The position numbers and the translations under genes were made by a program. This document shows positions 1-64,000 of a stretch of 64,000 bases of DNA, piece after piece (position 1 is the stretch's first letter; the number at the start of each line of letters is the position of its first letter). The notes below the pieces were generated by a model. The model was given only the letters and a program-made list of their open reading frames with translations. It was not told where the DNA came from and ran no database searches. This DNA comes from Chrysemys picta bellii (Eukaryota): the NCBI RefSeq assembly GCF_011386835.1, contig NC_088806.1, forward strand, positions 22,630,001-22,694,000, given 5' to 3'.

Positions 1-227
1 AATAAAGAAGCAGCTCTCTCAAACCCATCTTTCACACTAGGTGTATGCCAGTGCTGGTATGATATACCAATAAAGACGGTTAAACAGAACAGAGGTGCAA
101 TTTTCTAGAGTCAGAAGTCTCTTTCCTTTGTGCGCTGAAGAAACCAGCATTTTCAGGAGAAGAAAACGTCTCCGTCTTCTCGAGACGTGTGAAATACACT
201 TTTAAAACAGTCTATTCGAAGCCCCAC

Positions 228-3200
228 CTGTGCTTCCTCAGGGGCATCTGTGTACGCATGGCAGAGTTTCTGCAGAGCTTCAACAGCTGGGCTAATCACC
301 TCCAGGGGACACTTAAACTCCTTCAGCCAGCACTTGATATCATCTGAAAAGAAGGTCAAACACCTAGCTGAGGCGAGTGCTCATGCTAACTGACTATTAA
401 CAGAAAGACAAAAATATAGTGGAGCTGGGAGGCAAAGCTGAACACTGACCCACGCCAAGGCACTCACCAATCAGCCTGCCCTGAGTGTTTCTGGGGAGAT
501 GCTTCGCAACATGGCCAATTACACACAGGATGTGACCTGCGGTATCAGTGCTGGTATTCTGCTGCCTGAAAGGCCGTAAAGGGGACAAATAGAAACATTA
601 ATCTAAGAAGAAAAACTGACTAGAGTCAGAAAATCCTTTCATTTGGATTATGCATGCTGAAGACAGAACTGTCAGGTTGAATGAAAACATGATAAAGCTC
701 GAAGGCAACTTTAAGGTACTGGATTATCGGGTTCTACCTCAAGACTGCAGGCCACTGCTTCTCTCCTAGATGGAAGCACCGTTAGCTTAAATTAAGCACT
801 TTGATCTAAGCAGTCACCAAACAGCACTCTATCTGTGGAGAGGCAGGAAGAGGAGATCGTTCTCTTGGCCCGCCCTGTATGTCTCTTTATTGCCGAATGA
901 TTAAGATAGAGGCACACACCTGCTGACACTGTCCCAGGATTCAATTATCTTGGAGTAATCCAGCTTGGGTGAGGAACCTGCTACCTTTGCGAGCAGCATC
1001 CAGGCTGATACAGCATGCTCTGTTTCCACATGTGACATTACATTATTTATGAAAGTGGAGGAGAATTTCTCCTTCTGGGACCATACGTAAAAAGCTTTGT
1101 TTAAATAACGGCTGCAAGGAAGACAGAAAAGAGAAAAGAGATAAGCACACAACAGACAAAACAGCTAGTCTTGGGAACTGTATTAGGGACCAGCAATTTT
1201 AGCCAGTCCACCCTTCACACAGCCGGCAACACAATGAAGCTGGTGACATTGCCGGCTGGTGGCTATTTATGCAAAAAAGCTTTTACTTCTCATTGTTCTG
1301 AGCAAATCAGGATTTCCATTCTACATTTAACCTCAAATATTTACACCCATATTCCAATTCATAATTCAAGTGCGCACAAAGCTTCTGCCACATAGACATG
1401 GATGTAACACTATACATTTCAGGTCACTGCTAAATTGGGCCCAATGTCTGGTACGCATATAGCCAAGAAAACATAACTAGAAGAATCCAGCAAGGGAAGA
1501 CTTTTTGTGGGCCGTTTCTAGCCAACATCCCCAAGCCAAGAAGAAGATAAATTTGTTATTAAGGGACAGGACTGGGATTTATTGGTCTGGGTTTACCCCC
1601 ATCTCTGAGGAAGCTCACTCTGTGTCATTAGGCAATTCACTTTACCTCTCTGGGCCAAAGTTTCCTCTTTTGTCAAACAAGGACCACGATACTTGCCTTC
1701 CTTCTGCTGGGGGAATTCTGAAACTCAATGTTTATCAAGTGCTTTGAAATTCTCAGTTGGAAAGTGTTATGGATGTGCAAAGTATGATATACAAGGGCCA
1801 AAATTAGACTGGTAAAATAATTTTGCAAGCCAGAAAGACAGCACGACCGACAGATCAGTTTTCTATTTAAGATCTATTGCATGCTGTTGACTAATAAACA
1901 TAAGGCTGCTTTTAATCAGTGTTCTGTCCCTGTCATTTTGTGTGTCACCTCATCTCTTTTGCTACTTCCCACAGCGTTCTGCAAAAGGCAGTAAGATACT
2001 ATTAGTCATAAGACAAGTAACATATTGTCACCAGAATGAAGAGGGAAAAAAAAAAACCCATGTACTCTGATCTCTATAAATATATAGATGGTTAATTTTC
2101 TCATCACCACACCCTCAATTAACTTTAACAGTCCAAATTCCTAGCAATACACCAAAGACACACACCACATGTGTCATTCTCCCATTCAAAGACTGGAGTT
2201 CAGGGAAAAGGCATCAAAGACAATAAAGTTAAAACATCCAATACACGGGAGAATTGTGCTGTGCTCACCAATTGCCAACATAGAAATAATTGGTTGTTGA
2301 TTTTCAGGCCTGCTATACCCTGCCCATTAAACCGGTAGAGCAACACAAGAAGCTTAGAATATAACAATACCCACATTAGCACTGACAGTATCACTTAATA
2401 GTAACATGTACTTGTATTACATCTTTCACCTGGGGATCTCAAAGTGCTTTATCAAAAATTAATTAAGCCTCACAACATCCCTGTGCAGTAGTTATTAAAT
2501 ACATTTTAACTGTAAGTAAACACAGATGCACAAAGGTTCAAGTCATACAGAAAGTGAGTGACAGAGATGGAACAGAACCCTGAACTTGTGTCCCAGTCCT
2601 CTACTCTAACCGATAAACAAGCTACTATTGTTCTACAGTGCAATCAATAATCTCCTGACACAGGGTTAGCTGGACACATTTCACGTGTTTTTATATGAGT
2701 ACAAGCATCATAACAGCAATACATGACTAGAGAAACACGGAGTTGGAAGGGGCTGACATACGAGTCAAACTCCGCTTTATTGACTGGAATTGGCAGTACA
2801 ACTGACCTACCTCAACTCCTGGTTTTCTGCAGTGATGAGGGCAAGGAGATCCCAGGCCAGTGTCTGGTTTCGGTCTTCATGCGTGAACTTACTATAGTGT
2901 TTAATGTGCTGCAACAAAAGTTGATCAAGGCAATCCAAGGCCTTTTCCTGCACAGAGTTCTCATTGTCCATCACAACAGGGACCACACCTGTTAACCAGG
3001 CCTTCTGTATCATAACATTATTGTGTTGAGTCTAAAGAGAAGAAAATTCCATATTAGAAATACTTTGAAGCCAGTAATTCAGATTCTATGCATTCAGATG
3101 CTATGGTGGGATTAATGAGAGCCGAGACATGCTGACAGACTCAAGAAATTTTAGTTTCCAAGGTACTGATGGAACAATATTGAAGTCTTAGAATGTATGG

Positions 3201-6200
3201 GACCAGTAGCCTTAAATCTCTTCATCACCATGGAATTGCTGAATATTATATTCATGATCACGGTATCAGTTATTCCTACTGACCTGAGGTTTGTAATATT
3301 TATTTACTAAAACTAAAACCAGTGTGACACAGTAAAGCACTACAACAGGCCACTTAAAATGAGCAGTAGTGAGCTGTGCCTAAAAAAACTTGTGCTCTTA
3401 TCCTACTTTCCTAACCTTTTGTAAATAAATATCAAAGCAGGAAAAATCTTTCAATGATACAATCTGCATACTGCAATCTCAGTACGATTCAGATTTTTTA
3501 TTTTTTTTTAACCTGACAAGGTGAATAACAAACGTACCAATTTGCTACAGGAGAGCTGTATCAGAGCCAAAAAGAGATGTTTTTAACAATAGGAAATGTC
3601 TAATGTTATTCACAACTATGCGTAAGAGTAAGATATGTCTTTCATGTCATAGGCAACGAAGTTAAATCAATCTAAAGAAATTCAGTGGAGAAATAAGTGG
3701 CTAATAATTTATGGGGTCTTTTCCCTCTTTTTTCCCCTTTACATAAAATTATACTCTGCCAGTCTTGATAAATATTGTGCATTCTTTCCCTCACCATAAG
3801 GAGCTCTGTAATCGACTGTAGTGCCTGCTTCCGTACAGAGACGGCAGGGTCCCGGCAGCGATCTTGAAGAGTGGACAAGTCTTCTGGGGTACATGGGATC
3901 ACCTTGTGCTTCAAAATACTCATGAAGACCTAGAAATCAATCAATCACCATGACAACACTGATAGGAATACAATGGGTGCACATTTGGCTGCCAATGAAA
4001 AATCCAATCCACTTCCTATTGATTTCAATGGGAGAAGAACTGGTCCCCATGACAGTAAATCCCAAGACTTAGAGGTACACCGGGGGACACAAAAACTGAA
4101 AGTGAACAGGCTTTGTAACAGCACTTAGGTAAAGTTAACTTCACCTTTCCTCCTGTACAGTCACAATCAGTTTCCCTTTGCATTTGTGTGGGTCATCACA
4201 CAGTAACAAGGGAAAGGAAAACATTCTAAAGACCCAAAACAATACATTTGTAAAAGCATAAATCAACTATCAAGAGAACTGTGGGGCCAGGATTATATGC
4301 TTAACTATTTTCATTTTTTTTTTTTAAACTGACTAGATTTCAAGAGGACAGTCTCTTTCAAGACCAACTGCCTGTTATTTTAAGATTTTTTTTTTTTAAA
4401 CTAAAGTAGCACACTCCAAAATCGAAGCTGGATAAAATCCAGTTCCTTTGTAAATGAGTTCATGAATTCTTGACTAACTACCCAACTAACATGCCTCAAT
4501 TTATATAAGGAAGTTGCTTAAATTAAAAGCCTACTGACATTTGAAAAGAAGGCCTATTTCTAAAGGATGGAACAAGTGATCTTCAACGAGAGTACTGGTA
4601 GAATTCTTCATCATCATTGTGCTTGCATTAGTCACTCATCAATCATCAGGAACAAGTGGAGAAGGCATTTTGAAAGACCTGCCTGTATGCTGCAGGAGCA
4701 GAAAAATGAGGCCAGGATCCATCAATGAGCTCCATGTGGGCAGATCACTGCATGAATTCATTGCAGGATGTTAGCCTACATGTTTATATTAATAGCACAC
4801 AGTACTCAGTAGAGAATATACCTGGAGTGCAGACTTCCTGACATTTGTCTTCTCATCCCCTGCTCTCAGTCTCAGCATAACCATGATCTCCTTCCCTGTC
4901 CAGGGAAAGCATGGAAAGAGAGTCATGAGATCCAACACAGGTAGAGACTGCAGCACCACCAGGAGATACCGATAGGGCAAGCAGCACGCTCTGACAAGGT
5001 AGAGCACAGCTCCGCACTCTGTTGAGCATCAGTTGTTGACAGGGAAAGAAAAACCACACACGATCTGGCAGGTAAACCAAAGAAAAACTGATTTTCAAAT
5101 ACTTTATTTGTAATTTTAAATATATTTGTATTGTTTTCATATTTTAGGTAAAATCCTGAAAGGAAAGTTATGTATAGAAGAATGGCTATACTGGGTCAGA
5201 CCAATGGTCCATCTAGCCCAATATTCTGCGTCTGACAGTGGTCAGTGCCAGTGAACAGAACAGGGCAATTTCAAGAGATCCATCCCCTGCCACGTCCAGT
5301 CCCAGCTTCTGGCAGTTGGAAGTTTAGGGGCACCCGGCGCAGGGGGTTGCATCCCTGACCATCTTGGCTAATAGCCATTGATGGACCTATGCTCCATGAA
5401 CTTATCTAATTCTTTTTTGACCAAGTTATACTTATCCATGTTTACTCCAAGGTCTCTTTCGTGTGTTTTAACGGCTAATTTAGAAACAATCATTTTGTGT
5501 ATATAGTTGGGATTATTTTTTCCAATGTCCATTACTTTGCACTTACCAAACACTGAATTTCATCTGCCATTTTGTTACCCAGTCACCCAATTTTGTGAGA
5601 TCCCTTTGTAACTCTTCGCAGCCAGCTTTGAACTTAACTATCGCATCATTTGCAAACTTTGCCATCTCATTCCTTACCACTGTTTCCAGATTATTTATGA
5701 ACACTTTGAACAGCACTGGTTCCAGGACAGATCCCTGGGGCACCCCGCTATTTACTGCTCTCCATTGTGAAAACTGACCATATATTCTTACCATTGTTTC
5801 CGATCTTTCAACTAGTTACTGATCCATGAGAGGACCTTCCCTCATATCCCTTGACTGCTTACTTTACTTAAAAGCTTACTTTACTTAAAAGCCTTCAGTG
5901 AGGGACATTGTCAAAGGCTTTCTGAAAATCCAAGTATACTATATCGACTGGATCACTCTTGCCCACATGCTTGTTGACTCCCTTAAAGAAGTCAAATAGA
6001 TTGGTGAGGCATGAATTCCCAGAGGTAATTCTGTTCTTCATTATAGTTTCAACCAATTTTCCTGGTACTGAAGTTAGGCTTATTAATTTCCAGAGGTGAT
6101 CCTGGCACCTTTTTAAAAACTAGGTGTTACATTAGCTATCCTACAATCAACCAGTACAAAGGCTGACTTAAGCGACAGGTTACATACCACAATTGGTAGT

Positions 6201-9200
6201 TCTGCAATTTCATATTTGAGTTCCTTCAGAATGTTTGGGGGATACCAACTGGTCCTGGTAACTTGCTACTGTTTAATTTATCAATTTGTTCCAAAACCTC
6301 CTTTACTGACACCTCAGTCTGGGACCGTTCCTCAAATTTGTCACCAAAAAGGAATGGCTCAGATGTGGGGATCACCTCTACATCCTCTCTAATATACTGG
6401 GACCAACATGGCTACACCAACAATTTTTAAAGGATACCTTTTTGTCTCTAATCACCTCTTTCACTCTGGTATTTAGCCACGTTGGCATTTTTTTAGTTCT
6501 ATTATTCTTTTTCTTATTTGGGGTGTACATTTAGTTTGAGCCTCTATTATGATGTTTTTAAATAGTCTCCTTGCAGTTTTCAGGCATTTTACCCTTGTGA
6601 CTGTTCCTTTTAATTTCCATTTAACTAGCTCTCTCATGTTTGTGTGGTTTCCCTTTTTGAAGCTAAATGCTACTGTGGTGGGTTTCTTTGGTATTTTCCC
6701 CCCTTCGAGTATTCTAAATTACTATTACCGAGCGGTTCAGCTATATTCATCTCTTGGACCAGATCCTGCATTCCACTTAGGACTAAATCAAGAATTGCCT
6801 TTCCCTTGTGGGTTCCAGGACAAGTTGCTCCATGAAGCAGTCATTTAATATGTCTAGAAGTCTCTGCAACCTTCCCTGAGGCAACGCATACCCAGGCAAG
6901 AGCATAGTTGAAATCCCCCATTATTATTGCCTTTTCTGCTTCTGTAGCATTTCTAAACGTTTTGGAAAAATAAAATAAAAAGAATATGTAATTTGTGACC
7001 AATTGTTTTTCTTTATAAAGGGCCCTCAGATCATTTTTAACCTTAAAAGCCTTATCAAATTAAAACCGTGCAAAACTCTCAAGAAAGTCTGTATGATGGT
7101 AACTATGCTGTTTGTGGGACAGATTTGGGTAGCGGGACATGAGAAAACTGCTCGGAAATAATCTAAGATGGGTTACAAGCCTTACACACTAGAATCTCAG
7201 TATGCTTTACAAACATTAGTGAATTAAACCTCACAACCCCTTGTGATGAAGGAAGTATTAATAAATCTATTTTGCAGACGGGAAATTTATGGCATAGAAG
7301 GGTCAAGTGACTTGCATGAAGTCACAGAGTCAGTGGCAGAGCAAAAATAGAACTCAAGAGTCCTGGTGGAAGCAGAAGAACACTTCCGCTCCCTATACAT
7401 GCAAATTAGGCCTAAAGCTTTATTTTCCTTGCCCATACTGAAACAAACTTTTACACGTGATTAGGGGAAATTATATAGTCTACCAGCGAGTTTATTAATT
7501 GGTAGATGTAACTAGGCTCCTATATTGTCAGTTATCACCCTTGACACACAGAATTATCAGCATTAAAACTGGTTGTTCTGGCGAATTAGTTTCAATCCTG
7601 CTGTTATCTTTCAGAGCTCCTATAGTGGAATTTCCTACATGTTCATCTTCTTCTATGTATACTTTGCAAAGTCTCCGTGTAAAATGATTCCCCAATTAAA
7701 CAGTGTTTCTATAATACATGTCTAGCTTGGAGCACTGTGCTTCTGTGTTCTGGTCAGTAAAAGCCTGATCCAAAGCCCTCTGAAGTCAATGGGAATCATT
7801 CCACTGTCTTTAATGGACTTTGGATTGGGCCCTAAATGCCTTTTTTAATGGGCAGCTATTCTCTCCACTTGACTCCAGCTGCTAGATGGCTTGGTAATAT
7901 CAGATTCTTTTACTGGAACAGAGATATACTGCCTCAATTAGTAGCAACAAGTTTTCTGGGGAGGTCAGTCCATGACAAACTAAACTATTGCAGGGGGAAC
8001 CAACTAGCTAAGATAATCATGCTCTTGCCAACTGGCACTGTCTGAGCATTTCAGCATAATGGACGGGAACAGTATCAAGGTGACCTTCAGCAGGCAGAGA
8101 AGGACTAGAAAGGGAACGAACATGATGTAGTACACATCATGCACTGCATGCTGTGTAACATACATTAGCCCTATTGTACTCCTGGGGGAATTCTGCATCA
8201 AAATATTCTGCACCAAATATGCACACAATATTTGAAAATTCTGTAAAATTCTTCATATTTTATTGGTCGAATGGTTTCAATTCTTTCGGTAATTTAGTTA
8301 AACTACAATACAATGGATGAAGAATTGGAGTGGGGAGCATTGGAGGAAATCCCCAAACTCCCTTTCAGAATAGTAATGTAGCAAGGTTTGACCCTTTATT
8401 TCTAGTTTAATAGAATATCAGTGTTGGAAGGAACCTCAGGAGATCATCTAGTCCAAACCCCTGCGCTCAAAGAAGGACTAATCCCCAGACAGATCAGATT
8501 TGTGCCCCAGATCCCTAAATGGCCCCCTCAAAGATTGAACTCACAACCCTGGGTTTAGCAGGCCAATGCTCAAACCACTGAGCTATCCCTCTTAGTCAAC
8601 AAATATATACAGTCATATGCTCAGGGTTACATCATAGGCAACTGAAGAACAAATGAGGGCTGAGGAATCAAACTCACAGTTTGTATGGGCTACTGACCAT
8701 CTCCAGAAAGGTCAGTAGCAAACAGTTCATGGAGTACATTTTGATAAGAAGTTTTTTCAGTCCAAAAATTTAGACCAGTTTTAATCACTAAAGCACCTTA
8801 AGCATTTATAAGGCCATACTATCCTTCACACCATTCTGGCCATGTAAAGGAGCCTTAAAACTTTTACACCTGTTTTATACTCCTGGGGGAGTCCTCTAAG
8901 AACAATGGGAACAAATCCCTAAAAAGGCAGGCTGCTACACTCTGCTCTGCCTGAGAGGACAGAGCCTGCCCGACACCTCACTCCTCAGAAACACCCCAAA
9001 GTTCTGCCCCTCCCTGCCAAGTGTGCTGCAATAGCGAGCGAGAGGGACAGTCTCTCTCTCTCTTGCATGACTGCCCAGCCCTTCCCCTCCCCCACGGCGG
9101 TGATTTATGTCTCAACTGGCTGCTCCAGGCACCCAAACCACCCTGCCTGCGTGACCACTCTTGCGGCTTCCTTTGCTTCCCCTTCAGAAATCATTTTTCT

Positions 9201-12200
9201 GCAGGGAAGCAAAGAAATTTGCTGGGGACATGAATTCTGCACACAGGCAGTGATGCAGAATTCCCCCAGGAGTAGCCCCATTGGGCCAACACCCGGTATT
9301 CTTTTGTCTCTTCTATATATGGGTTTGGTCACATTTTGAATACATTGTTTAACATTTCTTTTCTTCCTAAAATATTTGAACTGTGTAGTCCTCATGTAAG
9401 TAAGAAATTAGCACAGGCCTGAGTCAAGTATAATGCAGCCAGACAACTCTGCTAATGTACCTCAACTCTGGCTCACATGTCCCCAGTGTTCCACCTATCC
9501 AATCAAGCACAGCCAGCCCACTGCACTAAGTTATTGTTATTAATTTGTTTTATTAAGTGCCACACTCCTTACTCCATGGAGCCTACAACCTAAATAGAGA
9601 ACACATCATACACTGAGTGGCCTAGAGGCATTTCTATCGGAGAGAGTAATACTTATAAGAATATCATATGTTTTACTGAGTGGATTCTTATTGGTTTTAA
9701 GGAAGGATTTTAATAGAGAAGATGGGGGCCTGTCACACTGAGATAGGGAGGGAGTTCCTGTGTAGGGAGCAGCATGGGACAAGTAACAAAGACATACATG
9801 AGGGACACAAGGGGAATAGTGAAGTGGGATTATTAGCTGTACAAAGGGAATGGTGGTGGGAGGAGTAATAAATATGAGAGCAAAGATGTAGGTACAGCTG
9901 TGCAGTTCCCAAAAGCTCTGGACAAGATGCCTGAACATGAGGTGGAAAAAGAAAAGGAGCCAGTGGAGGGATTCTAAGAAGTTAATAATGTGATACATGC
10001 TGAGCTGCCAAGCTGCGCACTAATTTCTGTTATGTGGACAAGTTAGGACTAGTGGCTAGCCATGTTGCATCAGTCCATTTACCCTCATAACCTGCTTTCA
10101 GCATTAGCCAATACCTGATGCTGCAGAGAAGTGAATTCCACTCCCACATAATGCACCTAGTCAGAAGTGCAATATTTTATGTGGGGAAAACATATTTGTT
10201 CCTTGTGCACTGAAGCAAGAGATTTTATTAATATTATCATAAGCGATGGAGCTACAAGTGTTACAATCCACCTAATTTACTCCTTCCAAAAGAGATGGTA
10301 ATTAATCTGTTTTTTGACAAGTGCTTCTGCCACATCAGTAGAAATGAACATCAATATGTCAAGATTAGATATACTTTCCAGAGTGGTCCATCCTGACTTA
10401 AATGGAAATAGAATTTCTTTAAAACTGAAAATTCCACTTCTCCCCTCATTACATATAAGTGGAACCTAAAATCTCCATGGAAATATCTGTCTACTTGTAT
10501 AGAAAACTAGATGCTGAATACACATAAGAGGATATGATTGCCATTAGACATTGCCAAAACCTAATATCAGCTGAAAAGACAAGTGTGATTTTAACGTACC
10601 ATCAAACATAGTGGTATCACCATCCCTGGTCAATTCAATGGTCTTGAAAGTCGGAAGAGTCTTCAGTGGATGGTCGGAGTGAGCTAAGAGAAGAAAAGAA
10701 AAAAAAAAATCAGTAAATCAAAGGATTGAGCATACAAAAAGGACACGTTCTCTGCACAGTGTGGCGCATCACTAAATGGAGAATGTTATGTACCCCCCCA
10801 AGATTTCATATATCAAAATTATTTCTCTGTAGAGAACATAAGGCATGTGGAGGAAAAAGAAACATTTATAAGAGAAGACTTTACCTTCTGTGTGGGTTAC
10901 AAAACTCTCAGGGCAGTTGTTTGTGTCTAAAAGTGTATGACCAGAAGCTGCAGAAAGAAGAAAAAGATTCAAACAAGATAATTCCATTCAGGATTCTTCT
11001 TCTTTCCAAAAATAATCAGCAGGTAATCTAAGAATAGGATAAAAGCCATCTGGCTTTTATCACACCATGGGAAGTTTAGAATACTAAACAGGAGAGATTT
11101 AAACTTCCCAGACACTAAAGGTTTCTGAAGATATAACTGTGTGTCAGGAATGAGGAATTTATTTTTTAAATGAGTCATTTAGTAGTTTGTAAATGTCTTT
11201 CAAAGTCATCACACAGAGGAGTCTATTTAAAACAATCATATTGTCAATAAAGCCTTTCTAAATATAAGTTGTAATGAGTAACAAGACACATCTACCTTTT
11301 CATTTTGTCATAACAGCTGAGGGACCTCGGCCCAGATTTCTAATTCCTTGACAATTAGATCTTTGATCTCCCAATAATTATTTCCCCAAAAATTCAAGAG
11401 ACATTTAGCAATACTGAATTCAGCTGCCATACTTACTGCCTTGTAATAGCTCCTGTATACTCTCCAATGTAGTAGCAGTTTTCATTTCCAGACAGTAAGC
11501 AAAACTGGATAGTGCTTTGCTGCGGACCATAGGTGCCTTGTCTGAGCAGCGGCCAAACACCATATCCTGCACCAGAAACTTGTGCTTTAGAAGCTTCTGA
11601 TGATCCACAGACAAGGAGCTGTCCGGTTTCCTCTCCGGCAGGTCCAACAGAGCTAAGGCTACATCAAGGGCAAACACTCTGTAGGGAATCTATGGAAGTG
11701 AAGAACACAAGATTCTCTATTATGGAAGTGTTAAAGCACCGAGACATCTATCACAGCTGTAATCTAGTTGCTACGAGCCATCAGCAATAAGAAAAATACT
11801 ATTTAGTACTTATATAGTGTTTTACATGCTCAAAATACAGCTTTGTCCAAAGGTCTGGTGTATTAAATAGGATATACACTTACCTTGGTATTATGTGAGT
11901 ATCTATAAAGCCAAGCTATAAAGTCAGCATACTCTGCACAAGGGAGCTTATTCAGCAATTGCATCAGGGCTTGCGCGGCATAGGTACGATAGTCAGCTTT
12001 ATCTGGGACCTGAAATACAAGGACAAGGGAATTTGCCAAGACCAATATTCGGATGGTCTGTTATGATAGCTAAAACGCATTTCAGTCCTCAGAATAAATA
12101 TCAGTTTATTCAAGAGGGGAATATGGCCTAGCAGTTCGAGCACAGGACTGTCAATCAGGAATTCCAGCATTCTAAGCTTGTCTTTGCCAATGGATCAACA

Positions 12201-15200
12201 TATGGCCTCGGGCAACTCTCAAACCGTCAAAAGCAAAGATTCCCCCTTTATAAAATGGGGATAATACTAGCTTCCCGAGGCGACTGAAGACTGGAAAAAC
12301 TTGATCTTGATTTAAAGGGTGATCCATGGACAGCTGGCTGGTCACAGGGCTCTTGTAAACCTTAGCCAGGATGGGTAAGGAATGGTGTCCCTAGCCTCTG
12401 TTTGTCAGAGGATGGAGATAGATAGCAGGAGAGAGATCACTTGATCATTGCCTGTTAGGTCCACTCCCTCTGGGGCACCTGGCATTGGCCACTGTTGGTA
12501 GACAGGATACTGGGCTAGATGGACCTGTGGTCTGACCCAGTACGGCCGTTCTTATGTTCTTGTTATGTTGTTTCTAGCTACTAAAGTCACACTGACAGTA
12601 ACTACATATATGTTAAATGTTTCTCTATTTTTACTTGGCCACATAAGTTATTGCTTTGTCACAGGATTTTAATTTTTTTTGTTAAAGATGTCAATAGAAG
12701 GACAAGCAATTGTGAACAGTGGAGAAGTGTCCATGAAACTCTCTCTGCTAAGATTCGTGCCATACTTTGACAGTTTGAAAACACTTACACGGATCTAAAG
12801 AGTCACTCTGTCACAAGAATCTCAGACATACTAAAATACCCAACAGAAGAGCCATGGTGATAAAGTTTTTTAAACAGTGAAAGTTAAGGAAATGGATTCT
12901 CCACGTTCGTTCACAGGCATCACAGTCTATCCAAGAATAGTGCCACTGTCTTAGATCCGAGATATAAAAAGGAGCTAACATACCTTGGCACAGATATGCT
13001 GGAGTAAGATTCGGAGCACAGGAAAGGCGACTTCCTTTAGTTCGTCTACTATAGAGCTGCACAAAACAGAAACAAGCAACTTATAACAGGTTGCTATTGT
13101 AATAGGGAGCAAAAAATTAGCACAAGGCCATCTCCTACATTCAGACAGGCAGCTGTACACAGAGCTTCCTTATTCCTACTCTGACTGTTAAATATTGTTC
13201 ACTGGTCTCTGTATAAACTGTGCTTTTAAAATATTCTTGTTTCAAAGTGCAGGAAGAGGAAGTCAGAAATAGCAGCTGCTCCGAAAAGCAACACATTAGA
13301 AGTAGTGTACTAAAAACAAACTCCATGTAACAGTTAGCTAACCCTCACCCTCTTGTGACTGCTGCATAGGATAACATCGTAAAGCTCCATACCTGGGTCA
13401 GTTCTGGAACTAAGTCCACCAGTACCCAAGTGTTCGAAGTCCTCACCAGTTAGTTGCAATTAAACAATCATTTAGATAGAGCCAAAAACTCTAGCAGCAC
13501 TTTGCAAAACAGAATTAGATATGTCCTGTCTGTCCCAAACACCTGCATTCTATAGTAGACAAGATAAGGGACAGCAGTACAGGTAGGGGATGCACAGAAA
13601 GATGAAGAGCCTATACAAGAAAGATTCCTGTAAGGAACAGGTTTTAAGAATAGGGTTTGAGGAAAGAACGGGCCCTTGGCAGATGAAAAGTAGGATATTG
13701 TTCCAAGTATAAGGGACAGCACAAATGAAAGCAAAAAGCTAACAAACAGAAAGATGACTGGAGAATTAAAGGATAAATTCCTAACTAAATGTCTCCTTCA
13801 CCACACTCGATAATGAACTAAAATCCCCCCAATTTGCTGCAAGTCTAAAACAGGAGATCTTTGCCCTCCCATCCCACTTTTCAACATTCAGTTTCGTCCG
13901 TCCCCCGCCCCCGAAGACAAGTCCTATGTTAGCTCTTATGACAGAAATTGAAATTAATCCTCACCTATACACAACAGCTTCAGAATAAGCCTTAGTTATT
14001 CTAATCCCTCTATTAACTAGCAATGAAGAGTAAGATAATGCCAGAGGGAAAACCCAACAACTTTGTACTTCACCTGATGAATTTTATTCCCTGATTCCTA
14101 GCACCAATAACCTGTGGTGTGACAGAAAGGGCTGTATGCCTGGATCCTTCTTCCCCTTCCACCATGAGGATGACATTAAGGAGACGATGGAAGATACGGT
14201 GCAGAGTCTGAAAGAAAAAGACACCCAGAATCAGCTGATCTTCAGCAACAGGTACAGGAACTAGACCACCACTCTGCCTTGGTTAATAAAATAATCCAAG
14301 CAGGTTCATACTAAACAATTTTCCCTAACAAAATCTGAACAGAATACTTTAAAAGGGAAGCTACATACACAGAGAGCATCTTTTTTATACTGGGGTTATA
14401 CTTACCCTAACTGATGTCATACAAGCCTGAAAAGACCTAAAACATTACTTTCCAGCAGGGCAATCAAGTTAAAAAGGTGCATAATTTCAAGTGGAACACA
14501 ATACAGGAGTAACTGGTTGAAATTTAACAGCCTTTGATGTATAGGCAGTCAGGCTGCTGGCCTTAAACTCTATGAATAAGTTAAAACAGAAATCCACAGA
14601 ATTTGGGGAAATTCATTATTTTCTCACAGAAAACACCTTAAATTAAATGCCTTTGCTTCCTTATGCACTGATGGTGCAGAAGGTACATTTTTGGCATTCC
14701 ACTGCTTGACATAATTTAGCTGTCACACTGTCCCTATTATTCATATCATTTGACTGAGGGGCCTGAAAAGCGAAGAGATAGAAAGGAGGATTAAAACTCT
14801 GAAAAATGAGCACTAGTGGCCTCTTGACATTGTATTACAATCCAGAAAAACATGGATACTTGGTAAGTTTACATGCTCTATGGAAACAGGTACAATATAC
14901 AAATAATTAAGCATTTATGCGGGGTGCTTGATTTAACAAAATAATAAAAAAGGCCAAACTGTAGACTTCTGCTATGATTAGAATTTTCTGCCAATTTGCA
15001 TTAATCCTGTTTAAAACAGTGTGTAATATTCCCACAATCCCCACTGTCCACTATCACCAAACAATGCCACAGAGACTACTAACAGATAGAATTAGAGCAC
15101 CACCTAGCAGGAAGCAAAAGAATTGTCAGTTCAAGTCAGTAACTGTTCAGATTCTCTGCGCTAAGATAGTAAAAAGATGCAACTTTACATAGCTATCCTG

Positions 15201-18200
15201 ATTTTGAAACACAATTACCAAAATGTTTTCATTAAACTATGCTGTATAGATAAACAAATCAGAGAAGTCAAAGGACATAGGAATGAGGAAAAAGAAATAC
15301 CTAAGCCTATCTCCAACTGAGAAACATACGTATATAATGAAAGTGACCTGCTAAAGGGGGAAATAATTGTTTCTTTTCGATGTATAAATAAAGACCTGAA
15401 AGATTCTATCAAGACTTTTACCTTATTTTCTACACCATGAAGCGGGGAGCACAGCAACCGCAGCCCATGATAGGCCAACTCTGGGACGTATTTCGCTTGG
15501 TTAATATTCCTAAACAAAAGAACACATTGAGATGGCTTCATCTACTGTTGGGTATTTATTTACTTTAATAAAGTGACCAAACATACTCTGTATTAACTGG
15601 AAAGACATGTTTAAAATTCACTGAATATCATTTCTATGTAAATTAGGAAGAACACACATTCCAATATTATCTAGAGAAAAATCACTGTTTTCATTTTAAC
15701 GTCCACAGAGTAATAATACTTAATATATTCACCGCTTTACCTCTTCCAAACAATGTATAAACATTAAGAAGTAATAGCTCACATTGTTCCTGAAAACTCG
15801 AATTCATGCACTGCAGGCTCAAAACTTGTCAACTCAACAAAGGTCTGCAAGAAAGCAAAGGGGTGAGGTTATGTGAGGGGCAGTGATGAGGATCTGTCTG
15901 TGTGCCTGAGTCCTTAGTAGTCTTAGTGTACGTCTATACTTACCTCCGGGTTCGGCGGTAAGCAATCGATCTTCTGGGATCGATTTATCGTGTCTTGTCT
16001 AGTGAGTACGCGGAGTCGACAGGGGAGCCTGCCTGCCGCGTGTGGACCCGTGATAAAAGTACCTTGTAGTTCGAACTAAGATACTTTGACTTCAGCTACG
16101 TTATTCACGTAGCTGAAGTTGCGTATCTTAGTTCGAACTGGGGGGGTTAGTGTGGACCAGCCCTTAGTTACCTGCATGCAGTTCTGCACACAATGCGGTT
16201 TCTCTTTCAGAGAGAACTTGGGCAGAAGTCTTAAGAAGTTTTTCAGGAGGAAGAAGATGGCTTCCCGAATTTGAAGCAGGTCATGTGCTGAAAAATAAAT
16301 CTCCTCTTCTTGATCCTCATCCTCTTCAAAAATCTCATCCATCTAGATTGGTAGAAGACAGAACCAGGATTTATCATAGCTACAATCGCTTTTTTACTTA
16401 GAAAGCAGAAACTCTTATTTGTACTATGCAGAAACTCTGAGGCTAGAATTTACTTAATTAATAGTAAAGCAGGATTGGAATTTGTATCCGACGTACCAAA
16501 TGTTTTATTTCAAAATATTTAAAGGCATTTAGTATTAGTTGGGAAAAGAGAGAAGGGGGCTCACAGAAAAACCTCACACAGCTTGTTCCCATCTGAGAGT
16601 TTACAAACAAAACCCCCTGCAGAACTAGGGTTGGGCGTCTGAATTCTGATATTGATGTACACAAAGCCAAATTCCTAGCTCAGCCTACTCTTTTCCACCC
16701 TCTCTCATCATGACACTGCCCTCATGTTCCCTCAGATTTCTGATGTCCAGTTCAGGACTCAACTAAATGTTAAGAAATATAACAAAGAAGGTTTTAGAAA
16801 AGCTAGAACTTTTCAAGAGGTGCACTTCATAAGAGGCTGCAAGTATTTAGCCCTTAGTCTCCCATCATTAGATTGGTACAGAGATCTGAATACTCTTAGT
16901 CCTCTAGTTCTCTTAAATGTACAAGACAGCTACAGGCTGCACTCATGATTAACATCAACTTGTCTATGTGCTGCTGAACGTGTTAACAATATACTGAAGA
17001 ACAGTACGCCTTCTTACATTGCAACTCACTCATCATCAAAGAAACTGCCAGCTAACTTGGCATGCCTGGCTTTTCAGAAGTTTGTAACAATGTTCAAAGT
17101 AAAAAGAACACAGCTTGATTTCAGAATGCAAGGTTGAGAGAGCAAAGTGCTGGAAGATAAGAGAAGTCTCATTTTGACTTGGAAACTAAATAAGTTTCCT
17201 ACTGATTTATGAATTAATAGAGAGCATAAAGGTACTGTATCTGAAGATACTGTATGAACATCATCTTACATCAAAGTTCTCCTTCCTGGTTGGCCTTCCT
17301 TTCTTTTTATTTCTTCTTGCTTCAGCCTGAGAGCTTTTAGCATGATCCTTTTTCCTTTTCCTAGTCAATTCACATCCCTGAGGCCAGCTCTTTCTCAGGG
17401 TCTGAAGACATTTGTCAAACATCACTTGATGGAACACCTGATTAGCTACGCTGCCTGCCCAGAAACAAAACAGATCAGGATTTAAGCCATTTTCAGAACA
17501 AAACTACAAATACATGAAAAGCATAAAATTATTCAGCCATCTGCTCCACTTGTTAGCACAATCAGATGGCTAGAACACGAGCGCCATCCTGGTGACTTGA
17601 GGTTCAGAAAATGAAAATCAGTATTTAAATTAACAAAATTAAATTGCAGGAAGGAGTAAAATCAGCAAAAACATTCTCAGTTGGTGCTTACAGAACAGGA
17701 CAACGAGCCAATCTGGAATTTGCTGTATTATTTAACACAAAACTTTTAACTAGAATGCACATCAGCCTTAAAACACAAAAGGATGCAGCCATAGATTCAG
17801 TCTGCTAGAAAACTCTGATGACCTTTGATTTTAATAAAAGAATTTTGCTTTCATGATCAGCCTGAAAGCACTAGTGAGCTAAATCCTCTCTATCTACAAA
17901 GCAGGTACAGCACAAGCACTGGCAGTACAATCTTCCCTCGGAGAAGTTCAATCTCCATGTCACATTCAGGCCTCTCTGCTAAAACTGCCAATAAGGGGGA
18001 CAGACTGATGAAAATGTCTGGCAATTAGGACCTGGACTGAGATCATCAAATTGTTTCACATAGGACACCAAACCACTAAGACTATAGCAACTTTCCAGCA
18101 CTGCACATCCACACAACTATAGAGGAGAATGGCTCAACAGCCATTTCCTATCCCACTTCATGTTCTTATGAACAAAGCACTGTCCAGACAGCTTGAGCCA

Positions 18201-21200
18201 AATTAGCCACACTAGCAAGACCAGAAAGGAAGGTCTATCTACTTACCTGGGATTTCAAGCAGTAAGAAGTACAGCCCAGCAGCATGGAGAGCATATATCC
18301 GCTGTTGTACATTAGCCTTTTTATTCTGGGCCACTTGGACAAAGTGATACAACACAGCCACAAGAGCATTGGGGGAGAGATTGTTCTCAGCAAAGAGGGT
18401 CCAGATACTCTGAGACAAAGCAGAAAACTGACAGTAAGAACTATGGTAAATCTCACATCAATTCCCCCCTCTGAGGGCACTTGCTATCATGGCCACTCAG
18501 ATCAAAAAGGACACAAAGGGCTGTGATGCTGGTTTGAAGGAGAAACAGGTCATTCACAAGCTAGATTTTTTTTTTTTTAAATTCACTGAACCACATCACT
18601 TGGGATAACCAAACTTATTTAAATTAAAGATTTTCTTTCATGATTTTAAGAAAATGGATGGAGAAGAGATGGTTAGAATAACACTTAAGTTCACAAGATG
18701 CCTAGTCACGACTTAACTGTAGAACTCTCTTGTGAACCACACCAGGGCAATACATTTCCCTGTCAGCTACCATTAGGATTTTGAAAAGTTGTCCTTCTGT
18801 CCACTCCCCACATATGTAGGTTTTTAATTTTAAGATCCCTTCTCTGAAACAGCCTGCATCTCAGATATGTATTCTTTGAATACAACTGTATAAAATATCA
18901 GTTACTCATTCGGAGGTCAAAATATTTAATTACATGGATAGTAGGAAGATTCAGTGGGTACATCTTTGCCACCAAGTAGAAACATGAATAATTTCCAGCT
19001 TACTTCAGTGGTCCCATGGTCCTCGGCAACAAAAGAGTAGAGATTCTTGTAAAGTTCGCTGAAGGCATCAAGTCCATCCTCTGTGATCCCTTCTTCTATT
19101 CTGGAATCCAGAGGCTCTGTCTCAGTGAAATCTAGTTCCCAGACTGTGTCAACCCAGGCTGGGGGAAAAAGATGCAAAACACACACGCTTATTCAAAAAA
19201 TATAATACATTTATGTAGAACTTTTCATTCCAAATATAAACAGGGATCACTTCACTTACAACTGAAGTGTGGCCACTTCTGAGAAGGAATGTGGCAGGAT
19301 TTTATGAGTATAAAACAGTTTAGGACAGGAGTACGAATACCTGCACTTTGGGCTGGTACTAACAAAACCTTTAGAACAACAATCCTTTAAAGAAAAATCT
19401 CTCACTTTGACTTATTTAAATGCACCTATTTAAACTTCAAGCAAAAATACAACTTATAAAAAAACATTAAAAAAATGAGTCAGGTCAATATTCACAAGGT
19501 GACTCCCTCCAGCTAATCAAGAATAAAGTCTTCCCCATAATCCCTTCAGGAAAACCTCAGAAATTGTACAGTCCTTGCACTGTGCAATGAAGTTCAACAA
19601 TTCAATGTTTTGTTAGTGAACTGGCAAAGGACACTTTCAGAGCAAAGGACCCTTTCCCCAAAACATCCTGCCACAGGCCTCTCCTTGAGGGTCTGTTAAC
19701 TCAGGAGCCTCAGATGATCACAGATGTGTCGGTCTCTTTCAAAATGTGATTCTGTATCTTAAACCATTTGGAGTGCTATAGGTCTAAAACTTAGAAGCTA
19801 TTTTTTCTTGTCCCTATGCAGATTATAAAAATGTAAAATGCTGTGGTATTCTCCATTACTGAGGTGAAAGGAAACACAATTCACCATCAAAGATCAAACT
19901 ATCGGGAGCTCAGAAAGTGGTGGAATTTGTCCCAGGCCGGTGCTTGTGAAGGTTCTTTCTGCTATGAGATTCCATTCCCCTTTTTTCTTTTTAGAGCATC
20001 ACAGTAATTACAAGAGGACACAAGGATGTACAAGTTATTCCTTTATAATAGCTTATTAAGGGTACCCATATCTCTGGCACCTGGACAAACATGAAAACAA
20101 ACAATTTATAATTACCACAATAGGAAGAAACAGTAATCTTCTGTTAACAAGTCATCAGGAAAGAAATCAGATAGTAGTGGGGGGAAAAGGACAATGCCTT
20201 AGATCACAGAAATGTAGGGCTGGAAGGGACCCTGAGAAGTCATCAAGTCCATTCCCCAGCACAGAGGAAGGACCAAGTATACACAGACCATCCGTGACAG
20301 GTGCTTGTCCAAATTGTCCTTTAAAACCTCCAATGATGGGGGTTCCACAACCTCCTTTGGAAGTCTATTCCAGAGACTAACTACCCTTATAGTCAGTTTA
20401 GAATTAGAAAGTTTTTCCTAATATCTAATCTAAATCGTCCTTGCTGCAGATTAAACCCATTATTTCTTGTCCTATCTTCAGTGGACATGGAGAAAAACTG
20501 ATCACAGTCCTTTTCATAACAGGTCTTAACATACTTGAAGACTGTTATCAAGTTCTCCTTGGTCTTCTTTTCTCAAGCCTAAACATGCCCAATATTTTAA
20601 CCTTTCCTCATATGCCGTGTTTCCTGAACTTTTTATCATTTTTGTTGCTCTCCTCTGGACTGTTCATCTTTCTCTTGCTCCTAATGTATTTAAAGAACCT
20701 CTTTTTATTGCCTTTTATCTCCCTTGCTAGATGTAACTCATTTTATGCTTTCTGATTTTGTCCCTATGTGCTTGTGCTATTCTTTTGTCTCTCTATTGTG
20801 CAGGTCATTGAAGAGTTCTTGAGAGAGCCATATTGGCCTCTTATTATTCCTCCTATCTTCGCTTCGCATCGAGATAGTTTGTAGTTGTGCTTCTCAGTTA
20901 CTGGGTAATTTCACTGAGGTATCATCTTCACACTCAAATTGTTCTCCATGTTCCTGACATTCTTGGAAGTGTGGCTTTTCCAACTACAAGTGACAGTCCA
21001 ATTAGACTTTTAAAGACAGTAAAATAAAGATGATATAATTCAGAATGGCGGGATGAAAATCTGATCTCCCCTCCACCTTTACAATAGTTTGCAAAGACTA
21101 ATTTATTTTTTTCCTCTTTAAAAAATAACAATGCCAGAGCACTCTCAATTAGGTGCAGTATTATGCATTTCCGGCACTAAATTATTGTGCAGCGTCGCTG

Positions 21201-24200
21201 ATCACTGTTAAACAGCTGCCATACTACAGGCTGTAGCTGGCTGTGTTTCAATGCTGGGAAAAGTAATACCTGTGTATAGGTCAAAATACAAACTTAGATG
21301 TAGCTATTTATATGATTTTTGATGGATAAAAATGCTGCTTATCCCCAAGTACCATTTAACAATTTTATTTACTTATTGTACTAGCAAGAAATCAAGATAA
21401 AAACCTCAGATGTTGTTGATTATTTATTTAAAACTGAATGAAAAAAAATGTGATTATTGCACATTTCAAGAAATAAACTTGAGAATTACATTTCATATTA
21501 GTTTCTTATTGACAAAGAGCATTTACAGTAATAGCGTGTGGAAGTTATATACAACTCAGATTATATATACACGTATACATATATACTGTATATATAAACA
21601 CATCTGATTTTCTGTTGCTGAACATTTCAGCAAGAATGTCAGTTCAAAATTTGGCTCAATTGTTGTGTGTCTTATTTATTTATTAAAACACAAAGCCCAA
21701 AATCAACAGAATTATTTTTATACCCTTCCCCCTTATGGAAATTTTTAGCAAGGGCAAATTAGAATCACATAGCCCAGGAGTGGGCAAAATATGGCCCGCC
21801 GGCGACATCTGGCCCGCCAGCCAATTTAATCCAGACCTCGAGCTCCTGCTGGGGAGCGGGATCTGGGGCTTGCCCAGCTCCCGCACTTCAGCCAGGAAGT
21901 GGGCTCGAGGGCCGCTCTGCATGCACATGCCGCAGCTCTGCGTGCCTCCCAGAAGCAGTGACATGTCCCCCCCCTACAGCTCCTATGTGTTGCCCCCACC
22001 CCAAGCACCGCCCCTGCAGCTCCCATGGGCTGGGAACTGCAGCCCATAGGAGCTGCAGGGGCTGCGTCTGCGGACCGGGCAGCGTGCAGAACCGCCTGGC
22101 CACGCCCCCATGTAGAAGCCTGAGGGGGGCCATGCCGCTGCTTCCTGGAGCTGCTTCAGGTACGTGCTGCCCAGAGCCCCCTCCCGCCCTCCAAACCCCT
22201 CATCCCCAGTCCCACCCTAGAGCCTGCACCCCCACCCCATCCGTCTGCCCCAGCCTGGAGCCCCCTCCTGCACCATGAACTCCTCATTTCTGGCCCCACC
22301 AGAGCCCACACCCCTAGCCAGAACCCTGATCCCCCTCCTGCCCTCCAAACCCCTCGGTCCCAGCTTGGAGCACCCTCCTACACCCCAAATCCCTCATTCC
22401 CAGCCCCACTCCAGAGCCCTCACCCCCCCTGCACCCCAACCCCGTGCCCCAACCCAGAGACCCCTCCCACATGCTGAATTCCTCATTTCTTGGCCCCACC
22501 TCAGAGCTCGCACTCCCAGCCACAAACCTCACCCCCTCCTCCACCCCAACCCCAATTTTGTGAGCATTCATGGCTCACCATACAATTTCCATACCCAGAT
22601 ATGGCCCTTGGGCCAAAAAGTTTGCTCACCACTGACACAGCCTATTGAACAGATAGGCAACTTTTTCTGCGGTCTACTATTAACAATTATGACAATAAGA
22701 AACTATTCTCAAGTAGCATCTTATGAACCCTAACAAAGTTTTCCAAACAAAAATGTCTATAAATAGAAGCAGCTGCTAAAAGAAATAAACATCCCCCTAT
22801 TGTTTTTGAAAACTACACATTCTGCAAGCTTCTGAAATACAAAACAATGAAACTAGAAACAAAAAAGTTAAATCAGACAGCTCAATTGATTAATTGAGCA
22901 ACTTTTTATTATCCTTAGAGATGCAGCACAGTTTTAATATCCATGGCGTTATTAATAACTAGCAAACTACAGCAGAACCGTAGCAAACTGGACAACACGG
23001 GGCCGCTGAATACACTGTTTTCCGACAATGGAGAAAATGCTCAGTGTAACTGACAAAGGGAGAGATCCCCGATTCGGGTAACAGGCAGTGACAGATAATC
23101 CAGGTGGGGCTGGCTCTGGTTTTTAACCGTGAGCTCTCCATGAAGCAGGCCAATATCACTGGATCTATTCCACAGAGGGGCACAGAGAGGAGCAGCGACC
23201 TTCAGGGGCAGCTCGGGGAGTAGAAGTCCTGGCTCCCAAACCAACCTGTTCCATGATCCCACAGACACGCCCCACCCCCAAACAACACACAACTTCCCAG
23301 GCCAGCCCCTCAGTCCACTCCCGGGTCCCCTTTGGAGGTGGGGCTCTTGTTGGGTAGGGGGTAGGTCGCACACCCTAAGCCCCGGAAGGGGAGACCTCTC
23401 CCCCCTGTCATAAGAGAGGAAGCAGTCGCCACCTCAGCCCCCTAGAACCTCTTCATCCTTCAGCCCCCTGGAGCTACAGAACCATCCCCCACAACCTCTC
23501 CCTCCCCCCCGACCCCCTCCTCTTTCAGTTCTCCCCCCCCCCGCCGCTAGCCCCCCTCCTCTTTCAGTTCCCCCCCCCCCCGCCGCTAGCCCCCCTCCTC
23601 TTTCAGTTCCCCCCCCCCCCGCCGCTAGCCCCCCTCCTCTTTCAGTTCTCCCCCCCCCCGCCGCTAGCCCCCCTCCTCTTTCAGTTCTCCTCCCCCCCCG
23701 CCGCTAGCCCCCCTCCTCTTTCAGTTCTCCCCCCCCCCGCCGCTAGCCCCCCTCCTCTTTCAGTTCTCCCCCCCCCCGCCGCTAGCCCCCCTCCTCTTTC
23801 AGTTCTCCCCCCCCCCGCCGCTAGCCCCCCTCCTCTTTCAGTTCTCCCCCCCCCCCGCCGCTAGCCCCCCTCCTCTTTCAGTTCTCCCCCCCCCCCGCCG
23901 CTAGCCCCCCTCCTCTTTCAGTTCTCCCCCCCCCCGCCGCTAGCCCCCCTCCTCTTTCAGTTCTCCCCCCCCCCGCCGCTAGCCCCCCTCCTCTTTCAGT
24001 TCTCCCCCCCCCCGCCGCTAGCCCCCCTCCTCTTTCAGTTCTCCCCCCCCCCGCCGCTAGCCCCCCTCCTCTTTCAGTTCTCCCCCCCCCCGCCGCTAGC
24101 CCCCCTCCTCTTTCAGTTCTCCCCCCCCGCCGCTAGCCCCCCTCCTCTTTCAGTTCTCCCCCCCCGCCGCTAGCCCCCCTCCTCTTTCAGTTCTCCCCCC

Positions 24201-25817
24201 CCGCCGCTAGCCCCCCTCCTCTTTCAGTTCTCCCCCCCCGCCGCTAGCCCCCCTCCTCTTTCAGTTCTCCCCCCCCGCCGCTAGCCCCCCTCCTCTTTCA
24301 GTTCTCCCCCCCCGCCGCTAGCCCCCCTCCTCTTTCAGTTCTCCCCCCCCGCCGCTAGCCCCCCTCCTCTTTCAGTTCCCCCCCCCGCCGCTAGCCCCCC
24401 TCCTCTTTCAGTTCCCCCCCCGCCGCTAGCCCCCCTCCTCTTTCAGTTCTCCCCCCCCCGCCGCTAGCCCCCCTCCTCTTTCAGTTCTCCCCCCCCCGCC
24501 GCTAGCCCCCCTCCTCTTTCAGTTCTCCCCCCCCCGCCGCTAGCCCCCCTCCTCTTTCAGTTCTCCCCCCCCCGCCGCTAGCCCCCCTCCTCTTTCAGTT
24601 CTCCCCCCCCCGCCGCTAGCCCCCCTCCTCTTTCAGTTCTCCCCCCCCGCCGCTAGCCCCCCTCCTCTTTCAGTTCTCCCCCCCCGCCGCTAGCCCCCCT
24701 CCTCTTTCAGTTCTCCCCCCCCGCCGCTAGCCCCCCTCCTCTTTCAGTTCTCCCCCCCCGCCGCTAGCCCCCCTCCTCTTTCAGTTCTCCCCCCCCCACT
24801 AGCCCCCCTCCTCTTTCAGTTCTCCCCCCGCCACTAGCCCCCCTCCTCTTTCAGTTCCCCCCCCGCCACTAGCCCCCCTCCTCTTTCAGTTCCCCCCCCG
24901 CCACTAGCCCCCCTCCTCTTTCAGTTCTCCCCCCCCCGCCACTAGCCCCCCTCCTCTTTCAGTTCTCCCCCCCCCGCCGCTAGCCCCCCTCCTCTTTCAG
25001 TTCTCCCCCCCCCCGCCGCTAGCCCCTCTCCTCTTTCAGTTCTCCCCCCGCCGCTAGCCCCTCTCCTCTTTCAGTTCTCCCCCCGCCGCTAGCCCCCCTC
25101 CTCTTTCAGTTCTCCCCCCGCCGCTAGCCCCCCTCCTCTTTCAGTTCTCCCCCCGCCGCTAGACCCCCTCCTCTTTCAGTTCTCCCCCCGCCGCTAGCCC
25201 CCCTCCTCTTTCAGTTCCCCCCCCCGCCGCTAGCCCCCCTCCTCTTTCAGTTCCCCCCCCCGCCGCTAGCCCCCCTCCTCTTTCAGTTCTCCCCCCGCCG
25301 CTAGCCCCTCTCCTCTTTCAGTTCTCCCCCCCCCGCCGCTAGCCCCCCTCCTCTTTCAGTTCTCCCCCCGCCGCTAGCCCCCCTCCTCTTTCAGTTCTCC
25401 CCCCGCCGCTAGCCCCTCTCCTCTTTCAGTTCTCCCCCCCCCGCCGCTAGCCCCTCTCCTCTTTCAGTTCTCCCCCCGCCGCTAGCCCCTCTCCTCTTTC
25501 AGTCCCCCCCCCGCCGCTAGCCCCCCTCCTCTTTCAGTCCCCCCCCCGCCGCTAGCCCCCATCCTCTTTCAGTTCCCCCCCCCCGCCGCTAGCTCTCCCC
25601 TTTCAGTTCCCCCCGGCCCCTCCCCGTAGGATCCCCTCTTCCTTCAGCCCCCACCTCCCGGCCTCTGCCTCCGCCCGCCGAACCCCTGGGGCCCCCTCCC
25701 CTGAAGGTCTCCCCGGCGGCCCCGTGGCCGGGCTCAGGCCTCCCGCCGCTTACCCGCATTGACCGCCCGCAGTCCCCAGCTCTCCAAGCCCCGCAGGGGC
25801 CCCTCCGCCGCCACCAT
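228..25817 (-). CDS. NCAPD3: Condensin II complex subunit D3, coding exons 1-19 (3' part lies beyond the left window edge)
   Basis: Exons read on the minus strand with GT-AG ends and continuous phase: 25754-25817, 19004-19158, 18247-18409, 17270-17454, 16172-16342, 15783-15844, 15422-15509, 14074-14207, 12984-13056, 11884-12009, 11437-11689, 10885-10947, 10600-10683, 4822-4895, 3795-3929, 2811-3031, 920-1111, 468-565, 228-343. Peptides such as [61 protein letters not shown] and RYLNKAF match vertebrate NCAPD3 as I recall it. Exons 12-13 are the least certain. Confidence 0.96.
1560..1800 (+). mobile_element. Ancient MIR/CORE-type SINE remnant
   Basis: Degenerate CORE-like run (ctgtgtcattaggcaattcactttacctctctgggccaaagtttcct) with an AT-rich tail; boundaries approximate. 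Confidence 0.45.
2400..2610 (-). mobile_element. Ancient MIR/CORE-type SINE remnant
   Basis: Pattern aagtgcttt...cctcacaacatccctgtg...cattttaac...gtaaacacaga...aaggttcaagtc resembles the reverse of a MIR-type core; approximate. Confidence 0.45.
5175..6960 (-). mobile_element. CR1 LINE, decayed and internally deleted 3' portion
   Basis: Minus-strand RT peptide [21 protein letters not shown]...KFANDA...[19 protein letters not shown] (ORF 5543-5794). CR1 3' UTR tail begins near 5175. There is a 17-bp tandem duplication at 5857-5890. Confidence 0.85.
7763..7830. repeat. Short palindromic MITE-like repeat
   Basis: Arms gcctgatccaaagccc (7763-7778) and ggactttggattgggc (7815-7830) are about 13/16 complementary around a gaagtcaatggg core. 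Confidence 0.5.
8177..9274. mobile_element. Non-autonomous DNA transposon with 24-bp perfect TIRs and a 9-bp TSD (superfamily unresolved)
   Basis: TACTCCTGGGGGAATTCTGCATCA at 8177-8200 and its exact reverse complement at 9251-9274. Flanks are gccctattg and gccccattg (8/9). Confidence 0.85.
8411..8590 (-). mobile_element. Tortoise-type tRNA-derived SINE with CR1-derived 3' tail, nested in the DNA transposon
   Basis: Minus strand has a tRNA-like head with A box (tagctcagtgg) and B box (gagttcaatc), and a tail ggactagatgatctcctgaggttccttccaac...attcta like the CR1 3' end. Confidence 0.85.
12364..12565 (+). mobile_element. CR1 LINE 3' UTR fragment
   Basis: ccctctggggcacctggcattggccactgttgg...actgggctagatggacc...ctgacccagtacggccgttcttatgttct is the typical CR1 3' end with a ttatgttct tail. 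Confidence 0.8.
15926..16163. mobile_element. Harbinger-type MITE (238 bp) with a long internal hairpin
   Basis: TTA TSD at 15923-15925 and 16164-16166. Ends are gtgtacgtctatact and agtgtggaccagccc. Hairpin spans 16068-16139. Confidence 0.85.
20200..20892 (-). mobile_element. CR1 LINE 3' fragment
   Basis: Starts tagatcacagaaatgtagggctggaagggacc...gtcatcaagtcc, followed by the CR1 ORF2 C-terminal region; similar to the copy at 58048-58832. Confidence 0.8.
21775..22634. mobile_element. Non-autonomous hAT element (860 bp) with GC-rich interior
   Basis: TIRs caggagtgggcaaa and tttgctcaccactg; 8-bp TSD acatagcc / acacagcc (7/8). Confidence 0.8.
23513..25614. repeat. GC-rich minisatellite, about 56 copies of a 35-40-bp unit (ccgccgctagcccccctcctctttcagttct + C6-11)
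   Basis: Counted about 56 gctag/actag cores by eye. Unit length varies with the poly-C tract. Lies in NCAPD3 intron 1. Confidence 0.97.
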
Positions 25818-26470
25818 CCTGCCTTCCTCGCTTCGGCGCCGCCGGTGCCTTCGAACCAGCCAATCCGCGCTCCGACCCAGCAGCGACCAATCACAGCCGC
25901 TGTCAGCGTGGGCCGGGGACTGGCTGGCCGGCTGCGCCTGCGCGGGGCGCTCACAGCTGAGCCGATGCGCCTGCGCGGGGAGGAAGCCCCGGAACGGGGA
26001 GCTGGCGCTTGCGCAATGTGAGGAAACGAGGCCGGGCTGGGCGGCGCTTGCGCAGTGCGAGGCCCGGCCCTGGAGGACAGCTCGAGCGCAGCTAGTGCCA
26101 GCCAGCCGGGGCAGAGCGCGAGCTGCTGCGTCCCTCCCACCCATCCAGCCCGGAGCGGGGTCCCCATCGTGCGCGCTCCGAGCCCGGCTCCTGCGCCGCG
26201 GGGTGACCGCTGCGCGTCATTAGCCCTGCAGAGACCACGGTCGGGGGGCTGGGCGCTCGCCAGCAGGGCCTCCCCGTTTGCACCCCCTCGCCCCACAGCC
26301 GGGGCCCCTCCCCGTTTGCGCCCCACAGCCGGGGCCCCTCCCCGTTTGCGCCCCCTCGCCCCACTGCTGGGGTACTCTCTATACCTTCCCACTGGGGGGA
26401 CCCTCCCAGTTGCACCTCCTTCCCCCAGCACTGGTGCCCCTGCTGCATTGCAGCCCCCACCCCAAGCGGT
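25620..26470. promoter_or_regulatory. CpG-island bidirectional promoter NCAPD3/VPS26B
   Basis: CpG-dense region between the divergent starts. CCAAT at 25860 and 25887; NRF1-like GCGCCTGCGC at 25934 and 25967; GCGCTTGCGC at 26005 and 26044; ETS-like CCGGAA near 25989; CHR-like TTCGAA at 25850. Confidence 0.8.
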
Positions 26471-27146
26471 AAGTGCTCCCGTTTTGTTACCCAGCACCCC
26501 CACCCCTTCCTGAGTAGTGAAGGTAAGAGGCAGCAGAGCCCCCCGGGGTGCATTGAACCCCTCGGTCTCCAGCTGCCGCGGCCCTCCCTTGTAATTCATC
26601 TCCTAGCAGCGGCTGCAGACTCCGTAGGCGACCTTTGTGCTGCATCCCTTTCCTAAACGGCAGCAGCTCCTTAGGCTGTTACATCGCCCTTCTAAGCAGC
26701 TTTCTAGGCCCTCTCTTGGTTGCATTGGACCACCCTTCCCTAAGCTGCAGCCTTCTGGGTTGCAACATACTCCCCTACCTAAGCAACAGGAGCCCTCTAG
26801 CGCTCTGAGGTTACTTTTATCCCTTTCCCCCAGAAATATATATCCCTCTAGTGCCTTTGAGCTGTATTGAACCCTCTTCCAGCCTGAAGTCCCCCAGCTT
26901 GCTAGGATTGAACCTCCCCAGGATCCTTTAGCATTCCAGTCTTCATCCCCAAAATTGGATTACATCCCCTCTCCTTATCTGGGTTTCTGTACTGCATCCG
27001 TCGCCATAGTATTTGAGCCCCTTGAAGAAAACAAAATCCTCAGAAGCTGCCACTCCTCCAGTGTTCCCTGGAGTAGTACAACCCCATTCCCCACAGCAAC
27101 CCCGCTAGCCCTCTGGGATTGTCCTCCCCTCCTCCCCAGCAGTGAG

Positions 27147-30100
27147 ATGAGCTTCTTTGGGTTTGGGCAGAGTGCGGAGTTGGAGCTGGTGCTGAGCGAT
27201 GCAGAGAGCAGGCGCAGGGCTGAGCACAAGACTGAAGAGGGCAAGAAGGAGAAATATTTCCTCTTCTATGATGGGGAGACAGTATCAGGTCGGGTCACCC
27301 TCACCCTCAAGCACCCAAACAAGCGGCTGGAGCACCAAGGCATCAAGGTGGAGTTCATCGGACAAATTGGTGAGAGGGGAATGGGGGTGTGTGTGAGTAT
27401 TGCATGGTGGAACGCCAGGGACTTTAATTGGGAGGGTGGAGGGGAGCGGTAATTTGTACCAGCATGGAGGAGTGGGTTGGGCTCACAGCTTCCTACGGCT
27501 GGCTTGCAACACAGTCATGGGCCTGCCATCCTGCAGTGATTCCTCTGGTTGGAGTCTGATTGCTCTTTCCCCTCTGAAATTCAAAAAACTAAACCCCTTC
27601 AGTGGGGGCAGCAATATGTACCAGTGCATTGCATGGAGCCTTATGTATTTGTTTTGCATTAGTAATTCCTCCAGGTTGAATGTACTTAAATGTTAACACT
27701 GGCAAGGTTCCGTCTCCATTAGCCTAGGAAATGGGAATATAGTTACACTGCATCCTGTTCTCGGAAACTGGGTTATGATCCCCAGCGTCTTGTAATTACA
27801 CTGAAAAGTCCCTTGATTATCAGAAATTATTTCAAATCCCGTTTTAGGTTTGGACAATCCATGTGTACTATACCCTTGTGTCTGTGCAGAGTGGAGGTAT
27901 TACCGCTCCTTTTCCAGGTCATTGTTCTCTCTCATCCTATTTTCCTGTTTCTGCTCATTCAGTGACCTGAACTCTGAAATATATAGAGAGAGATTTTTAA
28001 TTTCAGATTCAAATCTCCAGGGTTATTTTTAAGTTCTAATATCTTGGCAGCAGCATCCCTTAAAACTGGGTTCTTTATTATTCCCCATTCTTTTTATTAA
28101 CATGTTGCTACATCTCTAGCTGCATTTACTGTGCTATTGATTACATTGTGTGTGATGGGCAGGGCTGCCTTGGGAGGTAATTGTTATATTGAGGGCATGA
28201 GGCAACAGACCAGCTGGTGTATGTGCACATTTCAATTCATGAGCTATGCCCCAGAAGCGAACTACCCTTGTGGGTCAGCTTCCTTTCCTTTCAAAGCTTG
28301 CTGTCCCCAGCTCCATTGATTCTGCTCATCCTGTTGGGGTGGCCAAGCCCACTTATCCATATAAAGTCAACTGGTATCTGAGCTATGTCATGTCTGTGAT
28401 TGCAGTTTGAATTTGGCGATTTTATATTGTGTGGACCCAATTTAGAGAAGTGCTTCCCTCCCCCCATAACAGGAGGGAAGGTGCTTGCCATACCCACTAT
28501 GCCATTTTTATAAAGAACTAAACATTTCGTGGACTCGTCTGAGTTAAAAGAAGTGATAAACTTGCACAGTTTTTATTCATTTATTAACTCTGTACCATGC
28601 ATCTGTGGGACTTTTCAGACAAGACCTTAAATCTGCGATCCTATCTGCTCTAAAAATCTCGGTAGAAGCTGTTCACCTGCACATCAATGTGATCAACATT
28701 TTCAACTTGAGATGGATAACATTTCCTTGTAAATCCCTTGGCACAGAAGATTAAATTGATGTTTTCCCCCACCCAGCCCCACCATCTTTACTTAATTTCT
28801 CTTCTGATTTTCTCCACTTGCACCACATGTTACACTTCTGCATTCAGAGAAAGCACATAGCTAATTATATATAAACAGGCCCCATTATCAGAAACTGGAT
28901 TATAACCTGCCTCTGGGTTTAAAATCTCCAGAGTAACCTGAGCATGAGCTTGCCTCTCTGTTCCGCCACTGCCTCTCTGTGCAGCCTTGGACAGGCCCTC
29001 CACCTGTCTCATTTCCCCATTTGTAAAATGAGTGCTTAGGTTGTAAGCTCTTTGGGGAAGGCAGAGTGTTTTTTTGTTCTGTGTTTGTACAGCATCTAGC
29101 GCAATAAGAGTCTTGATCCATAACTAGGACTTCTGGGTGTTACGATATTCCAAAAATAATATTTAGAGAGGAGTTTTGAAGACTGATATATTTGCTCAGT
29201 GCTTTGACTTCATGAAGCACTACATAAGTAGTATGTGTCTATTACAGGTATAAAGAGAGCTTTCATAACCAGACTTGAGGTCCAGGTTGTGCTTGGTTAT
29301 ATTACCTTTAAACAAAACAAAAAAACAGCCCCAGTAGTCTTAAAGATGGTATAACTGATTGTGCGTCTATAGCATCTTCCATCTCCAAATGCCTCACAGT
29401 AGGGATTTAGACTCTCAGAGGTGAGGAAGTAGGCATTACCCCCATTTTACAGATGGGGTACTGAACACAGGGAAGTGGTGTGATTTGTTTAAGATCATAG
29501 GGTCTGTGATGGAGCTGGGAATACAATTCAGGAGTCCTGTATCTGATTCTCTGGTTAACGTCCAGGACAGTTTATCCTCTGATGGATGGATAGTGCAGAT
29601 TCCTTTTTGGACATCCGTCTGCAGTAACTGTTCTCTGAGATCATCCTAAAAAGGTTGGTAAATTTAAAAAAAAAAAAAAATCGTAATGGAAAATTCTGCC
29701 TTTGCTGAACAACTCAAACAGGGATTTTTTTCTAACGTTTGACGTGCTAATGTCTTTCTAAATATGAAAAATCCTCAATTCCTCCTCTAAAGGTTTAAGG
29801 GCCAATCTCAGCCCCTGGCAATAGTTGCTGGGAGCCTAGTACGCTGACAGTCTGTTTTTTCCCAGTTTAAACTCAGTCGTTGCCTTTGGCATTGTGCCGT
29901 GAGATGAGTCCATGTCTCTTTGTATGTCGCTCCTGCATTCCCTCCCCATCACATAAATGAGCATCCCTCCTCTCTCTTTGTGGAGGTGTATTGAATGGAG
30001 AGATCCTTTATTATATCATTGTATTATATTAGCGCCCAGAGCATCCAACCAAGATCAGGGCTTCATTATGCTAGATGCTGTACAAACACAGTAGAGATCA

Positions 30101-33100
30101 TTCCAACCCCAAAGAGCTTCCAGTCTAAAGAGGTAAGGTGGACAAAACAAAGCGTTATCCCATATTTTACAGCTGGGGAGATAAGGCACACAATAAGTGA
30201 CTTGCCCAGGGTCATGCGTTGAGTCTGTGGCAGAGATGGGAGCTGAACCAGATCTCCTGAGTCCCAGGCTAGTGCGCTAACAACAAGACAGCTCTTCAGA
30301 AAGCCTCTGTAGTGGGGTTCAGTGGACATGTGATGATAATTGACCTTGTCTTAGCTGTGACTTCAGCTCCAGATTGTAAGAATGAGGGTTGCCCAAATTT
30401 TTCCTAACCAAAGGGCTGTTTTGGCAACTTTCTGGGAGCACAGCATACAGGAAACTGGAGTAGATTGCCTTTACCCTTGTGTATAATAGCGAGCTGAATA
30501 CGGGTCCCCCAGTGTGTCACTTTCTGTTATCTTGGATCAAGATGGAAAATTACATTCTAGGGGCTGTAGTTTCTATGGGCCACCTTATATTAAAGGTGGT
30601 CACTTGGTCGCGGCTATGTTTGGAGAACCGCTGGAACAATTGGGAGGGCGCAGGAAAATGTCTGCCTTTTCATCTGCAGCTGGTTTGAGCAACTCGCCCA
30701 CACATACCCTCGTTCCCTAACATTTCCCTGGCCATACATGTATCCATCATAGAGCCATCAGCTCAGCTTTACTCCTTGAAGATGTGTTCTCTGCATGGTC
30801 ACATGCTGAGTGCTGGCATACTGTGGAATCAATGGGGTTCTTTACCTTTTTTTGTTCCCTGGAGCTAATGGGGCCACTGCTGCATTTTCTGTTGCTTTAA
30901 CCTTCTTTGAGAGGCATGAGCAATGATAGATGGAAGCCTCGTAGCCCCACACTTCTGCTTTGTCTCTGCTTTCCCCATTTTGGGGAAGCCTTGAGGCTTT
31001 GTTTTTTTACTGGTTAGAAGTCCAGTGCCTAGACTCTGAAGGTGAGGCTCTGCAGGAAGTGATGAGAGAAGGGATGGCACTAGCTGCTGATTTGCTCTGT
31101 GATGGTTCCTTGTCTTTGCAGGTAGTCTGGTTATATTAACCTTGATTAAACTGACCCACATAGATGTTCTGGTTTGTTTTTGTAGGTAGGGGTAAGTGAG
31201 TAAAGCTGAATAGACATCATGGGAATCTCCGCTCCTGCTTTCTTTGTCCCCTCTCTCTTCACCTGCTTTCATGGGAGTGGAATATTTACCAACCTTCTCA
31301 GTTATTTTTGACACCACCCTGTCCTGTTCCCCTACCCGTGGGTTGGATATTTTGCATGAGCTCATGGGATGTCTTGTTTCTTTTCTACTTGTACAATGGA
31401 AGATGACACTCTTTGAGGATCCTCAAGCAATTTACAGATACTAATGTAGCAAAGGGGATGGGTAGCTGACCGCATCTTATTGATGAGGAAAAAAGCATAC
31501 AGAACAGGGAAGTATTGAGGGTGTTGCAATAAATTAGTGGCAGACCCAAGAATGGAACCCAAGAGTCTAGACTTGCTAAATCAAACCATTAAGAGAGCAC
31601 TCCTTCCGTTGTATTGGACTCTGTCATGCGCATGAGAGAGGAGAATGTAAGCCACTGTGCGAACATGAGCTGTCCAGTGAGGGGAACAGCACTGCTGATT
31701 TCTAGGGTGCACAAACCAATCTGCAAAATCGGATCCTCGTTTTTACCGGCATTTCAAAATGAGCTTGGGCCTGTGATGGGTCAAGGACCTAACTGTGCAT
31801 CTCTACTCTTTAGACCCTGGCTCACTCCTCTCACTGTGTATCTGGCCCAGTTGGGGCTGGATGAAGCATGGCCCTTTGTGTTTGAACCTCAGGATTTCCA
31901 GGGAGATGTTCTCTCTCTGGGAAGTGGAGGAGAAGGGATAGAATGAGGAAGAGGCTTTGTAGGGGGCTGGTTCCTTTCTGCCATGCCCATTTGGTGCAGT
32001 TCTTCTCCCAAAGCTGACCTCCTCATATGGGAGTGAGCAGCACTGCCTAACCGAGTATTCTCTTCCTAGAGCTCTACTATGACCGGGGCAACCACCATGA
32101 ATTTGTCTCTCTGGTGAAGGATCTGGCCCGTCCTGGTGAGTTCACCCAGTCACAGACATTCGACTTCGAATTCACACATGTGGAAAAACCATACGAGTCC
32201 TACACGGGGCAGAACGTGAAGTTACGGTGAGTCTCCTCCTGCTGTCGGGTTTCTCCCAGTCCCAAGCTTCAGCCTTCTCCCTGTGCATTAGTTTTCATGG
32301 AGTGTCTTTCTAGTAAGAGCTCCAGTACCCAAGGTACCCCAAATGAACACACACCAACAGATTTAAAAATTTTAATAAAGTTAATGTTTAAAATCAAATT
32401 TACACAAGTTAAGAGGGAAGGTACTGTACATCTGGGGTCGGGCTTGGGTTATGGGGGATTTCAAGTATCGGTTACAAGGTTCACGAGGTACATACATATC
32501 ACATAACCAGCCAGGGCTGGTGCTACCATTTAGGCAAACTAGGTGGTTGCCTAGGGCGCCAAGATTTGGGGGCGCCAAAAAGCGGTGCCTCCAATTTTTT
32601 TTTACAGTGTTCCTATGCCCCCTCCCCGAGCGCGCAGTTGCCGCTTCACTTCTCCCGCCTCCCAGGCTTGCAGCACCAATCAGCTTTTTGGCGCCACAAG
32701 TCTGGGAGGGGAGGAAAATTAGAGCAGGGGCGGCATGCTCGGGGAGGAGGCGGAGCAGAGGTGAGCTGGGGTGGGGAGCTGCTGCACGGCTCCCCGGGGG
32801 AGGAGGGGAGCTGCCACGGGGGGGGGGCACCTCAGGGTGGTTGGGGGGGCTGCCGTGGGAGGGGGCGCCTCAGGGTGGAGGTGGGTGCAGGGAGCTACTG
32901 GAGGGGGGGGGGGCGCAAGGTGGAAGTGGAAGGCACCGGCCCTATAACCAGCATAGATCCAGATTGGGGTGGAGAATTTTTAAAGCGTCAGTGGATAAGT
33001 GGGCTCGGGTATGCCACCCATGGAATGTATTAAGGCCTTGTCTACACTACGAGAGTAGTTCGATTTTACTTGCATCGAATTTTTGTAATCGATATTGCAA

Positions 33101-36100
33101 AGTCGAACGTGTGTGTCCACACTAAGGACAGTAATTCGACTTTGTGCGTCCACACTAACGGTGATAGCGTCGACATTCGAAGCGGTGCACTGTGGTCAGC
33201 TATCCCACAGTTCCCGCAGTCCCCTCTGCCCATTGGAATTCTGGGTGTAGCCGGCAATGCCTTCTGGGTAACAAAATGAGTCGAGGGTGCTTTTGGGAAA
33301 CTGTCGTCATCCGTCCATCACTCCCGCCCTCCCTCCCTGAAAGCGCCGGCGGGAAAACAGTTCGCGCGCTTTTCCAGTCATTGACAGCGCGGACGCCACT
33401 GTACTCCGAGCATGGAGCCCGCTGCGACCATCGCTGCAGTTGTGGCCGCTCTCAACGTCTCGCAGCTTATCATAAAGGTTTCCCTGAGGCAGATGCAGAA
33501 AAGTCAGGCAAGGAGGCTACGGCACCGCGGTGATGTCCTGAAGTCTGAGAGTAGCACAGACCTGTCAGAAAGCAGGCGACCCAGCGCCGAGGACATCACA
33601 GTGGCAATGGGTCATGTTGATGCCGTGGAACGGCGATTCTGGGCACGGGAAACAAGCACTGAGTGGTGGGACCGCATAGTGCTGCAGGTCTGGGATGAAT
33701 CCCAGTGGCTGCGAAACTTTCGCATGCGGAAGGGAACTTTCCTGGAACTTTGTGAGTTGCTGTCCCCTGCCCTGAAGCGCAGTGACACCCGGTTGCGAGC
33801 TGCACTGAGTGTACAGAAGCGAGTGGCCATAGCCCTGTGGAAGCTTGCAACGCCAGACAGCTACCGGTCAGTCGCGAACCAGTTTGGGGTGGGCAAATCT
33901 ACCGTGGGGGTTGTTGTGATGCAAGTAGCGAAGGCAATCGTTGATGTACTGCTGCCAAAGGTAGTGACCCTGGGAAACGTGGAGGCGATCATAGATGGCT
34001 TCGCAGCGATGGGATTCCCAAACTGCGGTGGGGCCATAGATGGAACTCACATCCCTATCCTGGCACCGGACCACCAGGCCACCCAGTACATTAACCGAAA
34101 GGGATACTTTTCCATGGTGCTGCAAGCACTGGTGGACCACAGGGGACGTTTTACCAACATCTACGTGGGATGGCCGGGCAAGGTTCATGACGCTCGTGTT
34201 TTCAGGAACTCTGGTCTGTTTAGACGGCTGCAACAAGGTATTTACTTCCCGGACCACAAAATAACTGTTGGGGATGTGGAGATGCCTATAGTCATCCTCG
34301 GGGACCCAGCCTACCCGCTAATGCCCTGGCTCATGAAGCCCTATACTGGCGCCCTGGACACTGAAAAAGAACTCTTCAACTACCGGCTGAGCAAGTGCAG
34401 AATGGTGGTGGAGTGTGCTTTTGGCCGTCTCAAGGGGAGATGGAGAAGCTTACTGACTCGCTGTGATCTCAGCGAAACCAATATCCCCATTGTTATAGCA
34501 GCTTGCTGTGTGCTCCACAATCTCTGTGAGAGCAAGGGGGAGACCTTTATGGCGGGGTGGGAGGTTGAGGAAAATAGCCTGGCTGGTGATTACTCACAGC
34601 CAGACAGCCGGGCGATTAGAAGAGACCAGCGGGAAGCGCTGTGCATCCGGGAGGCTTTGAAAGCAAAGTTCCTGAGTGAGCAGGGTAACCTGTGATTTTA
34701 TAGTTTGTGTACTGAGAAGCTAAACCTGCCCCCGTTTCTTTACCCAGGTAATGTTGACTATCCTATCCAGTTACATACCCCCTTCACCCCCCCTCCAACA
34801 CACGTGTCGAAATAAAAATAGTTCTACTTTGTTAAAGCACACCGTTTTCTTTAATACTGTTTTAGCGGGAATTTTTTAAAACTGGGACGCAGACTGTGGT
34901 GCGGGGCGGGTCTAGTGTTGTGATGCGAATGCAGCTTCTAAACTCAAGGATTGACAGGCTCCGCTGCGGTGGGATGCTTGTTTCAACGGAGCCTGTCACC
35001 CCTCCTGATCGGGACTGTGTGTATGGGAGGTCTATTTGACTTTGTGGCAGGGGGAGGACGGTTACAGATCCCATGCTGTGTGGCTCTGTGATCCTGTCTA
35101 AGGACCGGCGCTTAAGATCTGTAACTGCCCTCCCCCGCCACAAAGTCACAGAGCAACCCACCCCCCCCAACATTACATCAAAACAACCTCCCAGACTAAC
35201 CGGGGCAACTAGTCACTGCATCACTGCACTGTGTATGTGCCCTGCTGCTGTGCCTGCCCCCGACTATGTACCCTGCCAAAGGAGACTGTCCTGTCCAATT
35301 TCCAACCCCCTTTCCCCTCCTCCTCCAAAAGAACATGATTGAAACAGTAGTTAACAGAAACGAATTTTTTATTATCAACTACACATGGCATTGGGAGGTG
35401 AAACTTGGACGTGGGCTTGTGTCAGGCGGGAAGGAAAGAACTTTTCAAATTTTGGGAAATGAGAGCCTTCTGCTACTAGAGCTCTCTGCAGGGGTGGAGT
35501 GAGAGTTAGCAGGGACTCTGCCGCCTCTCCTTCTTTGCACTTTGGGTGAGGTGGGTATGGGACTTGGTGGCGGGGGAGGGCGGTTAGAGATGGACTGCAG
35601 CGGGGCTCTGTCCTCCTGCCTCCGTTCCTGCAGAACATCCACAAGGCGCCGGAGCGTGTCCGTTTGCTCCCTCAGTAGTCCAAGCAGCGTTAGAGTCGCC
35701 TGCTGGTCTTCCTGCCGCCACCTCTCCTCCCGATCCATGTTGGCTTGGTGCATTCGGGTCAAGTTCTCCCGCCACTGGGTCTGCTGTGCTGCCTGGGCTT
35801 GGGAAGAGGCCATAAGCTCAGAGAACATGTCCTCCCGTGTCCTCTTCTTCCTACGCCTAATCCGCGCTAGCCTCTGGGAGTGTGATTCCAGGCTAGGTTG
35901 TGAGACAGTCGCAGACGGGGCTGTGGAAATGGGAAAAAGGGAGTGAATTCCTCAGAAAGATAAATGTAGTTGTGAACAAAGAACATAGTCTTTCTCTGTG
36001 AACAAGACCATGCACAGCACCTTTCACATGCGCACTCAGCACAAGGTCGAATTCTCGGCCTTCGCATTCTGTGCCTGGGGTCTTGAACAGCACATTTGAG

Positions 36101-39100
36101 AAGCGAGGCAGCACAACGGAATTTCTGTTGCAGGCAGACATGGTAAGCCGTACACTTGTGGCAGTTTAAAACTTTTATATTACCACTGGCCTCATTTCAC
36201 ATTTAAATCAATGTCAGTCCCTGCTGCCAGCAATCCGGCAAGCGGGAACTCTGCCCCTGTCCCACCCCCTCGCGGCTGTCCCCGGGAATGATCCCTTTCG
36301 GCTGCCCCTCTCCCGCCTCCACCGCGTGGCTGCAAACCAGCGGTGACAGTTCTGTAAAGGAACGGGAAAGCAGTCCCAACACTAACATTCCCCTACCTAA
36401 TTAAAAGCAGGTCACCATGGCCGACATCACCCTGATGAGGATCTCCGAGAGCGACAAAGAGAGAATGCTCCGGGAAAGCCTCCAAAGACCAGGGCCGTAT
36501 GCCGCCCTGCTGTGCAGAGCAATGATCCCCGAGTACCTGATAATCTCGTGGCGCGGCAACGTGTCGTACTTCGGAGGACCCAATAAGGCCGCTCTCCCCA
36601 AGAACCTCATGCAACGGCTTTCAAGTTACCTCCAGGAGAGCTTCATCGAGATGTCCCAGGAGGATTACTGCTCTATCCCCGCACATATAGACCGCATTTT
36701 ACTGTAGCTGCAGTAGCAGGGAATACACAGTAGAGCGGCTTGTGCAGGACAATCACTGAAAACCGGACATTGCTAGATTTCTTTTCAAAACTTGCACTGC
36801 CCCTTACTAAACCGTTAAGCGCCTAGGGCACACTAATCATGAACAACCCATTCTTTTAATTGTTAATATTCCTGTTTTGTTAAAAATAAATGTTTAGATG
36901 TTTACAACACTTACTGGCTGATCCTTCACCAGATTCTGTGTCCGGGGTAATGGCTGGGGACGCTTCGTAGAGGATCTCTGTAAGGGTGATGAAGAGATCC
37001 TGGCTGTCGGGGAAATCAGCGTTGTGAGAGCTGCCAACTGCCTCGCCCTCCTCATCTCCTTCCTCATCTTCCCCGTCCCCTAACATGTCTGAGGAACCGG
37101 CCGTGGACAGTATCCCATCCTCAGAGTCCACGGTCACTGGTGGGGTAGTGGTGGCGGCAGCACCGAGGATGGAATGCAGTGCCTCGTAGAAACGGGATGT
37201 CTGGGGATGGGATCCGGAGCGTCCGTTTGCCTCTTTGGTCTTCTGGTAGCCTTGTCTCAGCTCCTTGATTTTCACGCGGCACTGCGTTGCATCCCGGCTG
37301 TATCCTCTCTCTGCCATGTCTTTAGAGATCTTCTCGTAGATCTTTGCATTCCTTCTTTTGGATCGCAGCTCGGAAAGCACGGACTCATCGCCCCACACAG
37401 CGATGAGATCCAAGACTTCACGATCAGTCCATGCTGGGGCTCTCTTTCTATTCACAGACTGCATGGCCATCACTGCTGGAGAGCTCTGCATCGTTGCCAG
37501 TGCTGCTGTGCTCGCCACGATGTCCAGACAGGAAATGAGATTCAAACTGGCCAGACAGGAAAAGGAATTCAAATTCAAATTTTCCCGGGGCTTTTCCTGT
37601 GTGGCTGGTCAGAGCATCCGAGCTCGCACTGCTGTCCAGAGCGTCAACAGAGTGGTGCACTGTGGGATAGCTCCCGGAGCTATTAGCGTCGATTTCCATC
37701 CACACCTAGCCTAATTCGACATGGCCATGTCGAATTTAGCGCTACTCCCCTCGTCGGGGAGGAGTACAGAAGTCGAATTAAAGAGACCTCTATGTCGAAC
37801 TAAATAGCATCGCAGTGTGGACGGGTGCAGGGTTAATTCGATTTAACGGCGCTAACTTCGACATAAACGCCTAGTGTAGACCAGGCCTAAGAGTCCAAGT
37901 CGATATTGGCGTAGAGAATAAGTACATGGGTAGGGTGCGTCCCTCGGTTCGTCAGGGAAGGAAGTGGGTTATTTCCCTGGTCGGTGTTCTCGGTTACTCA
38001 ACTTGGTGCTGGTGGTGTCCCGTGATGTGTTCCATGTAGATGTCTCTGGACCACCTGATGGTGTCAGACACCATGAGCTGTCTCGTGAGCCGGGCGTAGC
38101 GTCGACCGACTCCGCACGCTCTCAGTACTGGCTCGTTGTGGGGGTCCCATGCGCCCAGGGCTCCCACGACCAGGGCATGTATCTGGACCTCATAGCCCTA
38201 CAGCAGCACGAGGGTCTAATACCTATGTCTAAGAGTCGAATTAGGAAGAATAGATAGAACTACGATCTACCTTAAATATAATAAGGAACAACTGAAAATC
38301 CAATAGGGAACTGACAACTTTGACAGCGTGATAACATAGGGCTAGTCTACACTGGCAACGGTAAAGCGCTGCCGCAGTAGCACTTTAACGTGGCTTGTGT
38401 AGTCACACCGCTCTTCCAGCGCTCTAAAAAAAAAACCCACCTCCATGATGGGTATAGCTACCAGCGCTCGTGCACTGTCTGCAGTGGCGCTTTACAAGTG
38501 CTGAAACTTGCTGTGCTCAGGGGGGTGTTTTTTCACAGAAAGTTGCAGAGCTGTAAAGTGCCAGTGTAGACAAGCCCATAGACTAGGGCCATGGGGAATG
38601 GGTCTTGCCTTTGAAACCCATGGGAAATCAGAGCTCAGGAGTGTTAATTGTTTAAGAGGGGCGTGTCATTGAAAAGTGATTGAACTGCTGTTAAACTAAC
38701 CATTTTCTATCATTTTAAAACAAGCTGACAGTAACTTCTAAAATCTGATTTCCCAGGCGTTCCAGCCCGAGCTGTTTCCCCCCAGCAGGGAGGAAATATT
38801 GATAAAATGCTATTCCCAGCTGAGAGGGGCACCACACTCCCAGTTAACCCTGTAGAGAGAACAGAGCAGTGCTGATCATTTCTAAAGGCTGCTGAAGAAA
38901 TTAATTTCTAATCTGTATCTCTAGTAAATACACAGTTTACTGGACTCTCCCTTTTAAACTGAATTGTGGCTCTTCATGTGCATGCATGTGTGTTGAGCCC
39001 CTCAAGCTGCTGTTTGTGTGGGGGGTCACGGTATAGTCCCATTTCGTGTTGAAGCACTAGGGCATGGGGGTGGATTGACAGTTCAGATACTATGTGTGGG

Positions 39101-42100
39101 ATGCCTAGAAAATCTACCAACTCCTGTGAAAGCCACACGTTTGAAAAGGGAGGTCTCGGCCCTTTTTGTCATTCCTCTTTCTCCCCCTCTTCTAAAACCC
39201 ACGCTTCTCTCTCTGGCTTCCCCTCTGTTCCTCCAGTCTGCAGTTACTTCTTGATATCTCTTGTCTGTGCTGCAACTGCGATCGCTCACGCCAGCCGAAG
39301 GCTCTGTGCATCTGATCCTTGGCTGAAATGGAATGTTAAATTATCAACACTTGTGATAATGGAATGCAGCGCCGTCTTGGGACAGCATGTCAAGCACTGA
39401 GTGCAGTTCCAGAAGCTGTGTGGCGGGCGCAGTAGTAAAATGGCTTCTCTTGTGCAAGTGCATCACGCTTGAGTTGCTCCTTTTTTTTTTCTTGTTTAAA
39501 AAATAAGGGAAACCAAAGTCTCTTCTGATTCCCAAATGCTTCCAATTTATTTGGCAATAAAAGAGCAATGTCTGGTCATTTGCTTCAGTCTCCAGCAGAG
39601 ACAGTTAAATGTGTTTCAGTAGTTTGGTAATCAGGCCTGCTTATTTTAATCGTGGCTTAGATGCAAAGAAATGCCTTGCTTACATGTTGTTGTTTACAAA
39701 TTGCAAATCCTATTTCAGAGTTGGGCTGTCCCCTTGAAATCTAGTCAATGAGTCAAATGCTGTGGCTGCATTTAAGAGGGCTGGATAATTTTATGATCGA
39801 TATTGAGTTACCGAGGTGGTGATTAGTGTACTCACATCTCATGCTTTAGGGCAATAAGCCATAGGGTTCAGGCTGGAAAGTCTCCCCTATGTACAGCAAT
39901 GTACAATTGCTCAGGTGCACTACAAAGGACTTTCACCTTCTTCTAAACCATCAGGTATTGTCCACTACAGGAGGCAGGTTACTGGACTGCATGGACCAGA
40001 TGGTCTCAGCGGCTCCATCAAAGCCCACATTCCTCTCTCCTCCACCCTAACGCCTTCCTCCATGGCTTTTGCACCCAATGATGTAGTCTGGAAGGGTTCT
40101 AATGGATGAGGTGTTCCCCTTTCAGGTACTTCCTCCGAGCGACCGTCAGCCGCAGATTAAATGATGTGGTGAAGGAGATGGACATCGTCGTGCACACACT
40201 CAGCACCTACCCGGAGCTCAATTCCTCTATCAAGATGGAGGTGGGAATCGAGGATTGCCTGCACATCGAGTTTGAGTATAACAAATCCAAGTAAGTGTCC
40301 TGAGAACGGCTGCTGAGTAGAACTTCCTGCGTGAGGGGATGCAGCCTGCTGGGTAGGCCAGGTGGTACTCCTAGGGCATGTCTCCACTGCAAAAAAAAAA
40401 ACACAGCTGGCTCACGGGGCTGTTTCATTGCAGTGCAGACTTCGGGGCGCAGGTTGCAGCTCTGGGACCCTTGCACCTTGCAGGGTCCTAGAGCTCCAGG
40501 CTGCAGCCTGAGCCCAGAAGTCTACAGCAATGAAACAGCCCCTTAGCCCAAGTCAGCTAGCACGGGCAAGTCACGCAAGTCTAATTGTTGTGTAGACGTA
40601 CCCTTAGAGGCTGCTTAACTCGACTAGATATGCAGAGGCAGCTCCTGTTGTAGACTTTAGGTGGGGCCCTGTAATTTATCTTCGCTCTCCCTGTTCCCTA
40701 TTGTGGATGGCAGGCTGTTCATTGAAGTGCTAAGACTGTTCCTGCTTTAGATCTCTCCCCTCTCACCACCACCCTGGAATGTGCTTTATCCAGATGGAGG
40801 CATCTGCACCCACATACTGAGGGGGTGCATAGAATTGGGATGAAGGTGGGTTTATTTTAGTCGGATTGAGCACTCCCATTGTTCTGAGTCCCGGGTGGCC
40901 CAATGGCACAGCTTCTGCTGTTTGCCAGAATGGCGTGATTAAATGTGGGACTATGTGGCTGTTAACTCAGGCACAGAAGTTGGAAATTACCAGTTTAGAC
41001 TACATCTAGTCCATCCTTCCCACCCAGTGCTGGAGCGTCCTCCTGCAGGGTGTTGTTTTAAATTACCTCAGCAATTGCCACTGGGCGACTTGGATCTTGT
41101 TGTTGTGAAGTTCTTATGAATGTCCAGCCTAAGATGTCTCCTCATTTTATCCAGTAATCCCACTCAGACTTGCTGATGCCCAGAGACTTGAGCATGAATG
41201 CATGGTTATCGCTTGGAGCAGCCCAGAACGTATGGCTGGGCTGCCCATGGAATCTGAAGTGGGCCCTGAGGAGAATGGGGAAGTGTCTGACAGGCACATT
41301 CCAGCTTGTCAACTTGTTTCCTGCTCTGATGTGCAGAGACCAAAATTGATCGTGGCTGTCTTGCCTATCCTCCCAAGGTACCACTTAAAAGATGTGATTG
41401 TTGGAAAAATCTACTTCCTGTTGGTGCGGATCAAGATCAAACACATGGAGATAGATATCATCAAGAGAGAGACAACAGGGACCGGCCCCAATGTTTACCA
41501 CGAGAATGATACAATAGCTAAATATGAGATCATGGACGGGGCACCTGTGAGAGGTGAGAAGGAGTGGGGAACCATTTACATTCCTCTCCTAGAATCTCTG
41601 GGGGGACCAGAGCTTGTTTTGCACCATTCATTTTTGCAGGAATGTGGGACCTACTGTGAGTCCCATAAAGTTGTCATCTATCGTCAATTGAGGGCCTGTT
41701 TTCTTGTGTGGTAATAGCTGGCTCGTGCATCCCTCTTCACTGGTGAATCTCATGGCAGCTTACAAACGTGGGGGAAATTGAGGCTCATTGCTGGTGTCTT
41801 TAAGTCTCCTAGCAAGTCAGTGGCACAGTAGTCTCCGCTACTGACCTGGGCCTGGTCTCAGAACATAGCGCTGAAAGGGGGTATCTTACCTCATTGCCAA
41901 TCCCCTGAGAGAGCTGGTCTCTCTGGATGATAGTGTTCAGCAGTGGTGACTTGCAGGTATGTTCTAGAACTCCCATGTCAGTAGCTAGAAGGAATGTCAT
42001 TCCATTCTCTTTCTCCTCCAATGCTGTGGGCAATGAAGGGAACCCTGTGCTATTGAAGTGGAGGAAGGACGCTTGCCACAAAGGGCATGACCCTGCTAAG

Positions 42101-43151
42101 GAGTAAGCATGCTAACTGCTATTCTGTGGGAGCCGAGGGCACTTGGCCCAAACCCCATCCAGCAGTGATAAGGTATGCCAGACTCAGGCACAGAGTTGGA
42201 GGCGTTAGCTTGCTCTGGTGTTACCTTATTGTGCCAGTACTGTCCTTGTAAGATTTGACTCAATATGTTGTGCTTACACTCATGCCTTTTGCAGGGGAGT
42301 CCATTCCAATCAGACTCTTCCTGGCAGGCTATGAGCTGACACCCACTATGAGGGACATCAATAAGAAGTTCTCAGTGCGTTATTACCTCAACCTGGTACT
42401 GATAGATGAAGAAGAAAGGCGCTACTTCAAACAGCAGGTGAGAAAGGGTGTGACTGCACCATGGGGTGGACTGTAGCCAGGCAGTCAAGTGCTTCTTTGG
42501 GTGCTCCATTATAATTAGCAACAGAAGAATGTTGGACAACCTGGCTGGTGATGTGGGGGAAGATGCTCCTCCCTGGGTACCCACTGGAGCCAGATCATTT
42601 GGGGTGTGGATAGAGAATGCACCTGCGTATCTGGGTCTGTTAGGGGATGGTCCTCGGAGAGGGCTTATCCAGCGTAATCCCCCTATCAATTCTCTGCACT
42701 GCATTAACCACGGCAATGTTGCCCAACATACTAGGACAGACCTGACATCTAGTGGTTGCCTCTGGCCCATCCTCTGTGGAGTGCTACCATCTGGCCTTCC
42801 AGAGGTCTGCACTGCCTAGGCCCCTCTCTTGAAGCTGTAATGGTCTTTCCCAGCTGAAGGATGGAGAGTGGAATAGGCCAGCATATGGGGATGGATGCAA
42901 GTTACTGCTCCAGCAGCTTAGGCAGATGTTCAGACCTATGAGTACATCGTGGGTGGGGCCAGCGTAGCTGCTGCATGTCCTAACGGTGTCCTGCTGTCTG
43001 ACAGGAGGTGGTGCTATGGCGGAAAGGAGACATTGTGAGGAAGAGCATGTCCCACCAGGCAGCCATTGCCTCTCAGCGGTTTGAGGGGACGTCCTCCCAT
43101 GCTGAGGCCAGGACCCCCAGCCAGCCTGCAGAAAACAACAGCCGGCAGTGA
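27147..43151 (+). CDS. VPS26B: Vacuolar protein sorting 26B (retromer subunit), 6 coding exons, 336 aa
   Basis: Exons 27147-27369, 32070-32226, 40126-40290, 41378-41553, 42295-42437, 43005-43151 total 1011 nt with stop. Peptide MSFFGFGQS...ELYYDRGNHHEFVSLVKDLARPGE...YHLKDVIVGKIYFLLVRIKIKHME...EVVLWRKGDIVRKSMSHQAAIASQRFEG matches VPS26B. Confidence 0.98.
29360..29560 (-). mobile_element. Ancient MIR/CORE-type SINE remnant
   Basis: Contains ccccattttacagatggggtactgaacacagggaag, the MIR-type core motif; approximate limits. Confidence 0.5.
30045..30295 (-). mobile_element. Ancient MIR/CORE-type SINE remnant
   Basis: cccatattttacagctggggagataaggcaca...gtgacttgcccagggtcatg...ctgaaccagatctcctgagtccc. 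Confidence 0.55.
32512..32944. mobile_element. Non-autonomous hAT element (433 bp)
   Basis: Perfect 8-bp TSD taaccagc at 32504-32511 and 32945-32952. Ends are cagggctggtgc and gcaccggcccta. Confidence 0.85.
33412..34695 (+). CDS. Harbinger DDE transposase (HARBI1/DDE_Tnp_4-like), 427 aa
   Basis: Single uninterrupted ORF. HTH region RVAIALWKLATPDSYRSVANQFGVGKSTV. Catalytic motifs GAIDGTHI, HDARVF, GDPAYPL, VVECAFGRLKGRWR. Confidence 0.95.
   Translation: MEPAATIAAVVAALNVSQLIIKVSLRQMQKSQARRLRHRGDVLKSESSTDLSESRRPSAEDITVAMGHVDAVERRFWARETSTEWWDRIVLQVWDESQWLRNFRMRKGTFLELCELLSPALKRSDTRLRAALSVQKRVAIALWKLATPDSYRSVANQFGVGKSTVGVVVMQVAKAIVDVLLPKVVTLGNVEAIIDGFAAMGFPNCGGAIDGTHIPILAPDHQATQYINRKGYFSMVLQALVDHRGRFTNIYVGWPGKVHDARVFRNSGLFRRLQQGIYFPDHKITVGDVEMPIVILGDPAYPLMPWLMKPYTGALDTEKELFNYRLSKCRMVVECAFGRLKGRWRSLLTRCDLSETNIPIVIAACCVLHNLCESKGETFMAGWEVEENSLAGDYSQPDSRAIRRDQREALCIREALKAKFLSEQGNL
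34811..34816 (+). terminator. Candidate polyA signal of the Harbinger transposase transcript
   Basis: AATAAA 116 nt after the stop codon, followed by T-rich sequence. Confidence 0.55.
35368..35373 (-). terminator. Candidate polyA signal of the Harbinger Myb transcript
   Basis: TTTATT (minus-strand AATAAA) about 72 nt downstream of the Myb stop at 35445. Confidence 0.55.
35445..37491 (-). CDS. Harbinger Myb/SANT-like (trihelix) DNA-binding protein, two exons, 350 aa
   Basis: Exon 1 is 36915-37491 (MQSSPAVMAMQSVNRKRAPAWTDREVLDLIAVWGDE...QCRVKIKELRQGY..., donor GTAAGT). Exon 2 is 35445-35920 (acceptor ttccacAG; RLARIRRRKKRTREDMFSEL... basic patch, then a coiled-coil-like region). 577+476 nt is in frame. 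Confidence 0.88.
36140..36707 (+). CDS. Putative third Harbinger gene: small BEN-domain-like protein (about 96-99 aa) nested antisense in the Myb intron
   Basis: ORF 36417-36707 is extendable to the acceptor at 36410 (branch-like CTAAC at 36382). Upstream exon ends gacATG|GTAAGC at 36142. AATAAA at 36885. The helical pattern PGPYAALLCRAMIPEYL...NKAALPKNLMQRLSSYLQESF...EDYCSIPAHIDRIL resembles BEN domains (by eye). Confidence 0.65.
36885..36890 (+). terminator. Candidate polyA signal of the nested third gene
   Basis: AATAAA 178 nt after the ORF stop, followed by tgtttagatgttt (GU/U-rich); still inside the Myb intron. Confidence 0.55.
38339..38577. mobile_element. Harbinger-type MITE (239 bp)
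   Basis: ATA TSD on both sides. 19-bp TIRs gggctagtctacactggca and tgccagtgtagacaagccc (18/19). Confidence 0.88.
40374..40603. mobile_element. Harbinger-type MITE (230 bp)
   Basis: Flanks cta / tta. Ends gggcatgtctccactg and tgtgtagacgtaccc. Perfect internal 15-bp inverted repeat at 40416-40430 and 40528-40542. Confidence 0.8.
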
Positions 43152-44724
43152 AAGACCCTGTGGAGCGAGGCTGCTGCAGGACCCAAGTGTCCGGGGCCGG
43201 CAGCAGCAACGAGGGGAAAAGAAAATATTTCACCAGAGACTTATGAAAATCAATATCAGTTTTTTGACTTAATTCTGATCTTCGAAGGACCAGTAGGGTT
43301 GGGAAGGGGCAATGGAAGCTACAGCAACCACGGCACAAAGTTGAACGTACCTCGGTGCTCCCCAACCTCCTACATTTCTCTGGGGCAGGCTGCTTTTACA
43401 CATGCAGGGGCCATTGGGCTGCCTGACTTTCCCGTTGCCACGAGACCCCTTCAGCATGGCAGTGGGGAGGCGGGAGGGGGAAGGGGAAATTTGTTGTGCC
43501 TCCTCTGCGGTAGGGGTGTCACTTTGGGCATGTAGGAAGGCATTTTGGCTGCCATCGAGAAGCCCTCATGAGGTGAGTGGGAGGAGGGAGCCTGATGAAG
43601 CATTTTAGCTGGAAGGCGGGAGTGTGTGTGAGTGAAGTTTAAGCTTAAGGTGTAGCCTGCCTGATGTCCCCCCCCCCCAACCCCCACCCCCGTGCTGTTC
43701 CTGGAGTCTCTGCTGCAAACGGTTATATAATTAGTTGAATCAGCCCTGTGAATAACAGAGCCAGGTTGTGCAGCGTAGCAGATGATGCTGCCTTTGTGTC
43801 CCTGCCTTGGGAGCTCATGGATGCAGCGTCTCAGGGGGAGCAGGGGGGATAGTTAACATTTAAAAACGCAGATAGTAGCTGAGAGTGGAATTGACAGGCG
43901 TATGGATACTGGAAAGGGCAGACGAGGTATGGGAGAGCTAGCAGAGCTGCTAGGCAGTGGGAGTCTGGGAGGAAACTGGCCAATGAAAGAGAGCGCACAG
44001 AGCCTTGATAGTCTCGCCTCCGGGAGGTCAGGCTGTAGTTTGTAATCCATGCTGTCTGATAGAGCCACGCTGGTGCAGCTGAGCCCTGGGAAGCTTGTGT
44101 ATGTTGGAGATAGAAGAGTGTGTAATAGAGTGGTGGTACAGATTCCACATGCTGTTGTGGGAAGCAGTTGCAGTCAGGTCTCCTTAGGAGTTGTACAGGG
44201 AAAAGCGTTGTGGGGTGTGAGAGAGCAGCATCAGTGCAGTGGCCTGTGCAGCCTCTGAAGTGCTGCAGTAAATGATGGACTGTTTCCCTTCTGGCTTTCT
44301 CCTTGTTTCCAATTTATCTGGATGAAACTCTGCTTCATCTGTCTCTAGGATTCACCCCAGTGGTGCTGTGGTTAAACCTCATGGGGACTTCCCTGATTGG
44401 CTGAAAATTATCTGAAAGAGTAGTAGGGTGGGACAGAAGGGGACACGGGGGTGTTCTTTAAATGCACCTGTATGCAAAAGGCTTGAAGGATACCCCCATA
44501 GCACCTGGGATGGGCTATTACTATTCCTAGCAAATGGGACTCCTTTGTTTAAGGAGTTACTGGTCTGTAGGTGCTGCTAAGTGAAGTGAAGCAAGATGGC
44601 AGGCAACACTTTTTGCTTCCATAGACAGCTCTTGATCAGTTGGGCCTGATGAGAACAGTAGTGGTGGTGGCTTTGGGCATGAAGCTATCTGAGGACCTGA
44701 GTATGGGATGTCTTTCACTCTTAA

Positions 44725-44730
44725 AATAAA
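44725..44730 (+). terminator. Candidate VPS26B polyA signal
   Basis: First AATAAA I noticed downstream of the VPS26B stop (about 1.6 kb); the true 3' end cannot be determined from sequence. Confidence 0.3.
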
Positions 44731-46688
44731 CGCCATTTAATCTTTTGAGTTAAGTGGGATCAGCCCTCCTTTAAAGTTCAGAGATGGTCTTTTAGACTTA
44801 ACTGATGGACTGGATTTAGATGTTCTCCATCCTTTTTAGATCCCTTTCTAGGAAGCAGGTAATAAAACCTCCAACCAGCATATGGCGACAGAAACCTGAA
44901 CTAAACCGGGACATCAACTCCCTCTATAATGGGAGCTGTACTGATGATTTTCCTGACGTTCTGCCAGGCTTGCTTCTGAATCTGAAATTTCCTCTGGTTG
45001 GATGTAGAGCTGTTCTCTTGCTGCTGGGAAGTTAAAGCATCTTCTGCAACGTGCTGTGTATGAGACAGTGCCCTGGTGCCTGTAGTGGTGGTGGGGTCTG
45101 GGTGGGAGGGGGGTGATGTTTGCGTAGTAAGAAAGCTGCTGTAGTTCAGTGATAAATGTGTTTTCTGCTTGCCAAACTAAGTTTTATTTTCACTCAGTCA
45201 CACGTAGGGCTATGGTTCTTATCCTAGATGGAGAGTCCTGCTCCATCCCAGGGGACGTTAATTGCCTCTTCTCTGCTGTGAACACTAGTGTCACACCGTG
45301 TTCTGCACTGTAGTAGTGAGGATGTGCGGCTTACTCTGCCTCTGTACATGAGAGGTCCCTGCTGTGGACTGGAATGACAGTCTCCTCCCTCAGACTGAAG
45401 CCAAGTCCTATTAAAGGCAGCTGCTTTGTTACATCACGCGTAGGGATAGCGGTGTGCTTTGGGCCTCGTGTAGCAAACGAACATGGACGCTACTTCGGTG
45501 GCTAGCCTGCTCTGCTTCTACCCCATTGAGAGGGATCCAGGTGTGCCGTGGCAATGCACAATCATTTGAAAACAGGTGAGGCTCCCTTTGGAAGACAGTC
45601 CGGGTAACAGATGGTATCTGTGTGGCTGAGCCTAACCCAGCTGCATCCTGACCCACTCTCCCCTTTGCCTCATCTCAAAACAGCCATCCTGAAATCCCTT
45701 TGTGCTTGAATACTTCTCTTGGTTGTAGTATGTGTTGGTGTTAAGAAGCCCAGTGGGTGAACACATCTCTGCATTAGGTGAGTGGTGAAACAGGATCAGT
45801 GAAGGACCTGAGGAGATTGCCTAAAGATGGAAATCCCCCTCTCCCCTCCCCGGAATATTTTCAGACAGCATCTGCTTGTCACTGTGAGAGGGATTAGTCA
45901 GAAAAGGTGCATGAGCCAAAATGTTTCCTTTTGCTAACTTTTCCTCACCTGCGTGTCCCCCATCATAGGACTAGGCTTGAGAGTCACCCCTCCCCACATT
46001 TTTACCTTCTCTGATTAGATCATTCAACCTGCTTTCTATTATGTCCTGTGTTTGGGGTGATGATACCTGCCCCATCTGTAATGATTGGCTCTTGAGAGGA
46101 CAGACATGAAATTCAGACTACAGAAAAGAAAAAGACAACTGTTTAATAAGAGGAGCGGGGAACTATTGTGGCTTTCGCAGCCCAGCCCATGCTGAGTTGT
46201 TTTATCCTGTGCTTTGGGTGTCCCCCGCTCTTCCAAGCAGATTCTCACTGTGGGGAGTGGTGCATAGGTACTGAACCAAGCAGTGCAACTTGTAATTTAG
46301 CCTCTGCAGTGTTTACATGTTTCTTAATTCATCATCTTTTCAATGGCTGTATTTTAAAATTTGTTTTTTGTCTCTTGGATTAAAAGGGCCATTCTAGGCT
46401 TTTAAATGCTGTGCATTTGTTTCTCCGACTTGTTTTACGTTGCAGTTCTGAACTATCCTACCTATCCTCAGGCCAGGCATTCAGCAGGCACCTGAGGGAG
46501 GACGAACCCAGCCTGTTCTCTCACTGTGCTGCCTCTAAAGGTGTGGAGCAGAAGTGCTTCTTACTGAGAAAAGTTAATTGGCCCCACTTTATCCCATGTA
46601 AAGTGCACCTAGAGCCGTGCTGATGGGTGACTTTTACAGCTATTCGATCCCAGTGGGTTGTTTTTTCTCCTTTTACCAGGACTTAAAG

Positions 46689-46896
46689 CAGTGGGTCTCA
46701 AACTTTTTTACTGGTGACCCCTTTCATATCGCAAGCCCCCCTCCCCCAATAAATTAAACACACTTTAATATATTTAACAGCATTATAAATACTGTAGGCA
46801 AGCGAGGTTTGGGGTGGAGGTTGACAGCTCATGACCCCCCATGTAATGATCTCACGACCCCCTGAGGGGTCCCGACCCCTAGTTTGAAAAACCCTG
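46689..46896. mobile_element. hAT-Charlie-type MITE (208 bp)
   Basis: Ends cagtgggtctcaaa and tttgaaaaaccctg; flanks acttaaag / acctagag (6/8). Confidence 0.7.
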
Positions 46897-47258
46897 ACCT
46901 AGAGCAAGCTCAGTAAGTGAACTGCCCCCGATCACTAGCCCAGCACAAGGATTAAACCACAGCCCACATCATTAGGCCCTAAAGGCTACAGTATTAAAAA
47001 CTTGAAATCCGGTCTTAAACTCTCCAGGCAGCCTGCTTTGCTGAATGTGTATACTTGCTCTTGAGAGATCTCTGTACCTCTGCAGCACAGAAGGGTTTGC
47101 ACTGAAGAGTGGAAGGAGCCTTGTGTGTCTTGGCACCACCTATCGTAAATGGAATCAGGAAGGCAAGCTCTTTTCTTGTTCTCTCTGTAGTAAAGAGGGG
47201 CTGCAAACCCTTCCCCATCCCTGAAAAATCAAGTATGTATCACTGACTTTAAAAAAGC

Positions 47259-47264
47259 TTTATT
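47259..47264 (-). terminator. THYN1 polyA signal
   Basis: Minus-strand AATAAA about 170 nt after the THYN1 stop. Confidence 0.6.
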
Positions 47265-47432
47265 TAAAAATAAGCACGGTGCACCAAAATAACAGTGAAT
47301 ATATACACCTCCTCTTGGTCCGCTTGCAGCGTCTTCCCTGGGGTTGGGTTTGAGAATATAAATTTGGAAGGGAGGGTCCTGGCTGGAGGAGGGGAATTTT
47401 CAGCCTTGACGGGTCCTGCTGCTGCAGTCTGT

Positions 47433-50400
47433 CTAACTTGGTTTTTCTTCAAGGCTCAAGACAAATTCAAATTCCTCTGAGTGAAGGGGCAGGAAAAGAG
47501 AGTCAGAAGCGGAACACACTAGTGTCCTAAGCAAGGGGTTCTCCTTAGCAGGAATCTTGTCAAGACCTCCCTAGGAGGGGGAAGGTTCTTACCATCTGTC
47601 AGGGGCTGGACAGAGAGCCTCTGCCTGGTGAAGAGTGTCATGTCCTTCAGCGGGCCTCCCGAAGCTCTGTGTGCCTGGTGTTGAGCCTTCAGCTCGGACA
47701 GGGGGATGAAGCGCTTAGTCATCCGCACAAATTGGACGTCCACCTGGTGAGTGGGGAGACATGGGCAGTGAGGGAGCACAGTTGTTAGAGATAGACAAGA
47801 ACTACTGACATTAGAGAAGTGGTTCTCAACTAGGGGTGCGCAGAGGTCTTCCAGGGGGTACAGCAACTCATCTAGATATTTGCCTAGTTTTACAACAGGC
47901 TACACAAAATGCACTAGTGAAGTCAGTACAAATGAAAATGTCATACAATGACTTGTTTATACTGCTCTATATACTACACACTGAAATGTAAGTACAATAT
48001 TTATATTCCAATTGATTTATTTTATAATTAGATGGTAAAAAATGAGGAAGTCGGCAATTTTTCAGTCATAATGTGCTGTGATGCTTTTGTATTTTTAGGT
48101 CTGATTTTGTAAGCAAGTAGTTTTTAAGTGAGGTGAAACTTGGGGATTAGGAAGACAAATCAGACTCCTGAAAGGGGTACACTAGTCTGGAAAGGTTGAG
48201 AGCCACTGCATTAGAGCAAGGAGTCCATTTCCTTGTTGGGGAACAAGACCTTTATTAGGGATGTAGGGCTAATGTCTAATACTACCCTACAGCTGTGTTC
48301 TTGTGCTTTAAGAATGAACACTGCCTAGTGTAGACTCAGCTTGGGACTTAAAGGTGTGCAGAGTAATCTTCCTCCCCTGGCCACTGAGCTCTGCACTACA
48401 GAGGGGTTAGAGGTTCTGTTTTCAGGCAGCAGGGTTTCCAAGTGAGGTGGTAAGAACTTAAGGGTATATGGATCTCCGCCTTCTCCAGGATGGGGGCCAA
48501 GGTAGAGCAAAGGAACAGGGAAACAACTGGAATGAATTCCCTCTTATGACAGAGGTGGTGTAGGTTCAAACAGGGGCTTTGATAACCCAGGGAGGCCATC
48601 AGATTCTCTCCCTTCCTCTGCCCACCACATCAATGTTCAGAACTGGCTGTGTGTGTAACTTAATACGTTACCATCGACCACTTGGGGTTCTCCTTGGTAC
48701 TGGAGGAATCGTAGTGAGGGTCCTTCTTGTCAAATTGAGTGTGGTCTGGGTAAGCCTCCTTCACAATCTAAAATAAAAAGGGAAGCAGAGCAGAGACTCC
48801 TGAGTAAGATTAGAGTTGTTGACACCTCCTGACCCACCATAAATGAGAGGAAGGGCATATCAAAAGCAACACCTTTAGCACGCCTTTCACTACTAGGCTT
48901 TACAAATATTAAGTAGCTATCTAGGCACCCTCCGAGCTTGGTAAGGTATATGCAGTTTCCAAATGGGTAAACTGAGTCAGGGGTTTAAGGAACTTGCCTA
49001 AGGTTGCAGTCAGAACTGTGCATAGAATTCAAGGCCCTAACTAATAGCAGCCAAAAGTGCACGTCTCGGGGGATAAAGTCATTGAGTGTTGAAGCAGGGC
49101 ATCTGATAGAATGAATGCTCAGGGACTGGAGTTCCTGCACTCTGCCTATACCTCTCATGATCAGCCAGCTAAGTATTCCTAGCAGCAGAAGATATGAGGT
49201 GTCCACCAAAAGATCTTGATGAGGAGTAATGGGGCAATACTGCTGCAGAGTTAGCCAGTTGCTCCCTGGATATGACCATAGGAGCTCCATTCTAATAGGA
49301 TGAGCTTCTTTACAATCTCTGCCCAAAGCATTTTAAAAAACACTGAGAGCAACAATGCGCCAGTGCACCGCAATGGTGGGCAAGAGATTGGGATACCCAT
49401 GTACTCTTAAAACCTTGCATGCTCACAGAGGTCAGCTGCTTCAAGTCTAATCCGAAAGACTGCCTACACAGACAATTGTGTGGAACTCAATGAGCCAGAT
49501 TCTATTCAGACACTGGTGTAAATCTGGCATAATTTTATTGCCTTGTCTGGAAACACTCCAGCATGAAAGCAGTGAGATTGCATAAATTGGTTATGTTTCT
49601 ATTGGGGACGGGTGAAGGGGGGAGTCAGCACTGCTGGTCTGTGAATCCGTGATTGTAGGCTCTTCACAACTAATGATTAGGCTACTCTTGCATTTCTCGG
49701 GGGTTGAGGTAGGAGCAGGGCTAATTTTACTTCTGTTTCCAATAGACCAGCAGTGAAGTATTTCACTGTTGCAAGGATTAGCAAGAGGCTCTCACCTTGA
49801 TAATTCCAGCAATCCCAGGCTCTTTGCAGTTACTGTGATAGAAAAATGCTTCTTGCCCAAGTTTCATGTCTCTCATGAAATTCCGTGCCTGTCAGATGAT
49901 TAAAGAAGAGACCACTGAACTGAATTAAGCTATGAGGAGGGCCTGCAATATCCCCTCTAGGAAGGTTTCAAAAGGCTGTCCCCAGTAGCTGCTTAATGAA
50001 ACAGGAAGAATGGAAGTGCAGAGGCCACTGGTGCTTCAGACCTGCTCGTACAAACATTCCTACAAATGTCAAGATTTTTTTTTCCACTCTAAGTTCAAGT
50101 AAGAAAAACAGACTAAAGACCTAGGGTCTTAGTAGCTATAAAGTCTATTGGAATTCAGCAGCTCTGCCATCCTCATTCAGCAACTGCAGGAGTCTGAAGT
50201 TCCCTGTTACAGAACAAGCAGCAAACCTGATTTTGTTTATACAGAGACAAAATTGTGCTTAGATTTCCCACTGTACCAGTGTGCCGAAACAGAAAACTAC
50301 ATAGACAAGAAGCTGGAGTCACGTTAGCTGGGGCTTTGCAGAAAAAAAATGAAGAGGAAAGGAAAAGACAAGAAATGAGGGTTGATGTTTGCTTTGAACC

Positions 50401-52737
50401 TGCATATTTCTTTCTGAAACCAGACAGAAAAATCAGGTGACTTTCCAGAGGACTGGCCTGTCTGAATATGTCTGGGGAGATTATTTTTTTGTTAAGCCAT
50501 AGATAATTAGCCACATATGCTCTTACCAAAGTGCAGCAAGTAGGAACAATTGGCTTAGTGTACGCAGAGGAAGAATTTGGGCACAGGAACAGGCAGGGTG
50601 GACACGTCCTCTATTTTGCCTGCAGTTTGGCATTTATGAAGAGAGCTCATTTTTGTTTTCTTATTGTTTTCAATAGTGATATTTCAGCAATGCTGTATTT
50701 GCAATCCGGGCCTTCAGTCACTGCTCCTTACCTGGTAATTCCTGACTCCATCCCAGCATGCTGTCTGATTGGGTTGAGCCTTTAAGTCTTCAATGCCGAA
50801 CTGCCCAATCAAATTAAAAACAGGAGGTTAGACTTGGATTGTAATTTGGATTTAATGGCCAGAGGCCTTTCTTATTGTCTATGTACATTCATGTGTTTCT
50901 AGGGCATCTCTCATCATACTGTCTGGTTTACAAAGCTTTTGGTCCCTGCTTGGTTTAAAGTAAAGAAAGTTAAGCTGTAGAGGGAATGCTTTGGCAGTCT
51001 AAGGACCAGGTCTGAAATAGAAAGACTCCCTGCTGCCGCGGATTAAAAATCCTAGCAGGGTCAATTCAATCATTCGTGGTCACAAAGTGCATACACTGAG
51101 TTCCACACACAGTGCCTGGTGTGGCTTTCTTACAGGATCTCTCTGGGCCTGGAGGAGAATGAAATCTGTGTGCGCATGCTCCCAGAAAGAGAAGGGTATT
51201 TGAGAAGAGGGTGACTCTTCATTATGAAAGAAAGAAATAATGTAATTTTGATATTAAACAGAACCTGTAGCTAAAAATAAAAGTTTCCATTCCTCCTCAT
51301 CTTTGAGCACATGTGCTGGGACGGTGACAGTAAGGAAGATCCAGGGCTTACTTTCACATCCACTCCCTTCTCGAACCTGCTCTCCGGCTCTGATTTCATC
51401 AGCCAGTGGCTGTACTCTTGCTTGCTTCCCTGCACGCTAGGGCAGGCCTCCTTGGTAGCCTTTCCTGTGCTGCTCCCCATGGGCTTTGAATTCCTCTCCT
51501 TAGCTGCAGACATCATGGATTCTTCTTCCTCCTCCTGAATCTTACTTTTGGCGAATTTAGTAGCAGGCCCCTCTTTATCTTTAAACAAACACAACGTGAG
51601 TGGAGAAATCAGAACACATTGTTTCCTAATTTGCCAATTGCTGTAAACACCTGATTTGCATCTCAGCGGGCTTGATATGGGACAACATTTGGCTAGAAAA
51701 GGAGTTTTTGATGGATCCCAGCCCCTAGCTTAGGCAGTTGACATCACTTACAAAGATTTCCAGCATATCTGGAATGTGTTCCAAGGTTAAAAAAAAAAAA
51801 TACAGGAGTTTTTACTGTTGGTTGACAGCTGTGGTCTAGTGATTGCCAAGGTTTTGCTCGTACTTTCGTTTAAATATCGAAAAGCCACAATAGTGTATTC
51901 GCTTGACTCAGAAAACTGGCCCTAATGAAATGCAACAACTGGACTACTTTGTACCAACAGATGAGAAACTAAGTGCAGGCAGCCAAACTCTGTGAATTAG
52001 CCCAAAAGTGAACATACAAAAATTGTACATCACCGTGTACTTTATTTTTAATCTCCTGTACTCCAGCACCTAGAAGCCTCAGAGGTACAGGTTCCACTGT
52101 GCTAGATGCTAAGAGACAGTCCCTGCCTGAAAATGGTTAAAATCTTAAATAGCATGCAGCCAAGAGAGCGGGTAACAGAGGCACAGAGAGAAAAAGTGAC
52201 TTGCCCAAGTTTGCACAGGAAATCAATAGCAGAGGCGGGAATACAACTTCCCGAGTCCTATCCGCTAAGTCACATTGCCTCTAATGCAGTTGGTTAGTTA
52301 TTTGATAATACTTTTGTGTCATAGCAAGTAGTGTAATAACAATGCTACATAGTATTTTGTCTTCGAGTACCTTAACAGTGGACAATCTAAAGATGCTTTT
52401 CAAATATTAATTAATTAAATCTCCCAACCCTCTTGTGCTGTAGGGAAACATCATTGTCCCTTATTATATAGATGGAAAAACTCCTGTCAGGCCCATAGGG
52501 GTCTCCCAGACAATTTATAGAAGAGAAACACACAATCTGCAAAATCCTGGCCTATGAAAAGGTGGGCAGCTTACAGCCGAGTAAAGAGTGTATTTGTCCA
52601 TGTTTTCACTATCAACTGGAACCCACACCCAAATGTGAGAACCCAACAGCCAAAAAGCTACAGCTATTGAGCGGGTTAAGACTTCTGTACAGACCTGCCA
52701 ACGTTGCTCTGCTTCTCTTTTTGCCTGGTCGAGACAT
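47433..52737 (-). CDS. THYN1: Thymocyte nuclear protein 1 (EVE domain), 7 coding exons, 240 aa
   Basis: Exons 52695-52737, 51352-51578, 50732-50800, 49796-49888, 48672-48767, 47593-47743, 47433-47476 total 723 nt. Peptides SHWLMKSEPESRFEKGVDVK, WDGVRNYQARNF, FFYHSNCKEPGIAG, NPKWSMVDVQFVR, RQRLSVQP match THYN1. Confidence 0.97.
47817..48208. mobile_element. hAT-Charlie-type non-autonomous element (392 bp) in THYN1 intron 5
   Basis: Perfect 8-bp TSD cattagag (47809-47816, 48209-48216). Ends aagtggttctcaac and gttgagagccactg. Confidence 0.85.
52060..52290 (-). mobile_element. Ancient MIR/CORE-type SINE remnant
   Basis: gtaacagaggcacagagagaaaaagtgacttgcccaagtttgcacagg...gcagaggcgggaatacaacttcccgagtcc. 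Confidence 0.5.
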
Positions 52738-53189
52738 CTCTTGCTTCCTTGAACTAGTTTCTCTGCAAGCAGAAGCACCTGGGCGAGAATACAGGTCGGG
52801 AAGCACTTGCTGTTACCACTTATTCAGGCAAAAAGAGAGAGAAACCATTCCACTCATTTAAAGACGTAAAAATTAGCTATTATGTTAGTATTTTGCTGTG
52901 ATTTATAATATATATCAGGGAGGAAGACTCTCCAGACAGCTGCTCTTCTACTGCTTAACGTTGGACATTTGTACATATTTTGGCCTGTCAATAATCTGGG
53001 ACCCTTTGAAGATGGTTGGGGGGGGGGCACGGGGGGACAAATGTTCCCTTTGTCCCTGTCCACCTTCCCCTTTCTCCCACCCCTGCAGCGAACTGGGCGT
53101 CAGCTATGCTGTTGCTGCAGAAAGGGTATAAACATTCCCTCTTCTAGGTGCCAGCTGCGGGTGTCGTATCCTGGGAGCGCTGGAGGGTT

Positions 53190-53262
53190 CATGGGACAGA
53201 GCCTTGCAGCTCTAGGTGGCAGGTTTGAATCCTCCAGTGGTAGGTGTTGGACCATCCTGATG
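53190..53262 (+). mobile_element. Possible LF-SINE 5' fragment
   Basis: gacagagccttgcagctctaggtggcaggtttgaatcc resembles the LF-SINE head with a B box; short and diverged. Confidence 0.3.
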
Positions 53263-53399
53263 TCTGCTAAGGGGCAACTTTGCTGGTAACCACAGCAGAA
53301 CAGTCATTGCTCCCCAGCTTCCTCCCACTACCCCATATCCCCATGATGCCCAGGGCTTGCTACATCTCCCCTCCTCCCGCCATGCCAGGGCTCGCTCCC

Positions 53400-54020
53400 T
53401 CTCCATCCCCCCCCCCCCCCCCCCCGGTCGCCAGGGCTCCCCTCACCAGCTGCGGGTGCAGCAGCCCCTCTCTGCTGGGGGAGGGATGCTCCTGGCTGCA
53501 CAGCGGCTTGGGGATGGGGGAGCGGACCCAGGCTGCCTGCCTCTCAGCCTACTGAAGGTCGGCGGGCAATAAAAGTTATGCAAACGTGCAATACCTTTAA
53601 GACTGCCCCCGCCCAGCGGCCAATGCGAGAGCCTCAATGGGGTGAAAGGGGGACTACAGCTCCCAGAATTCCTCAGCCTTCCTGCGCGGTGCTTTCTGGG
53701 CGCTGTAGTCCCGCGCCCCCTCCTCAGCCGGGGATCTTTCACGGGCTGCCCTCCGCTGCGGACTACAACTCCCGCAGTGCGGCGCAGGGCAGGCGCCCCG
53801 GCACAGGAGGGCTGCTGGCATGGCTTGGCGAGGTTGCAGCACGTTAGGGGCCCAGCTGCGGAGGACCCCAAGCTGGCCCCAGCTGTTAGGGCGCAGGAGG
53901 ATCGTCTCCTGTATTGACCGTAAGGTTCAGGGCAGAGGGGCCGAGCCCCCACGGTGCGCGGGGCCAGGCGGTGCAGAAGGGTGAGGGGGCAGGATGTGGA
54001 AGCAGGGGCGCCCAGAAGCG
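53400..54020. promoter_or_regulatory. CpG-island bidirectional promoter THYN1/ACAD8
   Basis: Three ACTACA-N-TCCC/GCCC-type (ZNF143/THAP11) motifs at 53652-53672 (+), 53694-53710 (-) and 53761-53780 (+); CCAAT near 53620; CpG rich. Confidence 0.8.
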
Positions 54021-57000
54021 ATGGGGATGGGCGCATCTTAAATACAAGGGAGGTGGTGGAGGTGCTGGAGCCCATAAAACCAGCGCTGGGACTGAGCCTC
54101 CTTCCTTTGTCCATTCTGGACCAGCAGGAGTTGCTGGATGTGTTCCAAGGGGGTATGATTCTGAGTGAGAGCAATGCCATGCACTTAAGAAAGGGCACAC
54201 GTAGGCTGTACGTCAGGGAAAGTTTCCTGCCAGTGAGATCATTCCCGCTGGAGAATGGTCTCACTAGGGAAGGGGTGAAAGCCCCATGTGTTGGTGCTGT
54301 TCAAACAACGTGCACAGCCCCATGACACATTGTAGGGCCTGCAACAAAGAAGAATCTCATATCTAATTGTTGTAAGTGGGGTTTAGACTAGATGATCTTT
54401 GCAGTCCCTTCTAACCCCATGATTCTAAAAAGTGGGAATTTCACAAAGCAGAATGTAATTATGCACATTAGCCTTTAGCCAAGGCATTAGGATTCCTGTC
54501 TCTACTTTTGCAAGAAGTGCTATAGGATCTCTAGATGTGGACTACAAAAGGGGGAATATATTTTGCTTATAGCCTTGACTGATTCTTTATGATGTGTGAG
54601 GATGGTCTAAAGTTTGTTTTAATTTTTTTTCTGCTTGTGTTTTATCTTATGAAGATTAGAGTGTAAGCTCTTCAGGGCACAGACTCTTTCTATGTGTTTG
54701 TACAGCACCGAGCACAACACAGCCCTGATCCTAATTGGGGGCCTCTGAATGTGGTTACAATAGAAGATTTTAAAATGAGGAATATCAATTCTTGTCTTCC
54801 TAAATTTTGCTAGCGGATCCTCTGAAGGACCTGGGGAGTTAGTAGTTCCATTGCAGGATTTTGAAACCTGGGCTGTAGCTTTCCGATCTGTAACTGACTG
54901 GGGAAGGGGAATGGGTCTGACTTTATTTGAAATTCTTTGGGTTTGCTTTGCTTGGTTGGGTTTTGTTAACTCTGACAAAAAACAAAGAGTTCTAACCTGT
55001 ATGTGACTCCACATTGCCCTCTCCCCTCAGGGCTTGTCTGCAGGGATGTACTTATGTCACATAAAAAGAACAGGAGTACTTGTGGCACCTTAGAGACTAA
55101 AAAGAACAAGAGTACTTGTGGCACCTTAGAGACTAACAAATTTATTTGAGCATAAGCTTTCGTGGGCTACATCCCACTTCTTCGGATGCATAGAATGGAA
55201 CATATATTGAGGAGATATATATACACACACATACAGAGAGTATGAACAGGTGGGAGTTGTCTTACCAACTTACTTATGAGGCCAGTTAAGTAAGAGGAAA
55301 AAAAACTTTTGAAGTGATAATCAAGATAGCCCAGTACAGACAGGTTGATAAGAAGTGTGAGAGCACTTACATGGGGAGATAGATTCAATGTTTGTAATGG
55401 CTCAGCCATTCCCAGTCTTTATTCAAACCTAAATTGCTTGTGTCTAATTTGCATATCAATTCGAGTTCAGCAGTTTCTCGTTGGAGTCTGTTTTTGAAGC
55501 TTTTCTGTTGTAAAATAGCCACCCGCAGGTCTGTCATTGAATGACCAGACAGGTTAAAGTGTTCTCCCACTGGTTTTTGAGTATTATGATTCCTGATGTC
55601 AGATTTGTGTCCATTAATTCTTTTGCTTAGAGACTGTCCGGTTTGGCCAATGTACATGGCAGAGGGGCATTGCTGGCACATGATGGCATATATCACATTG
55701 GTAGATGTGCAGGTGAACGAGCCCCTGATGGTATGGCTGAAGTGATTAGGTCCTATGATAATGTCACTTGAATAGATATGTGGACAGAGTTGGCATCGGA
55801 CTTTGTTGCAAGGATAGGTTCCTGGGTCAGTGTTTTTGTTCAGCGATGTGTGGTTGCTGGTGAGTATTTGCTTCAGGTTGGGGGGTTGTCTGTAAGTGAG
55901 GACAGGTCTCTCTCTCCCAAGATCTGTGAGAGTGAGGGATCATCTTTCAGGATAGGTTGTAGATCTTTGATGATGCGCTGGAGAGGTTTTAGTTGGGGGC
56001 TGAAGGTGACAGCTAGTGGTATTCTGTTATTTTCTTTGTTGGGCCTGTCTTGTAGGAGGTGACTTCTGGGTACTCATCTGGCTCTGTCAATCTGTTTTTT
56101 CACTTCAGCAGGTGGGTATTGTAGTTTTAAGAATGCTTGAGAGAGACCTTGTAGGTGCTTGTCTCTGTCTGAGGGATTGGAGCAAATGCGGTTGTATCTT
56201 AGAGCTTGGCTGTAGACAATGGATCTTGTGGTGTGTCCTAGATGGAAGCTAGAGGCATGTAGGTAAGTATAGCGGTCAGTAGGTTTCCGGTATAGGGTGG
56301 TATTTATGTGACCATCGTTTATTAGCACAGTAGTGTCCAGGAAATGGACCGCTTGTGTGGATTGATCTAGACTGAGGTTAATGGTGGGATGGAAATTATT
56401 GAAATCATGGTAGAATTCCTCAAGGGCTTCCTTTCCATGGGTCCAGATGATGAAGATGTCATCAATGTAGAATTATGTCACATAGTTACACCAGTACAGG
56501 ATCTAAGGTCACATGCTTGCATATGTGTGACTTTCTCTGGTAAATTACTGGTGTATATTGCAATGATGAAGCACATGTATGCTTCAGGCTCATACTAGTG
56601 TAATACATGGGTTCATCCCCCCCACCTCTCCTTTGTAGACGAGGTTTTACATGGAAGCTGGAGTTGGGCGTTGCAGTAAGTTTTGCTCTGTTGTGAAGCT
56701 TCAACCCATCTCCAGTGAGTTCTCCAGAAAAGCAAAGAAATCAAAAAGTGATCATTCTAATGGAGAGGGAGGGGAAATACCCAGGCAAACAACAACCAAA
56801 AAACAACCTTGTAGAAAGTCACGGCTGCCTTTCTGCATCAAAAAACACCAATAAAGCCCCCCACACACACACATATACAGTTTTAGTTGTGTGTTGCAGT
56901 TCATGTTCAGTGACCACCAGAGATCAAGACCTTGGTTTTGCTTCCCCAGAAGGCAGCCCCTCTACTAGACCACTGCCTCGTAGCAGCACGCAGAGGCATT

Positions 57001-60000
57001 CATTCTGCATTGATTCATTGGGAGGCACGGCTGATGCTTGTAATGCCACAGTGGGTCAGTGCAGATAACAGGGCTCAGAGATACTGGACTGTGAACAATA
57101 ATTACTACAATGTTTAAAATTGGTCCTGAGTATTAAAGAAGTGAGGAGGTTTGCAGCCTCCTTCCCCATCCTCTGAAAGCATCCGCTCTTCTCCTGCTTT
57201 TCCAGCATCTACAGGCCTGACCGAGGAGCAGAAGGAATTCCAAAAGGTCGCCTTTGACTTTGCTGCTAAGGAGATGGCCCCTCACATGGCAGAATGGGAT
57301 GAAAAGGTGAGAGCACAGGCCAGGTGCCAGCCCACAAAAGGGATGCTTCACCCAACACCCTCTCCTCCCTCAGGACTCCTCTTGCCTGCATTAACGGGCT
57401 AGTCATTTCTTTTCTTTCTCCTCCCCAGCCCCCCCCCCCCCCCAGCATCCCCCTTACCCCAGCCCTGCAGGTAGTGGTGTCTTCAGTAGCTCCTTCCCTC
57501 TTGCTTAGTGCTGTGATCGTGACAGTGGAAAGATTTCCTTTAGGGATGCTGATGCAGTGGCACCCTGCTGCCATCAGTGACCCCAGCAGGCAGCACAGAG
57601 AAGTCAGAAAACCTGCACCTGCTCCCTGATCTACCTAGATGCCTACCTATCCACTTAAACTTGGAAGTTCAGAACTGGGCTTAATGGTTCATCTTCACTG
57701 GAAGCTGATCTTGCTCTTAATCTCTTGCGATACCTTTTTTCCCTTTGTGCCTCCAATAGGAAATATTCCCCGTGGAGACAATGCGGAAGGCAGCCCAGCT
57801 GGGGTTCGGTGGGATCTATGTGAAACCAGATGTAGGTGGCTCAGGACTGTCACGGCTTGATACCTCCATCATCTTTGAGGCTTTGTCTACAGGATGTACC
57901 AGCACCACTGCCTACTTGAGCATCCATAAGTGAGTGTGGGACAACTGGCTAAGCATCTGTGGTCAGTCTGGCTGAATAATACTCTTACTATGAACACTGG
58001 GACTCTTAATCCTGTCATCTTACAGCTTTCAGGGGTGCCATTCATTACAGAATCATTGAAATGTAGGGCTAGAATGGACCTCAAGAGGTCATCAAGTCCA
58101 GCTCCCTGTGCTGGGGCAGGATCAAGAAAACCTAGTCCATCCCTGACAGGTGTTTATTTAACCTGTTCTTAAAAACCTCCAATGATGGGGATTCCATGAC
58201 CTCCCTTGAAAGCCTATTCCAAAGCTTAGCTACCCTTATGGTTAGAATTTTTTTCCTAATCTCTAACCTAAATCTCCCTTGCTATAGATTAAGCCCATAC
58301 TTCTTGACCTACCTTCAGTGGATATGGAGAACAATTGGTCACAGTCCTTTCTGTAACAGCCCTTAATATATTTGAAAACTCCTATCAGCTCCCCCTTCAG
58401 CCTTCTTTTCTCAAGACTAAACTTGCCCAGTTTTTTTAGCCTTTCCTCATAGGTTAGATTTTCCAAACCTTTTATCATTTTTGTTGCTCTCCTCTGGATT
58501 CTTTCCCATTTGGCCACATCTTTCCTAAAGTGTGGCACCAGAACTGGACACAGTACTCCAGCTCAAGCCTCACCAGTGCCGGACAGAATCGGACAGTTAC
58601 TTCCCATGTCCTACATACAATACTCCTGTTAATATAGCCCAGAATGATGATATTAGCCCTTTTTGCAAACTGCATCACATCGCTACTCATATTCGATTTG
58701 TGATCCACTATAACCCCCAGATCCTTTTCAGCAGAACTACCAACGAGGCTGTTATTCCTCATTTTGTAATTGTGAATTTGATTTTTCCTTCCTAAGTGTA
58801 GTACTTTTCACTTGTCTGTATTGAATTTCATCATGTAAGGATGTAATGTAGGGACCATTAGTTGGCATATGGGGCATGGCTGGTTACTTTTAGCAATCAG
58901 GCTGCAGTCCCTCGGACACCGGAACGAATCATTCCTATTCACAAGGAAATAATTTTAGCCTAGTGATGTGAGCAGAGGGCTGGAGCTGGGAACTTTTGGG
59001 TTCTGTTCCTAGCTCTGTCGTTGATTTAGTATATAGCCAAGGGCAAATCCCTTAAATGCTCTGTGCCTCGGCTACCCCATCTCTAAACTGATTTATTTAT
59101 TGTGGCAATATCCCGGTTAAGATCAGGGTCCCATTGCACTAGATGATGTACCAATACATAGTAAGAGTCAGCCTTTTCCTTGTAGGGCATGGGAATAATA
59201 TTTACACCTCCCTCTCAGTAGTAGTATTGTAACAATAATTTTGTAAAAAGAAGAACAGGAGGACTTGTGGCACCTTAGAGACTAACAAATTTATTAGAGC
59301 ATAAGCTTTCGTGGACTACAGCCCACTTCTTCGGATGCATATAGAATGGAACATATATTGAGGAGATATATATACACACAGACAGAGAGCATAAACAGGT
59401 GGGAGTTGTCTTACCACCTCTGAGAGGCCAATTAATTAAGAGAAAACAAACTTTTGAAGTGATAATCAAGCTAGCTCAGTACAGACAGTTAGATAACAAG
59501 TGTGAGAATACTTACAAGGGGAGATAGATTCAATGTTTGTAATGGCTCAGCCATTCCCAGTCTTTATTCAAACCGGAGTTGATTGTGTCTAGTTTGCATA
59601 TCAATTCTAGCTCAGCAGTTTCTCGTTGGAGTCTGTTTTTGAAGTTTTTCTGTTGTAATATAGCCACCCGCAGGTCTGTCACTGAATGACCAGACAGGTT
59701 AAAGTGTTCTCCCACTGGTTTTTGAGTATTTTGATTCCTGATGTCAGATTTGTGTCCATTAATTCTTTTGCGTAGAGACTGTCCGGTTTGGCCAATGTAC
59801 ATGGCAGAGGGGCATTGCTGGCACATGATGGCATATATCACATTGGTAGATGTGCAGGTGAACGAGCCCCTGATGGTATGGCTGATGTGATTAGGTCCTA
59901 TGATGATGTCACTGGAATAGATATGTGGACAGAGTTGGCATCGGGGTTTGTTACAAGGATAGGTTCCTGGGTTAGTGGTTTTGTTCAGTGATGTGTGGTT

Positions 60001-63000
60001 GCTGGTGAGTATTTGCTTTAGGTTCGGGGGTTGTCTGTAAGCGAGGACAGGTCTGTCTCCCAAGATCTGTGAGAGTAAAGGATCATCTTTCAGGATAGGT
60101 TGTAGATCTCTGATGATGCGCTGGAGAGGTTTTAGTTGGGGGCTGAAGGTGACAGCTAGTAGTGTTCTGTTATTTTCTTTGTTGGGCCTGTCTTGTAGGA
60201 GGTGACTTCTGGGTACTCGTCTGGCTCTGTCAATCTGTTTTTTCACTTCAGCAGGTGGGTATTGTAGTTTTAAGAATGCTTGATAGAGATCTTGTAGGTG
60301 CTTGTCTCTATCCGAAGAAGTGGGCTGTAGTCCACGAAAGCTTATGCTCTAATAAATTTGTTAGTCTCTAAGGTGCCACAAGTCCTCCTGTTCTTCTTTT
60401 TGCGGATACAGACTAACACGGCTGCTACTCTGAAACTTTTCAATAATTTTGTAGAACTCTAAACTCTTTAGAAGGGAAAATGAATTAGATTGTAAACTCT
60501 TTGGAGCAGAGATCATTTTTTGTTCCATTTGTATAGTGCCTAGCACAGTGGGGTTCTGGTCCACGATTGGGACTCCTAGGCACTACTGCAATATTAATAC
60601 TCATATAATTCTCTCCATACCCTTTTTACAGATGCTAAGGCACACAAAGAGGCAGTGACTTGTCCAAGCTCTCACACTGAGTCGGTGGCAGAGTTGAGAA
60701 TAGAATGCAGCTCTCCTGACTCTCAGCCCTGTACGCTGATTCCAAGAAGCTTTATGAAGTTTAAGACCCTGAGCCAGTCCCTGTGGCGTGTAGTTGCTTT
60801 GTTCAGTTTCAGTGGGGGATGGTGTCTGTCTCCTAGGCTAGGTTAGATTAGCTCCGGAAGAGGCTGAAAACCTCCAAACCTCCAAACCTCCACGCCAGTG
60901 GCATGAGCGTTCTATGATCATCCTTCTTCCTAGGCCTGTGCTTGTATGCATGCATTATAACCCCATCCCTTCTCTCCTGATGCAGCATGTGTGCTTGGAT
61001 GATTGACACCTTTGGGAGCGAGGAACAGAGACACAAGTTCTGCCCATCCCTCTGTAGCATGGAGAAGTTAGCCTCTTACTGCCTGACCGAGCCGGGTGAG
61101 CTTCATGTACAGATAATTCCATCCCCTTCCTGTCCTGAGTCCCAGCAATGTTGTGTCAGTCACTCTCATTCTCAAATGTTCCAGGGAACTGGAAGTGAAA
61201 CTCCATCTCCTGTTGCTCTGAGCTCTCCAGATCTCCATGTGGCTTGTGCTTTAGAGTATCAATGTAGCAAGGGCTGGTACCTCAATGGGGCATATCTCAT
61301 GATGCTGACAGTCTTCTCCACTTAGCATACAGCAGTGGTGGGAAGGGCAAGGAGAAGTGCTGTGATTCACTGAGAGAAGTGAGGAGCTGAAGGTACAAAA
61401 GGGTCCCTTGGTCGGGTGTGGAGGGATACACACAATTTTGCAGAATATGCAACAAAACTAGACCCACTTTGACTGGCCTGCAGCTCCTGTTTTCAAGGCT
61501 GGTTAAACAAAATGGATAAATACTGCGGTAAGAGGGTGGATCTCTGTCCAGGGCACTTTAATAAATAAATCCACACAGATCTGACATCTCTAGTTTAAAG
61601 CCATGGGCAGTCAGGATCCCACATGAGCTGGAAGAGACCTGTTCCTCAGCCCATGATGATGTGGTTGACCATCCTGGACTGTTTAGCTCTAGAGGATAAA
61701 TTGAGCTCGGGAGCAAGGGGGCACAGCCCCCATTGAGGTCAGTAGGAGTTATACTCTCTGGGTCCAGGGATGCATTTGGCCCTGAGTCTGACTCCTCATC
61801 ATTGTGAGTAAACACACAATCTGTGGAGGAGAAAGGCAGCCTTGCCATCTCATTGGCTCCTTTCCTTCCCCACTAACAGGAAGTGGAAGTGATGCAGCTT
61901 CCTTGATAACGTCAGCCAAAAGGAAAGGTGACACCTACATCCTTAATGGTTCCAAGGTACCAACTTTTCTCGCCTTGAAAACCCCTGAGCACCCTGCATG
62001 TATGAGAGGGTCGTTGCCATATCTCTCTGACCCCCCCACTCACCCTCTCATCTCTGCTTCTTCCTCTTGGCTTGTAGAACTGGAGATATCCCATTATTTC
62101 ACATCGTCTCCAGTTGCTTCTCCCAGGGCAGGCTCGTTCCCCGCAGTGTATTCTCTAGGGCTTGGTTCAGTTCTGTTTTACATGTCCCTTGGTGGTGGGG
62201 CATCCGCCTCTTCCCTTGGAGATGCTGTTCCCAGCCCAGTAAATCGCACTGCTGGGAAGCCCTGCCTGATGCTGAACTTCCTCCTGCTACTCCTAGCTCT
62301 ACCCCACCTCTCCCCGGAATTTCTGCACACCTAACGACCAGTAACTGGAGATGGTTATTCTGCCCCCTTCTGTCCCTCCAACCCCAATTTGCTAGGCTAC
62401 ACCTATTCAGCTTGTGATTTCACCCCATAAACCAATCCCTCAAGCCCGCCCCTTGCTTCTGTCTCCTTGTCTCTCCTCCCCTCTGCCTTCCTCCTCCTCC
62501 AGCTCTCTGATCCCCTCGCCCTCCTCTCAGCTTCTCTGCCCTTGGATCACCACACAAGACACCTAACTCCCTTTCAGCATATGGTGCCCAGTGGAGATTC
62601 TCTCCTGCTTCCCAGGCTCTGGGCGTGAACTCCCTGTGTGCTAATTCTATCTCCTTTCCTGTGCCCTTTGCCAGGCCTTCATCAGTGGCGGTGGCGACAC
62701 AGATGTGTACGTGGTCATGTGTCGCACAGGAGGGTCTGGCCCCAAGGGCATCTCCTGCCTGGTGCTGGAGAAAGGAACTCCAGGGCTCAGCTTTGGCAAG
62801 AAAGAGAGGAAGGTGAGAGACCCACACACCATCAGGGTGTGCGGGGGGAACACGGCAGAGGCAGGCCAGACTGGAGTAGACCACTAGCGATCCCATGTCT
62901 GATCAGATAGCAGGCCCATCCAGCCCTTAGGTACTGGGTGAGACAGCTGGACCATTCTAGTTTGCTATCCTGCTTCCTCACTGCACCATAGCCCCAGATA

Positions 63001-63891
63001 ATCCAGTGTCCTGACCCGGGGCAGCATTGAGGCACACGGTATGGGGAAACCTTGCACTGCCACTGCTCATGCTGTATCTGCTGCGTGGATAGGTGGAGGG
63101 CTTTAATCTCCAGGTCTGTCAAGCCAGCACCAGATACAGATTCACTGGATCTGGACTTTTCCTGTAGACATTTGCATTTCAATTTCTAGTGGATTGAGTT
63201 GCTCGTGAAGTTGAAGGGCTCCTCAAACTAATCAGGGTTATGTATGGTGCAGACAGCCCCTGTGCAAGCTTCACACGCGCCTGACCCTCAACCCTCACCA
63301 GCAGCATTGCTGAAGCTCAGTCCTGACCCCTTGGCTAAGCTAGTAATGGGGTCTCTCCCGAGCAGAGACTCCCAGGCTGCATGGTGCTTTGCATGTGGAC
63401 TACAGAGCTTTGGAGGTCACTAAACTCGTGATCCAGGTGTCTGGAGGTACAAATCCAGCGAACTAAAACTGAGCCACCTAAACTGTCCTGAAAGTTACTA
63501 TCAAAATCCAGCTGAAAGGGGCAATGCACGTGTAAACCTTTAGTTCAGAAAGGCTAGAGGGGTATCTGAACAGACTCCTCTTCACTGCAGAATCTGAAGG
63601 GTACCCCACTCTGTGTCACGGAGTCTGCGTTAGAGGCGCGCTCCTTCACAATCCTGGCAGTGGAGGGAGAGAGCAGCGACAGACCTGTTATTTCTCCAGC
63701 GGAGAGCTGGATGTGCCCAGCCCTCCAGTCTGTGAGATACTCCTGTCTTTCCCAGGTGGGCTGGAACTCCCAGCCGACTCGGGCCGTGATCTTCGAGGAC
63801 TGTGCTATTCCCGTGGTCAACCGGCTGGGCGCAGAGGGGCAGGGCTTCGGCATCGCCATGAAGGGCCTGAATGGAGGGAGGATCAACATTG
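53820..63891 (+). CDS. ACAD8: Isobutyryl-CoA dehydrogenase, coding exons 1-7 (3' part beyond the right window edge)
   Basis: Exons 53820-53919, 57206-57306, 57760-57929, 60986-61095, 61880-61956, 62675-62812, 63756-63891. N-terminal Arg-rich transit-like peptide. [64 protein letters not shown] match ACAD8. Confidence 0.97.
54130..54428 (+). mobile_element. Old CR1 LINE 3' end
   Basis: [28 protein letters not shown] resembles the CR1 ORF2 C-terminus. Ends gactagatgatctttgcagtcccttctaaccccatgattcta. Confidence 0.65.
55064..56472 (-). mobile_element. Penelope-like element, 5'-truncated (RT C-half + GIY-YIG), decayed
   Basis: 12-bp TSD ttatgtcacata (55052-55063, 56473-56484). Minus-strand YIDDIFIIW...HFLDTTV...LYRKPTD and [18 protein letters not shown]. 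Premature TGA near 56074 and a 2-bp insertion near 55910. Confidence 0.92.
55150..55189 (-). ncRNA. Putative minimal type I hammerhead ribozyme in the Penelope pLTR
   Basis: RNA GCAU-CCGAAGA-A-GUGGG(AUGUAG)CCCAC-GAAA-GCU-U-AUGC: hammerhead-like core, stem II, palindromic stem III and 4-bp stem I. Confidence 0.6.
58048..58832 (-). mobile_element. CR1 LINE 3' fragment
   Basis: ORFs 58263-58538 and 58475-58762 give CR1 ORF2 C-terminal peptides ([46 protein letters not shown]). Confidence 0.88.
59299..59338 (-). ncRNA. Putative minimal type I hammerhead ribozyme in the Penelope pLTR
   Basis: RNA GCAU-CCGAAGA-A-GUGGGC(UGUA)GUCCAC-GAAA-GCU-U-AUGC; 6-bp stem II with tetraloop. Confidence 0.65.
59530..60246 (-). 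pseudogene. C-terminal fragment of the Penelope ORF (RT thumb/linker + GIY-YIG endonuclease)
   Basis: 238 codons without a stop: [64 protein letters not shown]. No true start (5'-truncated). Confidence 0.88.
60310..60347 (+). ncRNA. Hammerhead-like motif in the inverted pLTR, stem I truncated
   Basis: Same core on the + strand, but the 5' arm of stem I is cut by the inversion junction (2 bp plus a G-U pair remain). Confidence 0.4.
60470..60735 (-). mobile_element. Ancient MIR/CORE-type SINE remnant(s)
   Basis: gtaaactctttggagcaga...agtgcctagcacagtggg and ctttttacagatgctaaggcacac...gtgacttgtccaag motifs. Confidence 0.5.
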
Positions 63892-64000
63892 GTAAGCCTG
63901 GCAGCTGAGAGCAAGGGGAAGGGAGGGGGCTGTGTCTCCTCACTGTTAGTCTAGTGTGGTGGCTGTCATGTAATAGTCACTCTGTGCCCTTGGCTTCCCC

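Follow-up and report, generated by a model that had tools for sequence, protein, structure and literature searches.

A probable third gene encoding a predicted BEN-fold protein, nested in the Myb intron of a turtle Harbinger transposon

The window, a 64,000-nucleotide stretch of Chrysemys picta bellii DNA, contains an intact PIF/Harbinger transposon at 33034-37888 (4,855 bp, no strand assigned), delimited by an inverted-repeat search with the flanks read directly. TAA target-site duplications border the element at 33031-33033 and 37889-37891: on the left TAA is followed by GGCCTTGTCTACACT, and on the right AGTGTAGACCAGGCC is followed by TAA. The termini, GGCCTTGTCTACACT and GGCCTGGTCTACACT with TAA on either side, thus show the terminal inverted repeats and 3-bp TWA duplication of PIF/Harbinger. 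The left inverted repeat, GGCCTTGTCTACACTA, occupies 33034-33049 on the + strand, and the right one, reading inward as GGCCTGGTCTACACTA, occupies 37873-37888 on the - strand. CpG-containing repeats, AATTCGA(C) and GTCCACACT, come after the left inverted repeat and are present in both subterminal regions.

Both canonical Harbinger genes are intact. The transposase gene (33412-34695, + strand; taken from the ORF list) encodes 427 aa with a match to the PIF/Harbinger DDE transposase family DDE_Tnp_4 (PF13359; E 3.3e-37, 128 bits), and is followed by a separate AATAAA at 34811. The Myb/SANT-like gene lies on the - strand. Its coding exon 1 (36915-37491) matched Myb_DNA-bind_4 (PF13837; E 9.8e-22), as is typical of the second PIF/Harbinger gene, and its coding exon 2 (35445-35920, stop codon at 35445-35447) was placed from the ORF list and RNA contigs. 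The spliced ORF is intact at 350 aa, with a - strand poly(A) signal at 35368-35373. RNA contigs in three of four runs (X1, X3, X4) joined 35920 to 36915 and skipped the 994 nt between them (35921-36914), which are bounded by CT..AC, or GT..AG on the - strand. The contigs therefore agree with the Myb intron proposed in a preliminary description of the locus, and it is within this intron, but in the opposite orientation, that the third gene lies.

The candidate third gene has two exons on the + strand. Its start codon forms the final three bases of the first exon (36140-36142; context gcagacATG/gtaagc), and the GTAAGC donor follows directly at 36143-36148. A 268-nt intron (36143-36410), read from the sequence, contains CTAAC at 36382-36386 and ends in CAG at 36408-36410. 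The coding part of exon 2 (36411-36707) opens with GTC ACC ATG G and runs for 98 codons to a TAG at 36705-36707, so that the full product is 99 aa, to which the first coding exon supplies only the ATG. The ORF list holds the version that begins at the internal ATG (36417-36707, 96 aa), for which an exact look-up among called genes returned no record. The 3' UTR (36708-36910, read from the sequence) has AATAAA at 36885-36890 and stops about 5-25 nt short of the oppositely oriented Myb exon 1 donor, with one RNA contig terminating at 36907. All of these positions, from the ATG and its donor to the poly(A) signal, were as the preliminary description had given them. Its statements that both start codons stand in strong Kozak context and that the ORF is CpG-rich also held: at the upstream and the internal ATG alike, position -3 is a purine and position +4 is G, and the ORF contains 18 CpGs with an observed/expected ratio of 0.80, above those of the transposase (0.60) and Myb exon 1 (0.64).

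The two-exon layout, including the first coding exon that consists of ATG alone, was found again in six further turtle Harbinger copies, with protein identity as low as 35%. The ATG/GT donor and Kozak context were present at all six turtle loci with readable upstream sequence (the window, L001, L003, L004, L006 and L008); the contigs of L002 and L005 are too short to reach any upstream ATG/GT. The block TTGCAGGCAGcCATG/GTAAG is common to L001, L003 and L004, and the donor reads ATG/GTGAGT in L006 and L008. Introns at the equivalent position in the relatives measure 131-440 nt. The poly(A) signal is also among the parts conserved in several Harbinger subfamilies, L006 having AATAAA in the matching place. 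The internal methionine is missing from L002, L004, L005, L006 and L008, and those subfamilies therefore require the upstream ATG.

Comparison with the Malaclemys relative L001 by blastn aligned three coding blocks only, one of them 36405-36727 at 70.7%; the coding part of exon 2 was the sole alignable block inside the Myb intron, and the flanking intron did not align. The small ORF gave dN/dS values of 0.16, 0.24 and 0.32, a range that also takes in the transposase (0.32) and Myb exon 1 (0.16). When the window ORF was compared with a relative of 66% identity, 26, 18 and 46 differences fell at codon positions 1, 2 and 3, and none of 20,000 random-substitution simulations combined an open frame with the observed amino acid identity. 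A search at E <= 0.001 returned 82 homologues. Diverged relatives thus keep the start codon, donor, acceptor, frame and poly(A) signal, with dN/dS below 1, as expected of an independent gene, and the nested position and structure were retained in every autonomous-type copy examined. These comparative data show that purifying selection has maintained the third gene across several subfamilies of the Harbinger, with protein identities of 35-94% and the nested position unchanged throughout. The earlier proposal of a two-exon third gene, for which dN/dS below 1 and a conserved position in related Harbingers had been suggested as checks, is borne out by seven copies of a selectively maintained architecture.

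The product had been proposed to be BEN-like, an assignment that stood at the level of predicted structure and not at that of the Pfam profile. The window protein gave no match to PF10523 (BEN) even at E 10, and so does not reach the gathering score of 23.2 bits. Sub-threshold BEN matches were obtained for 9 of 40 aligned relatives (best E 0.0055), and P0029 scored 20.8 bits against PF10523. Sequence searches of the PDB with the window protein, a 40-sequence profile and a fish relative retrieved no BEN chain and noise only, e.g. TFIIA gamma at E 0.1. An AlphaFold2 model of the 99-aa protein, built from the 40-sequence alignment, had a pLDDT of 96.1 and a pTM of 0.87. The best PDB matches to this model in Foldseek were the BEN domains of BEND3, NACC1, BANP, BEND6 and Insv, with the highest TM among solved BEN structures (0.71) to 7w27_C. 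VIA-align superposed 87 residues on BEND3 BEN4 (7v9i_A) with a Z of 12.0 and an rmsd of 2.1 A; its best 15 solved matches were all BEN domains (Z 12.0-5.1), and the next match had a Z of 2.3. AFDB clusters matching the model were mostly BEN-domain proteins, and the neighbours of the protein in atlas (language-model) feature space were BEN clusters.

The predicted fold is shared with solved BEN domains (BEND3 BEN4 7v9i/7w27, BEND3 BEN3, BANP, BEND6, NACC1 and Drosophila Insv) over nearly the whole turtle protein, with 81-90 aligned residues, and its G-x-x-N-K-A-A-L-P-x-N-L segment is placed where BEN domains carry their G...K..L motif. Identity to these domains is only 9-21%, however, and the turtle protein differs from them in being transposon-encoded and a bare domain. 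From the structural model, the 99-aa product is predicted to be a compact helical protein with a BEN fold.

The closest named protein was Protein Pat of Xenopus laevis (Xpat, O73622), matched by Foldseek at E 1.4e-7, TM 0.89 and 26% identity over Xpat residues 186-280; the turtle protein is thus homologous to the C-terminal domain of Xpat and Pat-like proteins, roughly 95 residues long. With a profile of three turtle sequences, a pipefish 'protein Pat-like' was found at E 2.9e-4, and the E values of fish relatives went down to 2.5e-13. The pipefish Pat-like gene also has a tiny first coding exon, and neither transposase nor Myb gene is present within 7 kb of it. Xenopus Pat and Pelodiscus LOC112546363 are further free-standing homologues outside Harbingers. 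In a tree, the turtle element-borne sequences formed one clade apart from the fish and frog group. Xpat/Pat-like proteins are known from fishes and frogs; the turtle protein consists of nothing but the domain and lies within a Harbinger. Taken with the model, these results indicate that the product is a single predicted BEN-fold domain belonging to the Xpat/Pat-like branch, with a sequence that has diverged beyond the reach of the Pfam BEN profile.

The 36142 to 36411 junction, which the preliminary description had put forward as a check, did not appear in contigs of four RNA runs, although the Myb junction did in three; since contigs demonstrate presence and not absence, this is a weak negative. 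Unspliced contigs at 36040-36485 and 36040-36500 span both third-gene splice sites. Summed contig depth in the four runs, with paralogous copies pooled, was higher over exon 2 than over the mini-intron (2-4 times) and the inter-gene spacer (5-10 times). Because of this pooling, depth was rejected as a proof that the gene is expressed. Contig starts at 35993 and 36040 were likewise rejected as transcription starts, as contig ends follow k-mer branch points at variant sites.

RefSeq predicts host-gene isoforms that terminate in exon 2, among them TEDC1-X5, CDK6-X2 and RAB3C-X3; a GlyT1-like gene and LOC128826488 have isoforms of this kind as well. GTPBP1 and a gecko KDM4B-like gene are further predicted cases in which host exons are joined to the BEN exon. 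Because these host isoforms end in it, the third-gene exon appears to trap host transcripts, as judged from predicted isoforms only. Such trapping may be a by-product: a strong acceptor and a poly(A) signal would let sense-oriented intronic insertions capture host transcripts, and the outcome would be host proteins that are cut short and end in a BEN domain. Host-transposase fusion genes are known to form by splicing into a transposon-borne exon, and in them, too, upstream host exons are joined to a transposon exon with a strong acceptor. Those fusions capture the DNA-binding domain of a transposase, whereas the turtle module is an accessory BEN gene and all of its cases are predicted isoforms. 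The CDK6, RAB3C and TEDC1 isoforms raise an annotation concern, as they may be transposon-trapped truncations and not real host isoforms. The connection to host BEN-type genes that had been suggested earlier thus takes two forms, homology to Xpat/Pat-like proteins and predicted host isoforms that end in the exon.

The same predicted transcripts bear on whether the third gene is independent at all. The exon could be an alternative 3' terminal exon of transcripts from the transposase or a host promoter, the real products being fusions, e.g. of the transposase N-terminus to BEN, that act like truncated-transposase regulators. Gene models do link an N-terminal transposase segment to the exon (Malaclemys LOC128825970 X1/X2; Chelonia P0006 and P0014), in L001 a far-upstream exon is spliced directly to the acceptor, with the ATG mini-exon left out, the third gene and the transposase share a strand, and the 36142 to 36411 junction went unseen in the four RNA runs. 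However, the fusion donors vary among these models, which come from internally deleted copies or an old ab initio annotation; the window transposase has no in-frame GTAAG-type donor and is followed by its separate AATAAA. The ATG/GT donor and Kozak context, kept at six of six readable turtle loci down to 35% identity, would be pointless were exon 2 a purely internal acceptor, and we consider this explanation unlikely.

An independent gene might still be a passenger, that is, a host Pat-like/BEN gene that came to lie in the Myb intron by capture, complete with its tiny first exon and its intron, and has no role in transposition. The free-standing homologues outside Harbingers (pipefish Pat-like, Xenopus Pat and Pelodiscus LOC112546363) are consistent with this, and the single turtle clade apart from fish and frog sequences fits a single capture. 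A useless passenger should decay, however, and purifying selection on the small ORF equals that on the transposase across subfamilies diverged to 35-66% identity, with position and structure retained in the autonomous-type copies; a passenger without function is accordingly quite improbable. That the ORF arose by chance, with fortuitous splice-like motifs, would explain why Pfam gives no match, why the exact product is not among called genes and why the junction is unseen in RNA, but it is already refuted by the comparative data: the 82 homologues, dN/dS of 0.16-0.32, the absence of a match in 20,000 simulations, the confident compact predicted fold and the conserved gene architecture leave it with next to no probability. 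The evidence taken together argues for a genuine third gene of this turtle Harbinger lineage, which we regard as probable: a two-exon + strand unit inside the - strand Myb intron, under purifying selection, whose product is predicted to be a BEN-fold protein of the Xpat branch. The first coding exon would provide only an ATG in strong Kozak context, and after a short intron the second would provide the remaining 98 residues and a separate poly(A) signal.

By analogy with the BEN-solo factors of flies, the protein could serve the Harbinger as a small accessory or regulatory factor that binds DNA sequence-specifically, a role we consider possible but somewhat short of an even chance. Candidate targets would be the CpG-containing AATTCGA(C)/GTCCACACT repeats of both subterminal regions, or the element promoters. 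The end-binding, regulatory and anti-silencing functions put forward in the preliminary description are likewise candidate roles that we infer. The window protein has a near-neutral pI of 6.75, which is atypical of a DNA binder; relatives reach pI 9-11. Complex prediction of the BEN protein with the transposase, the Myb N-terminal part and the Myb C-terminal part gave a score of 0.00 in a run without controls, which counts neither for nor against an association. More tentatively, and with some doubt, we propose that this reptile Harbinger lineage may be a three-gene system in which an Xpat-type BEN-solo subunit binds the subterminal repeats with their CpGs and governs transposition or silencing, sense intronic insertions act as BEN exon traps, and BEN host proteins, possibly including the Xpat family, were born from or exchanged with transposons.

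Harbinger is a textbook two-protein DNA transposon, from which the domesticated HARBI1/NAIF1 and MSANTD genes derive. The addition of a third, conserved protein would alter the parts list of the superfamily and offer a concrete factor for reconstituted transposition. BEN domains define a class of chromatin factors that read CpG, a class that is growing and whose origin is obscure; the domain would become tied to a mobile element, and an exon with an acceptor and a poly(A) signal would be a simple means of attaching BEN domains to host genes. Xpat, a frog germ-plasm protein with no domain described in the literature found, would gain a predicted fold assignment.

Canonical PIF/Harbinger elements have been described with two ORFs (PMC9179366; PMC2836001). 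With elements such as Harbinger3_DR the turtle lineage shares the DDE_Tnp_4 transposase, the Myb/SANT-like second protein, short terminal inverted repeats and the 3-bp TAA duplication; in contrast to their two-gene organization, it adds a conserved third gene that is antisense-nested in the Myb intron. A literature search, with Repbase entries outside its scope, found no report that ties Harbinger to BEN or to a comparable third ORF, or a BEN domain to a transposon. BEN-solo factors (Drosophila Insensitive and Elba1/2; vertebrate BEND5/6) are the model for how a lone BEN domain can work as a sequence-specific repressor or boundary factor. The turtle protein resembles them in having a single predicted BEN domain and no other recognisable domain; unlike it, they are host genes, several times longer, with a BEN domain that Pfam detects.

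A single complete Harbinger element occupies 33034-37888 of the window; its termini are GGCCTTGTCTACACT and GGCCTGGTCTACACT, and the same TAA duplication stands on either side. Its intact + strand transposase (427 aa, 33412-34695; DDE_Tnp_4, E 3.3e-37) has its own AATAAA at 34811. On the - strand lies a Myb/SANT-like gene (Myb_DNA-bind_4, E 9.8e-22) with two coding exons, 37491-36915 and 35920-35445, which when spliced encode an uninterrupted 350-aa protein. The 994-nt Myb intron (35921-36914, - strand) is confirmed: the 35920-36915 joint, GT..AG on the - strand, occurs in contigs of three of the four public runs, and those runs therefore contain RNA. In run X3, a variant joint (35914 to 36915, with six other letters, CTGTGG) was seen beside the main one, reflecting either a second Myb splice form or a paralogous copy.

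Several other features were recorded in and around the element. Nested inverted repeats of GGGGGAGGACGGTTACAGATC and its complement, with arms of about 20-40 nt, were noted at 35032-35158 and 35550-35591; they occupy the spacer that separates the 3' ends of transposase and Myb, with a third copy within Myb exon 2. An element of about 240 bp (38339-38577) follows the autonomous copy at a distance of some 450 bp and has 19-nt inverted termini, GGGCTAGTCTACACTGGCA and TGCCAGTGTAGACAAGCCC, that are 95% complementary; as these are of the Harbinger TIR type, the element is probably a MITE of Harbinger origin. In runs X3 and X6, RNA contigs join 37666 to 33217 with 11 other letters in between, adjoining a AGCTATCCCACAGT motif common to the left and right subterminal regions (33198-33211 and 37659-37672). 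This joint may represent a short deletion derivative or a MITE made of both ends.

The preliminary description had proposed that a third, spliced gene for a BEN-like protein is nested antisense in the Myb intron, and direct reading of the + strand located every feature of that layout where it had been placed. The start codon (36140-36142) is followed immediately by GTAAGC. A 268-nt intron, with CTAAC at 36382-36386 and CAG at 36408-36410, precedes an exon 2 that opens with GTC ACC ATG G at 36411 and closes with TAG at 36705-36707. Each of the two ATGs is preceded by a purine at -3 and followed by G at +4. An AATAAA lies further on at 36885-36890, and the Myb exon-1 donor of the opposite strand comes about 25 nt later.

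A profile built from the window ORF and its first two relatives matched 82 proteins among 1.84 billion representatives at E <= 0.001, and genomic loci were fetched for several of them. The Malaclemys locus, L001, holds a Harbinger with a transposase 75% identical to the window's and with the same order of parts: transposase, second Myb exon, small ORF on the + strand, first Myb exon. By blastn, only coding blocks aligned between the two elements, including the small ORF (36405-36727, 70.7%); the intron around it was unalignable except for a 150-nt stretch adjoining Myb exon 2. Of 90 differences in the small ORF, 26, 18 and 46 fell at codon positions 1, 2 and 3, and none of 20,000 random-substitution simulations retained an open frame at the observed amino-acid identity. 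Small-ORF dN/dS was 0.16 for the window against L001, 0.24 against a second locus (L002) and 0.32 between those two loci, all below 1 as the gene proposal had anticipated; the transposase and Myb exon 1 gave 0.32 and 0.16.

Gene structure was conserved as well. The block TTGCAGGCAGcC ATG/GTAAG is shared by the window, L001, L003 and L004 within otherwise unalignable intron. Two Chelonia loci, L006 and L008, belong to a much more distant subfamily (35% protein identity) and again show the arrangement, in the order ATG/GTGAGT, a 131-133-nt intron, acceptor, ORF, AATAAA and opposite-strand Myb exon-1 donor. The window ORF's internal Met is absent from L002 (CTA), L004 (ACG), L005, L006 and L008, so translation there must begin at the upstream ATG. 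This conserved structure, together with the need for the upstream ATG, is the strongest argument for the two-exon model. L003 (24054-25955) and L004 (7110-9474) are internally deleted Harbinger copies that retain the 5' part of the transposase, the mini-exon with the ATG, the BEN exon (exon 2) and Myb exon 1; mutations in L004 have already altered both the internal ATG and the stop codon.

The predicted 36142 to 36411 junction appeared in no contig of the four RNA runs compared with the element, and perfectly matching contigs were unspliced over 36040-36485 or 36040-36500. The ratio of summed contig depth over exon 2 to that over the mini-intron was 2-4, and to that over the transposase/Myb 3'-end spacer 5-10; because such depth pools paralogous copies and contigs mask rare forms, we count it as compatible with the gene, not as proof. 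The same applies to the expected poly(A) site near 36905: one contig ends at 36907, at the cleavage distance expected from the AATAAA. Gene models provide indirect support for the acceptor, as several predicted RefSeq isoforms terminate in the BEN exon. In Chrysemys these are TEDC1 X5, which shares 94% identity with the window's product, and RAB3C X3; Malaclemys contributes CDK6 X2, and Mauremys an isoform of a GlyT1-like gene. The exon is likewise terminal in a GTPBP1 isoform cluster (Atlas) and a gecko KDM4B-like protein.

Models that join upstream exons to the BEN exon keep alive the alternative that it is mainly an alternative terminal exon. In L001, an exon 4.2 kb upstream is spliced straight onto the BEN-exon acceptor, and some models fuse the transposase N-terminus to the BEN exon, but the fusions are located in internally deleted copies or old ab initio annotation. 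The exon joined by RefSeq in L001 (8001-8078) precedes the Harbinger by some 1.2 kb; the sequence that holds it ends in a Harbinger-type terminus (…AGTGTGGACCAGCCC) and is for that reason probably another MITE supplying a donor.

A Pfam search with the third-gene protein itself returned no match. Sub-threshold Pfam BEN matches were found in 9 of 40 aligned relatives, one fish relative carries the UniRef name BEN-domain protein, and language-model neighbours were BEN clusters. AlphaFold2, run on the 40-sequence alignment, predicted a compact, very confident model of five helices and short strands (pLDDT 96.1, pTM 0.87). Its top Foldseek PDB matches were all BEN domains (BEND3 BEN4 and BEN3, NACC1, BANP, BEND6 and Insv). 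Re-alignment to BEND3 BEN4 gave Z 12.0 and rmsd 2.1 A over 87 residues; fifteen BEN entries scored Z 12 to 5.1, and the following match 2.3. AlphaFold DB clusters listed the protein's own family, then about 25 BEN-domain proteins from many animal phyla. The closest reviewed protein was Xenopus Protein Pat (Xpat; residues 186-280, E 1.4e-7, TM 0.89, 26% identity), and the HMM matches include a pipefish 'Pat-like' protein. On these structural matches and relatives, the predicted product is well supported as a member of the Xpat/Pat-like branch that consists of a BEN-fold domain alone.

In a maximum-likelihood domain tree, 19 turtle sequences formed one clade (100/97), in which all genomic loci read are element-borne, and grouped with gecko and two unplaced sequences (99/96). 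Fish, frog, Pat-like and Pelodiscus host sequences fell opposite this group, the root being a midpoint only. The pipefish Pat-like gene (L007, 7001-7712) has the same domain, a first coding exon of just ATGTCCAG, and a position within an ATF7IP intron on the same strand; no Harbinger genes lie within 7 kb. Its very short first coding exon outside any such element is compatible with a host gene having been taken up, along with its intron, into the Myb intron. In four fish and frog models (P0041, P0080, P0062 and P0075), named ZMYM4 (two copies), hnRNPUL1 isoform X2 and PYRIN-domain proteins, the domain is C-terminal; these are either real fusions or transposon-trapped models.

The third gene encodes a selectively maintained, element-borne BEN-fold protein. 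According to the BANP abstract, BEN domains bind specific DNA, often containing CpG. CpG o/e was 1.11 and 0.91 in the element ends and 0.34-0.45 in the flanks, and AATTCGA(C) and GTCCACACT motifs are repeated in both ends. Our leading guess, which we put at somewhat less than even likelihood, is that the protein acts as a DNA-binding accessory or regulatory factor of the element. Against DNA binding, the window protein is near neutral (pI 6.75), whereas its relatives are basic; it may instead have a protein-protein role, or a germ-cell-related one like Xpat's.

Both gene identity and BEN fold are well supported, and LIN-14 (PMC10080584) is a precedent for BEN domains recognisable by structure alone. 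Database records of the product are 'hypothetical' or 'uncharacterized' proteins or odd host isoforms, nothing else. The literature searched treats Harbingers as two-gene elements and ties none to BEN or to such a third ORF; to these two-gene descriptions, the element adds a conserved BEN-fold third gene.
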